Part shown: positions 1 through 64,000 of the stretch, one piece after another | How positions within the stretch are numbered: the first letter of the stretch is position 1 | Layout: each line of letters begins with the position of its first letter | Assembly (NCBI GenBank): GCA_039715015.1 | Contig: JBDLIE010000003.1 | Location: forward strand, 32,001 to 96,000 | Length of the DNA: 64,000 nucleotides | Origin: Thermodesulfobacteriota bacterium | Lineage (GTDB): Bacteria > Desulfobacterota > Desulfobulbia > Desulfobulbales > SURF-16 | Reading direction: 5' to 3' | Made by a program: the position numbers and the translations under genes | The notes under the pieces: generated by a model | Seen by the model: the letters and a program-made list of their open reading frames with translations, nothing else | The model's database searches: none | What the model was told of the DNA's origin: nothing

Positions 1-2
1 CC

Positions 3-875
3 GTGGGAGCCCGATTTGATGATCGTGTTACAGGTCGGGTAGATGCTTTTGCTCCCAAAGCCAAGATCATCCATGTGGACATTGACCCCACCTCCATCAG
101 TAAAAATGTTGAGGTCGATATTCCCATTGTTGCCGGCTGTAAAGAGGCCATGGCCCAGATGAATAAATGGGTAGATGCCAGTGGTGCTGATCTTGAGGCA
201 GAGAAGAAAAAACTTGGCCCTTGGCATGACCAGATCAAGGAGTGGAAAAATAAGCATCCGCTGGGTTATGTGGAAGAGACCGATGTCATCAAACCGCAAT
301 TCGTTATCCAAAAGCTGCATGAACTGACTAAAGGTGACGCCATTGTCACAACCGAGGTTGGTCAGCATCAGATGTGGGCAGCCCAGTTTTATCATTTTAA
401 CAATCCACGGACCCTGATCACCTCAGGCGGCCTTGGTACTATGGGCTACGGTTTTCCTGCCGCCATTGGTGCCCAGATGGCGGCACCAGGGCGTACGGTT
501 ATTGATGTTGCCGGTGATGGTTCCATGCAGATGAATATTCAGGAGTTTGCCACTGCCATGCAGGAAAGGCTGCCAGTGAAGATTGCTCTGCTCAACAATA
601 ATTATCTCGGCATGGTCCGCCAGTGGCAGGAACTCTTCTATGACAAACGCTACTCGGCTACCCCCATGGAGGTCCAGCCCGATTTTGTTAAAGTTGCTGA
701 GGCCTACGGGGCTGTTGGCCTGCGTGCCACCAAACCCAGCGAGGTAGAGCCTGTTATCAAGGAGGCCCTTGCCACTGACACCTTGGTACTGATGGATTTT
801 GTCATCGCCCGCGAAGAGGGCGTTTTTCCCATGGTTCCGGCTGGCAAGGCCACCACTGACATGCTTCTTGTCTAA
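3..875 (+). CDS. ilvB: Acetolactate synthase large subunit, C-terminal part (5' end lies outside the window)
   Basis: [30 protein letters not shown] and the ThDP-binding GDGS...NN motif; followed by the small subunit gene. Confidence 0.95.
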
Positions 876-931
876 GCTTTGGGTAGCTGTATCAGTTTGT
901 TGCTAGATTAAGAATAGAGTAAGGAACTCTC

Positions 932-1417
932 ATGAAACATACTATCTCCGTATTATTACAAAACAGGCCAGGTGTTCTTTCCAGGGTTACTGGACTTTTC
1001 TCCGGCCGTGGTTTTAATATTGAAAGCCTTTCTGTGGCTGAGACCATTGAAACCGGGGTCTCCTGTCTCACTTTAGTGACCAGCGGTGACGACGCCATCA
1101 TTGAACAGATCACCAAACAACTCCATAAACTTATTGATATTATCAAGGTTACAGATATCAGTGAGACAGAGTATGTTGAACGCGAAATGGCTCTTATTCG
1201 GGTTAAGGCGGAGGCCACCACCCGTGCAGAGGTTCTCCGAATCACTGATATTTTTAGGGCTCGTGTAGTTGATGTGAGTCCCAAAAGCTATGCAATAGAA
1301 GTCACGGGTACGAGAGGCAAAATTAAAGCAGTGACTGAGCTTCTGAAACCAATTGGTATACAGGAGATAGTTCGCACCGGCACTATTGCTATGACTAGGG
1401 CCTCAAAAAAGATATAA
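932..1417 (+). CDS. ilvN: Acetolactate synthase small regulatory subunit
   Basis: ACT domain NRPGVLSRVTGLFSGRGFNIESL, EREMALIRV and EIVRTG. Confidence 0.95.
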   Translation: MKHTISVLLQNRPGVLSRVTGLFSGRGFNIESLSVAETIETGVSCLTLVTSGDDAIIEQITKQLHKLIDIIKVTDISETEYVEREMALIRVKAEATTRAEVLRITDIFRARVVDVSPKSYAIEVTGTRGKIKAVTELLKPIGIQEIVRTGTIAMTRASKKI

Positions 1418-1495
1418 GTACTCTTTTTGAAACAGGTCTTCAGGTATCCACTTCCTTTTGGGGTTGTTTAGCTCCTTGGCCGATAGGATGATCTT

Positions 1496-1532
1496 GAACT
1501 GGTATCCTTTTTTTAAGGGTACCAGTTTCTTT
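1496..1532 (+). terminator. Probable intrinsic terminator after ilvBN
   Basis: Inverted repeat gaactggtatcctt / aagggtaccagtttc followed by T residues. Confidence 0.5.
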
Positions 1533-1612
1533 GTATGGGCCCCTGTATTTTGGGCAGTTCAGATCAACGAATTATCAGTTAAATATATTAGATTCAACTT
1601 GGTTAATCTTAC

Positions 1613-2257
1613 ATGAAGAAACCACAAATTCCAGTAGCATTGGAGGGCATACCCTTTATCGCTGCTGGTGCTTTTATCAGTTTGCTGCTCGCGGTTTTAC
1701 AGTATCCCATAGCCACCCTTGTCGTTGGTTTGATTACCCTGTTTGAGCTTTATTTCTTCCGAGATCCAGAACGGGTACCACCTTCAGACAAGGATGCAAT
1801 GGTATCCCCTGCAGATGGTAAGGTTATCCTGGTTGAGAAGGTGTTTGATGACCGTTTTGTCAATGACCATGTGTATAAAGTTTCGATTTTTATGAATGTT
1901 TTCAATGTTCATGTCAATCGTATTCCTTTTCCTGGTAAGGTTGAAAATATCATCTATTCGCCGGGGAAGTTTTACTCAGCCGATTCTGATAAAGGCGGGC
2001 TGGAAAACGAATTTTGTACGGTGGTTCTGGAGACAGAACAAAAACAGCGCTATGCTGTCACTCAGATAGCTGGTCTCATCGCCCGGCGTATAGTCTGTTG
2101 GGCAGAAAAGGATGACACAATTAAGCGGGGGCAACGGTTTGGTCTCATACGCTTTGGTTCCCGTGTTGATCTCTATCTTCCCTTAAAAACCCATTTAGAG
2201 GTGAGTACCGGTCAAAAAGTGAAGGCTGGTGAAACCGTTATTGGCTATTTAAGTTGA
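1613..2257 (+). CDS. psd: Phosphatidylserine decarboxylase proenzyme
   Basis: FFRDPER, SPADG, SIFMNVFNVHVNR and the FGSRVD pyruvoyl self-cleavage motif; adjacent to pssA. Confidence 0.93.
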   Translation: MKKPQIPVALEGIPFIAAGAFISLLLAVLQYPIATLVVGLITLFELYFFRDPERVPPSDKDAMVSPADGKVILVEKVFDDRFVNDHVYKVSIFMNVFNVHVNRIPFPGKVENIIYSPGKFYSADSDKGGLENEFCTVVLETEQKQRYAVTQIAGLIARRIVCWAEKDDTIKRGQRFGLIRFGSRVDLYLPLKTHLEVSTGQKVKAGETVIGYLS

Positions 2258-2345
2258 TTTTGTCTATAAACAGGTGTTTCTATAAAGAATAGTTCTTTAT
2301 TTTCTTTGCACTGCTGCTAAAAAAAATCACGTTGAGTTATTCTCT

Positions 2346-3107
2346 ATGGATCTGAGTAAAGATAACAAGAAGAATCCACCCCACGGCACGGTATATATTC
2401 TTCCTAATCTCATAACAACATTTAACCTGTTTTCAGGATTTTACTCTATCGTTTCGTCAATAAACGGTAAGTTCTTCCACGCTGCTATTGCAATTTTGAT
2501 CGCAGCAGTCTTTGACACCATGGATGGCAGGGTGGCACGTATGACCGGCACCACCAGTAAGTTCGGTCAGGAGTATGATTCCCTGTCAGATCTTATTTCT
2601 TTTGGTGCCGCTCCGGCACTTTTAGCTTACCTGTGGCTGCTTAAGCCCTATGGTCGATACGGCTGGATGGCAGCTTTTTTATTTGTTGCGACAACGGCTT
2701 TACGGCTGGCCCGGTTCAATACCCAGATTGAAGAGACCCCTAAAAATGTTTTCATTGGCCTTCCCTGTCCTGCGGCGGCGGCGATGATTGCCACCACGGT
2801 CCTTTTCTGTGGCTTTATCTGGACGGTTCAAGCTGAGTACTTAAATATTATTATGCTCTTTGCCGTCTATTTTTTGTCGTATCTGATGGTTTCCGCCCAC
2901 CATTACTGCAGTTTTAAACAGATCTCTAAACCGAACACCTTCCAGTTTATGGTGGGTACGGTGTTATTTTTTATTGTGATAGCTACTGAACCGCAAATTA
3001 CACTCTTTCTCCTTTTTGTCGGGTACATTCTATCCGCGCCCCTGGCGGGGGTTTATCGCGTATTAACCAGACAAAAAAAAAGAGAAAAAAAAACAGTGAC
3101 ACCGTAG
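2346..3107 (+). CDS. pssA: CDP-diacylglycerol--serine O-phosphatidyltransferase
   Basis: LPNLIT, the CDP-alcohol phosphotransferase motif DGRVAR...G...DSLSD, and RLARFN. Confidence 0.93.
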   Translation: MDLSKDNKKNPPHGTVYILPNLITTFNLFSGFYSIVSSINGKFFHAAIAILIAAVFDTMDGRVARMTGTTSKFGQEYDSLSDLISFGAAPALLAYLWLLKPYGRYGWMAAFLFVATTALRLARFNTQIEETPKNVFIGLPCPAAAAMIATTVLFCGFIWTVQAEYLNIIMLFAVYFLSYLMVSAHHYCSFKQISKPNTFQFMVGTVLFFIVIATEPQITLFLLFVGYILSAPLAGVYRVLTRQKKREKKTVTP

Positions 3108-3131
3108 GGTGAGTTTTTCTTCTCACAAAGA

Positions 3132-4697
3132 ATGAGTGACACGACTATGAATGCTGTAAACGGATCCTCAAACAAGGATCAGATTATAATCTTTGACACA
3201 ACCCTTCGTGATGGCGAACAGTCACCTGGGGCCACCATGAATATGCAGGAAAAGTTCAGGTTGGCTCAGCAATTGACTAAGATGCGAGTTGATGTCATTG
3301 AGGCAGGTTTTCCCATAGCTTCTGCTGGCGATTTTGACTGTGTAAAAAATATAGCTGACAATGTTAAAGATGTTCAAGTTGCCGGGTTGGCTCGAGCCAA
3401 CGTCAAAGATATTGATACGGCTTGGGAGGCCTTAAAGAATGGCTTCAACCCGCGGATTCATACATTCCTCGCCACTTCTGATATCCACCTGAAGCATAAG
3501 TTGAAAATGAGCCGGGAGCAGGTGCTGGAGCTCGCTGTTTCTTCGGTAAAGCATGCTGCAAAGTATACCCCTAATGTGGAATTTTCTGCAGAAGATGCCA
3601 CCCGCAGTGACCTGGATTTTGTCTGCAAGGTGTTTTCTGCTGTGATTGATGCCGGGGCCACCACCCTGAATTTCCCGGACACCACGGGCTATGCCATGCC
3701 GGATGAGTTTGCCGGCCAGATCCGATATTTGATGGAAAACATTCCCAATATCGACAAAGCTGTCCTCAGTGTGCATTGTCATAACGATCTGGGGCTGGCT
3801 GTTGCCAACTCTTTGGCAGCTATTAAAGCTGGTGTTCGGCAAGTGGAAACAACTATCAATGGTATTGGTGAGAGGGCTGGCAATACTGCCATGGAAGAGC
3901 TTGTTATGGCCCTGCGTACCCGGCCGGACCAGCATGATGTTACCACTAATATCATCACCGAGCAGATTCATCCTTCAAGCCGCATGGTGAGTACGATCAC
4001 CGGTATGGTGGTCCAGCCAAACAAGGCCATTGTCGGTGCTAACGCCTTTGCCCATGAGTCCGGCATTCACCAAGATGGTGTTTTAAAGGAACGGACCACT
4101 TATGAAATCATGAACCCGTCTGATGTTGGCCTTTCTTCAGGCAATCTGGTTTTAGGTAAACATTCCGGCCGGCATGCCTTGAAGGATCGTATCACATCCC
4201 TTGGCTATGATGATTTAAGCGATGAGGACCTGCAGCGTGTTTTTACCCGCTTTAAGGACCTCGCTGACCTGAAAAAAGATATTTTTGACGAAGATATTGA
4301 GTCCATCTTGATGGATGAGGTCCTGCGTATACCAAACACCTATGAACTCGTGTCCTTGGGCGCCATGAGCGGTAACCACGCTTTACCAACCACCGGGATC
4401 AAAATCCTGGTTAATGGCGAAGAACGGGAGGGTGCAGGTTTGGGAGTAGGCCCTATTGACGCGGCCTTTAAAACCATCGCTGAATTAACGGGCACCACAT
4501 GTAAGCTCCTTTATTTTGCCGTGAGCTCCATTACCGGCGGCACAGATGCCCAAGGTGAAGTGATGGTTCGCCTTGAGGACGATGGCAAGGTCGTTGTCGG
4601 CCAAGGTGCTGATCCTGATATTATTACAGCAGCTGCCAAGGCCTACATGAACGGCTTGAATCGAGCGGCCTATTTAAAGATGAAAAAGGATAACTAG
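3132..4697 (+). CDS. leuA: 2-isopropylmalate synthase
   Basis: FDTTLRDGEQ, HCHNDLG, NGIGERAGN, FAHESGIHQDG and a C-terminal regulatory domain. Confidence 0.96.
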   Translation: MSDTTMNAVNGSSNKDQIIIFDTTLRDGEQSPGATMNMQEKFRLAQQLTKMRVDVIEAGFPIASAGDFDCVKNIADNVKDVQVAGLARANVKDIDTAWEALKNGFNPRIHTFLATSDIHLKHKLKMSREQVLELAVSSVKHAAKYTPNVEFSAEDATRSDLDFVCKVFSAVIDAGATTLNFPDTTGYAMPDEFAGQIRYLMENIPNIDKAVLSVHCHNDLGLAVANSLAAIKAGVRQVETTINGIGERAGNTAMEELVMALRTRPDQHDVTTNIITEQIHPSSRMVSTITGMVVQPNKAIVGANAFAHESGIHQDGVLKERTTYEIMNPSDVGLSSGNLVLGKHSGRHALKDRITSLGYDDLSDEDLQRVFTRFKDLADLKKDIFDEDIESILMDEVLRIPNTYELVSLGAMSGNHALPTTGIKILVNGEEREGAGLGVGPIDAAFKTIAELTGTTCKLLYFAVSSITGGTDAQGEVMVRLEDDGKVVVGQGADPDIITAAAKAYMNGLNRAAYLKMKKDN

Positions 4698-4728
4698 CCC
4701 TGACTCTGATAAGTGAAGTGGGCAGTGC

Positions 4729-4763
4729 ATTAAGGGGCATCCTTCACCGGGGTGCCCCTTAAT
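4729..4763 (+). terminator. Hairpin, probable terminator after leuA
   Basis: Inverted repeat attaaggggcatcc / gggtgccccttaat. Confidence 0.55.
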
Positions 4764-4858
4764 TATTATGGTTCTTACTTTTATAGTTGGGTGTGTTTTT
4801 CAGGAAGCTTTATACGCTTCATATATTTTATATTAGATCTATTTTGAGGAAGTTGAAG

Positions 4859-5884
4859 ATGAGTAAAGAAGGATATAATGTAGCCATTGCTGGGGCCACC
4901 GGTGCAGTTGGCGGTGCCATGCTAGATGTTCTTGCCAGACGTGATTTTCCCATTAAGGAGCTGCGTCTCCTCGCCTCGGAACGTTCTGTGGGTAAAAAAC
5001 TTCAGTTTAAGGGCCAGGATATAGCTGTTGAGCTTCTTGACGAGAATGCCTTCCAGGATATCGATATAGCCCTTTTTTCCGCTGGTGCCCAAAGATCACT
5101 TGATTTTGCACCAGCAGCAGCAAGGTCTGGGGCTATTGTTGTTGATAACTCCAGCGCCTATCGCATGGACCCTGAAATCCCTCTGGTTGTGCCCGAGGTC
5201 AACCCCCATGCAATTAACGATTATAAGGACCATGGCATCATTGCCAACCCTAACTGTTCCACTATCCAGATGCTGGTAGCCCTCAAGCCAATTCTTGACA
5301 AGGTAGGCATAAAACGCATAGTTGTTTCAACCTACCAGGCGGTGTCCGGTACCGGCAATCCTGCCATTGCAGAACTTAAAGATCAGGTAAACTCCTACGC
5401 TGCAGGCCAGAAGCTCGATGCTTCTGTCTATCCTCACCAAATTGCTTTCAACTGTCTGCCTCATATCGACTCTTTTCTCGACAACGGCTACACCAAGGAA
5501 GAGATGAAGATGGTTAATGAAACCAGGAAGATCTTTGAGGATGACACCATCGGGGTTACTGCCACGACAGTCCGCGTTCCTGTTGTCTATGGACACTCCG
5601 AAGCTGTGAATATAGAGACAAAGAGCAAGATTACCGCCCAAGAGGTGAAGGACCTCATGAAGACGGCTGAAGGTGTTTTACTTGTTGATAATCCGGCCAA
5701 CAATGAATACCCCTTGGCCCTGGACTGTGAGGGTAAATTTGAGACCTTGGTTGGGCGGATTCGTGAAGATGAATCCATCGAAAATGGTATCAATATGTGG
5801 ATTGTCTCAGATAATATCTTGAAAGGCGCAGCCTTAAACGCCGTTCAGATAGCTGAGGTTTTGATCAAAGACCACATCTCTTAA
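4859..5884 (+). CDS. asd: Aspartate-semialdehyde dehydrogenase
   Basis: GATGAVG, IANPNCST, STYQAVSG and DNILKGAALNAVQIAE; start placed at ATG 4859 after a gagga RBS. Confidence 0.96.
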   Translation: MSKEGYNVAIAGATGAVGGAMLDVLARRDFPIKELRLLASERSVGKKLQFKGQDIAVELLDENAFQDIDIALFSAGAQRSLDFAPAAARSGAIVVDNSSAYRMDPEIPLVVPEVNPHAINDYKDHGIIANPNCSTIQMLVALKPILDKVGIKRIVVSTYQAVSGTGNPAIAELKDQVNSYAAGQKLDASVYPHQIAFNCLPHIDSFLDNGYTKEEMKMVNETRKIFEDDTIGVTATTVRVPVVYGHSEAVNIETKSKITAQEVKDLMKTAEGVLLVDNPANNEYPLALDCEGKFETLVGRIREDESIENGINMWIVSDNILKGAALNAVQIAEVLIKDHIS

Positions 5885-5886
5885 GC

Positions 5887-6477
5887 ATGCGTATTATCAG
5901 TGGCAGGTCTCGGGGCCGTAAGCTTCTTACTCCGAAGGAGATAAGGGGGAAGGAACCGCTTATAAGGCCTACTTCTGATAGAGCCAGGGAAGCACTGTTC
6001 AATATTATCGGCCCGCAAATTGTTGGAGCTAAGATCCTTGATCTTTTTGCCGGCACCGGCGCTTTCGGACTTGAGGCCTTGAGCAGGGGGGCTGTGCAGG
6101 CTGTTTTTGTCGATGATTCTCAATACGCCTGTTCTCTTATCGCTGAAAACTGCCAACTTTGCCATGAGGAAGAGGGCGTCTATATATTGCGTCGAAATTT
6201 GCTGAAAAGTCCTACCTTTCTAAAGAAAATGGCTGAGGATCGACCCTTTGATCTCATATTTATGGATCCGCCTTACGGCAAGGGTTTTATTAGGAACCTC
6301 CTCTATTTTTTCGGTAAAACCGCCAGCATCCTCACCGACCATGGTATGCTCATTGTTGAAGAGGTTTATGATGCTGATCTCCCTCGAGAAAGCCAGGGAC
6401 TTATACTTCAGGATTGCCGAACATATGGTAAAACTGGATTTTGGTTCTACCAAAAGGGCCTAGAAGAAAATGAGTGA
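5887..6477 (+). CDS. rsmD: 16S rRNA (guanine966-N2)-methyltransferase
   Basis: MRIISG, RPTSDRAREALFN, LDLFAGTG, EALSRGA and DPPY; upstream of coaD as is common. Confidence 0.92.
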   Translation: MRIISGRSRGRKLLTPKEIRGKEPLIRPTSDRAREALFNIIGPQIVGAKILDLFAGTGAFGLEALSRGAVQAVFVDDSQYACSLIAENCQLCHEEEGVYILRRNLLKSPTFLKKMAEDRPFDLIFMDPPYGKGFIRNLLYFFGKTASILTDHGMLIVEEVYDADLPRESQGLILQDCRTYGKTGFWFYQKGLEENE

Positions 6478-7000
6478 AAAAACGAACTATGAACCCTTTG
6501 TTCAAGATAAGGTTTCGGAAAAGATTGCCGTTTATCCCGGCACCTTTGACCCTATCACCATGGGACATATCGACATCGTCAACAGGTCACTGGAGATCTT
6601 TGACAAGGTCATCATTGCCGTTGCCATCAATCCTTCAAAGTCAGCCCTTTTTTCTCTTGAAGACCGTTTGCAGATGATTCGCGACTGTTTTCCCGCAGAT
6701 GAGGAGAGGATCTGCGTCGATTTTGTTGATGGACTCCTTGTCGATTATGCTTACCTGAAAGGGGCGGCAGCAATTGTCCGCGGTTTGCGGGCTGTTTCTG
6801 ATTTTGAATACGAGTTTCAGCTCGCCCTGATGAACAGGCGCATAGAGAAAGAGGTGGAAACCGTTTTTCTAATGACCGGTCTGCGCTGGATCTATATCAG
6901 TTCGTCAATCATCAAAGATGTTGCCCGGCACGGTGGCGACACAAGCGGCCTTGTGCCCGACCATGTTTGCGAAAAACTTCGCAAGAAATTCATGACGTGA
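6470..7000 (+). CDS. coaD: Phosphopantetheine adenylyltransferase
   Basis: YPGTFDPITMGH, RGLRAVSDFEYE and ISSS. Confidence 0.96.
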   Translation: MSEKTNYEPFVQDKVSEKIAVYPGTFDPITMGHIDIVNRSLEIFDKVIIAVAINPSKSALFSLEDRLQMIRDCFPADEERICVDFVDGLLVDYAYLKGAAAIVRGLRAVSDFEYEFQLALMNRRIEKEVETVFLMTGLRWIYISSSIIKDVARHGGDTSGLVPDHVCEKLRKKFMT

Positions 7001-8295
7001 ACCAAGAGCTCGTTATTATAGAAAAGCTGGTGGTGGGTGGTAAGGGTTTGGCCCGTCTCGCTAATGGCTTGGTTGTGCTGGTGCCCTTTGTCATTCCTGG
7101 TGAAAAGGTCCGTGTTCGCCTTGGCGAAAAGAAAAAATCTTTTCAACACGGTTTAGTGGAAGAGGTGGTTGAACCATCTCCTGATCGGGTTACTCCTCCC
7201 TGTCCCTATTTTGGCCGCTGTGGCGGTTGTCAATTACAGCATATTGATCAAAAACGTCAGGATGTCCTGAAAAAGGATATCTTTTGTGACGGATTTAGGC
7301 GAGCTGGACTCCATTTTAACGAAGAGGCCATCCACTACCTCTCTTCACCTCGGAGACTTGGTTATCGTCAGCGTATTCGTCTCCATGTTCAGGATGGAGA
7401 GTTAGGGTTCTTTCAGCAAGGCAGTCATCGCCTGCTTGAGATTGATGAATGTTTACTGGCACGGCCTGAGATAAATGCCCTGCTGCAGGAACTTGACCGT
7501 GCCGACCCATGGTTGCAGGTTGCAGATCAGGTGGCAGAGGTAGAGGTTCATGCCAATCCTGATGATCTCTCCTGTCTCTTGATTATCAATATGAAGCGCA
7601 AACCTCGGCCTCGAGATCTCGCCTCCTTAAAGGAACTCGTAACAACCTTGCCGGGTCTTTCCTCTCTTCTTGTAAAGAGTGTTGATGGGACTACTTATAC
7701 TTCTTTCCCTGAACGTATGGGTAAGATCCGCTATCATTTAGGTGCTTGTTGCCGAGATATTGAGATAGGCTTGGAGCCAGGAGGTTTTTGTCAGGTCAAC
7801 GAGGAGCAGAACCAGCAGATGGTGGACCAGGTCTTGGCTTGGCTACAGGATGAACCCAAGGGGAGACTGCTTGATCTCTTTTGCGGCGTAGGGAATTTCT
7901 CCCTTCCCTTGACTGACTTAGGATTTGCTGTGACCGGCATTGATCAGCAGCGTTCAGCCATCCGCTCTGCTGAAAAAAACGGTAAGAAGAATAATCTCAA
8001 CTGTGATTTTAGACGTGCTGCTGCCCAAGATGGTCTTGAGAAGATTGTTAATGAAGGAGAAATGTTTGACTATGTACTCCTTGATCCTCCCCGGGCCGGA
8101 TTCAAAGAGGGCAGTGCACTGTTGGCTAAGCTCCATGCCTCTCAGATCATCTACGTCTCTTGTGATCAGGCTACTTTATTTCGTGACCTTAAAGCAATAT
8201 GTGCCGGTGGTTATAAAATATCAGCGATAACCCTAGTTGATCAATTCTGTCAGAGTCACCATCTTGAATCCATGGTGCTGCTCACTCCAGCCTAA
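6997..8295 (+). CDS. RlmD/TrmA-family RNA (uracil-5)-methyltransferase with TRAM domain
   Basis: N-terminal TRAM domain, CPYFGRCGGC iron-sulfur motif, FCQVN, DLFCGVGNF, LDPPR and YVSC; GTG start overlaps the coaD stop. Confidence 0.85.
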   Translation: MNQELVIIEKLVVGGKGLARLANGLVVLVPFVIPGEKVRVRLGEKKKSFQHGLVEEVVEPSPDRVTPPCPYFGRCGGCQLQHIDQKRQDVLKKDIFCDGFRRAGLHFNEEAIHYLSSPRRLGYRQRIRLHVQDGELGFFQQGSHRLLEIDECLLARPEINALLQELDRADPWLQVADQVAEVEVHANPDDLSCLLIINMKRKPRPRDLASLKELVTTLPGLSSLLVKSVDGTTYTSFPERMGKIRYHLGACCRDIEIGLEPGGFCQVNEEQNQQMVDQVLAWLQDEPKGRLLDLFCGVGNFSLPLTDLGFAVTGIDQQRSAIRSAEKNGKKNNLNCDFRRAAAQDGLEKIVNEGEMFDYVLLDPPRAGFKEGSALLAKLHASQIIYVSCDQATLFRDLKAICAGGYKISAITLVDQFCQSHHLESMVLLTPA

Positions 8296-8296
8296 T

Positions 8297-9481
8297 TCAT
8301 TTCTTTTGGCTTACTTCCTGAGCCAATCTATCCAAAACCATTTCTCGATTATTTTTGGGCTGATTAAGGATAATAACTACAGCTGGATCTTGTGGATCTT
8401 GACCAAGATAGCCGGCATAGGAATAGACTCCGGTCATGGTTCCTGATTTAAGAAGCCATTCTTTATGGTGAGGCAGAAGATGCTTATAGGGCCTGAAGTC
8501 TTGCAGGAAAGAGAGCATAGCTGAGGCAGTAATCTGGTTGCCCCGATTAAGGCCGGCACCGTCAATGATGGTGATATCTTTATTTTTAATACCTTTTCTT
8601 TGGGCAAAAGAACTCAAAGAGCGCCGAGCCTTGTCCCAGGTGACAGGGGGACCGAATTTTTTACGCCCCATAGCTAGAAAAAACTGGTTTGCCATGAAAT
8701 TGTTGGAGTAGAGGAGCATGGCTGGGAGAAGTTCCAGGACCGGCTTCGAATAATGTATATAAAAAAGCCCGGCGTGCTGTGGGGTTTTCCGGACTGCATA
8801 TTGTCCAAGCATCTTAATGCCGTTTTGGGCGAAAATTTCCTTGAAGGTTTCTGCAGCCAGTCGTTGAGTCTGGCCACTTTCCAGGCTGACATTGATCCTG
8901 TGGAGGCCAGGTCCAAGGCCCTGTCCCAGCTCAATCATAAGAGGGATGGTGGGAGTTTGCTCTTCACCGGAGAGGATTCGCCCATCTGGCAAGATCTCGA
9001 TATTGATGGTGTTGAAATTAACGCCAAGGGCTGAAAGTGGCGTGTCGTAAGGGTTGTTTGTCGTGCTCTCAGAAATGGTTTTTTCTTCCAGTTCATAAAG
9101 GCTGTCATCAATATAGAGATGGCGGATCTCACGCAGGCCGCTTTTCTTAAGGGACTTGGCAATGTGGATGATCTCTTCTGAAATGAGCAGTGGATCGCCT
9201 TCACCTTTAATCCACAAATCAATTCCCGGAGTAACATAGAAATAGGTCGGAAAACGGTAGTTCTCACCCAGGGTTTCCAGGCTCGCCAATGACGTAATGA
9301 TCTTAAAAATTGAAGCAGGGATGTAGAGTTGGTGGGGGCGCAATTGACTGACTATCTGTCCCGTATGGTAAGCGCTTATATAGGAACCACCCTCAATAGG
9401 GGGGAATGGCGTATCCTCTTGAGCATAGAGAGCGGAGAAGGACAGGTTGAGGAAGAGAAAGATAAAAATGAGTATTTTCAT
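8297..9481 (-). CDS. dacB: D-alanyl-D-alanine carboxypeptidase/endopeptidase (peptidase S13, PBP4-like)
   Basis: Signal peptide, SxxK (PASIFK), GEGDP, SNN, DGAGL and KSGT motifs. Confidence 0.85.
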   Translation of the reverse strand: MKILIFIFLFLNLSFSALYAQEDTPFPPIEGGSYISAYHTGQIVSQLRPHQLYIPASIFKIITSLASLETLGENYRFPTYFYVTPGIDLWIKGEGDPLLISEEIIHIAKSLKKSGLREIRHLYIDDSLYELEEKTISESTTNNPYDTPLSALGVNFNTINIEILPDGRILSGEEQTPTIPLMIELGQGLGPGLHRINVSLESGQTQRLAAETFKEIFAQNGIKMLGQYAVRKTPQHAGLFYIHYSKPVLELLPAMLLYSNNFMANQFFLAMGRKKFGPPVTWDKARRSLSSFAQRKGIKNKDITIIDGAGLNRGNQITASAMLSFLQDFRPYKHLLPHHKEWLLKSGTMTGVYSYAGYLGQDPQDPAVVIILNQPKNNREMVLDRLAQEVSQKK

Positions 9482-9491
9482 CACAATAGAT

Positions 9492-9534
9492 AAAAATAGG
9501 AGTGCCGTCTCCTAGACAACACCCCTATTTTTTT
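9492..9534 (-). terminator. Intrinsic terminator after the TrpB2 gene
   Basis: Minus-strand stem ataggggtgttgtct / agacggcactcctat followed by a T run. Confidence 0.6.
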
Positions 9535-9561
9535 ATAATAAAAAGAGACGGTTATATAGTA

Positions 9562-10902
9562 TTAAACCCTGGGGAGATTCTTGGTTGCCTTAGCAATATC
9601 TTCTTCTGGGTAGTCATAATTATGGAGATCACCAGAGTAAAATTTATCATAACTGGAGAGATCCAACATACCATGACCTGAAAAATTAAAGAGGATTGTT
9701 TTAGGGTCATTAAGGTCCTGGGTAGCCTCAATAATGGCGGCCCTGATGGCGTGACAGGTCTCAGGGGCAGGGATAATTCCTTCAGTTTGAGCAAAGAGGC
9801 GTCCCGCTTCAAAACATTCTAACTGGTGAACGGAAACAGGCTCAATCATTTTCTCGCGGACCATGGCCGAAAGAATCGGTGACATGCCATGATAGCGTAA
9901 ACCGCCGGCATGGATGCCGGGTGGTATAAAATCATGGCCCAAGGTGTACATGTAGAGCAGGGGGGTCTGCTTGGCAACATCACCAAAGTCATAGGCATAG
10001 GTACCTCTGGTCAGGCTGGGACAAGAGGCGGGTTCAACGCCGACAAAGCGGATTTTCTTGCCCTCAAGTTGGTCGGTGACAAAGGGGGACATAATACCCG
10101 CAGCATTGGAGCCCCCACCACAGCAGCCAATAACCACATCCGGGTACTCACCTATCTTTTCAAGCTGTTTTTTTGCCTCTAGACCAATGATTGACTGATG
10201 CAGGATGACATGGTTAAGAACAGAACCGAGGCCATACTTGGTGTCTTCCCTTGACATGGCATCTTCGATGGCCTCACTGATGGCAATACCCAAAGAACCT
10301 GCCGTGTCTGGATGGTCTTTTTGAATCTGCCGGCCGATTTTTGTGTCGTTACTGGGGCTGGCGACAATTTCTGCCCCGTAGGTATTCATCATGGATTTAC
10401 GGTATGGTTTCTGGTCAAAAGAGACACGAACCATGTACACCTTACATTCCAGCCCGAACTTATGAGTGGCAAAGGAGAGGGCTGAACCCCACTGGCCGGC
10501 ACCGGTCTCAGTGGACATTCTTTTCACGCCTTCTCTTTTATTATAATAGGCCTGGGCTACAGCACTGTTGGTTTTATGGCTGCCTGAAGGAGAAACACCT
10601 TCATATTTGAAATAGATTTTTGCCTTTGTACCTAACGCCTTTTCAAGATTGTCGGCACGAATCAAGGGGGCCGGGCGCCAAATATGAAGTACTTCCTGTA
10701 CTTCTTCAGGAATATCAATCCAGCGCTGATCGCTCATCTCTTGCTCAAGAAGACCCATGGGGAAAATTTCGGCAAGTTTTTCAGGCCCCATGGGCTCTTT
10801 GCTATGTGGATCAAGTGGAGGAGCAATGCCGTTAGGGATATCAGGGATCACATTATACCATTGGGTAGGCATCTCACTTTCTTCTAGAAGAATTTTCTTC
10901 AT
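9562..10902 (-). CDS. trpB2: TrpB2-type tryptophan synthase beta chain-like PLP enzyme
   Basis: MPTQWYN N-terminal extension, SGSHK (PLP lysine), [19 protein letters not shown] and FNFSGHG. Confidence 0.9.
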
Positions 10903-11062
10903 GGTTTTCTCCGATGATAATAAATCAAATGAACGAGCAAAATTTATAGGAACAAGGGCTAACTGGAAACTAGGTAAATTTACCCGGGAATATTTCCTCT
11001 GTCAAAGCTAATAGCAGATAGTTATGGACAATTTTGGCCTTTGTGAGCAAAGTATTCCCGCG

Positions 11063-11091
11063 TTGACAAAGGAGGCGTGCTGTTTTATGTT
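11063..11091 (+). promoter_or_regulatory. Sigma-70-type promoter upstream of gmhA
   Basis: TTGACA-N17-TATGTT, about 50 bp before ATG 11144. Confidence 0.5.
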
Positions 11092-11143
11092 GAACGGTTC
11101 GCAAAATAAGCCGTTTATCTCCAGGTCCCAGGGCAAAAAATAT

Positions 11144-11722
11144 ATGCAGACAATTATAAAAGATAGCCTCGCCGGCTCTTTGGCCGCTCAGGAAAATTTT
11201 GTAGCACAAAGCAGTGATGCTCTTGAAACTGCTGTAGAATTGGTAATTAAATGTTTTGACACGGGCGGTAAACTTCTCCTCTTTGGTAATGGTGGCAGTG
11301 CCGCTGATGCCCAGCATCTTGCTGCGGAATTTGTTAATCGCTTTCTCATAAACAGGAGACCGTTGCCGGCTCTGGCTCTTACCACCGACACCTCCATCCT
11401 TACCAGTGTTGGTAATGATTTTTCTTACGATGATATCTTTGCCAAGCAGATTTCCGCCCTGGGCAAAAAAGAGGATATTGCCTTTGGAATCTCCACCAGC
11501 GGCAATTCAGCAAATGTTATTGCCGCCTTTGTAGAGGCCAAAAAGATTGGCATGAAAACAGTGGCCTTGACTGGCTGTAATGGTGGCAAGATAAAAGGAA
11601 ATGTCGATTTGCTGCTAAACGTGCCCGCTGACCATACCCCCCACATCCAGGAGACCCATCTCTGGATAGAACATATAATCTGCCAGCTGGTGGATGAAAA
11701 AATGTTTGGAAGTTTGGCATGA
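11144..11722 (+). CDS. gmhA: Phosphoheptose isomerase (SIS domain)
   Basis: GNGGSAADAQHLAAE, GNDFSY, ISTSGNS and HIQETH. Confidence 0.95.
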   Translation: MQTIIKDSLAGSLAAQENFVAQSSDALETAVELVIKCFDTGGKLLLFGNGGSAADAQHLAAEFVNRFLINRRPLPALALTTDTSILTSVGNDFSYDDIFAKQISALGKKEDIAFGISTSGNSANVIAAFVEAKKIGMKTVALTGCNGGKIKGNVDLLLNVPADHTPHIQETHLWIEHIICQLVDEKMFGSLA

Positions 11723-12669
11723 CCTATCCCACCCCCCTTAATTTTGACGAGCTGAACACCTATTCTGTCCATGACCGCTTCAGTAAGGTCACTGTGGATA
11801 ATTTTGCTAAGCCCCTTGCTCCTGGCGCCAGTCTGGCCGATTTTATCAACAATCTTCCTCAGCAATTTGCCGGAGTGGATTTCCCTGAACTTGTCAAGGC
11901 TCTTGCCCTTTGTAGTAAGAATAAGAAACAGATCATCTGTGGAATGGGTGCCCATGTTATTAAGGTGGGCCTTAACCCCATTATCATCAACCTCATGGAA
12001 AAAGGGGTAATTACGGCCATTGCCCTAAACGGGGCTGGCATTGTCCACGATGCTGAAATAGCCATGGTTGGCCGTACCTCTGAGGATGTCGGCCAAGTGC
12101 TCGGAGCAGGTGAGTTTGGGGCAGCCAAGGAAACCGGCGAGGTTGTCAATGATGCTATTTGCCAAGGGGCCGAAAACAATCTAGGCCTAGGGGAGGCCAT
12201 GGGCCAATATCTGGTTGAAAAAGAGTTTCCCTTTAACCAGATGAGCTTGCTAGCCTCGGCCTATCGTCTGGGAGTGCCGGTAACTGTTCATGTGGCCTTG
12301 GGTACTGATATTGTTCACATCCACCCCTCTGCCTCTGGTCCTGATATTGGCCAGACAAGTCATCAGGATTTTAAAATCTTTTGTCGTCTGGTCTCTGAAT
12401 TGGAAGAGGGTGCATACCTTAATATTGGCTCAGCGGTATTGTTGCCTGAGGTTTTTTTGAAGGCTCTCACCGTGACCAGAAACCTAGGTTATAAGGTAAA
12501 TTCCTTTACCACGGCAAATTTTGACTTTATTCGTCATTACCGCACCATGACCAATGTTGTAAATCGTCCAACGGCAAGCGGAGGAAAAGGTTATAATTTT
12601 ATCGGCCATCATGAACTGATGATTCCTCTTTTGGCTGCCGCACTCCTTGATAGTCTTGCCAACAAATAA
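11719..12669 (+). CDS. Conserved hypothetical protein, probable deoxyhypusine-synthase-like fold
   Basis: GMGAHVIKVGL, NGAGIVHD, HVALGTDIVH, NIGSAVLLPEVFLKAL and GHHELMIP; ATGA overlap with gmhA. Confidence 0.65.
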   Translation: MTYPTPLNFDELNTYSVHDRFSKVTVDNFAKPLAPGASLADFINNLPQQFAGVDFPELVKALALCSKNKKQIICGMGAHVIKVGLNPIIINLMEKGVITAIALNGAGIVHDAEIAMVGRTSEDVGQVLGAGEFGAAKETGEVVNDAICQGAENNLGLGEAMGQYLVEKEFPFNQMSLLASAYRLGVPVTVHVALGTDIVHIHPSASGPDIGQTSHQDFKIFCRLVSELEEGAYLNIGSAVLLPEVFLKALTVTRNLGYKVNSFTTANFDFIRHYRTMTNVVNRPTASGGKGYNFIGHHELMIPLLAAALLDSLANK

Positions 12670-12732
12670 ATTTCTTAATGATAAGAAAAACTTACACTTC
12701 TTTTACTAATTAATTTTACTTTACATATAACC

Positions 12733-14283
12733 GTGACAACTAAAGCAGAAAAAAAAGGAAAGGCATATCTCATTGGGGCAGGTCCAGGAGATCCGGGCCT
12801 CATTACCGTTCGTGGTCGTGAGATTTTGAAAAAGGCTGAGGTCATTATCTATGACTATCTGGCAGGTAAAAAACTTCTTGAATACGTTCCAAAGGATGCA
12901 GAGTTTATCTATGCTGGCAAGAAGGGAGGGGTTAAACACACCCACACCCAGGAAGAAATCAATCAGATGCTGGTTGACCGAGTCCGCGCCGGAAAGCTTG
13001 TTGTCCGTCTGAAGGGTGGAGATCCTTTTATTTTTGGTCGTGGTGGTGAAGAGCTTGAAGAGCTGGTCAAGGCAGGGCTAGAGTTTGAAGCCGTACCTGG
13101 AGTAACTTCTGCCTCTGCCGCAGCCACCTTTGCCGGTGTGCCCATAACCCATAGACAATATACTTCCTCAGTGGCTTTTATAACCGGTCATGAGGACCCG
13201 AATCGTACCGAGAGCCGAGTAGCGTGGGACAAGATTTCCACGGGCGTTGGTACTTTGGTGTTTTATATGGGGATTAAGAACCTCCCTTCCATCACCGCCA
13301 ATCTTATTAAGAATGGCCGCGACCCGCAAACTCCTGTGGCTATAGTACGCTGGGCATCTATGCCGTATCAGCAATCTGTTGTTGGCACCCTGGAAAACAT
13401 TGCAGACCTTGTTAAGGAAAAAGGGATTAAGCCGCCGGCCTTAACCATCGTTGGTGATGTGGTTCGATACCGTGAATCATTAAACTGGTATGAGGTCCGC
13501 CCTCTTTTTGGTAAAAGAATTGTTGTGACCAGAACTAGAGAGCAGGCAAGTGAGCTTGTTTCCCTCCTTGAGGAAAACGGTGCCTTCTGTCTTGAGCATG
13601 CCACCATTTCCATTGAGCCGCCAGACTCATGGCAGGAAGCTGATGCGGCCATAGATAATCTGAAAGAGTATGACTGGGTTGTTTTCACCTCTATAAATGC
13701 CATCCACTCTTTTTTCCGGCGTCTGCAGGAGAAAGGATTCGATTCACGACAGATGCATGGTTGCCGTATTGCTGCTGTTGGCAGGGTGACAGCTGATTGC
13801 CTTTTGGACTATGGTCTTCAGGCTGACCTTCTACCTGAAAAATTTACAGGTGAAGGTCTCGTCCATGCCTTAGTTGAAGCAGGTGTTAACGAACAGAAGG
13901 TTCTCATCCCACGTGCCCTTGAGGCTCGAAAGGTCCTTGAGGATGGCCTTACTAAGGCAGGGGCACAGGTGTCTATTGCTCCTGTCTATCAGAACCTGCC
14001 TCCAGTTGCAGAGGGGCGGAAATTACGTGAAGAAATAGAGGCAGGTGAGATCGACATGGTGACCTTTACCAGTTCATCCACAGTCCATAATTTCGTCGCC
14101 ATGCTGGCCTGTAAAGATAATGTTGAACTGTCGAAGCTTCTAGACAAAGTTCTCGTTGCCGCGATTGGCCCCATTACCGCTAAAACAGTAGAAGAGTATG
14201 GCCTTGTCGTCAATGTTCAGCCAGGAACATATACTATCCCCGCAATGGTCGATGCCATTGTGAGTCATGCAACAGGCGCCTAG
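12733..14283 (+). CDS. cobA: Fused uroporphyrinogen-III C-methyltransferase / uroporphyrinogen-III synthase (CobA-HemD)
   Basis: GAGPGDPGLIT and RLKGGDPFIFGRGGEE, then a HemD domain (RIVVTR, FTSINA, FTSSST, AIGPITA). Confidence 0.93.
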   Translation: MTTKAEKKGKAYLIGAGPGDPGLITVRGREILKKAEVIIYDYLAGKKLLEYVPKDAEFIYAGKKGGVKHTHTQEEINQMLVDRVRAGKLVVRLKGGDPFIFGRGGEELEELVKAGLEFEAVPGVTSASAAATFAGVPITHRQYTSSVAFITGHEDPNRTESRVAWDKISTGVGTLVFYMGIKNLPSITANLIKNGRDPQTPVAIVRWASMPYQQSVVGTLENIADLVKEKGIKPPALTIVGDVVRYRESLNWYEVRPLFGKRIVVTRTREQASELVSLLEENGAFCLEHATISIEPPDSWQEADAAIDNLKEYDWVVFTSINAIHSFFRRLQEKGFDSRQMHGCRIAAVGRVTADCLLDYGLQADLLPEKFTGEGLVHALVEAGVNEQKVLIPRALEARKVLEDGLTKAGAQVSIAPVYQNLPPVAEGRKLREEIEAGEIDMVTFTSSSTVHNFVAMLACKDNVELSKLLDKVLVAAIGPITAKTVEEYGLVVNVQPGTYTIPAMVDAIVSHATGA

Positions 14284-14296
14284 CAGGCACGATTCC

Positions 14297-14346
14297 ATCA
14301 CAAAAAAAAGGCCCTGCTTTTAAAAGCAGGGCCTTTTTTTTGTGAT
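14297..14346. terminator. Bidirectional intrinsic terminator (perfect 50 bp palindrome)
   Basis: atcacaaaaaaaaggccctgctttt / aaaagcagggccttttttttgtgat between convergent genes. Confidence 0.85.
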
Positions 14347-14368
14347 TTATCAGTTTTAAACTGAACCT

Positions 14369-16318
14369 TTATAAAAAGGAATCATCCTCCCCAAGTTTAA
14401 CCTTCTCAGGACTCACCGTGTCGTCCTTTTCTTCTTGGGAAGGTGCAGGGGCGACCTCTTCTGTCTCCTCAACTTGTGCAGGAATACCTTTGTCATCAAA
14501 GGCACTTTCCCCAGGAGAAACAACGACAACATCATCTGAGGGAGCTTTTTGAGGAGCAGCTTCTTTCGGAGGCTCAACTAGAGCAGGCTCTTTCTCAGCA
14601 GTAACAGGGGCTGCTGTGTCTTCAGCAGGTTGTTTTTTAAGATCAAAAGCCTCGTCTGCAGCACTTTCCCCAGATTCTTGAACAGCGGACTTATCCATCG
14701 TATCTTCAACTACTTCTTCTGTGGGTGACACTTCTCCCTCAACAACCTCTTCGCTAGTAGTTTGAGAATCTTCTTCTACTGCCGATTCAACAACAGGAAT
14801 CTCCGTTGGCTCTGCTTCTGTAGGCATTTCTGCTGGTTCTTCTGTTGCCATTGGATCAGCCTCGGAGCTAATAGTTTCTTCCGTGCTTTCAGAAGTCTCC
14901 TCTTCTTGGGGTTCTTCAACGATCTCCTGTTGCATCACCTCGTCAACGACCTGATCGACAGGTGGGAGGATGAAGTCGTCACTGAGAAAATCAGACTTGA
15001 GAAGTTCCTGTTCCACGACCACATAGTCCGTAACAATGGTGGAGATTACAGCCATGACACGACGGTTTTTCATCCGTCCAGCTTCTGTTGAATTGTCGGC
15101 AATAGGCTCACTCTCACCAGCGCCGCGTATTTTGAGACGATCAGGATCGATGGAGAAATTCTTAACAAGGTAATTCTTGATCGTTGCTGCTCTTCGTTTA
15201 GAAAGTTGCAGGTTGTAAGGTGCTGAGCCCAAGTCACAGGTATGGCCTTCAAGCAGGGCCTCGGTTTCAGGATAGAGAAGCATGAAGTCGGCAACCTCTC
15301 GGATCTCTTCTTCATAACCTGTGCGGAGAGATGCCTTGTTGAGATCAAACTCAACATGAAGTTCAATGGTTACAACCTTGTCATGGGGTAATTGCCGTTC
15401 AAGGATGATGATGTCTCCGTCCACTGCAGGTATCTCCTCAACAGCATACTGATCTTCAATAACATCTGCTATGGCAGGCTCTTCGACAATTTCAGTGTCT
15501 GTCAGAACCTGTTCTTCATCCGGAGTTTGATCGGTGGTGGTTTCTGGTTCAGCTACAGCAACAGGCGCAACAGGTTTAACAGGCACACGACGCTTAGCAA
15601 AAAAGATTTTTTCGACGTAGTCGTTGAGTTCTGCGGGGGAGTCAACACCTTCGTATTGGGCCAGGAAACCACAGCCGCCAACTTTGGCGATGCTGCTCAT
15701 GTTCTTGGCGCCTTGGGGATCGTTGCCGATTAATATAGGATAGTAACAAACAGATCCGCGGAACTTCTTTTTCATATAAGCGGATTCATAGATAGCTGAT
15801 TTTGGAATATTAACACCATCACTGATAAGAACAACAGCATGGGAACCGCTCAGCTTGCGTAAATCTTTGGTGGCTGAGATAAAAGCCAAGCCTAATGGAT
15901 CAAAATCACTGATGGCATGAGTCTTAGTTGCAATGATGGGAGTGAATCCTTTGGCATCAGTATGGTATAGGCCAAAAATAGTTGAAAAATCTTTTTCAAA
16001 GCGTTCAGCCTTGGGACCATGAATACGAAGCATCCGCCGGTGGGGAATGTTAGGAATGGTTTTGCCCATATTAGAAATTAAAAACCTGGCAATTTTTTGA
16101 TTTCTAGGCTCACCAACTCCTAAGAATGTCTCTCCTAAGCCGTCCACAATAATCATAAGATTATCGGTTTTTTGGAGGTAAGCGCCTGTTTTTAGGCGGT
16201 TGGTTAGTTCGTTAGAGTCGTAAACAAGGGGGGTAGAGCTGAATGCCGGAGTAATTGAAAAGAAAAAAACCGCGATAACCAGCAATGGGTTCACAATTGT
16301 AAAAAATCGTGATTTCAT
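14369..16318 (-). CDS. Exported vWA-like plus OmpA_C-like peptidoglycan-binding protein with a long acidic C-terminal tail
   Basis: Signal peptide; vWA-like segment (IIVD, VLISDG, YPILIG, GGCGF); OmpA_C motifs (FDLNKA, EGHTC, NLQLSKRRA, GRMKNRRV); E/P/A/T-rich tail; start after an agagg RBS. Confidence 0.8.
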   Translation of the reverse strand: MKSRFFTIVNPLLVIAVFFFSITPAFSSTPLVYDSNELTNRLKTGAYLQKTDNLMIIVDGLGETFLGVGEPRNQKIARFLISNMGKTIPNIPHRRMLRIHGPKAERFEKDFSTIFGLYHTDAKGFTPIIATKTHAISDFDPLGLAFISATKDLRKLSGSHAVVLISDGVNIPKSAIYESAYMKKKFRGSVCYYPILIGNDPQGAKNMSSIAKVGGCGFLAQYEGVDSPAELNDYVEKIFFAKRRVPVKPVAPVAVAEPETTTDQTPDEEQVLTDTEIVEEPAIADVIEDQYAVEEIPAVDGDIIILERQLPHDKVVTIELHVEFDLNKASLRTGYEEEIREVADFMLLYPETEALLEGHTCDLGSAPYNLQLSKRRAATIKNYLVKNFSIDPDRLKIRGAGESEPIADNSTEAGRMKNRRVMAVISTIVTDYVVVEQELLKSDFLSDDFILPPVDQVVDEVMQQEIVEEPQEEETSESTEETISSEADPMATEEPAEMPTEAEPTEIPVVESAVEEDSQTTSEEVVEGEVSPTEEVVEDTMDKSAVQESGESAADEAFDLKKQPAEDTAAPVTAEKEPALVEPPKEAAPQKAPSDDVVVVSPGESAFDDKGIPAQVEETEEVAPAPSQEEKDDTVSPEKVKLGEDDSFL

Positions 16319-16515
16319 ACACTTACCTCTTTTCTTGGAAATTGCCATAATCAAGTATTTGTGAAAGGGGGAATCGGATCCATCTACTCACTTACCGATT
16401 TTATCGCCCATATTGTATTATAAATATCTAAAATATCAAAACTTTTATCTTTTGAATTTTCTTGATATTTAGGGTTTTTTAGGCAAATCAAAAAAGGAAA
16501 TAGCGACAGTACCAC

Positions 16516-17355
16516 CTATGGTGTTTTGGTGGTTAGCTTCATACTAATGTCAGATGATGGGGCCGAATGAGTGAGGGCGCCGATAGAGATAATATCCACA
16601 CCTGTTTCAGCAATTTCTCTTATATTTCGTAGGGTTACACCGCCAGATGCTTCAACCAACGCATGGTTGTTGATGAGCCGGACAGCTGTTTTCATTTCAT
16701 CAGGTGGCATATTGTCGAGCATAATAATGTCGACTTTTGCGGCGAGACATTGTTCTACCTGGTCAAAATTTTCTGTTTCTACCTCGATCTTTAAGGTGTG
16801 AGGTGCCTGGTTGCGGACGCGATTTACAGCCTCGAGAATCGAGCCACAGGCCGCTATATGATTGTCTTTTATCATGATCCCGTCAGCGAGGTTAAATCGG
16901 TGATTGTGGCCACCCCCAACCCGAACAGCATATTTTTCAAGGGTTCGAAGGCCAGGTGTGGTTTTACGGGTATCTGTGACTCTCGTTGGCAGATCACCAA
17001 TTTCTTTCACAAAACTATTTGTTAAGGTAGCTATGCCACAGAGACGCTGAACTAAATTTAAGGCTACCCGTTCACTCTGGAGAAGTTCAATAACCGGACC
17101 TTTCCCCGAAAAGACCTCTTCGCCCGTTTTAATGAAACGTCCATCCTCAACTGCTGAATAATTAAAATGAGGTATGCGAGCTTTGAAGACCTCTGCGGCA
17201 ATGTCCATGCCCGCACAGACAAAATCACTTTTTGCTATAAAAACAGCTTTGCCTAAAATATCAGGAGCAAAGATTGCCTGTGAGGTAATATCGCCGGTGC
17301 CAAGATCTTCTTGAAGAAAATGGTTGATGTCTGCTTTTAGGGAGAGAATGTCCAT
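16516..17355 (-). CDS. nadC: Quinolinate phosphoribosyltransferase (nicotinate-nucleotide diphosphorylase)
   Basis: EDLGTGDIT, ERVALN, DTRKTTPG, IKDNH, MLDN and EASGG. Confidence 0.96.
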   Translation of the reverse strand: MDILSLKADINHFLQEDLGTGDITSQAIFAPDILGKAVFIAKSDFVCAGMDIAAEVFKARIPHFNYSAVEDGRFIKTGEEVFSGKGPVIELLQSERVALNLVQRLCGIATLTNSFVKEIGDLPTRVTDTRKTTPGLRTLEKYAVRVGGGHNHRFNLADGIMIKDNHIAACGSILEAVNRVRNQAPHTLKIEVETENFDQVEQCLAAKVDIIMLDNMPPDEMKTAVRLINNHALVEASGGVTLRNIREIAETGVDIISIGALTHSAPSSDISMKLTTKTP

Positions 17356-17507
17356 GGAAACCTGTTATCTTTAGTTGAGGATTTATAAAGGTGTGAAGAT
17401 ATGTTTTTTAGCGGTTGAAACGTAATTACAATGCCCTTCTCTCGCTTGTAAAGAATATTAAAAATGTCGATTCTCTTTGAGTTGTCACTTAACTATTAAT
17501 AAAAGTT

Positions 17508-18254
17508 ATGCTGGATTGCCACAGTCATCTTCTTGATATAACGAATTTTTCTAGTGACTTTTTTCTCGCCTCACTTGAAGAGTGTCATATTCGGAAAATT
17601 TACTGCAATATTGTTGATGTTAAGCAATGGTCATCTCTTTCCAGCCTTACTGAAAAATATCCGCAAATTATTCCTTTTTTCGGTATTCATCCCTGGCATA
17701 TAACTCATTTTTCATTTAATGACCTGGAACCACTCGCCGACCTCCTTAGAAAAGAGTTATCTTGCTGTGGAGAAATAGGTCTTGATCGCCGTTGTGATAC
17801 AGATTTTTTATTACAAAAAAAAATGTTTGTAAAACAGCTCGACCTTGCCAAGGACACCCAAAGTTTTGTGGCTATCCACTGTGTCAAAGCCTGGGGGCCC
17901 CTTCTGGAAATTCTTGCAGGATATCAGGGTAAAATTTCATTTATGATCCATTCCTTTCAAGGTTCTAGGGAGGTTATGGAAAGACTGGTGGCAATGGGTG
18001 GAATGATTTCTTTTTCAGATCGGGTCATGCAGAGCAAACAAAAGAAACTCCAAGAAGTCCTCAAGGTCACCCCCCTTGAGAACCTTCTCCTAGAAACGGA
18101 TTTCCCCTTTCAGACCAGTATAGAGGGCAGTTCTTCAAAAATATATTGTCAGGTTCTCTCAAATCTTTACACCTTTGTTGCGCGTCTCCGAGAGATTTCA
18201 GCCTCAGACCTCTCGCAAATTATCGAAAGAAATGGATCGATTTGTACGTATTGA
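17508..18254 (+). CDS. TatD-family hydrolase/nuclease
   Basis: DCHSH, GIHPW, GEIGLD, IHCV, IHSF and LETD. Confidence 0.88.
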   Translation: MLDCHSHLLDITNFSSDFFLASLEECHIRKIYCNIVDVKQWSSLSSLTEKYPQIIPFFGIHPWHITHFSFNDLEPLADLLRKELSCCGEIGLDRRCDTDFLLQKKMFVKQLDLAKDTQSFVAIHCVKAWGPLLEILAGYQGKISFMIHSFQGSREVMERLVAMGGMISFSDRVMQSKQKKLQEVLKVTPLENLLLETDFPFQTSIEGSSSKIYCQVLSNLYTFVARLREISASDLSQIIERNGSICTY

Positions 18255-18987
18255 AAAACTTTTAGGGCGCTCCAAGGCTTCTTGGCTCCGGGATAGGTCG
18301 GTGACCATCGTCGGGGTCGGAGCTGTTGGTGGTTATGCCTTAGAAGGCTTGGCTCGGGCCGGAATCGGCAGGGTCCGCCTGGTTGATTTTGACGTTTTCA
18401 CAGCCTCAAATATAAACCGTCAACTCCACGCTCTAGAGTCTACTCTAGGGAGTATAAAGGTTGAGGCGGCAAAGAAAAGGGTGCTGGATATTAATCCCCT
18501 TTGTCAGGTGGATGTATTACCTCTTTTTGCTGACACCGATACTGTTAACGATATATTGGCACCGAAGCCCGACATCCTTATTGACGCCATTGATTCATTA
18601 GATTCCAAGAGGGTACTTCTGGAAACAGCCCACCAATTAAATATACCTATTGTCTCATCCATGGGAGCGGCCTTACGCACAGACCCGGCCCAGATTCATG
18701 TTGATGAACTGCTTAAGACCAAAAAATGTCCCCTGGCCAGAAAACTGCGTAAAAAGCTGCGGAAGATTGGTGTTGGTAGTGGTATTACCTGTGTTTATTC
18801 AACTGAAAAGGTCGATTATGAATATGGCCAGCAGGAAGAATATAGCGAGGGAGGTCCCTCAAACCAAAAAAAAAGACGCCCTAGACGAATCCTGGGCAGT
18901 CTTCCCACCCTTACCGGGATTTTTGGCCTTATTGTCGCCAATACAGCTATCTATAAGTTGTTAGAAAAATATGAGGATTCTCCCTGA
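18232..18987 (+). CDS. tcdA: tRNA threonylcarbamoyladenosine dehydratase (ThiF/E1-like)
   Basis: GVGAVG, DFD...SNINRQ, DAID, SSMGAA, CPLA and VYSTE. Confidence 0.85.
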   Translation: MDRFVRIEKLLGRSKASWLRDRSVTIVGVGAVGGYALEGLARAGIGRVRLVDFDVFTASNINRQLHALESTLGSIKVEAAKKRVLDINPLCQVDVLPLFADTDTVNDILAPKPDILIDAIDSLDSKRVLLETAHQLNIPIVSSMGAALRTDPAQIHVDELLKTKKCPLARKLRKKLRKIGVGSGITCVYSTEKVDYEYGQQEEYSEGGPSNQKKRRPRRILGSLPTLTGIFGLIVANTAIYKLLEKYEDSP

Positions 18988-19009
18988 GAGAATATCATAT
19001 TGAAGGTTG

Positions 19010-19213
19010 TTACCGATTTTGAAACCAGAGGAGGTAGAGTCCTATCAGCAACAAAAAGGGACCATTACTGAAATAAAAAAGATAGACGAGTGGGTAACGG
19101 CGTCCAAGAAATTCTTTTAATTGGGAACGATTTACCACTTTAGGAACCCAGAACAAGACCGTTACTAGGCTTCCGAAAATGATAAGGAAAAGGGCAAGGA
19201 GATTAAGTGGCAT
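19010..19213 (-). CDS. Small membrane protein with two hydrophobic segments, 67 aa
   Basis: ATG at 19213, just downstream of the AsmA-like gene; two hydrophobic helices. Confidence 0.6.
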   Translation of the reverse strand: MPLNLLALFLIIFGSLVTVLFWVPKVVNRSQLKEFLGRRYPLVYLFYFSNGPFLLLIGLYLLWFQNR

Positions 19214-19232
19214 TGTTTCACCTGAAGGCTCG

Positions 19233-22200
19233 TTACTGTGCGGGACTCTCCGAAGAGGATGAAGTGTCGGTTGATTCCTGAGGATTGGGTATGGGCCCAG
19301 AGTTTTGTTCACCGTTCCTGTCTTTTTTTCCTGGAATCATCCAGCCAAAGGGCAGGGTTATTGTGTCGAGAATCCATTTTCCCGTTGCCTCACCAATGGC
19401 TGAAGGGGAGAGGACCGTGACTTTGGGGTCATGGAGGGGGCCTGTTACCTTCACCGGCACAGAAACAATCCTCCCTTCACTTCCACCAAGAACACGACCG
19501 ACCAGGGGAACTTTTGTTACCAGACCATGGATTGTTGCAAAGGGGACTACAAAGAAAGTGACGTCATACTCCATGGTGCTAAGATTAACCTCCCCAGTTG
19601 CCACCACATCTACCCCATCGCCATCGATGAAGGCTTTTTCGATGGTGAAAACATTGTCGCAAATATTTCCAGAGAGCTCAAAGGCATTATAGTAAAAACC
19701 TTCCTTCCAGATAGCCCCGGAAAGGCCGGTAATATTGATGAGGCTGAGAGTTTTCGCCAGGGCGACGAACTTTTTAATGGTTCCTTTTTTTGATGTAAGA
19801 AAAACCCCCCCCCGTTTACAGAGATTGGTGTCAGAATAAATCCGGCCGGAGATTTCAAGGGGACCTTCAACGATGCCATCAAAATTAAAACAAGAGAGAA
19901 AATCTTGAAACTTCAAAGGCCTGTCAATGGGAGACATTACGGAGATTTCTTTCGTGGTTTCCTGAGGGCCATGCCAGGAAAGCTGGCCGTTTAAGCCAAC
20001 TCCGCAGACCTCACTGTCCTGAAGGTTAAGCTCTGAGTCCGTTTGGTTGAATTCATATGTGCCTTTCAGGGGGGTAATAGGAAGTTTGTAGCTGCGCTGA
20101 TCGCCGCCATCGTTTCTTTTAGTGCCAAAAGGCAAAACAACACTTTTAAAATCAAAGCCTAAAAGGCCTGAAATCTCATATGATGGAGTGGTTTTAGTAT
20201 CTTGTGGTATCGCCAGGGTTGTGTAAAGAAAATAATCTAGATCATCCTGGAATTTTTCAATATTTGTCGTGCTTATTGGTGAAACAGAAAAAAGATCCAG
20301 TTCAAAATGGCCCAAACCAGGTTTTGAAGAAAATACCCCTGAAGCGCCAAAAGATTCGTTATTAAAAACAGCTTCCAGCTCTTGGACTCTTAAACGAGAG
20401 TCCTCTGAGTCAAAATTTAAAATGGGAATGTTGCAGACTCTTTGCTCTTTACCCCATGTCCACTGGGCATCTAGGGCGATTAAATCGCCGTCGAAATCAA
20501 CCATGGTCATGTTGGTTTTCTTGTCAGTTGTTTTATGGATTTTAAAATCACCCTTGATGGATTCAAAGGTTGCTTTGCTGTCATCCAAGAAGGCGCCTAG
20601 GGAGCCACCGGAAATATTGCCCTTAAATGATGAAATGAATTCTTGATCCTTTTCATTCCAATGCAAGGTCAAGGACGCGTTATCTGTTTCACTTTTCACA
20701 TGGAAAGATCCGGAGAACGACTCGGCTTTATTCTTAATGTCTAGATCAAGTGCTATCGTATCTCCCTCAGGGGAAAGTTTGCCCTCAAGGCTGAATAATT
20801 TGTCGTCCCAGCGGATAGTCATGTTTCGAATACGATAGGGCGGCCGAGGGACAATAAGATGTGGGAAAATATGTTTATCTTCAAGCCAGTTCAAGTGTTT
20901 GTTCCCCAGCAAGCCATTAACATGTAAATTGCCCTCCCAGGTCTGCCAATCATCATGAAGAAGTTCGCCACTTAAATTAATTGGTTTTCCAAATAAGGTG
21001 CCTGCGCTGGATACTATCTTAATCTCCTGATGGCCTACGATTCCTGTAGCCTTTTCCACCATCACTTTTTCAGCCATAACCGGTGTTTTAAAAGTTATAT
21101 CTTTAAGTTTTGACTCAAAACTATAGGTGTATTCTTCCGGTTTAAAAAAAGAACCTTGCAGTGATCCTGTTATCTCTGCACTACCCTGGATGGAATCAAT
21201 CACCCCGGCAAAGGTCTCCATAAGGAGAGGGTATTCTTTTAGTTCTCCTAGGAGTGTGTTGGTATCAAAAAGGCCATGCAGGGAATTTATAGAAAAGGGG
21301 ATATCCGGGTCATCCCAGGTGACGTGACCACTGGTTTCCTGAATAGAATGGGAGGCCATCTTGGCCTTCATATTCTGCCAGGTCGCCGAGGTGCCGGTTA
21401 CCTTAAGCTTGCCAACTGTTGGGCGTAGAGGCCAACTCAACCTCTCATAGCGAAGTTCAGCATCGTGATATGTGTCAACATCAACAATGACATTAAAATC
21501 GCGTATATCGTCGCCAATATGGAGATGGCCATTCGCCCGGCCACTGCCCTGGACCTTGCCGAGTTCACGAGCAACATCCTTGTCATTAAGAATACTACGC
21601 AGCACTGCGGGCAGCTCCTGAAGGTTGGCGTCAATATCAACATCAACCTCTAACCCAAATTTATCACTAGCGAGACCAACGAGGAAGACACCATCAGTTC
21701 CTTTGGCATCACCGACCCAAGTGGTAATATTTTTGCCGCTGAGATCACCATCTTTAATAAGAATTGGCCCTTGGGCGTTGTTTAGGTCAAGGGGGATGTC
21801 GGCAAGGTGAATTTCAGAGGTTGCTATATCAACCCCAATGGTCATGGAGGCCACATCTTCAAAGGCTTTTGCTGGGGCGTCGAAATAGTAGGTGGCGCTA
21901 TTCGCCTTACCACTTTGAACAATGTCACACACCTGCTGAGCCACCGAATTATCCCCCAAAAGGCTAAGAACTTTTTGGCGGACACCTGTTAGATCTAGGT
22001 CTGCAGCTTTAAGATCTATTTTTATGTTTGATTGATCACTGCCGTCAGGAAAATAACGACTAATTTCACCCTTGATTTTAAGCTGAGGCTCATGAAAATG
22101 AAGGTCGTTAAAAGTAAGAAAGAAGCTGTCGTGAGGGCCAAGATGGAGGTTGATATCGCCCTTGCCGAGCCTAAAGTTTTCCTTTACGTCAAGTCGTGAC

Positions 22201-22952
22201 AAGGAAAAGTCCGGAATATCTCCAGACAGGTCCAGAATGAGACCGTCAAGATTTTTTTCAGCAGTAAATGACAAGGTGCTGATGTCGTTTAGAGGCTTCA
22301 GAAGTGGATTGCCTTTTGCAGTTAAAATCTTTTGAGACCGGAGGTCTTGTACCTCCCCTCTCATCGTTCCTTGACCTTTTCGGTCGAATTTGCCGCTTAA
22401 GACCATTTTTTTGGCAAAGCTTGCTTCACTTTTCCAAGAAAATTCGCCTCCCTTTCCGCGGATTGAAAAGTCGGCTGAAATTTTGTTTAGGAAGATTTTT
22501 TGTGACGCGAAAAGGCTGTTGTGTTGCTCTGGCAGAAGGAGGGTTCCGTTGTCAACAACAAGCTTTATTTCCGGAAAATCAACGGTGCTAAGTCCGTCAT
22601 CTTTATCGCTGGGCGAAAAATCGTGGAGATGAAAAACTGGGTCGGTAATATCCAGCCTTCCCAATGAAGAAAGACCAAGAAGGATCTTCCAAGAAGGGTA
22701 TAAGGTCGCCTCAGGACTTGTGACGGAAAAGTCTTGATGCAAAACCTCAACTTGTCCCACCTTTATATGTGGAAAAGGAAACCAGGTAAAGCTTATATCT
22801 TGGACACTGGCATCGACAACATACCAGCTGTTAATGCGGGTAAGTATCTGATCTTTGACCTTTTGGCTTTCTATCAGCAAGGGAGCGCTCATAATTATCC
22901 CAGCAAACAAAAGGAAGAGAATGCCTGTATAAATAAGGAGCTTCTTTTTCAT
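19233..22952 (-). CDS. AsmA-like (YhdP/AsmA_2 superfamily) large periplasmic protein
   Basis: N-terminal membrane anchor, long beta-rich body and an AsmA_2-like C terminus (ATGEVNL...KVPLVGRVLGG...VTGPLHDPKV). Confidence 0.75.
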   Translation of the reverse strand: MKKKLLIYTGILFLLFAGIIMSAPLLIESQKVKDQILTRINSWYVVDASVQDISFTWFPFPHIKVGQVEVLHQDFSVTSPEATLYPSWKILLGLSSLGRLDITDPVFHLHDFSPSDKDDGLSTVDFPEIKLVVDNGTLLLPEQHNSLFASQKIFLNKISADFSIRGKGGEFSWKSEASFAKKMVLSGKFDRKGQGTMRGEVQDLRSQKILTAKGNPLLKPLNDISTLSFTAEKNLDGLILDLSGDIPDFSLSRLDVKENFRLGKGDINLHLGPHDSFFLTFNDLHFHEPQLKIKGEISRYFPDGSDQSNIKIDLKAADLDLTGVRQKVLSLLGDNSVAQQVCDIVQSGKANSATYYFDAPAKAFEDVASMTIGVDIATSEIHLADIPLDLNNAQGPILIKDGDLSGKNITTWVGDAKGTDGVFLVGLASDKFGLEVDVDIDANLQELPAVLRSILNDKDVARELGKVQGSGRANGHLHIGDDIRDFNVIVDVDTYHDAELRYERLSWPLRPTVGKLKVTGTSATWQNMKAKMASHSIQETSGHVTWDDPDIPFSINSLHGLFDTNTLLGELKEYPLLMETFAGVIDSIQGSAEITGSLQGSFFKPEEYTYSFESKLKDITFKTPVMAEKVMVEKATGIVGHQEIKIVSSAGTLFGKPINLSGELLHDDWQTWEGNLHVNGLLGNKHLNWLEDKHIFPHLIVPRPPYRIRNMTIRWDDKLFSLEGKLSPEGDTIALDLDIKNKAESFSGSFHVKSETDNASLTLHWNEKDQEFISSFKGNISGGSLGAFLDDSKATFESIKGDFKIHKTTDKKTNMTMVDFDGDLIALDAQWTWGKEQRVCNIPILNFDSEDSRLRVQELEAVFNNESFGASGVFSSKPGLGHFELDLFSVSPISTTNIEKFQDDLDYFLYTTLAIPQDTKTTPSYEISGLLGFDFKSVVLPFGTKRNDGGDQRSYKLPITPLKGTYEFNQTDSELNLQDSEVCGVGLNGQLSWHGPQETTKEISVMSPIDRPLKFQDFLSCFNFDGIVEGPLEISGRIYSDTNLCKRGGVFLTSKKGTIKKFVALAKTLSLINITGLSGAIWKEGFYYNAFELSGNICDNVFTIEKAFIDGDGVDVVATGEVNLSTMEYDVTFFVVPFATIHGLVTKVPLVGRVLGGSEGRIVSVPVKVTGPLHDPKVTVLSPSAIGEATGKWILDTITLPFGWMIPGKKDRNGEQNSGPIPNPQESTDTSSSSESPAQ

Positions 22953-23007
22953 CAAATAACAATCATTGGTTGGAAGAGGTAAGTTGGAGAATGTATCATC
23001 ACTGCCA

Positions 23008-24780
23008 TTATTCTACTGTGGTTAACATGCTGTCAATCGTTGCAAGCCCGCCTTCCCAGAATAATGGGTCGTTAAGGTCTACACCAAAGGGTTTAACCAG
23101 TTCGTAGGGCGAGAGGCTGCCGCCAGCGGCCAGCAACGCTTCGTATTTAGGGACAAATTTATCCCCTTCAGTCTTATAGAGATTGTAGAGGGCAAGAACA
23201 AGAAGTTCTCCAAAGGCATAGGAATAAACATAGCCAGGCGTGTGGAGAAAGTGGGGGATGTATGCCCACCAGATGTCATAGTTTTCTGTTAAACTCACAG
23301 AGTCTCCAAACATCTCCTCTTGGGTGGCACGCCAGTATTTGTTTACTAATTCCTGGGAAAGTTCACCCTGATCACGGCGGCTGTTATGGATACGGTCCTC
23401 AAAACGGTTCATTGATATCTGCCGGAAAACAGTGGCAAATATCGACTCAAGTTTTTGACAGGTAAATGCCTGTCGTTCTTGTGGGGATTCGAGGAGGTCA
23501 AGCTGGCTGTGAAAGACAAGGAGTTCTGCAAAAACAGAAGCGGTTTCCGCCAGGACAAGAGGGGTGTCACTATTATAATATCCCTTTTGGGCAGCTAGGT
23601 ATTGATGAACCCCATGCCCGAGCTCATGGGCAACGGTTGAGACGTCACGAATATTACCGGTATAATTTACCAGAATATAAGGGTGTACTTCCGGCACACA
23701 GGGATGGGCAAAGGCTCCCCCCCGCTTACCTTCTAAAAGGGGGGCGTGGATCCAACCGCGGTCAAAAAAGAAAGAGGCTATTTCTGCCATTTTGGGAGAA
23801 AATTGCCGAAAGGCGTGCAAGACCATGTCCTGGCATTGTGGCCAAGACACCTTTTCGTCAGGAAGATGAGGCAGGGGCGCATACCTGTCATAATCGTGGA
23901 GGGTGTCCAGATCAAGGAGCCTTTTTTTCAGGTGATAGTAGCGCTGAACAATATCATAGCGTTTGATTACCGAAGAAACGAGAATCCCCACAGTGTTGTC
24001 GCCCAACTCATTGGCCAGGTTCATGGAGCTTTCCCAGGAGGGATAAGATCGCAGCCGATCGGTAATCATCTTGTCTGCTAAGATGGTGTTGAAAATATGT
24101 GTGATGATATGGAGTTGGGAACGGAGCCCATCGGTCATATCTTCCGCAGCCTGGATGCGGACTTTGCGCTCTGGCGAGTAGAGGTCGGAAAGCACCTCCT
24201 CTTCACTGCGTTTTTGTTCACCAAAGGTGAGGTGGCCAAAAACCTTTTCAAAAAGATCCGTCCAACTGGACGTACCCACCGGTGCCTTCTCGATGAGGAT
24301 TTGCTCCTCAACACTGCTTAAGAGATGGTCTGCATAACGCCTGATGCTGTACAAATAATGGCGATAATGGCTGAGGCTGTCGTCTTGGAGTAGTTTTTCA
24401 GCCACCTCTTTTGGGGTTTTTCCCCATTCCAGATCAAAAAAGACGGTTTCTTTACCCACCCGGCTGGCAATCTCTTTCACCTCCTGCAAAAAAGCGCCGG
24501 CTTCAGCGTTTTGCACCTGAGTGGTGAAGTTTAAGAACGAGTAGGTGGACAATTTGCCGAGGATAACGGCAATAGCTTCAAGTTTTTTTACCAGTTTAAA
24601 AAGTTCTTGGGCCGAAAGCTTGGAGATCTTGTGTCGATAGGTGCTGGCAAGAGTTTCAGCGGCCTGCTGGCAAAATTCGAAATCTTTTTTAATGGCAGGA
24701 TCATCAAGCCCTTGATAGAGATGGTCAAGTTGCCAGATAACATCCGATGTTTTGAGATCTTTGTTTAGTTGTGAAGACAT
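23008..24780 (-). CDS. pepF: Oligoendopeptidase F (M3B family)
   Basis: WQLDHLY, GKRGGAF, the HELGH zinc motif, AETASVF, WAYIPHF and YVYSY. Confidence 0.9.
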   Translation of the reverse strand: MSSQLNKDLKTSDVIWQLDHLYQGLDDPAIKKDFEFCQQAAETLASTYRHKISKLSAQELFKLVKKLEAIAVILGKLSTYSFLNFTTQVQNAEAGAFLQEVKEIASRVGKETVFFDLEWGKTPKEVAEKLLQDDSLSHYRHYLYSIRRYADHLLSSVEEQILIEKAPVGTSSWTDLFEKVFGHLTFGEQKRSEEEVLSDLYSPERKVRIQAAEDMTDGLRSQLHIITHIFNTILADKMITDRLRSYPSWESSMNLANELGDNTVGILVSSVIKRYDIVQRYYHLKKRLLDLDTLHDYDRYAPLPHLPDEKVSWPQCQDMVLHAFRQFSPKMAEIASFFFDRGWIHAPLLEGKRGGAFAHPCVPEVHPYILVNYTGNIRDVSTVAHELGHGVHQYLAAQKGYYNSDTPLVLAETASVFAELLVFHSQLDLLESPQERQAFTCQKLESIFATVFRQISMNRFEDRIHNSRRDQGELSQELVNKYWRATQEEMFGDSVSLTENYDIWWAYIPHFLHTPGYVYSYAFGELLVLALYNLYKTEGDKFVPKYEALLAAGGSLSPYELVKPFGVDLNDPLFWEGGLATIDSMLTTVE

Positions 24781-25183
24781 CAAGCCAGATTAGGGTAAAA
24801 GTGAGATTCAGTAAGGAATATAGAATAATACAGCACCTCCTTCTGAATTACAATCTGTGAGCTATGGGCAAGAAAAAATCTTGCGTCAAAGAATAGAACA
24901 ATATAATTTGTATTCGAAATTTTATGAGACTACGATTCCACTTACCACAAGATTTTAAAAATTTTCATAAAAATCGAGCATTTATAATCTTTGTTTTTTT
25001 AAACACTATTAACGAAACAAATTCCGCTAGTTCAATTCCATTGGCTATTTTCTGTGGTTCTAAAAGTTTATACGCCCCTGCCAATGGTCTGAGAACATGC
25101 CGTCTTTTCTCATCATGTTTTTCCGTTCTTTGACGCCTTCCCGCCAAGGCGTCAAATGACAGTTTAATTTCTACAGGTATCTT

Positions 25184-27007
25184 ATGACATCCTCCCCAGC
25201 ATATGATGAAGGCAAGGTTAAAACACTCAGCTCGTTAGAGCATATCAGGCTTCGGCCAGGTATGTATATCGGTCGTTTGGGTAATGGCTCACATCCGGAT
25301 GATGGAATCTATATTCTATTAAAGGAAATCATCGATAATGGTGTTGATGAGTTCATCATGGGGGCCGGCAAGAAAATCGAGATTACCCTTGAAGACACTG
25401 GTGCGGCTTTTATCCGTGACTATGGCCGGGGTATCCCCCTCGGCAAGATCGTTGAGTGTGTGTCGGTGATAAATACCGGCGCCAAGTATAACAGCGATGT
25501 CTTTCAATTTTCCGTTGGCCTCAACGGTGTGGGCACCAAGGCGGTTAACGCTCTTTCCACAGATTTTAAGGTTACTGCCTATCGTGAGGGGAAGTTTGCC
25601 TCAGCGACCTTTAAGGACGGCACCTTGGTTGATCAGCAAGAGGGTAAGAGTGGTGAGAAAAACGGTACCTTGATAGAGTTTCTTCCTGATCCTGACATCT
25701 TTAAAGGTTATGCCTATAATTTTGACTTTATCAAGAAAAGATTATGGCGTTATGCTTATCTCAATGCTGGGCTGAAGCTGATCTTCGATGACGAAGAATT
25801 TTTCTCAGATAACGGTCTCCTGGATCTTCTTGCCAATGAGATTGAAGATAGTCAGCTCTATGACCCTCTTCATTATCGTGATGACACCCTTGAAATGACC
25901 TTTACCCATATTAATGGCTATGGGGAATCCTATTTTTCCTTTGTCAATGGTACTTATACAAATGAAGGGGGTACTCACCTTTCAGCCTACAGAGAAGGGA
26001 TACTCAAGGGCTTCAATGAGTTTACCGGCAAGAAATTTTCCGGCAATGATGTCAGGGAAGGAATTGTCGGCACTATTGCCGTAAAGGTTGTTGAGCCTAT
26101 TTTTGAGTCTCAGACCAAGAATAAGCTCGGCAATACCGACATTCGGGCCGATATTATTAATCGCGTCCGTAAATTTGTCTGTGATTCGCTCTATAAGGAC
26201 ACTGATCTGGCTGAGGTCATGGTTCACAAGATCCAGCAAAACGCCAAGATCCGTAAAGAGTTGCAGAATGTCCGTAAAGAGGCCAAGGCCAAAGCCAAAA
26301 AAGTTACCTACCGCATTCCTAACCTTAAAGATTGCAAGTATCATCCCACCAAGAAAAAGCCTTCCAAAAGCGGCCGCGAGAACATGATTTTCATCACCGA
26401 GGGCCAATCTGCCTCGGGTTCCATTGTTAGTTCCCGCGACCCAATGCGGCAGGCGGTTTTCTCCCTTAAGGGTAAGCCCATGAACGTCTATGGGCACAGG
26501 CTTGATCTACTTTATAAAAATGATGAGATGTATAACATCATGCGGGCCCTAAATGTTGAGGAATCCGTCGGCCATCTTCGTTATGACAAGGTGATTTTGG
26601 CCACAGATGCAGATGTCGACGGCCTCCATATCAGAAATCTTCTTCTCACCTTTTTTCTTCATTATTTCGAGCCATTAGTAAAGCTCGGTCATGTTTATAT
26701 TCTCGAGACCCCTATCTTCAGGGCTCGCACTAAACAGCAGACCATTTACTGCTATTCTGAGAATGAAAAAGAGAAGGCGGTAAAGAAACTTGCTGGCCGT
26801 GCCAAGGTAAAGAAACAGGTGGAAATTACCCGTTTCAAAGGTCTTGGCGAAATCTCCCCCCCGGAGTTTAAACAGTTTATTGGTGATGATATTCGCCTAC
26901 AACAGGTCAATATTGACAGGCTTTCAGAGGTTCCCAAGCTTCTCTCATTTTACATGGGCAAGAACACCCCTGACCGCAAAGAATATATCATGAGAAATTT
27001 GGTTTAA
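25184..27007 (+). CDS. parE: Type IIA topoisomerase subunit B (topoisomerase IV B-like)
   Basis: HIRLRPGMYIG, EIIDN, GRGIP, GLNGVG, FESQTK, toprim DADVDG and RFKGLGE. Confidence 0.85.
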   Translation: MTSSPAYDEGKVKTLSSLEHIRLRPGMYIGRLGNGSHPDDGIYILLKEIIDNGVDEFIMGAGKKIEITLEDTGAAFIRDYGRGIPLGKIVECVSVINTGAKYNSDVFQFSVGLNGVGTKAVNALSTDFKVTAYREGKFASATFKDGTLVDQQEGKSGEKNGTLIEFLPDPDIFKGYAYNFDFIKKRLWRYAYLNAGLKLIFDDEEFFSDNGLLDLLANEIEDSQLYDPLHYRDDTLEMTFTHINGYGESYFSFVNGTYTNEGGTHLSAYREGILKGFNEFTGKKFSGNDVREGIVGTIAVKVVEPIFESQTKNKLGNTDIRADIINRVRKFVCDSLYKDTDLAEVMVHKIQQNAKIRKELQNVRKEAKAKAKKVTYRIPNLKDCKYHPTKKKPSKSGRENMIFITEGQSASGSIVSSRDPMRQAVFSLKGKPMNVYGHRLDLLYKNDEMYNIMRALNVEESVGHLRYDKVILATDADVDGLHIRNLLLTFFLHYFEPLVKLGHVYILETPIFRARTKQQTIYCYSENEKEKAVKKLAGRAKVKKQVEITRFKGLGEISPPEFKQFIGDDIRLQQVNIDRLSEVPKLLSFYMGKNTPDRKEYIMRNLV

Positions 27008-27021
27008 AGGCGAGGATACCT

Positions 27022-29007
27022 ATGCATCATCTTGAAGATTATGGCGGTTTGCATCAGCTTTTTGACACAAACTTCCTTGATTACACCTCATATGTCATCA
27101 AAGAAAGGGCTATTCCTGACCTAAGTGATGGCCTCAAGCCTGTTCAACGCCGGATTATGCAGACCCTGGCCAATATGGATGATGGTCGCTTTAATAAGGT
27201 CGCCAATGTCGTGGGCGATACCATGAAGCTTCATCCCCATGGTGACCAGTCCATTTATGCTGCTTTGGTGAACCTGTCAAACAAAGGCTTTCTTATCAGC
27301 CAACAGGGTAATTTTGGTAACATCTACACAGGTGATGGGGCGTCGGCAGCTCGCTATATCGAATGTCGTTTATCACCCCTGGCCAAAGAGACCCTTTTTA
27401 ATAAAGATTTGACCGCCTTTGCTGAATCTTATGATGGCCGTCTCATGGAGCCGGTTACCCTGCCAAGCAAAATACCTCTTCTTCTTCTGCAGGGAGCCGA
27501 AGGTATTGCTGTGGGTATGGCAACTAAGATTATGCCCCATAATTTTGTCGAAGTGCTTGAGGCGCAAAAGGATATTCTCCATGACAAGGAAATAGAGATC
27601 TATCCTGATTTTCAAAAGGGTGGCACCCTGGATGTCTCCGGGTATGATGACGGCAATGGTCGTTTAAAATGTCGAGCCTGCATCGAAGAAAAGGATGAGA
27701 AAACCATCCTTGTTAAGGAGATTCCTCATTCGACAACCACTCAGTCCATTATGGAGAGTGTTGAGAAGGCGGCCAAACAGGGCAAGATCAAGATCCAGTC
27801 CATTAATGATTACACCGCAGAAGAGGTGGAGATAGAGATCAAACTCCCGCGCGGCATTTATGCAGAGGATACGATCCGGGCACTCTATGCCTTCACCGAT
27901 TGCGAGGTCTCCATCAGCCCCAATCTCACGGTTATTCGCGATGGCAATCCTGTCAATATCAGTGTCACTGAGGTTCTGCGCGACAACACCGACAAGCTGG
28001 TTAACGATCTTGAAAAAGAGCTCCTGATAGATCTTGATCGCCTCCAGGAAAGGCTTCAGGCCGCTCTCCTTGAACAGATTTTCATAGAAGAACGTCTTTA
28101 TAAGAAGATTGAGGAATGTGACACCTACCAACTTGTGGTTGAAACCGTTGACAGCTCGCTCAAACCTTTTCGAGATCGTCTGCTACGTGACGTCACCTTG
28201 GAGGATATTGAACGGCTTCTGGAGATCCGGATTAAACGGATATCCCGTTACGATATTGCCAAGAAGCAAAAAGAAATTAATGCCACCCGCAAGAAGATCC
28301 GTGAAGTTGAAAAGCATCTGAAAGATATGGTTCTTTTTACAACTAATTATATCGACAAGCTGCTGAAAAAATATGGCCCTGACTATCCTCGCCGTACAGA
28401 GATTGCCACCTTCTCCGAGGTTCAGGCCCGCAAGGTGGCAATCTCTAACCTTACCTTTGGCTATCAAGTAAAAACAGGATTTCTGGGCCATCAGGTTAAA
28501 GGGGATGAGGGATTTTCTTTCCCTTGTTCAGAGTATGACAAGGTCATGCTTGTCTTCAAAAATGGCACTTATAGAGTCGTGCCTGTGGCTGAAAAGGTTT
28601 TTATCGGCCACGATATCGTCTGGATGGGCAAGGTTGAAGGTAGACTCGTTTTTAACATCATCTACAAAAACGGTAGTGAAAATCTCTCCTATATTAAGCG
28701 CTTTAAAATGCCGAAATTTATCATGGAAAAGGACTATGAGCTGTTTAAGCCCCATAAACGCTCCCTTATTCAGCATATGAGTCTTGGTGATGAGGGGCTT
28801 GTCAGGGTCTATTACACCCCGAATAAAAGGGCCAAGGCAAATTATGAGGATTTTTCTCTTGAGGATTTCTTGATTAAAGGGGCGGCAGCCCGAGGGAAAA
28901 GGGTTTCCAACACCAGACCGGTAACCAGGGTGAGAGCGTTAACCTCCAAAGATGATAAGTCTGATGAGGTGAAAAACCCGGCAACCCTTTTTGATGCAAA
29001 AGATTGA
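27022..29007 (+). CDS. parC: Type IIA topoisomerase subunit A (topoisomerase IV A-like)
   Basis: ERAIPD...DGLKPVQRR, HPHGD, catalytic AARY and GIAVGMAT; short C-terminal domain with no GyrA-box seen. Confidence 0.85.
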   Translation: MHHLEDYGGLHQLFDTNFLDYTSYVIKERAIPDLSDGLKPVQRRIMQTLANMDDGRFNKVANVVGDTMKLHPHGDQSIYAALVNLSNKGFLISQQGNFGNIYTGDGASAARYIECRLSPLAKETLFNKDLTAFAESYDGRLMEPVTLPSKIPLLLLQGAEGIAVGMATKIMPHNFVEVLEAQKDILHDKEIEIYPDFQKGGTLDVSGYDDGNGRLKCRACIEEKDEKTILVKEIPHSTTTQSIMESVEKAAKQGKIKIQSINDYTAEEVEIEIKLPRGIYAEDTIRALYAFTDCEVSISPNLTVIRDGNPVNISVTEVLRDNTDKLVNDLEKELLIDLDRLQERLQAALLEQIFIEERLYKKIEECDTYQLVVETVDSSLKPFRDRLLRDVTLEDIERLLEIRIKRISRYDIAKKQKEINATRKKIREVEKHLKDMVLFTTNYIDKLLKKYGPDYPRRTEIATFSEVQARKVAISNLTFGYQVKTGFLGHQVKGDEGFSFPCSEYDKVMLVFKNGTYRVVPVAEKVFIGHDIVWMGKVEGRLVFNIIYKNGSENLSYIKRFKMPKFIMEKDYELFKPHKRSLIQHMSLGDEGLVRVYYTPNKRAKANYEDFSLEDFLIKGAAARGKRVSNTRPVTRVRALTSKDDKSDEVKNPATLFDAKD

Positions 29008-29050
29008 TAGTGGTGCACCAGTTTATTTTTGATGAAAATAGGAAATCCCC

Positions 29051-29734
29051 TTGAGTAAGGCCCCAGCAGTACAAAAAATGTTCGACTCCATCGCCGGTCA
29101 ATACGATCTGATGAACAGGGTCATGACCCTGGGCCAGGACCAGCGCTGGCGCAAGTTTGTGGTCGCCAAAGCTGGAGATGCCAAGCAGGGGAGGGTGCTT
29201 GATCTAGCCACCGGAACCGGTGATATTGCTGCCCTTTATAAAGAATCGTTTCCTAAAGCCACCGTCATTGGAGGCGATTTTGCCCAAAATATGCTGGCTG
29301 AGGCAGGCAAGCGCTTTGCTGACCGCGATATCTCCTGGCAGGCCTGTGATGCCAATTTTCTTCCCTTTGGCGATGATTTTTTTGAGGCAGTGACCTTTGG
29401 CTACCTCTTGCGAAATGTAGACCATGCCCCCACCGTTCTTAACGAGGTATACAGGGTGCTTAAAAAGGGGGGACGTATTGTCTGCCTTGACACTACGCCC
29501 CCTGGAAAAAACATTCTTTACCCCTTTATCCGGGGCTATTTACGTTGGGGAATTCCCTTAATGGGGAGATTGATCGCTAGCGATGAGGCCGCGTATGCCT
29601 ATCTGACAGGCTCCACCATGGATTTTTACAAGGCGGATGATCTTGCAACAGAATTTCGGCATGCAGGTTTTCAGAAGGTAGGATTCAAGAAGTTCATGAT
29701 GGGCACCATTGCCGTCCATTGGGGAGAGAAATAA
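29051..29734 (+). CDS. menG: Demethylmenaquinone methyltransferase (UbiE/MenG family)
   Basis: MFDSIAGQYDLMN, LDLATGTGD, LRNV and AYAYL. Confidence 0.85.
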   Translation: MSKAPAVQKMFDSIAGQYDLMNRVMTLGQDQRWRKFVVAKAGDAKQGRVLDLATGTGDIAALYKESFPKATVIGGDFAQNMLAEAGKRFADRDISWQACDANFLPFGDDFFEAVTFGYLLRNVDHAPTVLNEVYRVLKKGGRIVCLDTTPPGKNILYPFIRGYLRWGIPLMGRLIASDEAAYAYLTGSTMDFYKADDLATEFRHAGFQKVGFKKFMMGTIAVHWGEK

Positions 29735-29813
29735 GCTTCATTCCCTCCCCGTCTTCCCTTTAACGTCATTTGCATTATAGGTTTTTCGCTCATGGCGTCA
29801 GTTGACAACTCTC

Positions 29814-30395
29814 CTATTTCTTTTCCTCATACATCTTTAAGATAACCACGTCCTTGTTGGGCACATCACCATACATTCCGCTTTGTCCCCTTGGCACTGA
29901 AACAATGGCATCCGCTACATCCATGCCTTCGACAACCTTGCCAAACACTGCATAGCCGTATCCATCCATACGCATGGAACGATGGTCTAAGGACCTATTG
30001 TCATTCACATTGATAAAGAACTGGGCTGTGGCACTGTTGATATCCTGGGTGCGGGCCATGGACAAGGTGCCTCTTTTATTCTTTAAGCCGTTATGCGCCT
30101 CATTCATGATAGGCGGCCTGGTTGATTTTTTTTTCAGACCGGGCTCGAAACCGCCGCCCTGAATCATAAAACCAGGAATGACGCGATGGAAAATAAGGCC
30201 ATCAAAGAAACCATCACGCACATAGGTGCGAAAGTTTTTACAGGTAATGGGCGCCTCTTTGTCAAAAAGGGCAATGGTCATATTGCCCATACTGGTTTCC
30301 ATAATAATTCGAGGTGCGGATTCCTCAGCACATGATAATGCGGGTAAGGAAAAAGAAACGGCAAGAAGAAGCGCAAAGAGTACTTTTTTTGTCAT
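29814..30395 (-). CDS. ppiA: Exported cyclophilin-type peptidyl-prolyl isomerase
   Basis: Signal peptide, FHRVIPGFMIQGGG, MART, SATAQFFIN and GYAVFGKV. Confidence 0.9.
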   Translation of the reverse strand: MTKKVLFALLLAVSFSLPALSCAEESAPRIIMETSMGNMTIALFDKEAPITCKNFRTYVRDGFFDGLIFHRVIPGFMIQGGGFEPGLKKKSTRPPIMNEAHNGLKNKRGTLSMARTQDINSATAQFFINVNDNRSLDHRSMRMDGYGYAVFGKVVEGMDVADAIVSVPRGQSGMYGDVPNKDVVILKMYEEKK

Positions 30396-30521
30396 GTTGA
30401 AGCCTCATTAAAGTGGTTAAAATTGGGTAAGCATGAAAAAATATTATGAAAATACCATATTTCGATACAAAGTCTTATGAAAGAATTGAGTTTATTCCGT
30501 TTTTTGATTTATTATTTTGCT

Positions 30522-31571
30522 ATGCATAAGCCTTTAGATTTACATCCTGACAACGCACTTCAATGTTCCTATTCTGAGACTATTATCTTCGCCCAAAAGA
30601 TTTTCAGGACAAGCTCTGTTGCCATTGTCACCTGTCTAGTCCTCCTTTCTTTTATCATCCCTCAACGTGATACGGTTTCAGTGGCAAAGGTCCAAAATCC
30701 TACTGAAACTCTTACTGTTAAAGCAAATGAAGTTGAGCCCCCTGACCCCTCTGTGCCATCGTATAGTCCATCATCCTCGATGGATCTTCAGCAGACACTG
30801 GAGAAGTATGGGCTCTGGTCAATAAAGAATAATTCTACCATTGACCCGGTGCTTTTCACCTCCTTCCCTGATAACCTTCACACCTTATCCATTGCTGACA
30901 AGAAGACGACCTTTTTACACACCCTTTTGCCTGTGGCTCTTTATGCAAACCAGATGGTAGAGAATGAACGTTTGCGTCTTTTTGAAATTCTGGCAATGTC
31001 TGGTGCTCTGCCTGGAGATTTCTCATTAAAAGAAATTCCTGCAGCATGGCAAAAGATTCTATCAAATAAGGACAAACAGTGGCTTCTTGGTTTGGCTAAA
31101 CGTTATAAGGCTGAAACCATCGCTCAGCTCAAAAAAAGGGTGCGGCCCGTGCCTGTCAGTCTTCTTCTGGCCCAAAGCGCTTTGGAATCATCTTGGGGAA
31201 CTTCTCGTTTTGCCAGAGAGGGCAATAATCTTTTTGGCATCCGCACCTGGGGTGAAAAAGGACTTGTCCCTGGCGAAAGAGAGACAGGAAGCAAGTTTCT
31301 TGTGGCTCAATACGACACCATTCTTGACTCCGTAAATGCATATATCCTCACCTTAAACAGCCATCACCTCTACGTGAAATTCCGAACCCTTCGCATGGAG
31401 AGCCAGGACACGGAGGTGTTAAGTGGAGGCCTGCTTTTTTATTCTGAAAAAAGAAAGAGTTATGTGACTAAAGTTAATAGAATTATACGTTATAACCGAC
31501 TCAAACGTTTTGACACCCTGCATCTTGCTCGTTATGGAGAGAGCATGGCACCTAAGGTAGCAGTCAATTAA
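30522..31571 (+). CDS. Membrane-anchored glucosaminidase-domain protein (Bax/GH73-like)
   Basis: N-terminal hydrophobic segment; LAQSALESSWGTSRFAREGNNLFG, YILTLNSH and YSE; start codon uncertain (30477 or 30522). Confidence 0.8.
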   Translation: MHKPLDLHPDNALQCSYSETIIFAQKIFRTSSVAIVTCLVLLSFIIPQRDTVSVAKVQNPTETLTVKANEVEPPDPSVPSYSPSSSMDLQQTLEKYGLWSIKNNSTIDPVLFTSFPDNLHTLSIADKKTTFLHTLLPVALYANQMVENERLRLFEILAMSGALPGDFSLKEIPAAWQKILSNKDKQWLLGLAKRYKAETIAQLKKRVRPVPVSLLLAQSALESSWGTSRFAREGNNLFGIRTWGEKGLVPGERETGSKFLVAQYDTILDSVNAYILTLNSHHLYVKFRTLRMESQDTEVLSGGLLFYSEKRKSYVTKVNRIIRYNRLKRFDTLHLARYGESMAPKVAVN

Positions 31572-31715
31572 TTCTTGGTGTCTATATCCAGCGAATTTCT
31601 TTTGTTTCTTCTGTTTTTATGCCATACCCATTAGTCTGTTGCTGAACGAGGAAGGTGTCTCGTTCACTCTGTCCTGCCGTTGTGCATTACAATGATCATA
31701 AATCCGAGGTTTTTC

Positions 31716-32783
31716 ATGTCGAAAAGAAACATCCTGTTTCCACTTCTCCTGTTTTTTTTGTTTATGGCGCCAAGCTTCAGTCTGGCAGAAGGTAATGCAA
31801 CTATTTTAATTTATCATCGTTTCGGAGATGCCCGCTACCCAACGACTAATGTCAGTGTTGAGGCCTTTTCCGAGCAGATGGATTTTCTGCTTGATAATGG
31901 TTACACGGTGATTCCTTTTGCCGAGTTAATCTCTCTGTTAAAAAACAAAACAAAAATACCTGAAAAAACTGTGGTCATTACCATTGATGATTCCTATGCC
32001 ACTGTTTATGAAAATGCCTGGCCAATTCTTAAGAAACATGGCTACCCCTTTTCGGTTTTTGTTTACACTAAAGGGGTTGACCAGGATTATGGCGATTATA
32101 TGAACTGGTCACAACTCCGTGAGTTGAAGGAGCATGGTGTTGATCTTCAAGACCATACTTTCGGCCATAAGCACCTGGCATTTCGGCAGGAGAATATGGA
32201 TGAGTTTGGCTACAGGGCCTGGATCAGTGGCGATCTTGTGAAATCCATGGCCCTTTTTTCAAGGGAACTCGGCGATACGCCCCGTTTCCTTGCTCTTCCA
32301 TATGGCGAGTATAATCAAATCGTTATTGAGGAGGCCAAGGCCTTAGGATATGAGGCCATCTTGACGCAGGACCCAGGTGCTGTCGGCTCTCATTCAGATC
32401 TTTTCAATCTCCCCAGGCAGCCTATCCTTGGCGACGAATGGGCTTCCATGCCCCATTTTGAAAAAATCCTTAAACTAACCGATTTCCCGGTAACCGACCT
32501 TACCCCCCAGCCCCAGCAATTAGCAGATGCCATGGTAACCAGGTTTCAGGTAACCATGATCAATCCAGAGGATTATATCCCAGGCAGCTTTGGTTTTTGG
32601 GTAAGTGGTTTGGGCTGGCATCAAGGTCAAAGGCAAGGGGACACCCTCTATTTTACAGCTGATAAGCCTTTGCAGAGGCCGATAAGCAGAGTTGTGGTCA
32701 GCGGTCGCGTAGCCAAAGATAGAAAACTTGCTACCCGGACCTGGATGCTCGTTCATCCTAATGGAGATAAGGCAGGGAAATAG
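31716..32783 (+). CDS. Exported polysaccharide deacetylase (CE4 family)
   Basis: Signal peptide, ILIYHRF, ITIDD, HTFGH and ALPYG. Confidence 0.85.
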   Translation: MSKRNILFPLLLFFLFMAPSFSLAEGNATILIYHRFGDARYPTTNVSVEAFSEQMDFLLDNGYTVIPFAELISLLKNKTKIPEKTVVITIDDSYATVYENAWPILKKHGYPFSVFVYTKGVDQDYGDYMNWSQLRELKEHGVDLQDHTFGHKHLAFRQENMDEFGYRAWISGDLVKSMALFSRELGDTPRFLALPYGEYNQIVIEEAKALGYEAILTQDPGAVGSHSDLFNLPRQPILGDEWASMPHFEKILKLTDFPVTDLTPQPQQLADAMVTRFQVTMINPEDYIPGSFGFWVSGLGWHQGQRQGDTLYFTADKPLQRPISRVVVSGRVAKDRKLATRTWMLVHPNGDKAGK

Positions 32784-33017
32784 ATGGTGCGTGAACTTAT
32801 AGCTCGATTAGACTGGCCTCTGCTTGTGGTCCTCTTCCTTACCATCGGCCTGGCTCCCTTCACACCACCCCATCTTGTCGAAAAAATAAGGATGTTAAGC
32901 CAGGGAACCCTGGAAAAACCGGTGGACTGGTTTGATCTCATCTTTCACGCCAGTCCCTGGCTTTTCTTGGCAATAAAGGCGGCCTACGCTGTTCTTGAGC
33001 GCTATTTCCCAAAATGA
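32784..33017 (+). CDS. Small membrane protein, 77 aa
   Basis: GLAPFTPPHLVEKIRML...DWFDLIFHASP resembles a conserved small membrane protein family; starts immediately after the deacetylase stop. Confidence 0.7.
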   Translation: MVRELIARLDWPLLVVLFLTIGLAPFTPPHLVEKIRMLSQGTLEKPVDWFDLIFHASPWLFLAIKAAYAVLERYFPK

Positions 33018-34051
33018 CAGATAGGGTATGTGCATTTCTTGCAGACACTGCACAGACCGCCATGGCCCAACTTGGCAAGGTCGGCACGGCTCATTTTTTC
33101 ACCGGAGAGTACCCGGGGAAGGACAAGATCAAAAACTGTAATTCGATGAAACATCCCGCAGGCCGGCAGGCCCATAACCGGAATATCACCGATGGTTCCC
33201 ACCAGAAACATGGCTCCGGGCAGAACCGGGGTCCCATAAACAATGTCGGTGGCACCGGCCTTGGCGATGGCCATTCTAGTTACATCGTCAGGATCAACAG
33301 ACATACCGCCACTGGTGATGATGAGATCAGCCCCTGCATCAATGCAGCCCCTGATTTCTTTGGCAATTATGTCGATATCGTCTGGAGCAAAGGCCACCTT
33401 GATAACCGAAGATCCCAACTCAGCGAGCTTTTTTCTGAGGACGGGTTCAAAGGCGTCCTTGATCCGGCCATAAAAAACTTCATTGCCGGTAATGATAAGT
33501 CCAGCCTGGACTTTACGCAGTTTTTTTACGGAGAGAATGCCCTCAGCCGGACAGATTTCAGCTGCTTGGTCAACAACATCTCTCTGAGAGGTCAGGGGGA
33601 TAAGGCGGGTTGCTGCAACCTGGGTTCCTTTTTTGACCGGCGTATTGTTATGCAAGGTGGAACACATCACCTCGCCGAGTAAGTTGAACTCATTAAGTTT
33701 TTCGACATCTATTTTAAGGATGCCATCAAATTCTGCGACTAAACTCAACTTCCCTTCGGTGGGGCCTCCGCTAATGGCAACGCCACTTCCAGCCAAGGCT
33801 TTGGCCATGATTTCGGCAGCCTCGTTTTCATGAACCTCGTCATCATCAAGGGAAAGTACATAGATGTGATCTTTACCAAGGCGCTTAAGGTGTTCGACAT
33901 CTTCGCTCCGGATGATATGCCCTTTTTTAAAGGCTGCCCCTTTGAAAGAGTCTTTTGCGTCGTCTGCCGAACCAAGGGGCCTGATTTCCGTGACGTCGTG
34001 GGGGAGGACCATACCAACGGCCTGTTCCACAGGGATTGTTTTTGATGCCAT
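33002..34051 (-). CDS. Molybdopterin-binding protein (MoeA/MoCF biosynthesis-like) with a C-terminal four-Cys motif
   Basis: AVGMVLPHDVTEI, TGNEV, SGGMSVDPDD, PVLPGAMF and CSVCKKCTYPICHFGK. Confidence 0.85.
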   Translation of the reverse strand: MASKTIPVEQAVGMVLPHDVTEIRPLGSADDAKDSFKGAAFKKGHIIRSEDVEHLKRLGKDHIYVLSLDDDEVHENEAAEIMAKALAGSGVAISGGPTEGKLSLVAEFDGILKIDVEKLNEFNLLGEVMCSTLHNNTPVKKGTQVAATRLIPLTSQRDVVDQAAEICPAEGILSVKKLRKVQAGLIITGNEVFYGRIKDAFEPVLRKKLAELGSSVIKVAFAPDDIDIIAKEIRGCIDAGADLIITSGGMSVDPDDVTRMAIAKAGATDIVYGTPVLPGAMFLVGTIGDIPVMGLPACGMFHRITVFDLVLPRVLSGEKMSRADLAKLGHGGLCSVCKKCTYPICHFGK

Positions 34052-34162
34052 AATTACTCGGAATTTTTATATTATTTTTAAGAGTACTTATTTCACAAAA
34101 TTATTTTTGTAGAGGTAAGGGGAAGGCAATAATACTAAGCGCTTCTTTAAAAGGCTAGTATA

Positions 34163-34190
34163 TTGACAAAGGCCTCAAATAAGATAGAGT
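34163..34190 (+). promoter_or_regulatory. Candidate sigma-70 promoter for the NSS transporter gene
   Basis: TTGACA-N16-TAGAGT, about 70 bp upstream of the ATG. Confidence 0.35.
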
Positions 34191-34262
34191 TACCCCGCGA
34201 TAATCAGTTATTTTTATTCAATTTTACGGAAGTCTTGAACATAAATAAATGGAGAATATTTT

Positions 34263-35819
34263 ATGAGCAGTAGCAGGGGAAACTGGCAGTCAAATCTAGG
34301 TTTTCTGCTTGCCGCTATAGGATCGGCCATTGGCCTTGGCAATGTTTGGCGTTTTAGTTATATGGCCCATCAATATGGTGGGGGCGCTTTCCTTGTTCCG
34401 TATATCGTTGCCTTGCTGATCGCGGGCCTGCCTATCATGCTCGTCGAGTATGGCGTCGGACATTTTGAAAAAGCGTCTTCACCCTTAAGTTTCAGAAGAA
34501 TAGGAAGTCAGTATGAGTGGTTGGGGTGGTGGATGCCAGTGGTGGCTATGTTTGGCATTATGCTCTACTACTCGGTCATTATTGGCTGGTGTGTTAACTA
34601 TCTCTTTCTCTCCGCCTCTTTAGGGTGGGGTGCCGATCCGCAAAGTTTCTTTTTTAGCGATTTTCTTAAACTTACTGACTCAGCCGACAATCTAGGCTCC
34701 TTTCGGATGCCCATTCTCTTTGCCACAGGCTTTGTCTGGTTTTTATGCTGGCTCATCTGTTTTCGTGATGTCAGCCATGGAATTGAGCGGGCCAGTAAAA
34801 TTTTTATGCCGGCCCTGTTTCTCTTGACCCTTATTATGGTGGGCTGGACCCTTACTTTAGATGGCGCCACTGATGCAATCATCAATAATTACCTTTCTGC
34901 AGACTGGTCTCGGATCAATATCTTTGCCACAGACCCTGATATCCGCAGCCAGGCCATTAAGACATGGGTGGCTGCCTTTGGTCAGATCTTCTTTACCCTT
35001 TCTTTAGGTTTCGGCATTATGATCACCTATGCCAGCTACCTGCCGGAAAAAACAAATATTGGCCAGAATGCGTTAGTAACATGTGTGGTAAACTGTGCGT
35101 ACTCGCTCATCGCTGGTCTTGCTGTGTTTGGTATAGTAGGATTCATGGCCCAGAGTCAGGGGGTAGCCTTTGATGATGCCATTAAGGGCGGCCCGCAGCT
35201 TGCCTTTGTTGTTTACCCTAAGGCAATCTCATTGCTGCCAAGCTTCAATACCCTTTTTGGCATAATGTTCTTTTTAATTTTGGTTATAGCTGGTCTCACC
35301 TCAGGTGTATCCTTGATTGAGGCCTTTACCTGTTCTGTTACTGACAAATTTGTCTGGGGCAGGAAAAAGGTGGTGACCGCAGTATGTGTTTTAGGTTTTG
35401 TCGGCAGCCTGATTTTTACCACCCAAGGAGGACTTTATATACTCGATATTGCAGATCATTTTATAACAAATTATGGCCTCGTCCTTGGCGGTCTTTTAGA
35501 GTGCCTGCTGGTTGGCTGGGTGCTTAAAACAGTGGTACTACGGGACCATTTTGCTGCTTCCGGCAGTAAAATCCCGCTCATCTGGGATATCTGTGTCAGA
35601 TTTATCACTCCAGCTCTCTTACTTATTCTTGTCTATTTTGCAGTGAACGTTGACTGGAGTGAGAATTATGGTGGTTACTCCTCTAGACAACTCATGCTTT
35701 ATGGTGGCGGGGCCATGCTTGCTTGCCTCTCAGCGGCGTTAGTTCTTGCCTTTACATCATGGCACCCGGACAAACTTAAACGCCGCCATCAACCTGAAGA
35801 GGATGAACTCTTGGTTTAA
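34263..35819 (+). CDS. Sodium-dependent transporter, neurotransmitter:sodium symporter (NSS) family
   Basis: GSAIGLGNVWRF, GGGAFLVPY, QIFFTLSLGFG and GPQLAF. Confidence 0.92.
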   Translation: MSSSRGNWQSNLGFLLAAIGSAIGLGNVWRFSYMAHQYGGGAFLVPYIVALLIAGLPIMLVEYGVGHFEKASSPLSFRRIGSQYEWLGWWMPVVAMFGIMLYYSVIIGWCVNYLFLSASLGWGADPQSFFFSDFLKLTDSADNLGSFRMPILFATGFVWFLCWLICFRDVSHGIERASKIFMPALFLLTLIMVGWTLTLDGATDAIINNYLSADWSRINIFATDPDIRSQAIKTWVAAFGQIFFTLSLGFGIMITYASYLPEKTNIGQNALVTCVVNCAYSLIAGLAVFGIVGFMAQSQGVAFDDAIKGGPQLAFVVYPKAISLLPSFNTLFGIMFFLILVIAGLTSGVSLIEAFTCSVTDKFVWGRKKVVTAVCVLGFVGSLIFTTQGGLYILDIADHFITNYGLVLGGLLECLLVGWVLKTVVLRDHFAASGSKIPLIWDICVRFITPALLLILVYFAVNVDWSENYGGYSSRQLMLYGGGAMLACLSAALVLAFTSWHPDKLKRRHQPEEDELLV

Positions 35820-35825
35820 ATTATT

Positions 35826-36362
35826 ATGACACCACCTTCAAAAGAAATTTATCAGCCCCTTGTGGCTGCCCATGATTTTATCTCATCAAGATTACTATAT
35901 TTCTTTAATAACGATGATTTTGCTGATACTGAGTTTGCTGTAAACGAGTTTGATGTCTTTGCTATTTTTATTGCAACAATAGCCTTTTTAAACAACAAAG
36001 AGCCCAGCGAAGAAATGGGTACTGTTGTTGAAGATTTTCATGCCACCATGATGAACGTTATTGTGCAGCGTATCCTTGCAGCCCAGCCGGAACAAGCATC
36101 TGTTGACAAGGAAGAAGCTCTTGCCGACCTGATTAAGAAGATCTTTGAAGAACGTTTTCGCCATTATTTTCACATCTTCAAAAAAGGGAGTGATGAAGAT
36201 GTCCAGCAGATGTATATCAAACTGGCTGACGCCTTTCTTGACAGTGCTGTTAAGGAATCTGGACCTCAGGAAACACTTAGTCGTTTCACATCCTTTGTCA
36301 TAGAACTGTTTGACGAAGTGTCTGTGTTACTCCAAAAAACTGAATCTCTCGCTGGCTCCTAG
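35826..36362 (+). CDS. Hypothetical protein, acidic and predicted helical
   Basis: 178 aa ORF packed between co-oriented genes (6 and 23 bp gaps); no motif recognised. Confidence 0.7.
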   Translation: MTPPSKEIYQPLVAAHDFISSRLLYFFNNDDFADTEFAVNEFDVFAIFIATIAFLNNKEPSEEMGTVVEDFHATMMNVIVQRILAAQPEQASVDKEEALADLIKKIFEERFRHYFHIFKKGSDEDVQQMYIKLADAFLDSAVKESGPQETLSRFTSFVIELFDEVSVLLQKTESLAGS

Positions 36363-36385
36363 CCAGGAGAGCTGGTAGTCATTCT

Positions 36386-37345
36386 ATGAAAAAGATTAAG
36401 GCAGGAGTTATCGGTGTAGGATATCTGGGTAATTTCCACGCCCAAAAATATGCCGCCATGGATCATGTTGATCTTGTCGGCGTTTTTGATACGGATATTG
36501 GTCGAGCCGAAGAAATTGCCAAATCCTGTCAATGCAAGGCGTATGATGATTATCACGAGCTCATTTCTTTAGTTGATGCCGCGAGCATTGTTACCCCTAC
36601 GACCTTTCATCACAAGGTTGGTATGGATTGTCTTGCTGCCGGCCTTGATGTCATGATGGAAAAGCCTATCACTGTTACGCTTGATGAGGCTGATGAGCTT
36701 GTCGAGCTTGCAAAACAACAGAAATGTATCCTGCAGGTTGGTCATTTGGAGCGTTTTAATCCTGGCATCATGGCCCTTAATCATTATCTTGATAACCCCA
36801 TTTATATCGAATCGCAGCGGGTCCATCAATTTAACCCCCGTGGCAATGATGTTGATGTTGTCCTTGATCTTATGATCCATGATATCGACATTATCTTAAG
36901 TGTTGTTTCCTCACCCCTAAAGACTATACGTACCCTGGGTTCATCAGTGGTCACCACATCCACTGATGTGGCCACTGCCCAACTTATTTTTGAAAATGGT
37001 TGCGCGGCCACTGTTACAGCAAGCAGGATTGCCCAGAGCAATGTCAGGCAGCTTGTAATCCATCAAAAAAAGAGTTCGCTCATTGTTGATTACGGCAAAA
37101 AGGATATCACAGTGATCGAACGAAGCGGCGGCCAGACAGCAGATGGCTATCCCATGGAAGAGGCCACCCATTTACCCTTTCCCGATCAAGGCGATGCTCT
37201 GAAGTCAGAACTGCTTCATTTTATTGATGCTGTTCAAACCAGGAAGCAACCGAAGGTAAGTGGGGTGGAAGGGCGGCAGGCCTTGGCCATTGCCCTTCAG
37301 TTAATTGATGAGATGAAAGAACATCAAGCTGTTCACAACTTATAA
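36386..37345 (+). CDS. Gfo/Idh/MocA oxidoreductase, GnnA-like
   Basis: GVGYLG, MEKPI, VGHLERFNP and DLMIHDID; abuts lpxB. Confidence 0.85.
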   Translation: MKKIKAGVIGVGYLGNFHAQKYAAMDHVDLVGVFDTDIGRAEEIAKSCQCKAYDDYHELISLVDAASIVTPTTFHHKVGMDCLAAGLDVMMEKPITVTLDEADELVELAKQQKCILQVGHLERFNPGIMALNHYLDNPIYIESQRVHQFNPRGNDVDVVLDLMIHDIDIILSVVSSPLKTIRTLGSSVVTTSTDVATAQLIFENGCAATVTASRIAQSNVRQLVIHQKKSSLIVDYGKKDITVIERSGGQTADGYPMEEATHLPFPDQGDALKSELLHFIDAVQTRKQPKVSGVEGRQALAIALQLIDEMKEHQAVHNL

Positions 37346-38497
37346 ATGTCTGAAATTCCAAAAACAGAAGTTATGATAGTTTCCGGAGAGGCCTCCGGAG
37401 ATATGCATGCTGCCCGCGCCTTGCAGGCCTTGCAAAAACGTCTTCCTCAGATTAAAGCTTACGGCATGGGGGGCACAGCCTTACGCCAGGCTGGCATGGA
37501 GATTCTGGTCGATGCGGCAGATATGGCCGTGGTTGGCATTGTGGAAGTCCTTGCCCATCTCGGCTCCATTATCTCTGCGCAGAATATCCTCCACAATGCT
37601 CTTAAGGAGAGGAAACCAGATCTTCTCATTCTCATTGATTATCCTGATTTCAACCTGATGTTGGCCAAAAAAGCTCGCCGACTTCATATTCCAGTTTTGT
37701 ATTATATTAGTCCTCAGGTCTGGGCCTGGCGCAGTGGCCGGGTCAAAAAAATCCGTAAACTTGTCGATGAGATGGCGGTTATTCTGCCCTTTGAGAAAGC
37801 CTTTTATGCCAGGCACGCTTTCCCTGTAACCTATGTCGGCCATCCTCTGGCTGAACACGTAAAGGCAATCATTGGAAGAGAAGCCTTTTTTGACAAACAT
37901 GGTCTCCCTGCCGGTAAAAATGTCGTGGGTATTATGCCGGGGAGTCGGCGTAAAGAAATAGCCACCATGTTGCCAGTTTTTCTAAAAGCAGCAAGCCTCC
38001 TTCAGAAAGTTCATCCTGATACCACCTATCTCTTACCCCTGGCACCCACCTTGACTATTGATGTGCTCAAGGAAAACGGCCTTGATGATTTCCCTGTAGA
38101 TATACATGTGGTTGAAGGAGATCGCTATGATCTCATGGCATGCTGTGATCTGGTGATGGCCGCCTCAGGTACAGTTACCCTTGAGCTTGCCCTCTTGCAA
38201 ATACCCATGCTTGTTTCCTATAAAGTCTCAGCCATGACCCATTTTCTGGGAAAGCGCTTTATCAAGGTTGATTATGCCTCGCTGGTGAATCTTATTGCTG
38301 ATGAGGAAATAGTGCCTGAGCTTCTGCAAGATGATGCAACACCTGAGAAGATTGCCCGTGCCATGCAAAAAATCTGGCCTGGAAATCAACCCCATACAGA
38401 GATGATCTCAAAGCTTGCTGAAATCAAAGATGCCCTGGGCCAAGGTGGTGCTGCCGACAATGTCGCCTCACTCGCTGAAAAATTTTTCCCGAACTGA
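37346..38497 (+). CDS. lpxB: Lipid A disaccharide synthase
   Basis: SGEASGD, IDYPDFN, YISPQVWAWR, YVGHP, PGSRRKE and ASGTVTLE. Confidence 0.96.
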   Translation: MSEIPKTEVMIVSGEASGDMHAARALQALQKRLPQIKAYGMGGTALRQAGMEILVDAADMAVVGIVEVLAHLGSIISAQNILHNALKERKPDLLILIDYPDFNLMLAKKARRLHIPVLYYISPQVWAWRSGRVKKIRKLVDEMAVILPFEKAFYARHAFPVTYVGHPLAEHVKAIIGREAFFDKHGLPAGKNVVGIMPGSRRKEIATMLPVFLKAASLLQKVHPDTTYLLPLAPTLTIDVLKENGLDDFPVDIHVVEGDRYDLMACCDLVMAASGTVTLELALLQIPMLVSYKVSAMTHFLGKRFIKVDYASLVNLIADEEIVPELLQDDATPEKIARAMQKIWPGNQPHTEMISKLAEIKDALGQGGAADNVASLAEKFFPN

Positions 38498-38697
38498 CAA
38501 ATTGCAGCATTCTCCATCCCTCACTTTTAACTCTTTCTAACCTACTGATAATAAAAGGAAAAAATAAAAATCAGCACACATCTAGGCATTTTGCCTAGGT
38601 TGTCTTTAAACGCTGCGCCGATTGAAGCTTCCAGCCATAAGATTTAATTTTAGTTATAAAGTCGAAATTTATTTTTTCTTTACTAGGGAGACTCTTA

Positions 38698-40464
38698 ATG
38701 GTTGATCAATATCTTCAACATCTGATGGCCCTCATAGGCAATAATAAGATTTTTGCCAGTTATGAGTTCATGAAAAGTCTTCCACCCAATACCCCCATTC
38801 CAAATAAGAACAATCTGTTTAGCGATCTTGAGGTTAAGGTTAACGAGGCCAGACTACTTACCCGAGAGGTGAACAGGCTCCTGAAAAAAGCTGATTACCC
38901 TAAGGCCCTTGGCAATTTACTTAAGGCAAAACGTTTGGTGCCAGACTTTCCCAATATACAAAATGATATCGATTTTATAGAAGGGACCATAACCAATCTC
39001 CAGCAAAGCCTCAGCGAAGCAGAAAAGGCCGCCAAGAAGGGGAAGCAGAAAAAGGTCAGGGAATTTCTCGATACTGCACATAAGATTGACGGGCGCAATA
39101 TCGCAATTTCTAGAATTGAGAAAAAACTTCAAAAATCTTTACAAAGAAATAAGATCAGAAACATCCTCTTAACCTCAATGGTTATCCTTACCCCCTTTGT
39201 TTACAGCGGCTATGAAATTTTCTCATATATGGAAGGTAACTCCCACTGGACAAAGGCCAATTCATATATTGCCAGGCATGAATATCAGCTTGCCAAATTG
39301 GAAATGGAGAAAGTTGAGAAGAATTTGAACAAAGTTCATTTCCTCAATCAGCCTGGAAAGCTGAACCTCCTTGGCTGCACCAAGAACATGATTGCTTCAA
39401 CACGATTTCAACAGGGCCTCCTTGGCAAGGTTCTCCATGGAGATACCTTTATCGATCTTGCCAATAAAATACAGCTCGATAAGATCGCCTTGTTGACCAA
39501 GAAGGCTGAACAGAACGTCACAGACAAGAACTGGTCAGTAGCGCTTACAGAGTATCAGCAGGCATTGGATGTCGCTCTGAAGGATGAAGATTTTCATCAT
39601 GTTACCATCAATAAACTTCATAAATCTATTCTTGATATTCGCGATATCATGTATGTCCAATATGAGGACGTGGGTAAAGTATCTTTCAGAGGTATGGTGA
39701 AACAGGCGGATCTTCTCTTTAATGAAAAAAGATGGGATGAGGCCATGAATTCTTATGGTCAGGCACTCCGTTTTGCTCAGGAGAATAGGGTCTCTGATTA
39801 TGACCTCGTGACCAGGATTAGTAAGGCACGTCATGTGGCCGATATAAATAATTCTCTTGAAGAAGCCCAGGCTCTTTTAGCCCTTAACAAATCGATTGAG
39901 GCAAGAAAAATCTTTGAAAGAATCATTGAGTTCTCAGAAGAAAATGGGGTTACTGGTCTCGCAGCTACTGCCATTTCCCGAGAAATGATCGCCAAAATAG
40001 ATAAGAACGTTTTCCTTAATAAGATTGACACGTTAGAAATGAAAGCTGGAAAGCTTCGATTAGAGAAAAAGTATGAAGAATCATTAGCCTATTACCATGA
40101 GCTTCTTCAAGAAATCGGAGCAAATTCGAATAAACTCCAACTGAACTTAGCTGACCGAGAAAAAATGGTCAAAGAGACAATGGCAGAAATCAGCAAACAG
40201 CAGGTTGTTAGTAGCCAGCATAGATTTTTGCTTTCAGCTTATCAGAATATTTTGCGGAAAACTTTTAACCTCTCAAAAAATATCCGCCTAAAACAACCGG
40301 AAATTGTTTTCCTTAAAAATGATAACAACGTTTTGATTTATAAGGTTACTGCCCTTGGCACACAGGATTCCAATACATCGGCCATAGACACCAAGTATGA
40401 GGTTGACTATAAGTTTGACATGGGCACCGGAGCATGGGCCTTAAATGGTTCCCCAATAAGTTAG
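38698..40464 (+). CDS. Hypothetical single-pass membrane protein with TPR-like helical repeats
   Basis: 588 aa; one hydrophobic helix (ILLTSMVILTPFVYSGY); repeated TPR-like patterns (DYPKAL, WSVALTEYQQAL, WDEAMNSYGQAL, YEESLAYY). Confidence 0.7.
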   Translation: MVDQYLQHLMALIGNNKIFASYEFMKSLPPNTPIPNKNNLFSDLEVKVNEARLLTREVNRLLKKADYPKALGNLLKAKRLVPDFPNIQNDIDFIEGTITNLQQSLSEAEKAAKKGKQKKVREFLDTAHKIDGRNIAISRIEKKLQKSLQRNKIRNILLTSMVILTPFVYSGYEIFSYMEGNSHWTKANSYIARHEYQLAKLEMEKVEKNLNKVHFLNQPGKLNLLGCTKNMIASTRFQQGLLGKVLHGDTFIDLANKIQLDKIALLTKKAEQNVTDKNWSVALTEYQQALDVALKDEDFHHVTINKLHKSILDIRDIMYVQYEDVGKVSFRGMVKQADLLFNEKRWDEAMNSYGQALRFAQENRVSDYDLVTRISKARHVADINNSLEEAQALLALNKSIEARKIFERIIEFSEENGVTGLAATAISREMIAKIDKNVFLNKIDTLEMKAGKLRLEKKYEESLAYYHELLQEIGANSNKLQLNLADREKMVKETMAEISKQQVVSSQHRFLLSAYQNILRKTFNLSKNIRLKQPEIVFLKNDNNVLIYKVTALGTQDSNTSAIDTKYEVDYKFDMGTGAWALNGSPIS

Positions 40465-40491
40465 ATTTATCTAAATATTTTCATCAAAGAC

Positions 40492-40530
40492 AAAGGTGGT
40501 TACTGTTATTAGACAGTAGCCGCCTTTTTT
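40492..40530 (+). terminator. Intrinsic terminator between convergent genes
   Basis: aaaggtggttactgt / acagtagccgccttt followed by a T run. Confidence 0.7.
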
Positions 40531-41275
40531 ATTTGCGATGATTCTTTTCTCTTGCCAGAAGTTGCCTGTCGATCAAACTCCAGAGGCCATGGAGGATACG
40601 CACCTCCCTTTCATCAAGGCCGGCCCGATTGAAAATTCTGCGGTATGTCCTTAAAATATGGTCCGGATTTAAAGGATCAAGATATCCTGCCGCCAATAAT
40701 GTCTTGCGCATGTGCTGGAACATTTTTTCCTTATTTCCAGCCGTGGCAAGTTCAGTTGCCGGTGGGTCTTGCCCCTGTGAGCCGTGCTTGGAAAACGCAT
40801 AAAGACAGACTGCAACTGCCTGGGCAAGATTAAGTGACGGAAGATCTGGCGAGGTGTCAATGGTAATAAAGGTGTCGCAGAGGCTTAGTTCATCAGTGGA
40901 AAGGCCATGGTCCTCTCTGCCAAAGACGAGGGCGGCTTTTTGATCAGAGGGCAGGGCGCTGCATACTTCTTTTAATTGATCGGGCCGGATAAACTCATTT
41001 CGATATTTGCCAAACCTGCGGGTGGAGCCAACCACCAAGTGGCAATCACCTATAGCCCCTTCAAGACTTTTAAATTTGCGTGCAGAGCGCAGGACTGTTT
41101 TTTTGGCTGTGACCGCCATGTCACGTGCCTCTTTACAAAGATGATCAACACGAGGGTTGACCAGACGCAGCTCTCGGAAACCAAAATTCATCATAATCCG
41201 GCAGATAGAGCCGATATTATGACCACCTTGGGGTTCGACGAGGACGATGGCTATATTGTTAAATTCAGTAGTCAT
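40529..41275 (-). CDS. trmJ: TrmJ/LasT-family SPOUT tRNA methyltransferase
   Basis: IVLVEP...NIGS...MMNFG, VFGREDHGL and SLNLAQAV. Confidence 0.85.
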   Translation of the reverse strand: MTTEFNNIAIVLVEPQGGHNIGSICRIMMNFGFRELRLVNPRVDHLCKEARDMAVTAKKTVLRSARKFKSLEGAIGDCHLVVGSTRRFGKYRNEFIRPDQLKEVCSALPSDQKAALVFGREDHGLSTDELSLCDTFITIDTSPDLPSLNLAQAVAVCLYAFSKHGSQGQDPPATELATAGNKEKMFQHMRKTLLAAGYLDPLNPDHILRTYRRIFNRAGLDEREVRILHGLWSLIDRQLLAREKNHRK

Positions 41276-41278
41276 CAA

Positions 41279-41320
41279 AAAAACAAACCCGAGCCTGTCA
41301 GCAAGACAAACCCGGGCAAC
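41279..41320 (-). terminator. Intrinsic terminator after leuB
   Basis: Minus-strand stem gcccgggtttgtc / gacaggctcgggt followed by ttgtttttt. Confidence 0.65.
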
Positions 41321-41341
41321 GAAAGTAAATAAAATAATCTT

Positions 41342-42424
<1,083 letters not shown>

Positions 42425-42453
42425 TTAATTATATTGAAAATTTACTAGAATTA

Positions 42454-43788
42454 TTAATGAGCACTCACCCGCCTGGGGTCAGCAAAGTATTCACGGGTTG
42501 ATCTAACAACAACACCAGATAGAAAGAGGAGACCAATGAGGTTAGGCCAAGCCATAAGGGCATTAAAAATATCAGAGATTGCCCAAACCTGCTTCAACTC
42601 AAAAGTGGCGCCCACCGGCAGTAAAGCACAGTAGAGAATACGGTAGGGCATAATCGATTTCTCTCCAAAAAGATATTCGACTGATCTGTCCCCGTAATAA
42701 GACCAGCTCACTGCTGTTGAAAAGGCAAAAATAGTCATACCGATGGCAACGATATATGTACCAATTGTGGGAAGCGCAGAGCCAAAGGCATGGGAGGTTA
42801 GGTCAGCGCCGGAGAGCCCACCCTGATAAGCGCCGGTAACAATGATGACAAGGCCGGTCATGGTGCAAATGATAATAGTGTCAATAAAGGGGCCGAGCAT
42901 GGCAACGAGCCCCTCACGGACAGGTTCGTTTGTTTGAGCGGCGCCATGGGCAATGGGAGCGCTGCCAAGACCTGCTTCATTAGAAAAAAGTCCGCGGGCA
43001 ACTCCAAAGCGAATGGCCTGGGCTACAGCAGCTCCAGCAAAACCTCCAGTAGCAGCACTACCGGTGAAGGCATCCTTAAAAATCATTGAAAAAGCTGCTG
43101 GAATTGCTTCAAAATTTAAGAAAAGTACGGTTAAGGCGCCAGCCACATAAAAAAAGGCCATGACAGGAACCATGCGACTCGCCACATGACCGATACGTTT
43201 AATGCCGCCGACAATAACGCAAAAGACCAGAATGGCGATAATAAGACCTGTTGCAAGTTTAGGGATATGAAAGGTGGTGAACAGGGGGGCAGCAACTGAG
43301 TTGGCCTGCACCATATTGCCAATGCCAAAGGAGGCAATAGCCGCAAAAAAGGCAAAAAGAATCCCCAGCCATTTTTGTTTAAGACCATGTTCAAGATAGT
43401 ACATGGGGCCGGCACTGATAGAACCATCCTCATGGATAACCCGATACTTAAGGGCCAGCAGGCATTCGGCAAACTTGAGGCTCATGCCAAAGAAAGCTGT
43501 TACCCACATCCAAAATAAGGCGCCCGGTCCGCCACTTGCTATGGCTACGCCAACACCAGCTATATTACCTGTGCCGATAGTTGCAGAAAGAGCTGCGGAT
43601 AAAGCTTGAAAATGGGTTATTTCACCCTTGTCTTTAGGGTTATCATATTTGCCGGACAATAAACCAAAGCCGTAAAAAAACCTCCGGATTTGAACGCCCT
43701 TCATGAGAAAAGTTGTGAAAACACCTGTACCTAGAAGCAAAATAATAGTAACAGGGCCCCAAACAAAACTACTGATTGAATCAAGCAC
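42454..43788 (-). CDS. Alanine/glycine:cation symporter (AGCS family)
   Basis: ATIGTGNIAGV, GGPGALFWMW, GPMYY, RGLFSNEAGLGS and FIDTIIICTMT. Confidence 0.93.
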   Translation of the reverse strand: MLDSISSFVWGPVTIILLLGTGVFTTFLMKGVQIRRFFYGFGLLSGKYDNPKDKGEITHFQALSAALSATIGTGNIAGVGVAIASGGPGALFWMWVTAFFGMSLKFAECLLALKYRVIHEDGSISAGPMYYLEHGLKQKWLGILFAFFAAIASFGIGNMVQANSVAAPLFTTFHIPKLATGLIIAILVFCVIVGGIKRIGHVASRMVPVMAFFYVAGALTVLFLNFEAIPAAFSMIFKDAFTGSAATGGFAGAAVAQAIRFGVARGLFSNEAGLGSAPIAHGAAQTNEPVREGLVAMLGPFIDTIIICTMTGLVIIVTGAYQGGLSGADLTSHAFGSALPTIGTYIVAIGMTIFAFSTAVSWSYYGDRSVEYLFGEKSIMPYRILYCALLPVGATFELKQVWAISDIFNALMAWPNLIGLLFLSGVVVRSTREYFADPRRVSAH

Positions 43789-44030
43789 GTTTCTTCTCCA
43801 TATTATTGAAAAAAGAGGGAAATTTACGGTTGAAGAGATGCTATACCCAAGATTTATCGATGTTTCAAGGGATAATTAACTTGGCAGACAACACCCCAAC
43901 ATTGAAGGGTTGGCAATCTTTAAAATCATAATCCTGATGAACAAAAAACTGTCATCCTTGCCGCACATACGATAGTGTGTCTATGAAATTCAAGGATTAT
44001 CTTAAAATTTAAATTCCATTCTCTCCCCTG

Positions 44031-45212
44031 ATGTCAAAAATAAAGAAACTGCAGAAACGGCTTTTGGTTGTAGATGACAACCTTGCCATGCGCAAAATGC
44101 TAGAGAGCATGTTAACCAGCATTGGCTATAACAATGTTTCTTCAGCTGTTGACGGAGAAAGTGGTTGGGAAAAAATCCTTGAGGGAGAAGTTGATATTGT
44201 TATTAGCGATTATATTATGCCGCGCTTAAACGGCCTTGAGTTCCTCCACCGTATTCGTCGCTCCAAGGAATATTTTAACCTCCCATTTATTATGATCACC
44301 GGCGCCGATAACTGGGGTGATTTTATGAATACGGTGCAGGCAGAGGTGGATAATTATCTCATTAAACCAATCACAGCAGACAGGCTTGAAGAGGTGCTTA
44401 ATCAAGTTCACCTACAGCAACAAAGCGCCAGCCCCTATCTGAAGGCTATGCATACAGGTAAACATTGCTATATGAACAATGATTTAGGCAAGGCCTATAA
44501 AAGTTTTCTTCTGGCCCAGGCCATTGAACCGGCGCTGGCTAAACCCTATTTTTACCTTGGCCAAATCAGCAAAGAAAGCGCCAGAGATGAGGAGGCGGTT
44601 AAGTTCTTCAAAAGATGCCTGGAGATTGAGGGGAATTACATAAATGCCATGGTTGGTCTTGTGGAGATCTATGCAAAGGCCGATGATTTTGGCCAGATGT
44701 TTATTTACCTTAACAAGGCTCTTGAGGTTGCCCCCAACAATATAGATCTCCATATTGATTTGGCCAAGGCTTCGTTTAAATTGGATGACATGGCTACTGT
44801 ACGTAAAGCCCTGAAAACTGCTACAAAAATCGCCAAAAGCAATAAGGCTCATGTTGAGAAGGTCATAGAATCTTATATAGGATGTGGTTTGCTCGATGAA
44901 GCAGATTATCTTTTTGGTAAAAAATTACAGGATGACGACACGGAGACGGTCAGATTTTGGAACAGGCTAGGCCTGGAAGCCAAGGGGATTGGCGATTTCC
45001 AAAAGAGTAAATATTTCTATTTGTCAGCCTTAAAGCTACGTCCTCAGGCGAAAGAGGTAAACTTCAATATAGCCATCTTACTCTACGAACAAGGTGAGTA
45101 TAATAGCTCCATGGCATACACAACAAAGGCGCTTCGTCTCTATCCGGATTTCCTTGAGGCTAAGGAGTTGATGGATTCTTTACGCAAGAAGATAGATCAG
45201 ATTGCTCCTTAA
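44031..45212 (+). CDS. Response regulator receiver domain fused to TPR repeats
   Basis: LVVDD, ISDYIMP, IT and KP receiver motifs, followed by TPR-like repeats. Confidence 0.85.
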   Translation: MSKIKKLQKRLLVVDDNLAMRKMLESMLTSIGYNNVSSAVDGESGWEKILEGEVDIVISDYIMPRLNGLEFLHRIRRSKEYFNLPFIMITGADNWGDFMNTVQAEVDNYLIKPITADRLEEVLNQVHLQQQSASPYLKAMHTGKHCYMNNDLGKAYKSFLLAQAIEPALAKPYFYLGQISKESARDEEAVKFFKRCLEIEGNYINAMVGLVEIYAKADDFGQMFIYLNKALEVAPNNIDLHIDLAKASFKLDDMATVRKALKTATKIAKSNKAHVEKVIESYIGCGLLDEADYLFGKKLQDDDTETVRFWNRLGLEAKGIGDFQKSKYFYLSALKLRPQAKEVNFNIAILLYEQGEYNSSMAYTTKALRLYPDFLEAKELMDSLRKKIDQIAP

Positions 45213-45234
45213 GAGGGGAGTTAGTTCGCAGAAA

Positions 45235-45942
45235 TCAGAGAGAAAGACCACTCCTTCGCGACTTTCTGGACAATTTACCCATTATCCAACCCACAAGAAA
45301 AACACCAAATCCTGCTAAGAACCATAAGATCCTGTCAGTTTGAAGAAGTTCAGTGTTCTCGACTTTTAACATTTCTACCTCTTGATCCAGGTCTTGAACT
45401 TGGGCCTTCAAGCTATCCCGTTCGCCAAAAATTTCTTCAACACCTTGGGCTTTTTCTTTCAAGTCTTCGTATTTGGATTCAGCATTTTTTACCGACTGTT
45501 CTAAGCCAGTAATTTGCTTTTCTAACTGACCAATCTCCCTTGCTTTATCCTTAAGTTGTCCTTGTAGATCTTTTGCTGAGTTTTTGAAAGTGCCTGTGGA
45601 AGATGCTGCAGAGTCTAATCTTTTCTTAAGGGTCTGAACTTTTCCTTTGAGGTCGGCAATAATCAGATCTTTAGGCTTTTCTTCGATAGTGTATTTTTTT
45701 TGAATCCAGCCTTTATCGCCCTTGGGGGTTTGTACGAGGATAAACCCATCTTCCTTTTCCTCAATAATCTTAAAAGAATCGCCAGATCTCAGATAAGAGA
45801 TAATATTGCCGCGGAGAGAAGGGGTATCGCGTAAGGAGACAATGAGGGTGTCAGAAATATACCTTTTCTCGGCACAAACTAATGACGGGGATAAAAAAAT
45901 AAGAAGAAGGGCCAGGACATAACGCCATTTGGGAGATTTCAT
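45235..45942 (-). CDS. SH3-domain coiled-coil membrane-anchored protein (YgiM/TIGR04211-like)
   Basis: Signal peptide, RYISD...LR, SH3b-like KGWI, coiled coil and C-terminal membrane segment WFLAGFGVFLVGW. Confidence 0.82.
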   Translation of the reverse strand: MKSPKWRYVLALLLIFLSPSLVCAEKRYISDTLIVSLRDTPSLRGNIISYLRSGDSFKIIEEKEDGFILVQTPKGDKGWIQKKYTIEEKPKDLIIADLKGKVQTLKKRLDSAASSTGTFKNSAKDLQGQLKDKAREIGQLEKQITGLEQSVKNAESKYEDLKEKAQGVEEIFGERDSLKAQVQDLDQEVEMLKVENTELLQTDRILWFLAGFGVFLVGWIMGKLSRKSRRSGLSL

Positions 45943-46412
45943 TATAATAATCCTTGCTGTTGCCTGATTGCTTCGTAAAGTACTATGCCAGTGGTCATGG
46001 CCAGGTTGAGGCTACGTATATTTTCATTAACCATAGGAAGGGTATAGCAGCGGTCCTTATAGAGTTCAAGAACATCTTCAGGGAGCCCCTTTGTTTCTTT
46101 GCCGAAAATTAAAAAATCTCCTTGTTGGTAGTGTGCTTCTGTGTATGAATCGTTGACCTTGGTTGTGAAAAAATAGAGTCGTTCTTCTGCTTGAGCATTG
46201 AGGAAAGTTTCAAAATTATCCCAATATCTTATGTCAACAAAATGCCAATAGTCAAGACCGGCACGCTTGAGATGCTTATCTGAAGTAGAAAAACCCAGAG
46301 GCTTAATCAGGTGAAGTACTGAATTCGTAGCACCGCAAAGACGGGCGATTGACCCGGTGTTTGGTGGTATCTCCGGTTCAACCAGGACTATATTGAATGG
46401 TTTACTGCTCAA
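45942..46412 (-). CDS. trmL: tRNA (cytidine34-2'-O)-methyltransferase
   Basis: PEIPPNTG, KRAGLDYW, FGKETKGL and RSLNLA. Confidence 0.93.
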   Translation of the reverse strand: MSSKPFNIVLVEPEIPPNTGSIARLCGATNSVLHLIKPLGFSTSDKHLKRAGLDYWHFVDIRYWDNFETFLNAQAEERLYFFTTKVNDSYTEAHYQQGDFLIFGKETKGLPEDVLELYKDRCYTLPMVNENIRSLNLAMTTGIVLYEAIRQQQGLL

Positions 46413-46421
46413 AAGAATCTA

Positions 46422-47771
46422 CTAAAGCAGGGTGATGGAATCCTGAGGTTTCAGGACAAAGGTTCGAACATAAAGGATTTTCTGGGTGGTAGACTTGTCA
46501 AGCATAGCCACAAGTTGATTTGTGGACTGATTGTAATAGGCCAGCTCAGTACCGCTCAAAACAGAACGTGGTTTGAACTTAAGGGCAAAGGGGTTCTTGA
46601 ACTGATTATTATGAGCAATTCTATAATCAAGATGCGGGCCAGTGGATCGGCCGGTTGAACCGACATAGCCAATAATATCCTTCTGTTTGATTTTAGAGCC
46701 ATTATGGAGACCTCTGGCAAAACGGGAGAGGTGACCGTAATAGGTTTTATAACCGTTAGGATGTTTGATGATGACCTGTTTGCCAAAACCACCTCTAACA
46801 CCTCGAAAAACAACCTTGCCATCTGCAGCGGCAATTATAGGTGTGCCGGTGGGTGCAGCCAGGTCAACTCCAAGATGTGGTTTGACGACTCCAAGGATAG
46901 GATGTTTGCGGCGCCAGCTAAACCTTGAGGTGACCCGCCCCATGGGAACCGGTGAACGAAGAAATGAGGTTCCAAGCTCCTCTCCATTGGGTGAGTAATG
47001 AGCAGATTTACCATTTTGAAGAGTATGATAGAAACCTTCTTGGACATCTTTGCCGGACTTGTCACCATATTTTGCGTACAAGATATTGCCGTAACCTATG
47101 AATGTATCTTTTTGGTAATATTCTTCATAAACGATGCTGAAATTATCACCAGGCTGAGTCTCAGTGTTAAAGTCAAGGCGTGAGGAAAATATGTCGGCAA
47201 AAGAATAAATAAGCTTGGGGCTGAGATTCAGTTTTTGAAAAGCGGTAAAGAGAGAAGAGTTAACTGTGCCGGTGATACTGACAGTTTTTACCTCAAGGGG
47301 AATTTCATCCTGAGCTGCAATAAAGGTGTCATCCCGCTTTACAACAGTATATTTATGAAGTGGATCAGACTCATAAATACAACGTAATAAGTTGCCGTCT
47401 TGATCCAAGTCGACTGTAAATGTATCATGGGGGCGTAATCTTCGAAAATCCAAACATGAATCCAGGTTGTTGACTATCTGGTGGCGGACGGTTTCGGGAA
47501 GCTCTGCTCGTTTCATGGCAAGCATGAGGGTATCACCAGGTAACAGTTCACCTGCAATGGTTTGCGATATCTTGGCGCTCAGGGGGAGGGGAGGTGGGCT
47601 TACAGCTTGAACCTCCATTGGAGAAATACCATTATGGGGACGCCTGGCCTGAAACCCATTTTGGATCTCACCATTACTATCCAGGGACGGGTTAGCCTGA
47701 TCAAAATAAACGCCTGCACAGGCCAAGACAAGAGAGAGTCCAGTAAAAAAAACTATGTGGGAAGTCTTCAC
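46422..47771 (-). CDS. M23 family peptidoglycan DD-endopeptidase (MepM-like)
   Basis: N-terminal anchor, RKHPILG, HLGVD (HxxxD), YGHL and STGPHLDY. Confidence 0.9.
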   Translation of the reverse strand: MKTSHIVFFTGLSLVLACAGVYFDQANPSLDSNGEIQNGFQARRPHNGISPMEVQAVSPPPLPLSAKISQTIAGELLPGDTLMLAMKRAELPETVRHQIVNNLDSCLDFRRLRPHDTFTVDLDQDGNLLRCIYESDPLHKYTVVKRDDTFIAAQDEIPLEVKTVSITGTVNSSLFTAFQKLNLSPKLIYSFADIFSSRLDFNTETQPGDNFSIVYEEYYQKDTFIGYGNILYAKYGDKSGKDVQEGFYHTLQNGKSAHYSPNGEELGTSFLRSPVPMGRVTSRFSWRRKHPILGVVKPHLGVDLAAPTGTPIIAAADGKVVFRGVRGGFGKQVIIKHPNGYKTYYGHLSRFARGLHNGSKIKQKDIIGYVGSTGRSTGPHLDYRIAHNNQFKNPFALKFKPRSVLSGTELAYYNQSTNQLVAMLDKSTTQKILYVRTFVLKPQDSITLL

Positions 47772-48217
47772 ATTTACACCAGGTGATAATGAAATTTGAA
47801 AAGTCGAGAAGCTATATTTAGTATCGACCTTATCTCCTTATTTCTTCACAAATTTTATTACAATATATTCTTTTTTGGAACAAGGTTAACATTAGTGGAA
47901 AAATCGCCTTTTTCCCTTGAAATCAAAGGGAAACAAGAGGTGTTCTTTATCTTGTGGTTGCGGCCGGCAAAGTTATACACTCTGTAGTGTTCCGCCTTAT
48001 GGGGCCAGAAGTTCAGCAAACCCTCCAAACCTTATTTTTTTACAAAAAATAAGGTGGTTCTCTTTGTTGATTCTTGTTAGTTATACATGTTTTCAAAATT
48101 CACCCCTGCCAAAAACACTTTCATATATAATGAAATAGGGCGGGAATCTTTTTAATAGAGTGTTGTGTGACAGGCCAACACCTCATGCAAAACATAGTTT
48201 TTAAGAGAAGTAAGAAA

Positions 48218-49453
48218 ATGGCTCTCATAGTACAGAAATTTGGCGGCACATCCGTTGCCGATCCCGGCAAAATTAAAGCGGTTGCCGACCGGGTAATGAA
48301 AAAAGCCCAGGAAGGAAATAAAATGGTTGTTGTGCTCTCTGCCATGTCTGGCGAGACAAATCGTTTTGTTGATCTTGCTCACCAGATGCAGGCTCAACCA
48401 GACCCGCGAGAATTCGACATGCTCCTGGCCACAGGTGAGCAGGTCACTATCTCACTTTTTGCCATGGCCGTTAAGGCAGCTGGCATGGACGCTATTTCGC
48501 TGCTTGGTGACCAGGTTAAAATTAAAACAGACTCCCGGCACACCAAAGCCCGCATAAAAGAAATTGATACGGAACTCATTAATCAATATCATGATGAGGG
48601 TAAGATCATTGTCGTTGCAGGATTTCAAGGAGTGACTGAGGATGACCATATCACCACCTTGGGACGCGGCGGTTCCGACACCACAGCTGTTGCCCTTGCT
48701 GCTGCCCTAAAGGCAGATGTATGTGAAATCTTTACAGATGTAGAAGGCGTGTACACCACAGACCCTAACATCTGCAACAAAGCGAGAAAAATTGAAAAAA
48801 TCACCTACGACGAGATGCTTGAACTCGCCAGTCTTGGCGCCAAAGTTCTTGATATCCGTTCTGTAAGTTTTGCTAAACGTTATAAAGTGCCCCTTCATGT
48901 GCGCTCAACATTCACTGATACTGAAGGCACATGGGTTGTTGAGGAGGATCAACAAATGGAATCATTGCCTGTCTCTGGTGTAGCCTATAATAAAAATGAA
49001 GCCAGGATAACCATTTCAAAGGTGCCAGATACACCTGGTACAGCTTCTAAAATATTCACCCCCATCTCTGACGCTGGAATTGTAGTTGATGTTATTATCC
49101 AGAACACCAGAAGTGGTGATTTGACAGATATGACCTTCACCGTTCCCTTAACTGATTATGATCAGGCCATGGAGATCGTTGCCGAGGTGGCTGGGGAGAT
49201 TAATGCTGAATACTATAGCGGCGACAAGGATATTGCCAAGATATCCATTGTTGGTGTTGGTATGCGTAACCATGCAGGTATTGCAACCACCATGTTTGGT
49301 GTTTTAGCAAAAGAAGGCATCAATATTTCCATGATTTCCACTTCGGAAATTAAAGTTTCCTGCGTAATAGAGGAGAAATACACCGAGCTTGCCGTGCGCA
49401 GTCTGCACGATGCATTTGGGCTCGACAAGGATAACCCCGCACGCTCCGAATGA
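48218..49453 (+). CDS. lysC: Aspartate kinase
   Basis: VQKFGGTSV, TLGRGGSD, TDVEGVYTTDP and ACT domains ending ISTSEIKVS. Confidence 0.96.
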   Translation: MALIVQKFGGTSVADPGKIKAVADRVMKKAQEGNKMVVVLSAMSGETNRFVDLAHQMQAQPDPREFDMLLATGEQVTISLFAMAVKAAGMDAISLLGDQVKIKTDSRHTKARIKEIDTELINQYHDEGKIIVVAGFQGVTEDDHITTLGRGGSDTTAVALAAALKADVCEIFTDVEGVYTTDPNICNKARKIEKITYDEMLELASLGAKVLDIRSVSFAKRYKVPLHVRSTFTDTEGTWVVEEDQQMESLPVSGVAYNKNEARITISKVPDTPGTASKIFTPISDAGIVVDVIIQNTRSGDLTDMTFTVPLTDYDQAMEIVAEVAGEINAEYYSGDKDIAKISIVGVGMRNHAGIATTMFGVLAKEGINISMISTSEIKVSCVIEEKYTELAVRSLHDAFGLDKDNPARSE

Positions 49454-49466
49454 GGTTGATTGACCT

Positions 49467-51062
49467 ATGACCACTGTATCAATATATGACACAACCCTGC
49501 GTGATGGTACGCAGGCCGAAAATTTCAACCTCTCGGTTGAAGACAAGGTCAGAGTCACCATGAAACTCGATGAGTTTGGGGTTGACTTTGTGGAAGGGGG
49601 CTGGCCTGGTGCCAACCCTGTCTCTTCTGAATATTTCAAAGAGATTAGAAATTACGACCTGCGCTATACAAAGGTTGCAGCCTTTGGATCCACCCGGAAT
49701 TTCAAGAACAATGCGGAAAGCGATCCTAACCTGCAGGCCCTTGTTGAAGCAAAAACCCCGGCCATTACTATCTTTGGCAAGACATGGGACATCCATGTCT
49801 TGGATGCGTTACATATTGAACTAAACGATAATCTGGTCATCATTGAAGATTCACTCCGTTACCTGCGCCCCCATGTCGAGCATCTCTTTTATGATGCTGA
49901 GCATTTCTTTGACGGCTTCAAGGCCAACAAGGAGTATGCCCTGTCAACAATTGACCGGGCTGTTGCCGGCGGCGCTGACGCCTTAGTCCTCTGCGATACC
50001 AATGGCGGCACCTTGCCCACGGAAATTCCGGAGATTATGACTCAGATCAAAAAACATCTGAAGAACCTGGGAAGCGAGGTGGAACTTGGCGTTCACGCCC
50101 ATAATGATTCAGAGACCGCGGTGGGTAATTCACTGGTTGCCATTTCCTGTGGCGCCACGCAGGTCCAGGGAACCATGAACGGCTATGGAGAGCGGTGCGG
50201 CAACGCCAACCTGACCTCCATCATCCCGGCCCTGGCTCTCAAGATGGGTTTTGAATTTGAGGCTGCCAAGAACTTGCAGAATCTCAGTGAGACATCGCGC
50301 TACGTCAACGAACTGGCCAACCTGGCCCACAACCGCTACCAGCCCTATGTCGGCTCCTCGGCCTTTGCCCATAAGGGTGGCATCCATGTCAGTGCAGTGC
50401 AGAAAAACCCCTTGACCTACGAGCATATTGAGCCGGAAAAGGTGGGTAACGTCCGCCGTATTCTTATCTCGGACCAGTCCGGGCGCTCCAATGTTCTTCA
50501 TAAGGCCAAGCAGTTTGGCATTGACCTGAAGAGTAAAGACCCTGTGGTCACGGCAATCCTTAAAGACCTTAAAGAGCTTGAGAATCAGGGTTATCAATTT
50601 GAAGGGGCAGAGGCCTCTTTTGAATTGCTCATGCGCCGGGCCCTTGGTACGCAGCGCCGCTATTTTGACCTCAAAGGCTTTCGGGTTATTAACCAGAAAA
50701 ACAGCCAGGATGAAAATGTCAATGCCGAGGCCACCATTCGCTTGGAGGTGGGAGGCGAAATGGTCCACACTGCTTCCCTGGGTGATGGTCCGGTTAATGC
50801 GCTGGATAATGCCCTGCGCAAGGCTTTGACCAGATTCTACCCCAACCTGAAAGATATGTGGCTTGATGACTACCGGGTTCGGGTATTGGCCAGTGAGCAT
50901 GGTACCGGGGCCAGGGTTCGCGTTTTGATCGAGTCCTCTGACAAGGTAAGTCAATGGGGCACCGTAGGTGTCTCCCACGATATCCTCGAAGCCAGCTGGC
51001 AAGCGTTGGTGGATAGTATCAGCTATAAGCTGATGAAGGATGAAATGAAGAAAAACGCTTGA
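49467..51062 (+). CDS. cimA: Citramalate synthase
   Basis: YDTTLRDGTQ, EGGWPGANP, YDAEHFFDG, FAHKGGIH and FEGAEASFEL; follows lysC. Confidence 0.9.
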   Translation: MTTVSIYDTTLRDGTQAENFNLSVEDKVRVTMKLDEFGVDFVEGGWPGANPVSSEYFKEIRNYDLRYTKVAAFGSTRNFKNNAESDPNLQALVEAKTPAITIFGKTWDIHVLDALHIELNDNLVIIEDSLRYLRPHVEHLFYDAEHFFDGFKANKEYALSTIDRAVAGGADALVLCDTNGGTLPTEIPEIMTQIKKHLKNLGSEVELGVHAHNDSETAVGNSLVAISCGATQVQGTMNGYGERCGNANLTSIIPALALKMGFEFEAAKNLQNLSETSRYVNELANLAHNRYQPYVGSSAFAHKGGIHVSAVQKNPLTYEHIEPEKVGNVRRILISDQSGRSNVLHKAKQFGIDLKSKDPVVTAILKDLKELENQGYQFEGAEASFELLMRRALGTQRRYFDLKGFRVINQKNSQDENVNAEATIRLEVGGEMVHTASLGDGPVNALDNALRKALTRFYPNLKDMWLDDYRVRVLASEHGTGARVRVLIESSDKVSQWGTVGVSHDILEASWQALVDSISYKLMKDEMKKNA

Positions 51063-51074
51063 TCGGCGTTTAAG

Positions 51075-51108
51075 AAAACGGGTCGCTTCTCACAAGCGCC
51101 CCGTTTTT
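51075..51108 (+). terminator. Intrinsic terminator after cimA
   Basis: aaaacgggtcgctt / aagcgccccgtttt. Confidence 0.65.
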
Positions 51109-51119
51109 ATTATGACTTA

Positions 51120-51503
51120 ATGACCATCTTCCCAGAAGAAGAAACGCCTCAGAAAAAGCCCTATATCCTGATTCTCCTGCTCGGCTTTTTCATCCTCACC
51201 CAGCCTCTTCTGTACCAGTCCTTAAGGGGGGGAGAGTCCACATCCCAGGCAATCTTTAAAGATGAACAGCTATTGGCTGATATCAGCAGACAACAGCCTT
51301 TTCTTCTCTTTCAAGCCATACCAATTAATAGGGCGGGCCGTGAGCAATTAGTGGTGGTTCCAGGTATAGGGCCGCAATTATCTCGGCGAATCATTGCCTA
51401 TCGCTCTTCCCACGGACCTTTCAGCACCCTTGACGAGCTTCTCAAGGTAAACGGTATTGGTCCCCAGAAACTGGAGCGCTTAAAGAAATATTGCCGGCTC
51501 TAA
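51120..51503 (+). CDS. comEA: ComEA-family helix-hairpin-helix DNA-binding protein
   Basis: N-terminal hydrophobic segment; IPINRA...VPGIGP...IIAYR...GPF...L.KVNGIGP. Confidence 0.8.
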   Translation: MTIFPEEETPQKKPYILILLLGFFILTQPLLYQSLRGGESTSQAIFKDEQLLADISRQQPFLLFQAIPINRAGREQLVVVPGIGPQLSRRIIAYRSSHGPFSTLDELLKVNGIGPQKLERLKKYCRL

Positions 51504-51511
51504 CCTATCTC

Positions 51512-52073
51512 CTATTTGTCAATATCCAGAAGTCTATTTAGTGAGGCGGTTCCAACCTCTCCACCCTGACATGCAATAAGGCTGCGAAGTTTCTCCAGGG
51601 CCGAACCATCAACACTGGCCCCTTTGGCAAGTACAGTTCCTTTTTTCAAATCATTTTTCCAGGCCATGGCCCCTGGGAGCGCAGGCAGCGCAAAAACTGC
51701 TTTTTGATAAGACAGGGCAGGGGGGGGGGGGGAGAGGCAAGGCTACTTGCTTTATCCCATAAATCTTTGGGCAGTGAAAAAATGCTTGTAAAGCCGCCCT
51801 CTAAATGCAAACCAAAGAGACGAATGTCTCTGCAGAGTTGAGGTTTGTTTTCGAGGCAAAATTCACAGGAGTTACCTGCTGGAGCAGGCCAAAAAAACAA
51901 CCCTTGATCCCTTTTTAAGAGTGCCAAGGTCTGCAAGAAGAACACCGCAAAACTCATGACCAAGAACCCTGGCCAACTCCATACTGGCCGGGGGCGTGGA
52001 AAAGGCTTTTCCATCTATCTGTTGCACAAACACCACAGGCTTCAACCTTTAGAAGATGTTTAAGCCATAACAT
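51512..52073 (-). pseudogene. Frameshifted zinc-dependent (MDR/GroES-like) dehydrogenase fragment joined to a TrpD/PyNP-like C-terminal fragment
   Basis: KVEACGVCATD, RVLGHEFCG and CEFC...QLC...GLHLEGGF fall in three different frames; then LSYQKAVFA and DLKKGTVLAK...DGSALEKLRSLIACQGG. Confidence 0.7.
51720..51732 (+). repeat. G13 homopolymer tract
   Basis: 13 consecutive G counted directly. Confidence 0.9.
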
Positions 52074-52130
52074 GTTGTTTTTTCTCCCATAATCAACACT
52101 TCCAGATCACAGCAAAACTCCTTTTTACAC

Positions 52131-52775
52131 CTAGTGCCCCTTTACAAAATCAGTCATATCCTGCCGAATTTTTTCATACTGCTTCAGGGTCAAACCAGCA
52201 CCGAGAGCCACAGCTTGTGCCATTTGAGCTGTAAGGAAGTCACCCGGACCATGGGCGTCTGCATTAACAGCAAGCTTAGCGCCAAATTTTAAGGCCAGGC
52301 TGGCTACATGGCCATTTGTCAGACTATGTCCCTTGCGACCGGAAAGCTCCAGGAAAATCCCTTTGTCTGCAGCGAGTTTGACATCATCTTCACTGATCAT
52401 GCCTGGATGAGCAAGAACATCAATATCGGCCTCAAGGGAAGCCCGGTTCGTTCCCGGCGCTACGGGTTCGACAACTGTTTCGCCATGGGCAACCACCACC
52501 AGAGCACCAATGCTACGTGCCTTGGCAGCCAATTCCGCTATAAGTCCTGGGGGAACATGGGTAAGCTCAATACCTGGCAGCAGCCGGGTGTTGGAGTAAG
52601 GATTGAGCTCATTTGCAACCTGGGCAATACGCGGAATAATGAAGTCCAAATTAGATGAATCCGCGTGATCTGTTATGGCAATGGCTTCATAACCAAGAAC
52701 CTCAACCCGGCGCAAGTGTTCAGCCGGGACAAGCTCGCCGTCACTGAAAAAACAATGGGTGTGCAGATCAATCAT
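52131..52775 (-). CDS. PHP-domain protein (histidinol-phosphatase-like family)
   Basis: DLHTH, SDG, AITDH, GIELTH, AHPG and DAH. Confidence 0.88.
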   Translation of the reverse strand: MIDLHTHCFFSDGELVPAEHLRRVEVLGYEAIAITDHADSSNLDFIIPRIAQVANELNPYSNTRLLPGIELTHVPPGLIAELAAKARSIGALVVVAHGETVVEPVAPGTNRASLEADIDVLAHPGMISEDDVKLAADKGIFLELSGRKGHSLTNGHVASLALKFGAKLAVNADAHGPGDFLTAQMAQAVALGAGLTLKQYEKIRQDMTDFVKGH

Positions 52776-52777
52776 GT

Positions 52778-54115
52778 TTAACTTTCTCCTTCAATGAGTT
52801 CAGCCCGCAGGGAATTGAGGCAGCCTTCCGTTACCATCACACTTACCAAGTCACCAGCTTTATACTTTTGTGGACTATAAAAATTAACAATCAGATTGTG
52901 GCTACTTCGGCCACTCCACTGGCCCTGGCCATTTTTACTTTCTCCTTCAATCATTAACTCAAGAGGCTTGCCGACAAACTCCTGATGGCGTTCAAGGGAA
53001 ATTTCCTTTTGCCGATTTTGAAAAATAGCCAGTCGTTCAGATTTTTCCTCTTCACTGACCGTATCCTCGAATTCACAGGATTTAGCAGGAGGGCGGCTTG
53101 AATATTTAAAAGAAAAGGCAGAATCATAGCGAACTTTTTCCATAAGATCCATAGTGGCTTGGAAGTCTGAGGCAGATTCACCAGAAAAACCAACGATAAT
53201 ATCGGTGGTTAAGCTGATGTCAGGGCAGGCCTGGCGGAGCCCGGCTACCTTTTCCATATACGTTTCCACCGTATATTTGCGATTCATTTTCTTGAGAACA
53301 GCATTGGACCCAGATTGGACCGGCAAGTGAAAGTGATGACCAAGGTTGTCGAGGTCCTTAAAGCAATCCATCAGAGCAGGGGAGAGGTCCTTGGGATTTG
53401 AGGTCGTAAAACGAAGGCGAACAAGGCCAGGCACAGCTGCAACCGCGCGAAGAAGCTCAGGGAAACTGGTTCGTTTTGCAGGGTGTTGATCATTGCCGTA
53501 GGAATTAACATTCTGGCCGAGCAAGGTGATCTCCCGAACACCGCCCGCAACGAGATGACGAACCTCTGCGAGGATATCTTCCTGTTTACGGCTTACCTCC
53601 CGGCCTCGGGTATAGGGGACGATACAGTAAGTGCAAAAATTATTACAGCCCTGCATAATGGTGACAAAACGCTTATGGGCCAAGCCGTGTTTGAGACTGG
53701 GTAAAAAAGGCGGGATAGTGAAATTGTCAGACTGGGAGGTGGAAATTATGTTTTTCCTGCCGTCATCAATCTCTTGAAAAAGCTCGGGCAACTGATAGAT
53801 GGAGTGAGGTCCTAAAATAATATCCACATGGGGCATGCGGGATTTCATTTTTTGGCCCTCTTGCTGGGCAACACAACCGGCAACAGCGATAATAAGATTA
53901 GGATTATTTTTTTTAAGACGGCGCAAAGAGCCTATGAAACTGTAAGCCTTCTGCTCAGCCTTTCCCCGAATGGAACAGGTGTTGACAATGACGGCATCAG
54001 CTGTCTCCAACTCGCTGCACAGAAGGTAACCATGCTGTTCAAGTAGCTGGAGCATGATCTCTGAATCACGCTCGTTCATCTGACAACCAATGGTTTCTAT
54101 ATAAATATTCTTCAT
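52778..54115 (-). CDS. miaB: tRNA-2-methylthio-N6-dimethylallyladenosine synthase
   Basis: GCQMNERDS, NTCSIR, GCVAQ, radical SAM CNNFCTYC, LLGQNVNSY and a TRAM domain. Confidence 0.96.
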   Translation of the reverse strand: MKNIYIETIGCQMNERDSEIMLQLLEQHGYLLCSELETADAVIVNTCSIRGKAEQKAYSFIGSLRRLKKNNPNLIIAVAGCVAQQEGQKMKSRMPHVDIILGPHSIYQLPELFQEIDDGRKNIISTSQSDNFTIPPFLPSLKHGLAHKRFVTIMQGCNNFCTYCIVPYTRGREVSRKQEDILAEVRHLVAGGVREITLLGQNVNSYGNDQHPAKRTSFPELLRAVAAVPGLVRLRFTTSNPKDLSPALMDCFKDLDNLGHHFHLPVQSGSNAVLKKMNRKYTVETYMEKVAGLRQACPDISLTTDIIVGFSGESASDFQATMDLMEKVRYDSAFSFKYSSRPPAKSCEFEDTVSEEEKSERLAIFQNRQKEISLERHQEFVGKPLELMIEGESKNGQGQWSGRSSHNLIVNFYSPQKYKAGDLVSVMVTEGCLNSLRAELIEGES

Positions 54116-54184
54116 CAGGACAAAGTTACCAATTAATACGATAAAACAACAGGTTGCAAACTAAACATAAAGTAAGACATGGAG

Positions 54185-54400
54185 TTAGAGCAAGGCTCCC
54201 TGACAGGCAAGAGCGGACAAGAGAGCGGTGATTTCACCGCCGCTCTCTGGAGAAAAACGAATAAGTACAATTCCATTCCGGGCATCAACGACCGAGAGTA
54301 TGGCAAGGCCATCATAGGCCTCCAGAATAAACTTAAGAAAATGTATCCTACTTCTGTTAATCCGCAGATACAACTGGGCAGTATGGGAGTCAACACTCAT
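54185..54400 (-). CDS. Small conserved protein, DUF4911-like
   Basis: IHFLKFILEAYDGLAILSVVD pattern; lies between purB and miaB. Confidence 0.7.
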   Translation of the reverse strand: MSVDSHTAQLYLRINRSRIHFLKFILEAYDGLAILSVVDARNGIVLIRFSPESGGEITALLSALACQGALL

Positions 54401-54406
54401 AAAAAA

Positions 54407-55852
54407 CTAAACAGAAAGCGATGCATCAAAAGAGCCTACAAGGTCTTTGTAATCGGCCAAGCGGGGATCAACAACTTCAGTAAGGTACTCTTCAGTTTGC
54501 TCAGGGGCACGACCAACAAACTCACTACCATCACCAACCATAGCATCAAGGTCATCTGCTGTGAATGGTATCCGGTCATCTGCACCAAGACGAGCAAGAA
54601 GGTCATTTTCTACACCATCATTTTTAACTGCAAGTCCGGCCTCTACAGAGTGAACCTTAACGACCTCGTGCATTTCCTGACGACTTTCACCTTTTTCCAC
54701 ACACTCCATAAGAATCTTTTCAGTGGCCATAAAGGGAAGCTCCTGGCGCAAATGGCGTTGAATCTGTTGAGGGTAAACAACCATATCAGATGTAATGTTT
54801 AGAAAAAGTTTCATGATTGCATCTGTCAGCAAAAAGGCCTGGGGAATGTCCATGCGGCGGATTGCTGAATCATCCAGGGTACGTTCAAACCATTGATTGC
54901 TATAAGTTGCAGCAAAATCAGCAGGAAGCCCCATAAGCTTCCGGGCCAGTCCTGTCATGCGTTCAGAGCGCATAGGGTTACGCTTATAGGCCATGGCTGA
55001 ACTGCCAACTTGATTTTTCGCAAAAGGTTCTTCTTGAACCTTAAGATTAGAAAGCAGACGCATATCAACAGCAAACTTATGGGCAGAGGCTCCGATGCCT
55101 GCCAAAGTTTCTGAAGTTTTCATATCAAGCTTTCGGGTATAAGTTTGACCACTAACGGCAAAAAGATCGGAAAAACCAAGCTTTAAGGCAACAAGCTCAT
55201 CAAGCTTGCGAACTTTTTCATGGTCACCCTTATAGAGCTCTATAAAAGTTGCCTGGGTACCAACTGTTCCTTTAGCGCCACGAGCCTTGACTTGAACCTC
55301 AAGATGCTCAATATAGTCGAGATCCATCATAAGATCCTGAATATAAAGAGTATTTCTCTTGCCAACAGTGGTGGGCTGGGCAGGTTGATAATGGGTGTAA
55401 CCTAAGGTTGCAAGATCTTTGTGCTTGCGACAAAAACGGGAGAGATTGGCAATAACATTAAGAAGCGCCGCCTTAACGAGCTTAAGGGCGTCGCGCTGCA
55501 GGATAAGATCGGTATTACAGCCGACAAACTGACTGGTAGCGCCTAAATGAATGATGGGCTCAGCAGTAGGGCATTGTTGACCATAGGCATAAACATGTGC
55601 CATAACATCGTGACGAATCTCTTTTTCCTTGGCCTGAGCAATATCAAAGTTAATGTTATCCTTGAAGTTTTTAAGCTCCTCAATCATTTTTTCAGTGACA
55701 ATATCAGTGAGACCCATTTCACGCTCAGCCTCAGCCAAGGCAATCCAACAACGCCTCCAATTCTGAAATTTGTTTTCTTCAGAGAAAATCCACTGCATCT
55801 CAGGACTAGTATAACGACTAACCAGGGGCTCCTGGTAAACTTCACGATTCAT
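54407..55852 (-). CDS. purB: Adenylosuccinate lyase
   Basis: RHDVMAH, IHLGATS, YTHYQPAQ and the SSAMAYKRNP signature. Confidence 0.95.
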   Translation of the reverse strand: MNREVYQEPLVSRYTSPEMQWIFSEENKFQNWRRCWIALAEAEREMGLTDIVTEKMIEELKNFKDNINFDIAQAKEKEIRHDVMAHVYAYGQQCPTAEPIIHLGATSQFVGCNTDLILQRDALKLVKAALLNVIANLSRFCRKHKDLATLGYTHYQPAQPTTVGKRNTLYIQDLMMDLDYIEHLEVQVKARGAKGTVGTQATFIELYKGDHEKVRKLDELVALKLGFSDLFAVSGQTYTRKLDMKTSETLAGIGASAHKFAVDMRLLSNLKVQEEPFAKNQVGSSAMAYKRNPMRSERMTGLARKLMGLPADFAATYSNQWFERTLDDSAIRRMDIPQAFLLTDAIMKLFLNITSDMVVYPQQIQRHLRQELPFMATEKILMECVEKGESRQEMHEVVKVHSVEAGLAVKNDGVENDLLARLGADDRIPFTADDLDAMVGDGSEFVGRAPEQTEEYLTEVVDPRLADYKDLVGSFDASLSV

Positions 55853-56518
55853 TTACAAATCTCCGGATTTACGTATTTATTCATACTTGTGACGTGAAAC
55901 ATTGTAATGTTTTCTGATAGCAATAAGCTGGTATATTTAACCCATTTCCCCATGTTTTTCATGGCATTATAGGCCAAATTAACAAAAATAGTCCATCTAG
56001 AGCTGGGAGCGAGGGCTGTCGCCTTCTTCAATACAGCTATTTTGACAATGTCGCATAATATATATTATGTATAATTAACTTAAAGCAAGTAATGTCAACA
56101 AGTTGCCGTGCTACAATATTAGGTGGAATAAATTGAGATACTGTGTGGAATAATCGTTCAGCCTGGCCTGCCCTAAAGCCAAGATTAAGTGAGTGAACTG
56201 CAGGGACCAAGAAAACCTTGACCATTCTCTCCGCTATCCTGCGCAAATAGAGTTTTATCTAAAGGATTGCCACTCGCTTATCTGGTGAACCGTGGAAAGC
56301 GGTATTGTTGTTAGCCGCTTAAAGCTGTTTGTGTTTTCCGGGCTAATCCCTTCTGGGACCAGGCCGACGAACAAGAGACCTGACTGTTTCCTGGGCAGAA
56401 ACTGCTCACTCAAGTGGTCATTTTCTGGCGAGTCGACTCGTCACAGCGCTTTTTTGTTGTTGGCCCAGACGATCTAGGATGTTGAAGCCGCACGGGGCAA
56501 CAGTCTTTTTATGGTTTT

Positions 56519-56534
56519 CGGTATAAATTTTGCT
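56519..56534 (+). promoter_or_regulatory. Candidate sigma-54 (-24/-12) promoter for the multiheme cytochrome
   Basis: CGGTATAAATTTTGCT gives GG-N10-GC with TTGC, about 65 bp upstream of ATG 56598. Confidence 0.5.
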
Positions 56535-56597
56535 AATAAATTTTTACTATGTGGCAAGATGTCACATTATTTCCTTTGTTTAATTGAAGGATTACTT

Positions 56598-57737
56598 ATG
56601 CATTTTGCTTCATTTTCACCTCATGCTTCAACTGACATTGACTACAAGTCTACGACTTCTTGCTTATTTTCATTCTCTCAATCGCTGTTTTATGCCTTAG
56701 TAGCAACTTCTCTGCTTGCCCTACTTCCCTCTTTAGCCTTTGCCCGCATGACAGGTCCTTGCGACAATTGCCACACTATGCACAACAGTCAAGATGGTCT
56801 TGCAATGGCCACGGTTGGTGGCGAAGACGGCTCTGTGAGCAATCTATTTCTCACTAAGGGCAGCTGTATAGGCTGTCATGCCATGGGCACGGCCAATAAA
56901 ATTGAGCTTCTCGGCACTACTCCTGTACCTCAGGTGCTTCATGTCGATGGTTCAGGTGATCTGGCTGGCGGAAATTTTGCCTATCTTCTCGGCAATAAAG
57001 GCAGTGGCGCCTCTGATGCCAAGGGGCATAATATTGTCGATTTCAACAATGAAGACGCAGACTTATATGGTGCACCAGGTGGCATTGTTCAATCTTTCCA
57101 CGACGATGGTTATAACGTAAATGATGGGAATTTGACCTGTTCAGGTACAAATGGTTGCCATGGTTATAGGTATGCCAGCACCCCTTTAACCTCTGGAGTG
57201 GCTACCCTTTCCGGCGCCCATCACAATAATGTTGAGGGTAAATGTGACCAGGCCACCAACCCAGCCAACAGCTACCGTTTTCTGACCGGCGTCAAAGGCT
57301 TTGAGAACCAAACGGATAAATGGCAGAATGTCAGCTCCTCAAGCCACAATGAATATTTTGGTCAGGCTACCCCTATTCAGCTTGGTTGCAGTGGTGGCGC
57401 CACTAGCTGCCACAACATAGGAGTCAGTCCTCCAGACAATACCATGAGCCAGTTTTGCGCCACCTGTCATGGTAACTTTCACACCCTGACGACTTCTACA
57501 TCCGATGGCATAGGCAGCACCTTCACCTCTCCGTTTATCCGCCATCCTACTGATGTAGCCCTGCCTGCATCAGTAACGCCTGGTTCTGATGTGGTCATGT
57601 GCCTCTCCTGCCATGCTGCCCACGCCACAGATTTTCCTGACATGCTCAGGTGGGACTATGATGCCATGAAGGCAAACGACGCTTCCTCACCGAGCAACTC
57701 CGGCTGTTTCGTCTGCCATACAACGAAAGATGATTGA
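56598..57737 (+). CDS. Secreted multiheme c-type cytochrome, OmcS/OmcT-like
   Basis: gaagga RBS; signal peptide ending AFA; five CxxCH plus CX5CH and CX6CH; motif order CHTMHNS, GGNF, KGHNIV, APGG, YRFL, MSQFCATCH, RHP, CLSCHAAHA, terminal CxxCH..KD parallels OmcS. Confidence 0.85.
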   Translation: MHFASFSPHASTDIDYKSTTSCLFSFSQSLFYALVATSLLALLPSLAFARMTGPCDNCHTMHNSQDGLAMATVGGEDGSVSNLFLTKGSCIGCHAMGTANKIELLGTTPVPQVLHVDGSGDLAGGNFAYLLGNKGSGASDAKGHNIVDFNNEDADLYGAPGGIVQSFHDDGYNVNDGNLTCSGTNGCHGYRYASTPLTSGVATLSGAHHNNVEGKCDQATNPANSYRFLTGVKGFENQTDKWQNVSSSSHNEYFGQATPIQLGCSGGATSCHNIGVSPPDNTMSQFCATCHGNFHTLTTSTSDGIGSTFTSPFIRHPTDVALPASVTPGSDVVMCLSCHAAHATDFPDMLRWDYDAMKANDASSPSNSGCFVCHTTKDD

Positions 57738-57741
57738 TTTT

Positions 57742-59511
57742 TTATCCGGATACATCCGAGATGCAGAGTTGAAGTTGCCTTTTGCCCCTAAATTCATTGC
57801 CGGCAAGCTGATACACACAATGCATATGGCAACCTGGTACAATTGATTCTGCTGTTTGCTTGCTCTTAGTGCGTGCCCTGAACCATATCGCCCTGAACTT
57901 ACTTGTGCCCATACATAAAATCAGTTGGAGATGGTCCTTGTCCTTACCGACAAATTTGGCAGAATCAACGCTAAATTCATTTGAGAAAACAGGGTGTTCA
58001 AAATGCTGTCCAAAAGGTGCAAGCTTATTAATTTCATCAACGGTAGCAAGATTTATATTTTCCAAGGCCAAGGCCCCATCTGTGTCTAGAAAAGCAAGGC
58101 CTTCATTGTCTATCTCCTCACGATCAATGGCCTTGAGAAAATTTTCTCTAAACAAATCAAGCCCTTGCTTGAAAATTTTAATTCCGGCAGCTCCCTTATG
58201 TCCACCAAAGGAAATGATGTTCTCCTGATTTGCCCTCTGCTCCATGTCTGCTGTTTGCGCTAGAATATTGAGGATATGCACTCCCCCGCCTGTTCGGCAT
58301 GACCCGGCTAGCACTTCACCATGAGGAGTATTTCCAAAAACAACTGCCGGAACACCATGTTTTTCAGCTAGCCTTGAGGCCAGAATCCCTAAAATTCCAG
58401 GATGAAAATCAGTATGATACGCTACGATTCCCTTACTGGTGTCTGTTTCCTCTAGCAGTCCATTGGCAATATCCCTAGACTTTGCCTCACTTTTCTTGCG
58501 CAAATCATTGACTTTGGTTAGTTTTTCGAAATATTGTTTTGCTAAATCACCACCTTCAGCTAGTAAAAAATCCAAGGCCAATTGCGGATCTGCCATTCTT
58601 CCAGCACCATTTATCCGGGGACTTACCTGGTACGCCAAGTCTTCTTCAGTCAATTTGCCTACGGGGGCACCACCAAACTGCATGGATCGCCAACAGTGTC
58701 TGGCAAATGTGTTGATCTCCTTGAGGCCATACCTGACCACCGCCCTATTGGTCGCACTGAGAAGAGAAACACTGTCAGCAATGGTAGACAAGGCAACATA
58801 ATCAAGCAGTGAGATAAGGGTTGGGGTCTGAGTCGGCAGGCTGCCATCTTCAACCAGACTGGTACGCACAGCGCTCATAACCAGCCAACATACCATGCAA
58901 CCTGATATTGCCTTGTCGGGATATAGACACTTTTCCTGTTGAGGGTCAACTAACGTATAGGCTGAACAAGGGAACTCATCTTCTGGAACAAGATGGTGGT
59001 CGGTGATAATTACATCAATACCGGCTTCCTTGAGCACGGCTATTCTTTTTTCATCAGAAACGCCGCAATCTGCTGTAATAACAAGGTCTATAGCGGGAGT
59101 GTTGGCTAAAATTCGCGAACAGAGTTGGTCTGTTAAACCGTAGCCATCCTGCAGCCTATCGCCAACAAAGCTGTTAATCTGGCCATTATTGCGCCCCAAA
59201 AAGCCGTTGAGGGCTTTTTTAGCTACAGCATGCGCCGTGAGACCATCAACGTCATAATCCGTCACCAGGCCAATATTCTCGCCTTTTTTGATGGCTCTAA
59301 CAATTCGTCCCACAGCCTTGTTACAGTTTTTGAGGAGGTGTGGCGCAGGAATTTCTCGTAGCTTAGGGTCAAAAAAGGGGGTGAGATCTGCCAGGGATGA
59401 AACATCTCTACGACAGAGAATGTCGGCCTGGAGATGACTTAAGCCCCCAGAGCGAGCAGCCTCATAAACAGATTTTGACCGTTGGCGTTCCCTAACAATT
59501 AACTTTTTCAA
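57742..59511 (-). CDS. recJ: Single-stranded DNA-specific exonuclease
   Basis: DYDVDG, DGYG, ITADCG, ITDHH, PRINGAGR and GGHKGAAG. Confidence 0.92.
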   Translation of the reverse strand: MKKLIVRERQRSKSVYEAARSGGLSHLQADILCRRDVSSLADLTPFFDPKLREIPAPHLLKNCNKAVGRIVRAIKKGENIGLVTDYDVDGLTAHAVAKKALNGFLGRNNGQINSFVGDRLQDGYGLTDQLCSRILANTPAIDLVITADCGVSDEKRIAVLKEAGIDVIITDHHLVPEDEFPCSAYTLVDPQQEKCLYPDKAISGCMVCWLVMSAVRTSLVEDGSLPTQTPTLISLLDYVALSTIADSVSLLSATNRAVVRYGLKEINTFARHCWRSMQFGGAPVGKLTEEDLAYQVSPRINGAGRMADPQLALDFLLAEGGDLAKQYFEKLTKVNDLRKKSEAKSRDIANGLLEETDTSKGIVAYHTDFHPGILGILASRLAEKHGVPAVVFGNTPHGEVLAGSCRTGGGVHILNILAQTADMEQRANQENIISFGGHKGAAGIKIFKQGLDLFRENFLKAIDREEIDNEGLAFLDTDGALALENINLATVDEINKLAPFGQHFEHPVFSNEFSVDSAKFVGKDKDHLQLILCMGTSKFRAIWFRARTKSKQTAESIVPGCHMHCVYQLAGNEFRGKRQLQLCISDVSG

Positions 59512-60446
59512 AACCCTTCTCGACTGAGGAGATTTTCAATTTTTTGTTGGTCGTCCGGATGAAACCAGTGAATTGCCTTGTCCTTGCCAAACCAGGTAAA
59601 TTGCCTCTTGGCATAATGCCTGGTATCGCGGGCCAATAGCCTCAAAGCATCCTCCCAACACCAAGAACCGTTGATATAATTCACCATATGACGGTAGCCA
59701 ATAGATTGCATGGGGGGTAAATCAGGGCCAAATCCTCTCTTCAAGAGCCCTTCGACCTCAGCCAACAAACCCAGCTCCACCATGATCTCTACCCGGGCAT
59801 TAATCCGCTGATACAGCTCTTCGCGGTCCCTTTGCAAGCCCACCTTCAACACAGTGAACTCCCCATGCTCGGAGTTTTGATCAGCAAGATGTTCAGTCCA
59901 GGATTTGCCAGTGGCTCGAAAAATTTCTATGCCCCGGGCCAGACGCTGGCTGTCGTTTTCGTGGATTCGCGCAGCTGTTTGGGGGTCGCAATGGAGTAAC
60001 TCTTTATAAAGTTTGGCATTTCCGCACTCTTGGAGCTCGTTCCTAACCTGACTCCTAATCTCAGCCGGTATTTCCGGCATCTCAAAAACTCCTTCAAGGA
60101 GGCTTTGCATATAGAGGCCTGTTCCCCCAACCAGCATAGGAAGATGATCGCGACTGGCTATGTCTTTAATGGCCTGACGGGCATCCGCAACGAAACGGCT
60201 GACATGATAGGCCTCATCAGGCTCGACATAGTCAACGAGGTGATGCTGAACACGGGCACGCTCGGCAACAGTGGCTTTGGCGGTGCCAATATTCATATAC
60301 CTATAGATCTGCATGGAATCCATGGAGATAATTTCAGCCTTAAATCTGTCAGCAACCCCAAGAGATAGCTCTGTTTTCCCCACCCCGGTGGGGCCAGCCA
60401 GAACAACGATTTTTTGCTTATCAAAGGACGGAGAAGGAGGGCTCAT
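59508..60446 (-). CDS. miaA: tRNA dimethylallyltransferase
   Basis: GPTGVGKT, DSMQIY, IGTAK, VGGTGLY and YAKRQFTW. Confidence 0.96.
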   Translation of the reverse strand: MSPPSPSFDKQKIVVLAGPTGVGKTELSLGVADRFKAEIISMDSMQIYRYMNIGTAKATVAERARVQHHLVDYVEPDEAYHVSRFVADARQAIKDIASRDHLPMLVGGTGLYMQSLLEGVFEMPEIPAEIRSQVRNELQECGNAKLYKELLHCDPQTAARIHENDSQRLARGIEIFRATGKSWTEHLADQNSEHGEFTVLKVGLQRDREELYQRINARVEIMVELGLLAEVEGLLKRGFGPDLPPMQSIGYRHMVNYINGSWCWEDALRLLARDTRHYAKRQFTWFGKDKAIHWFHPDDQQKIENLLSREGF

Positions 60447-60664
60447 AAATGAAGGAGAAGGTGATCCTGTTCAGACTTTTAGACTCGGCTTACGCTCTAC
60501 AATTTGGGTGACAGCTTCCCATATTTACACTATATTTGCCTTTTTTTGAATCCAACTATTGTAAAAGCATCTTTCTTAAAGATTAAAATTGACCTGCTCC
60601 ACGCAGATTAATTTTAATCCCGCCCGGATACTTACTAACTTCAGCCTTGAAAGAGGAATTCCTT

Positions 60665-61747
60665 ATGCCAGATCGTATATATAACTTCAGCCCTGGACCA
60701 GCGACTCTACCCCAGGAGGTTTTGGCGCAAGCCGCTAAGGATATCGTTAATTTTAATGATAAGGGCATTGGCCTTATTGAACTCTCCCATCGCTCCAAGG
60801 AGTTTATGGCTGTTGCTGACGAGACCGAAGCGCTCCTTCGTGACCTGATGGCCATTCCCGATAATTACAAAGTGCTTTTCCTTCAGGGCGGTGCCTCAAC
60901 GCAATTTGCCATGGTTCCCATGAATCTCATGCGCCCGGACCAAAAGGCAACCTACCTTAACACCGGCACTTGGGCCAAGAAGGCCATTAAAGAGGCTAAT
61001 CTTATTGCCGAGGCTGATGTCGCCTACTCCAGCGAGGAAAGCTCCTTCAACCATGTCCCTAAAAACGGTGATTACAGCGTTGATCCTGGTGCCGAGTATC
61101 TCTATTTTGTCTCCAACAATACGATTTACGGCACCCAGTTCTCTGAGTTTCCCAAAAGTGACAAGATGCTCGTTTGCGATATGTCTTCTGACATCTTAAG
61201 CCGTAAATTTGACCTGGCGCCCTTTGGCCTGGTCTTTGCCGGCGCCCAGAAAAATATGGGTCCGGCGGGTGTAACCACGGTTATTGTTCGCGATGATTTG
61301 CTTGACCGCGCCCCTGACAGCCTGCCCACCATGCTTCGCTACAAAACCCATGCCGATAAAGGGTCCATGTTTAACACCCCGCCCTGCTTTGCCATTTATG
61401 CAGTGGGGCTGGTATGTAAGTGGCTCAAGGCCGCTGGCGGTGTCCAAGCCATGGAGCAAAAAAACAAAGAAAAAGCTGCTGTTTTGTACGACATGATTGA
61501 TTCCACCGATTTTTACAAGGGTCACGCCCAGGTGGATTCAAGGTCCTTGATGAACATAACCTTCAACCTGCCCACCCCTGAATTGGAAGCTGAGTTTATT
61601 GACCAGGCAGGTAAACTTGGCTTGGATGGACTGAAGGGCCATCGTTCCATCGGTGGTTGCCGGGCCTCAATTTACAATGCCTTCCCCAAACAGGGTGTTC
61701 TTGATCTAGTCGATTTCATGAAGAAATTTGAAACGAAAAACAGCTAG
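60665..61747 (+). CDS. serC: Phosphoserine aminotransferase
   Basis: NFSPGPA, SHRS, QGGAS, DMSSD, GAQKN and GHRSIGG. Confidence 0.96.
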   Translation: MPDRIYNFSPGPATLPQEVLAQAAKDIVNFNDKGIGLIELSHRSKEFMAVADETEALLRDLMAIPDNYKVLFLQGGASTQFAMVPMNLMRPDQKATYLNTGTWAKKAIKEANLIAEADVAYSSEESSFNHVPKNGDYSVDPGAEYLYFVSNNTIYGTQFSEFPKSDKMLVCDMSSDILSRKFDLAPFGLVFAGAQKNMGPAGVTTVIVRDDLLDRAPDSLPTMLRYKTHADKGSMFNTPPCFAIYAVGLVCKWLKAAGGVQAMEQKNKEKAAVLYDMIDSTDFYKGHAQVDSRSLMNITFNLPTPELEAEFIDQAGKLGLDGLKGHRSIGGCRASIYNAFPKQGVLDLVDFMKKFETKNS

Positions 61748-61770
61748 AGAGCCTTTGACTGTTCCAGTCA

Positions 61771-61818
61771 AATAAAAAAAGCGCGTCAAGCATTTCAACT
61801 TGACGCGCTTTTTTTATT
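61771..61818. terminator. Bidirectional intrinsic terminator
   Basis: aataaaaaaagcgcgtcaag / cttgacgcgctttttttatt between convergent genes. Confidence 0.85.
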
Positions 61819-61865
61819 TATAGATTGCCTCAACTCGATGAGACACACTTATAAATGAAAAATTC

Positions 61866-62306
61866 TTAAGGAGCTGATTGGGCGGCAGCGTCCTCTTTCT
61901 CTGAAGTTTTGGCCTTTCCTTTAAGCAGGTGAAGATCACTGGTCTCAACCTTAACCTCACCGTTTAAGGAAGCACCACCTTCCACAAGCAGATTGACCGC
62001 CTCAACATTGCCATCAATCCTGCAGCCTTTTACAACATTTAAATTGCAGGCCTTGATATTACCCTTAACTTTACCCTGACAGGTGAAGGTCTCTATTTTA
62101 ATATCACCAGTAACACTGCCTAATTCACCAAGGATGAGATGCTCTCCTTCGACATTTCCTTCAATGGATCCATCAAGGCGAAGTTTGCCGCTAAAACTGA
62201 GATCCCCTGTAAACTTCATGCCTGTGCCAATAATACTGCTAATGGCGACATTGCCGCCTCCTAATTCAAGATCCTGGTTATCATCATTTTTCTTAAAAAA
62301 ACTCAT
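61866..62306 (-). CDS. Bactofilin (polymer-forming cytoskeletal protein)
   Basis: SIIGTGMKFTGDL...LRLDGSIEGNV...G.V.G.I beta-helix repeats; N-terminal MSFFKK membrane-targeting-like peptide. Confidence 0.9.
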   Translation of the reverse strand: MSFFKKNDDNQDLELGGGNVAISSIIGTGMKFTGDLSFSGKLRLDGSIEGNVEGEHLILGELGSVTGDIKIETFTCQGKVKGNIKACNLNVVKGCRIDGNVEAVNLLVEGGASLNGEVKVETSDLHLLKGKAKTSEKEDAAAQSAP

Positions 62307-62362
62307 GGAAACTCCTTAATATTGCCAATCTGGCTGCGGGGAAATAGGTGTGTAAAGGGAAT

Positions 62363-63295
62363 TTACTGATTCACAGAAGGCATATTACGGGCAACCCTGA
62401 CAAACTTAAGAGGGTTTACGCTTTTGCCGTTATAGAGAATTTCATAATGAAGATGAGGGCCTGTACTGCGACCTGAATTTCCAACTAAACCAATCACTTG
62501 GCCGCGTTTAACCTGTTGATTTTTTTCAACAAGGCTTTTTTTCATATGAAGATAACGTGTTTTAAAGCCCTTGCCGTGGCCAACAACTACGTAATTGCCA
62601 TTCCCTTCCGTATAACCCTTGTCGACAATTTTCCCGTGGGCAGTTGTGATGATCTCAGTGCCTGTTTTATCACTAATGTCTATACCACTATGGAAAGCAA
62701 CCTTTTCGTTGATGGGGTCAATCCGACGGCCATACAATGAAGTAATAGAGCCAAGAACAGGGGGACCGAGGGGAACAGACTTGATAATATCAAGGGAATG
62801 ATCAAATTTAAAGAGGAGGTCCTCGTACGAATCTCCAGTAAGAGGCTTGAAGGGGCCACCACTATGTTTGCTGTTTTCCTTGACAGAGGTCTTTATCCCT
62901 ACTGTTTTCAGGATAGATTCGACAATCTCGCTTCTACTTTTAAGTTCACTGAGGGCATTGTTTAGAAGCTCCTCTCTCTCACTGCTCTTTACATTAAGAC
63001 CTTCAAGGATACCCTGAAACTCTGATTCTTTGTCGGCAATTTGCTTGGCAAGATGATCCTCAAAACCTTTATTCCACTCCTGGGCAGCGTGGAGATCCTG
63101 CTGTGCCTGATCAATGGAAGATTTAAGGTGAACATTCTGGTAGGAATGCTTGAAACCAAGGAAGGAAAAAAGAGCCAGCAAGAAGACAACAGCGAGAGAG
63201 GAAAGAACCACCGTGGTCAATGAAGATTTAGGCATGACATAAGATCTAGTTTGATCTCTTTCGCCTGTAATAACAATATGGAGATTACTTTTCAT
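62363..63295 (-). CDS. M23 family peptidase with membrane anchor and coiled coil
   Basis: Membrane segment, coiled coil, GGPF, RIDP, HSGID, YLHM and STGPHLHYE. Confidence 0.9.
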   Translation of the reverse strand: MKSNLHIVITGERDQTRSYVMPKSSLTTVVLSSLAVVFLLALFSFLGFKHSYQNVHLKSSIDQAQQDLHAAQEWNKGFEDHLAKQIADKESEFQGILEGLNVKSSEREELLNNALSELKSRSEIVESILKTVGIKTSVKENSKHSGGPFKPLTGDSYEDLLFKFDHSLDIIKSVPLGPPVLGSITSLYGRRIDPINEKVAFHSGIDISDKTGTEIITTAHGKIVDKGYTEGNGNYVVVGHGKGFKTRYLHMKKSLVEKNQQVKRGQVIGLVGNSGRSTGPHLHYEILYNGKSVNPLKFVRVARNMPSVNQ

Positions 63296-63516
63296 GATGT
63301 CCCTTGATGCGCTTTTATTTTTACTTTTTTTCTAATGGGATAAAGAAAACTTTTTACCCGGCTATCCAAACAAAAAACTTTCTAAAACTTAAAGTCAAAA
63401 CAAAAATACGTCGCAACTTACAACTTTCTCCTTTAATTTGTCAATCCAATTAAGCTTTTATCTCTATCCTTCTCTGTATTTTTTATATTAACAACCAAGA
63501 ATTAAAGGGTGATGAT

Positions 63517-64000
63517 GTGCATTACGAAGGAAATGTTATTAGGCCGCCAAGCGAGGCCCATTCAATCATTTTGCAGGTAACAGTGGGCTGCTCCCATAAC
63601 AAATGCACCTTTTGCGGGGCATATAAAGATGTGAAGTTTAAAATTAAGGATGAGGCCATTGTTAGAGAGGATATTGACTTTGCCTCACGATACTGTCGAA
63701 GGCAAAAAAGGGTATTTTTAGCTGACGGGGACGTTCTTATCTTGTCCCAACGTAGACTTATCACCCTTTTTAAGGAGATCAGAGAAAAACTTCCTTGGGT
63801 TAACAGAATCAGCCTCTATGCAAATGCCAAAGCAATTCTCTCCAAGTCGGAAAAGCAATTACTGGAACTTAAGAAACTTGGACTGCATCGCATTTATATG
63901 GGGCTCGAAAGTGGTGACGACAAAGTATTGCAGACCATCAAAAAGGGGGCAAACGCTGAAAAAATGATCCGGGCTGCCCAGCATGTCCGTCAGGTTGATA
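63517..64000 (+). CDS. Radical SAM protein, partial (runs off the window end)
   Basis: GTG start giving MHYEGNVIRPPSEA; CSHNKCTFC (CxxxCxxC), FLADGD and YMGLESG; absent from the ORF track because it has no stop within the window. Confidence 0.88.
   Translation, partial: MHYEGNVIRPPSEAHSIILQVTVGCSHNKCTFCGAYKDVKFKIKDEAIVREDIDFASRYCRRQKRVFLADGDVLILSQRRLITLFKEIREKLPWVNRISLYANAKAILSKSEKQLLELKKLGLHRIYMGLESGDDKVLQTIKKGANAEKMIRAAQHVRQVD

Follow-up and report, generated by a model that had tools for sequence, protein, structure and literature searches.

The question raised by this locus is whether the solitary multiheme cytochrome gene that it carries encodes a working subunit of a cytochrome nanowire, and how that protein is related to OmcS (GSU2504), the wire-forming cytochrome of Geobacter sulfurreducens. 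The gene is located at 56598..57737 on the forward strand of the window (that is, the whole stretch of 64,000 nucleotides that was analysed), and it encodes a protein of 379 amino acids, hereafter P0001, from an allele with an internal in-frame deletion. The first-pass annotation had described it as OmcS-like on the basis of an ordered chain of motifs, and both the ORF and all of the motifs were found again, in the same order. A putative Shine-Dalgarno-like sequence (GAAGGA, 56586..56591, forward strand) lies 6 nt 5' of the ATG. Residues 1-49 (56598..56744) are predicted to form a Sec-type signal peptide with a likely cleavage between A49 and R50; this assignment agrees with the earlier one and was made by eye from the hydropathy (a hydrophobic stretch at about residues 28-49, ending in AFA|R) and from the AxA motif. 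The segment is modelled by AlphaFold2 as a helix at residues 26-41 and occupies the same position in the homologues. The public gene call for this locus (P0278, 319 aa, 56778-57737) starts at Met61, and thus misses both the signal peptide and heme 1.

The gene is flanked by a divergent purB (54407..55852, reverse strand; TIGR00928 above cut-off) and a convergent recJ (57742..59511, reverse strand; TIGR00644 above cut-off). Neither a porin nor a partner cytochrome is encoded within the listed 46-64 kb part of the window, as had been noted before, and no companion cluster of the osc type adjoins the gene. Its description as solitary is therefore accurate for the purB/recJ locus but not for the genome, which also encodes an OmcS cluster on contig C42 and a paralogue on contig C1. 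The scans of the locus for promoters (4 vs. 3.8) and for sigma-54-like motifs (6 vs. 5.5) gave results at chance level, and an Rfam search over 55700-57900 returned zero matches. Non-cytochrome companion genes are present at 28 of 79 relatives' loci, and purB or recJ at three of the 79. Since 19 of the 35 relatives' loci of at least 13 kb do not contain a companion gene, a stand-alone position is common in the family. In one genome of the same genus, two intact tandem copies are located between purB and recJ (L103:8291-10826).

The analysis of the P0001 sequence revealed five CxxCH motifs, and a number of three or more was reached by none of 20,000 composition shuffles. They correspond to heme 1 (C55xxC58H59, 56760..56774), heme 2 (C90xxC93H94, 56865..56879) and the OmcS sites of heme 4 (C287xxC290H291, 57456..57470), heme 5 (C335xxC338H339, 57600..57614) and heme 6 (C370xxC373H374, 57705..57719), all on the forward strand. 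The heme 3 motif is non-canonical (C181-X5-C187-H188, 57138..57161) and conserved in 115 of 115 close homologues; the site previously listed as LTC..CH is hence present, but with a CX5CH rather than a CxxCH spacing. A seventh motif (C264-X6-C271-H272, 57387..57413), not listed before, has no counterpart in OmcS. P0001 thus combines five CxxCH, one CX5CH and one extra CX6CH, where the canonical type has six CxxCH. The second histidine of CHTMH, whose conservation had been pointed out earlier, is His62 (56781..56783); in the profile alignment it matches OmcS His16, which we take to be the inter-subunit ligand of OmcS, and it is retained in 115/115 close homologues and in 120/120 rows of the wider family. 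According to the accessible part of PMC6584659, heme 5 of OmcS receives one axial ligand from the neighbouring subunit. A lone cysteine (Cys216, 57243-57245) with no obvious partner is shared with 39 of the 115 homologues.

A search of the PDB with the single P0001 sequence did not retrieve OmcS, and the Pfam and NCBIfam searches matched generic CXXCH families, as did the Atlas, which returned CXXCH clusters without names. A database search disclosed 1,598 relatives of P0001 among 5,912 candidates (120 among the matches listed), and a profile was built from P0001 and 115 homologues (A1, 116 sequences). The profile search that had been suggested as a check yielded a significant alignment: OmcS (6EF8/6NEF) was the sole match of A1 in the PDB (E 3.2e-14), spanning hemes 1-5, and a profile-profile comparison with 119 canonical OmcS-type proteins gave a probability of 99.7%. 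OmcS was also the top match by fold, a likeness that for P0001 itself is tentative. The two proteins share the six heme sites in one order, the His16 equivalent, KGHN, APGG, RHP and CxxCHxxH, at an identity of about 20-25%. P0001 differs from OmcS in its heme 3 and seventh motifs, in the absence of a companion cluster at its locus and in the lack of OmcS His2, whose counterpart is missing in 114 of the 120 wider rows.

In order to place P0001 relative to the canonical proteins, a quick midpoint-rooted tree of 83 rows was constructed from 57 of 124 locus ORFs, of which 12 were picked deliberately and 45 at random, and from 26 added sequences, 6EF8 being absent. The 19 canonical-type rows fall on one side of a branch with a support of 100 and P0001 falls on the other; P0001 is therefore OmcS-like rather than OmcS. 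The identity proposed by the first-pass annotation stands as far as homology is concerned, and has to be restricted to a sister branch, one marked by the CX5CH spacing of heme 3 and by the additional CX6CH motif.

OmcS-like cytochromes of this kind are already in print: the available part of PMC12545173 describes a sister clade of OmcS in Desulfurivibrionaceae, represented by DA_402, DA_756 and DA_765 of Desulfurivibrio alkaliphilus. P0001 shares the sister position, and it has the six CX2-5CH motifs aligned to OmcS, with an optional seventh, by which that text delimits the clade; its own seventh motif, being a CX6CH, lies outside the CX2-5CH range. The host, the motif pattern and the fold score suggest that P0001 belongs to the same clade. 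The nearest syntenic named locus (L003) is labelled Desulfurivibrionaceae and would place the host in this family, and the source genome (G000) contains a dsrA above cut-off. As for solved filament structures in the branch, the PDB profile search matched OmcS and nothing else.

P0001 lacks a block of 27 residues that each of the 156 homologues compared possesses. The junction (57570..57575, forward strand) lies at a 3-nt microhomology, and the missing 81 nt, in frame, correspond to 27 codons, i.e., residues 313-339 of the orthologue P0005. The spacer between RHP and heme 5 is consequently 17 aa long in P0001, in comparison with 44-52 in 156/156 database homologues. Among 133 locus ORFs it measures 41-63 in 127 and 17 in P0001's own copy (five not measurable), and in canonical OmcS-type proteins it reaches 66-82 in 114 of 120 (six not measurable). 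The missing block has an aligned counterpart in canonical OmcS, where the segment is conserved. Of 120 columns with a conservation of at least 90%, P0001 has lost seven through the deletion, among them an invariant E, P and R; any other row lacks three at most. The frame and all conserved Cys and His survive, and outside the gap just one of the 120 conserved columns is substituted. Comparison with four orthologues gave a dN of 0.06-0.13 and a dS of 1.6-1.8, the latter near saturation (dN/dS about 0.04-0.07). Since the rest of the gene shows purifying selection, the lesion is likely to be recent. No account of this deletion was found in the literature covered, which excludes most subscription journals.

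The AlphaFold2 models point in the same direction. The mean pLDDT of P0001 is 69 and falls to 45 at the heme-5 block, vs. 82 overall and 82-90 at that block for the intact P0005; the heme-free models reach a Z score to 6EF8 of 7.6 (204 aligned residues) and 14.1 (253), respectively. Foldseek returned no match for P0001 vs. E 5e-4 for P0005, a result that does not imply a different fold. A gap alone lowers the AlphaFold confidence to some extent, and the drop seen in these models is no proof of misfolding.

The deletion was then sought in contigs of one DNA run (X1), possibly from the source sample; a second run (X2) contained next to none of the window stretch. No RNA run with the region was among those listed, which has no bearing on whether the gene is expressed. 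One X1 contig of 1458 nt (depth 45.6) is identical to 56143-57600 and carries the deletion junction, beyond which it extends 28-30 letters, short of the 31-letter rule. A second contig of 147 nt (depth 21.8) joins 56172 to 57571 through 87 letters that replace 56173..57570, so that codons 1-324 are missing along with the greater part of the upstream region; 30 of the 87 letters are similar to the end of the block absent from P0001 and are best read with one extra base. The flanks have depths of 70.1, 66.8 and 67.1, close to 45.6 + 21.8. We take these contigs to represent a single locus with two alleles, of which one has the in-frame deletion and the other, lacking codons 1-324, is near-null. 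No intact allele was seen among the X1 contigs, which drop rare variants. The parent of the in-frame deletion could be an intact gene or one that was already frameshifted. At the 3' end of recJ (57737-57814), the X1 sequence and the window disagree in four substitutions and in an additional T of X1. In addition, a 58-nt X1 contig (depth 20.3, near 21.8) branches off at 57742, just past the stop codon, and possibly marks an insertion; the sequence beyond this branch was not found in G000.

The search of the genome for paralogues, also proposed with the first description, revealed two further members of the superfamily. Contig C42 encodes a full-length OmcS (E 7.5e-123 to 6EF8) within an apparently intact cluster (L001:2177-16600) that comprises two NHL-type propellers and one YVTN-type propeller, a 749-aa protein without family matches, two lipoprotein-like ORFs, a PPIase, and cytochromes with 26 and 16 hemes. 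This cluster, which includes the canonical OmcS, resembles the osc (omcS companion) cluster GSU2500-GSU2493 as described in the accessible portions of PMC13194489 and PMC12977616, the likeness being one of gene types; osc in turn overlaps the oet cluster of PMC10553843. It is the C42 cluster, and not the P0001 locus, that is the best nanowire candidate in the genome. Two cytochrome c assembly genes are located on contigs C31 and C33. In the C1 paralogue (L002:10419-11518; G000 C1:123421-124565), a frameshift interrupts the reading frame a short way past heme 1; with the deletion in P0001, two of the three OmcS-superfamily genes found in this genome are therefore damaged. The idea that the canonical OmcS had been newly acquired and was replacing the P0001 gene was rejected, as matches to it occur in six of seven other genomes of the same genus, three of them at 71-85% identity.

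Taken together, these data favour, with a probability of roughly 0.6, the interpretation that P0001 is a member of an OmcS-like sister branch whose intact members are likely secreted head-to-tail wire cytochromes, and that the present allele is likely non-functional or impaired through the loss of the block by heme 5. Judged from its sequence, P0001 is a candidate nanowire subunit of a known kind, probably in recent decay. Intact members would be exported by the Sec pathway and receive their hemes in the periplasm, would probably be secreted in trans by the C42 companion machinery, and may stack by means of His62, which would ligate the iron of heme 5 in the adjoining subunit; such a wire could deliver electrons from Dsr-linked sulfur metabolism to Fe(III) oxide or to a partner cell. 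In the P0001 allele, the lost segment would normally pack around hemes 4-5, and its absence might cause poor folding or failed polymerisation; because the block lies directly before heme 5, folding or stacking is likely to fail. The canonical C42 OmcS might cover the need, leaving the P0001 gene likely dispensable. In some strains OmcS is itself dispensable for Fe(III) oxide reduction, according to the available text of PMC13194489.

The same data can be read in other ways. It is very improbable that the deletion arose as an error of assembly and that the organism's gene is intact: a short microhomology lies at the junction, tandem copies such as those of relatives can confuse assembly, the letters of the missing block do exist in X1, and the window and X1 differ at five places just downstream; nevertheless, a separately assembled contig carries the identical junction at a depth of 45.6, the block letters sit on a contig that is also devoid of most of the gene, and the depths together account for a single locus and leave nothing over for another common allele. 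A working shortened variant, which would still bind its hemes and polymerise and might even be favoured (because its surface is changed, for instance, or because the deletion restored the frame after an earlier frameshift), is unlikely. The frame and the conserved heme ligands are kept, this is the majority allele in X1 and the extra base in the block tail of the second allele would fit such a frameshift (from 30 of 87 letters); moreover, PMC12977616 argues that wires of the OmcS type readily accommodate indels in their loops as long as the hemes remain coordinated. Against this, a spacer below 41 occurs in no homologue, three invariant residues are gone, the model degrades at heme 5, and chance alone would keep the frame in a third of all deletions.

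A different objection concerns the branch as a whole, whose intact members might have the OmcS fold but form no wires, being periplasmic or surface-bound monomers or accessory subunits, with P0001 as a damaged copy. OmcS is the one homologue of G. sulfurreducens known to form a wire in the accessible sections of PMC12977616, and DA_756 and DA_765, two of the three D. alkaliphilus members, were predicted to be periplasmic; the locus is free of secretion genes, like many long loci of the relatives, and the OmcS His2 counterpart is mostly missing. The invariance of His62 speaks against this possibility, as do the companion genes at part of the relatives' loci and, as reported in PMC12545173, the AlphaFold filament model of DA_402 and its more than 100-fold induction on ferrihydrite. 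On balance, a wire-less branch seems rather improbable, and the impaired member of a wire-forming branch remains the preferred interpretation of P0001.

On this preferred interpretation, P0001 adds little as a nanowire discovery and is probably a poor representative of the OmcS-like cytochromes. Since motif checklists and heme counts pass the deleted allele as intact, the electron-transfer potential is easily over-called from genes such as this one. The naturally occurring deletion highlights a stretch adjacent to the inter-subunit heme, and the deleted allele and its intact orthologues form a ready test pair.

The seventh heme site also sets P0001 apart from OmcS in a way that can be tested, and it belongs to a branch for which databases contain more than 1,500 relatives and no structure has been solved. 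Of its residues, C264 is conserved in 112/115 close homologues, and C271 and H272 in 115/115. The family has seven proximal and ten further conserved histidines, and co-occurrence suggests His168 (57099..57101, forward strand) as the candidate distal ligand: among the 120 wider rows it is present in 66 of the 71 with the seventh motif vs. one of the 49 without it. As the motif arose once on the tree, these counts represent one independent pair and allow no valid statistical test. A seventh bis-His heme in the P0001 branch is possible, as judged from conservation. The available part of PMC12545173 describes the seventh site of DA_402 as having no paired His, whereas in the P0001 family His168 tracks that site; no account of His168 was found in the literature covered, most subscription journals lying outside it. 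By analogy only, a role might be sought in OmcZ, whose fold is unrelated and has no inter-subunit His, and in which a heme off the main chain can be exposed to the solvent (PMC9473688). It is tempting, though doubtful, to go further and to imagine intact members as seven-heme OmcS-type wires in which a His168-ligated CX6CH heme would serve as an OmcZ-like side exit, together with a natural marine population that would be purging a surface wire by two separate deletions, under phage pressure or because of its cost, while keeping the canonical OmcS.

Heme number also varies elsewhere in the family: three members are extended at the C-terminus and contain 9-13 heme motifs in total (L058:3261-5444, L059:331-1911 and L060:7950-10175). 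Another member (L051:367-1506) is located on a contig titled Candidatus Methanoperedens, an archaeon.
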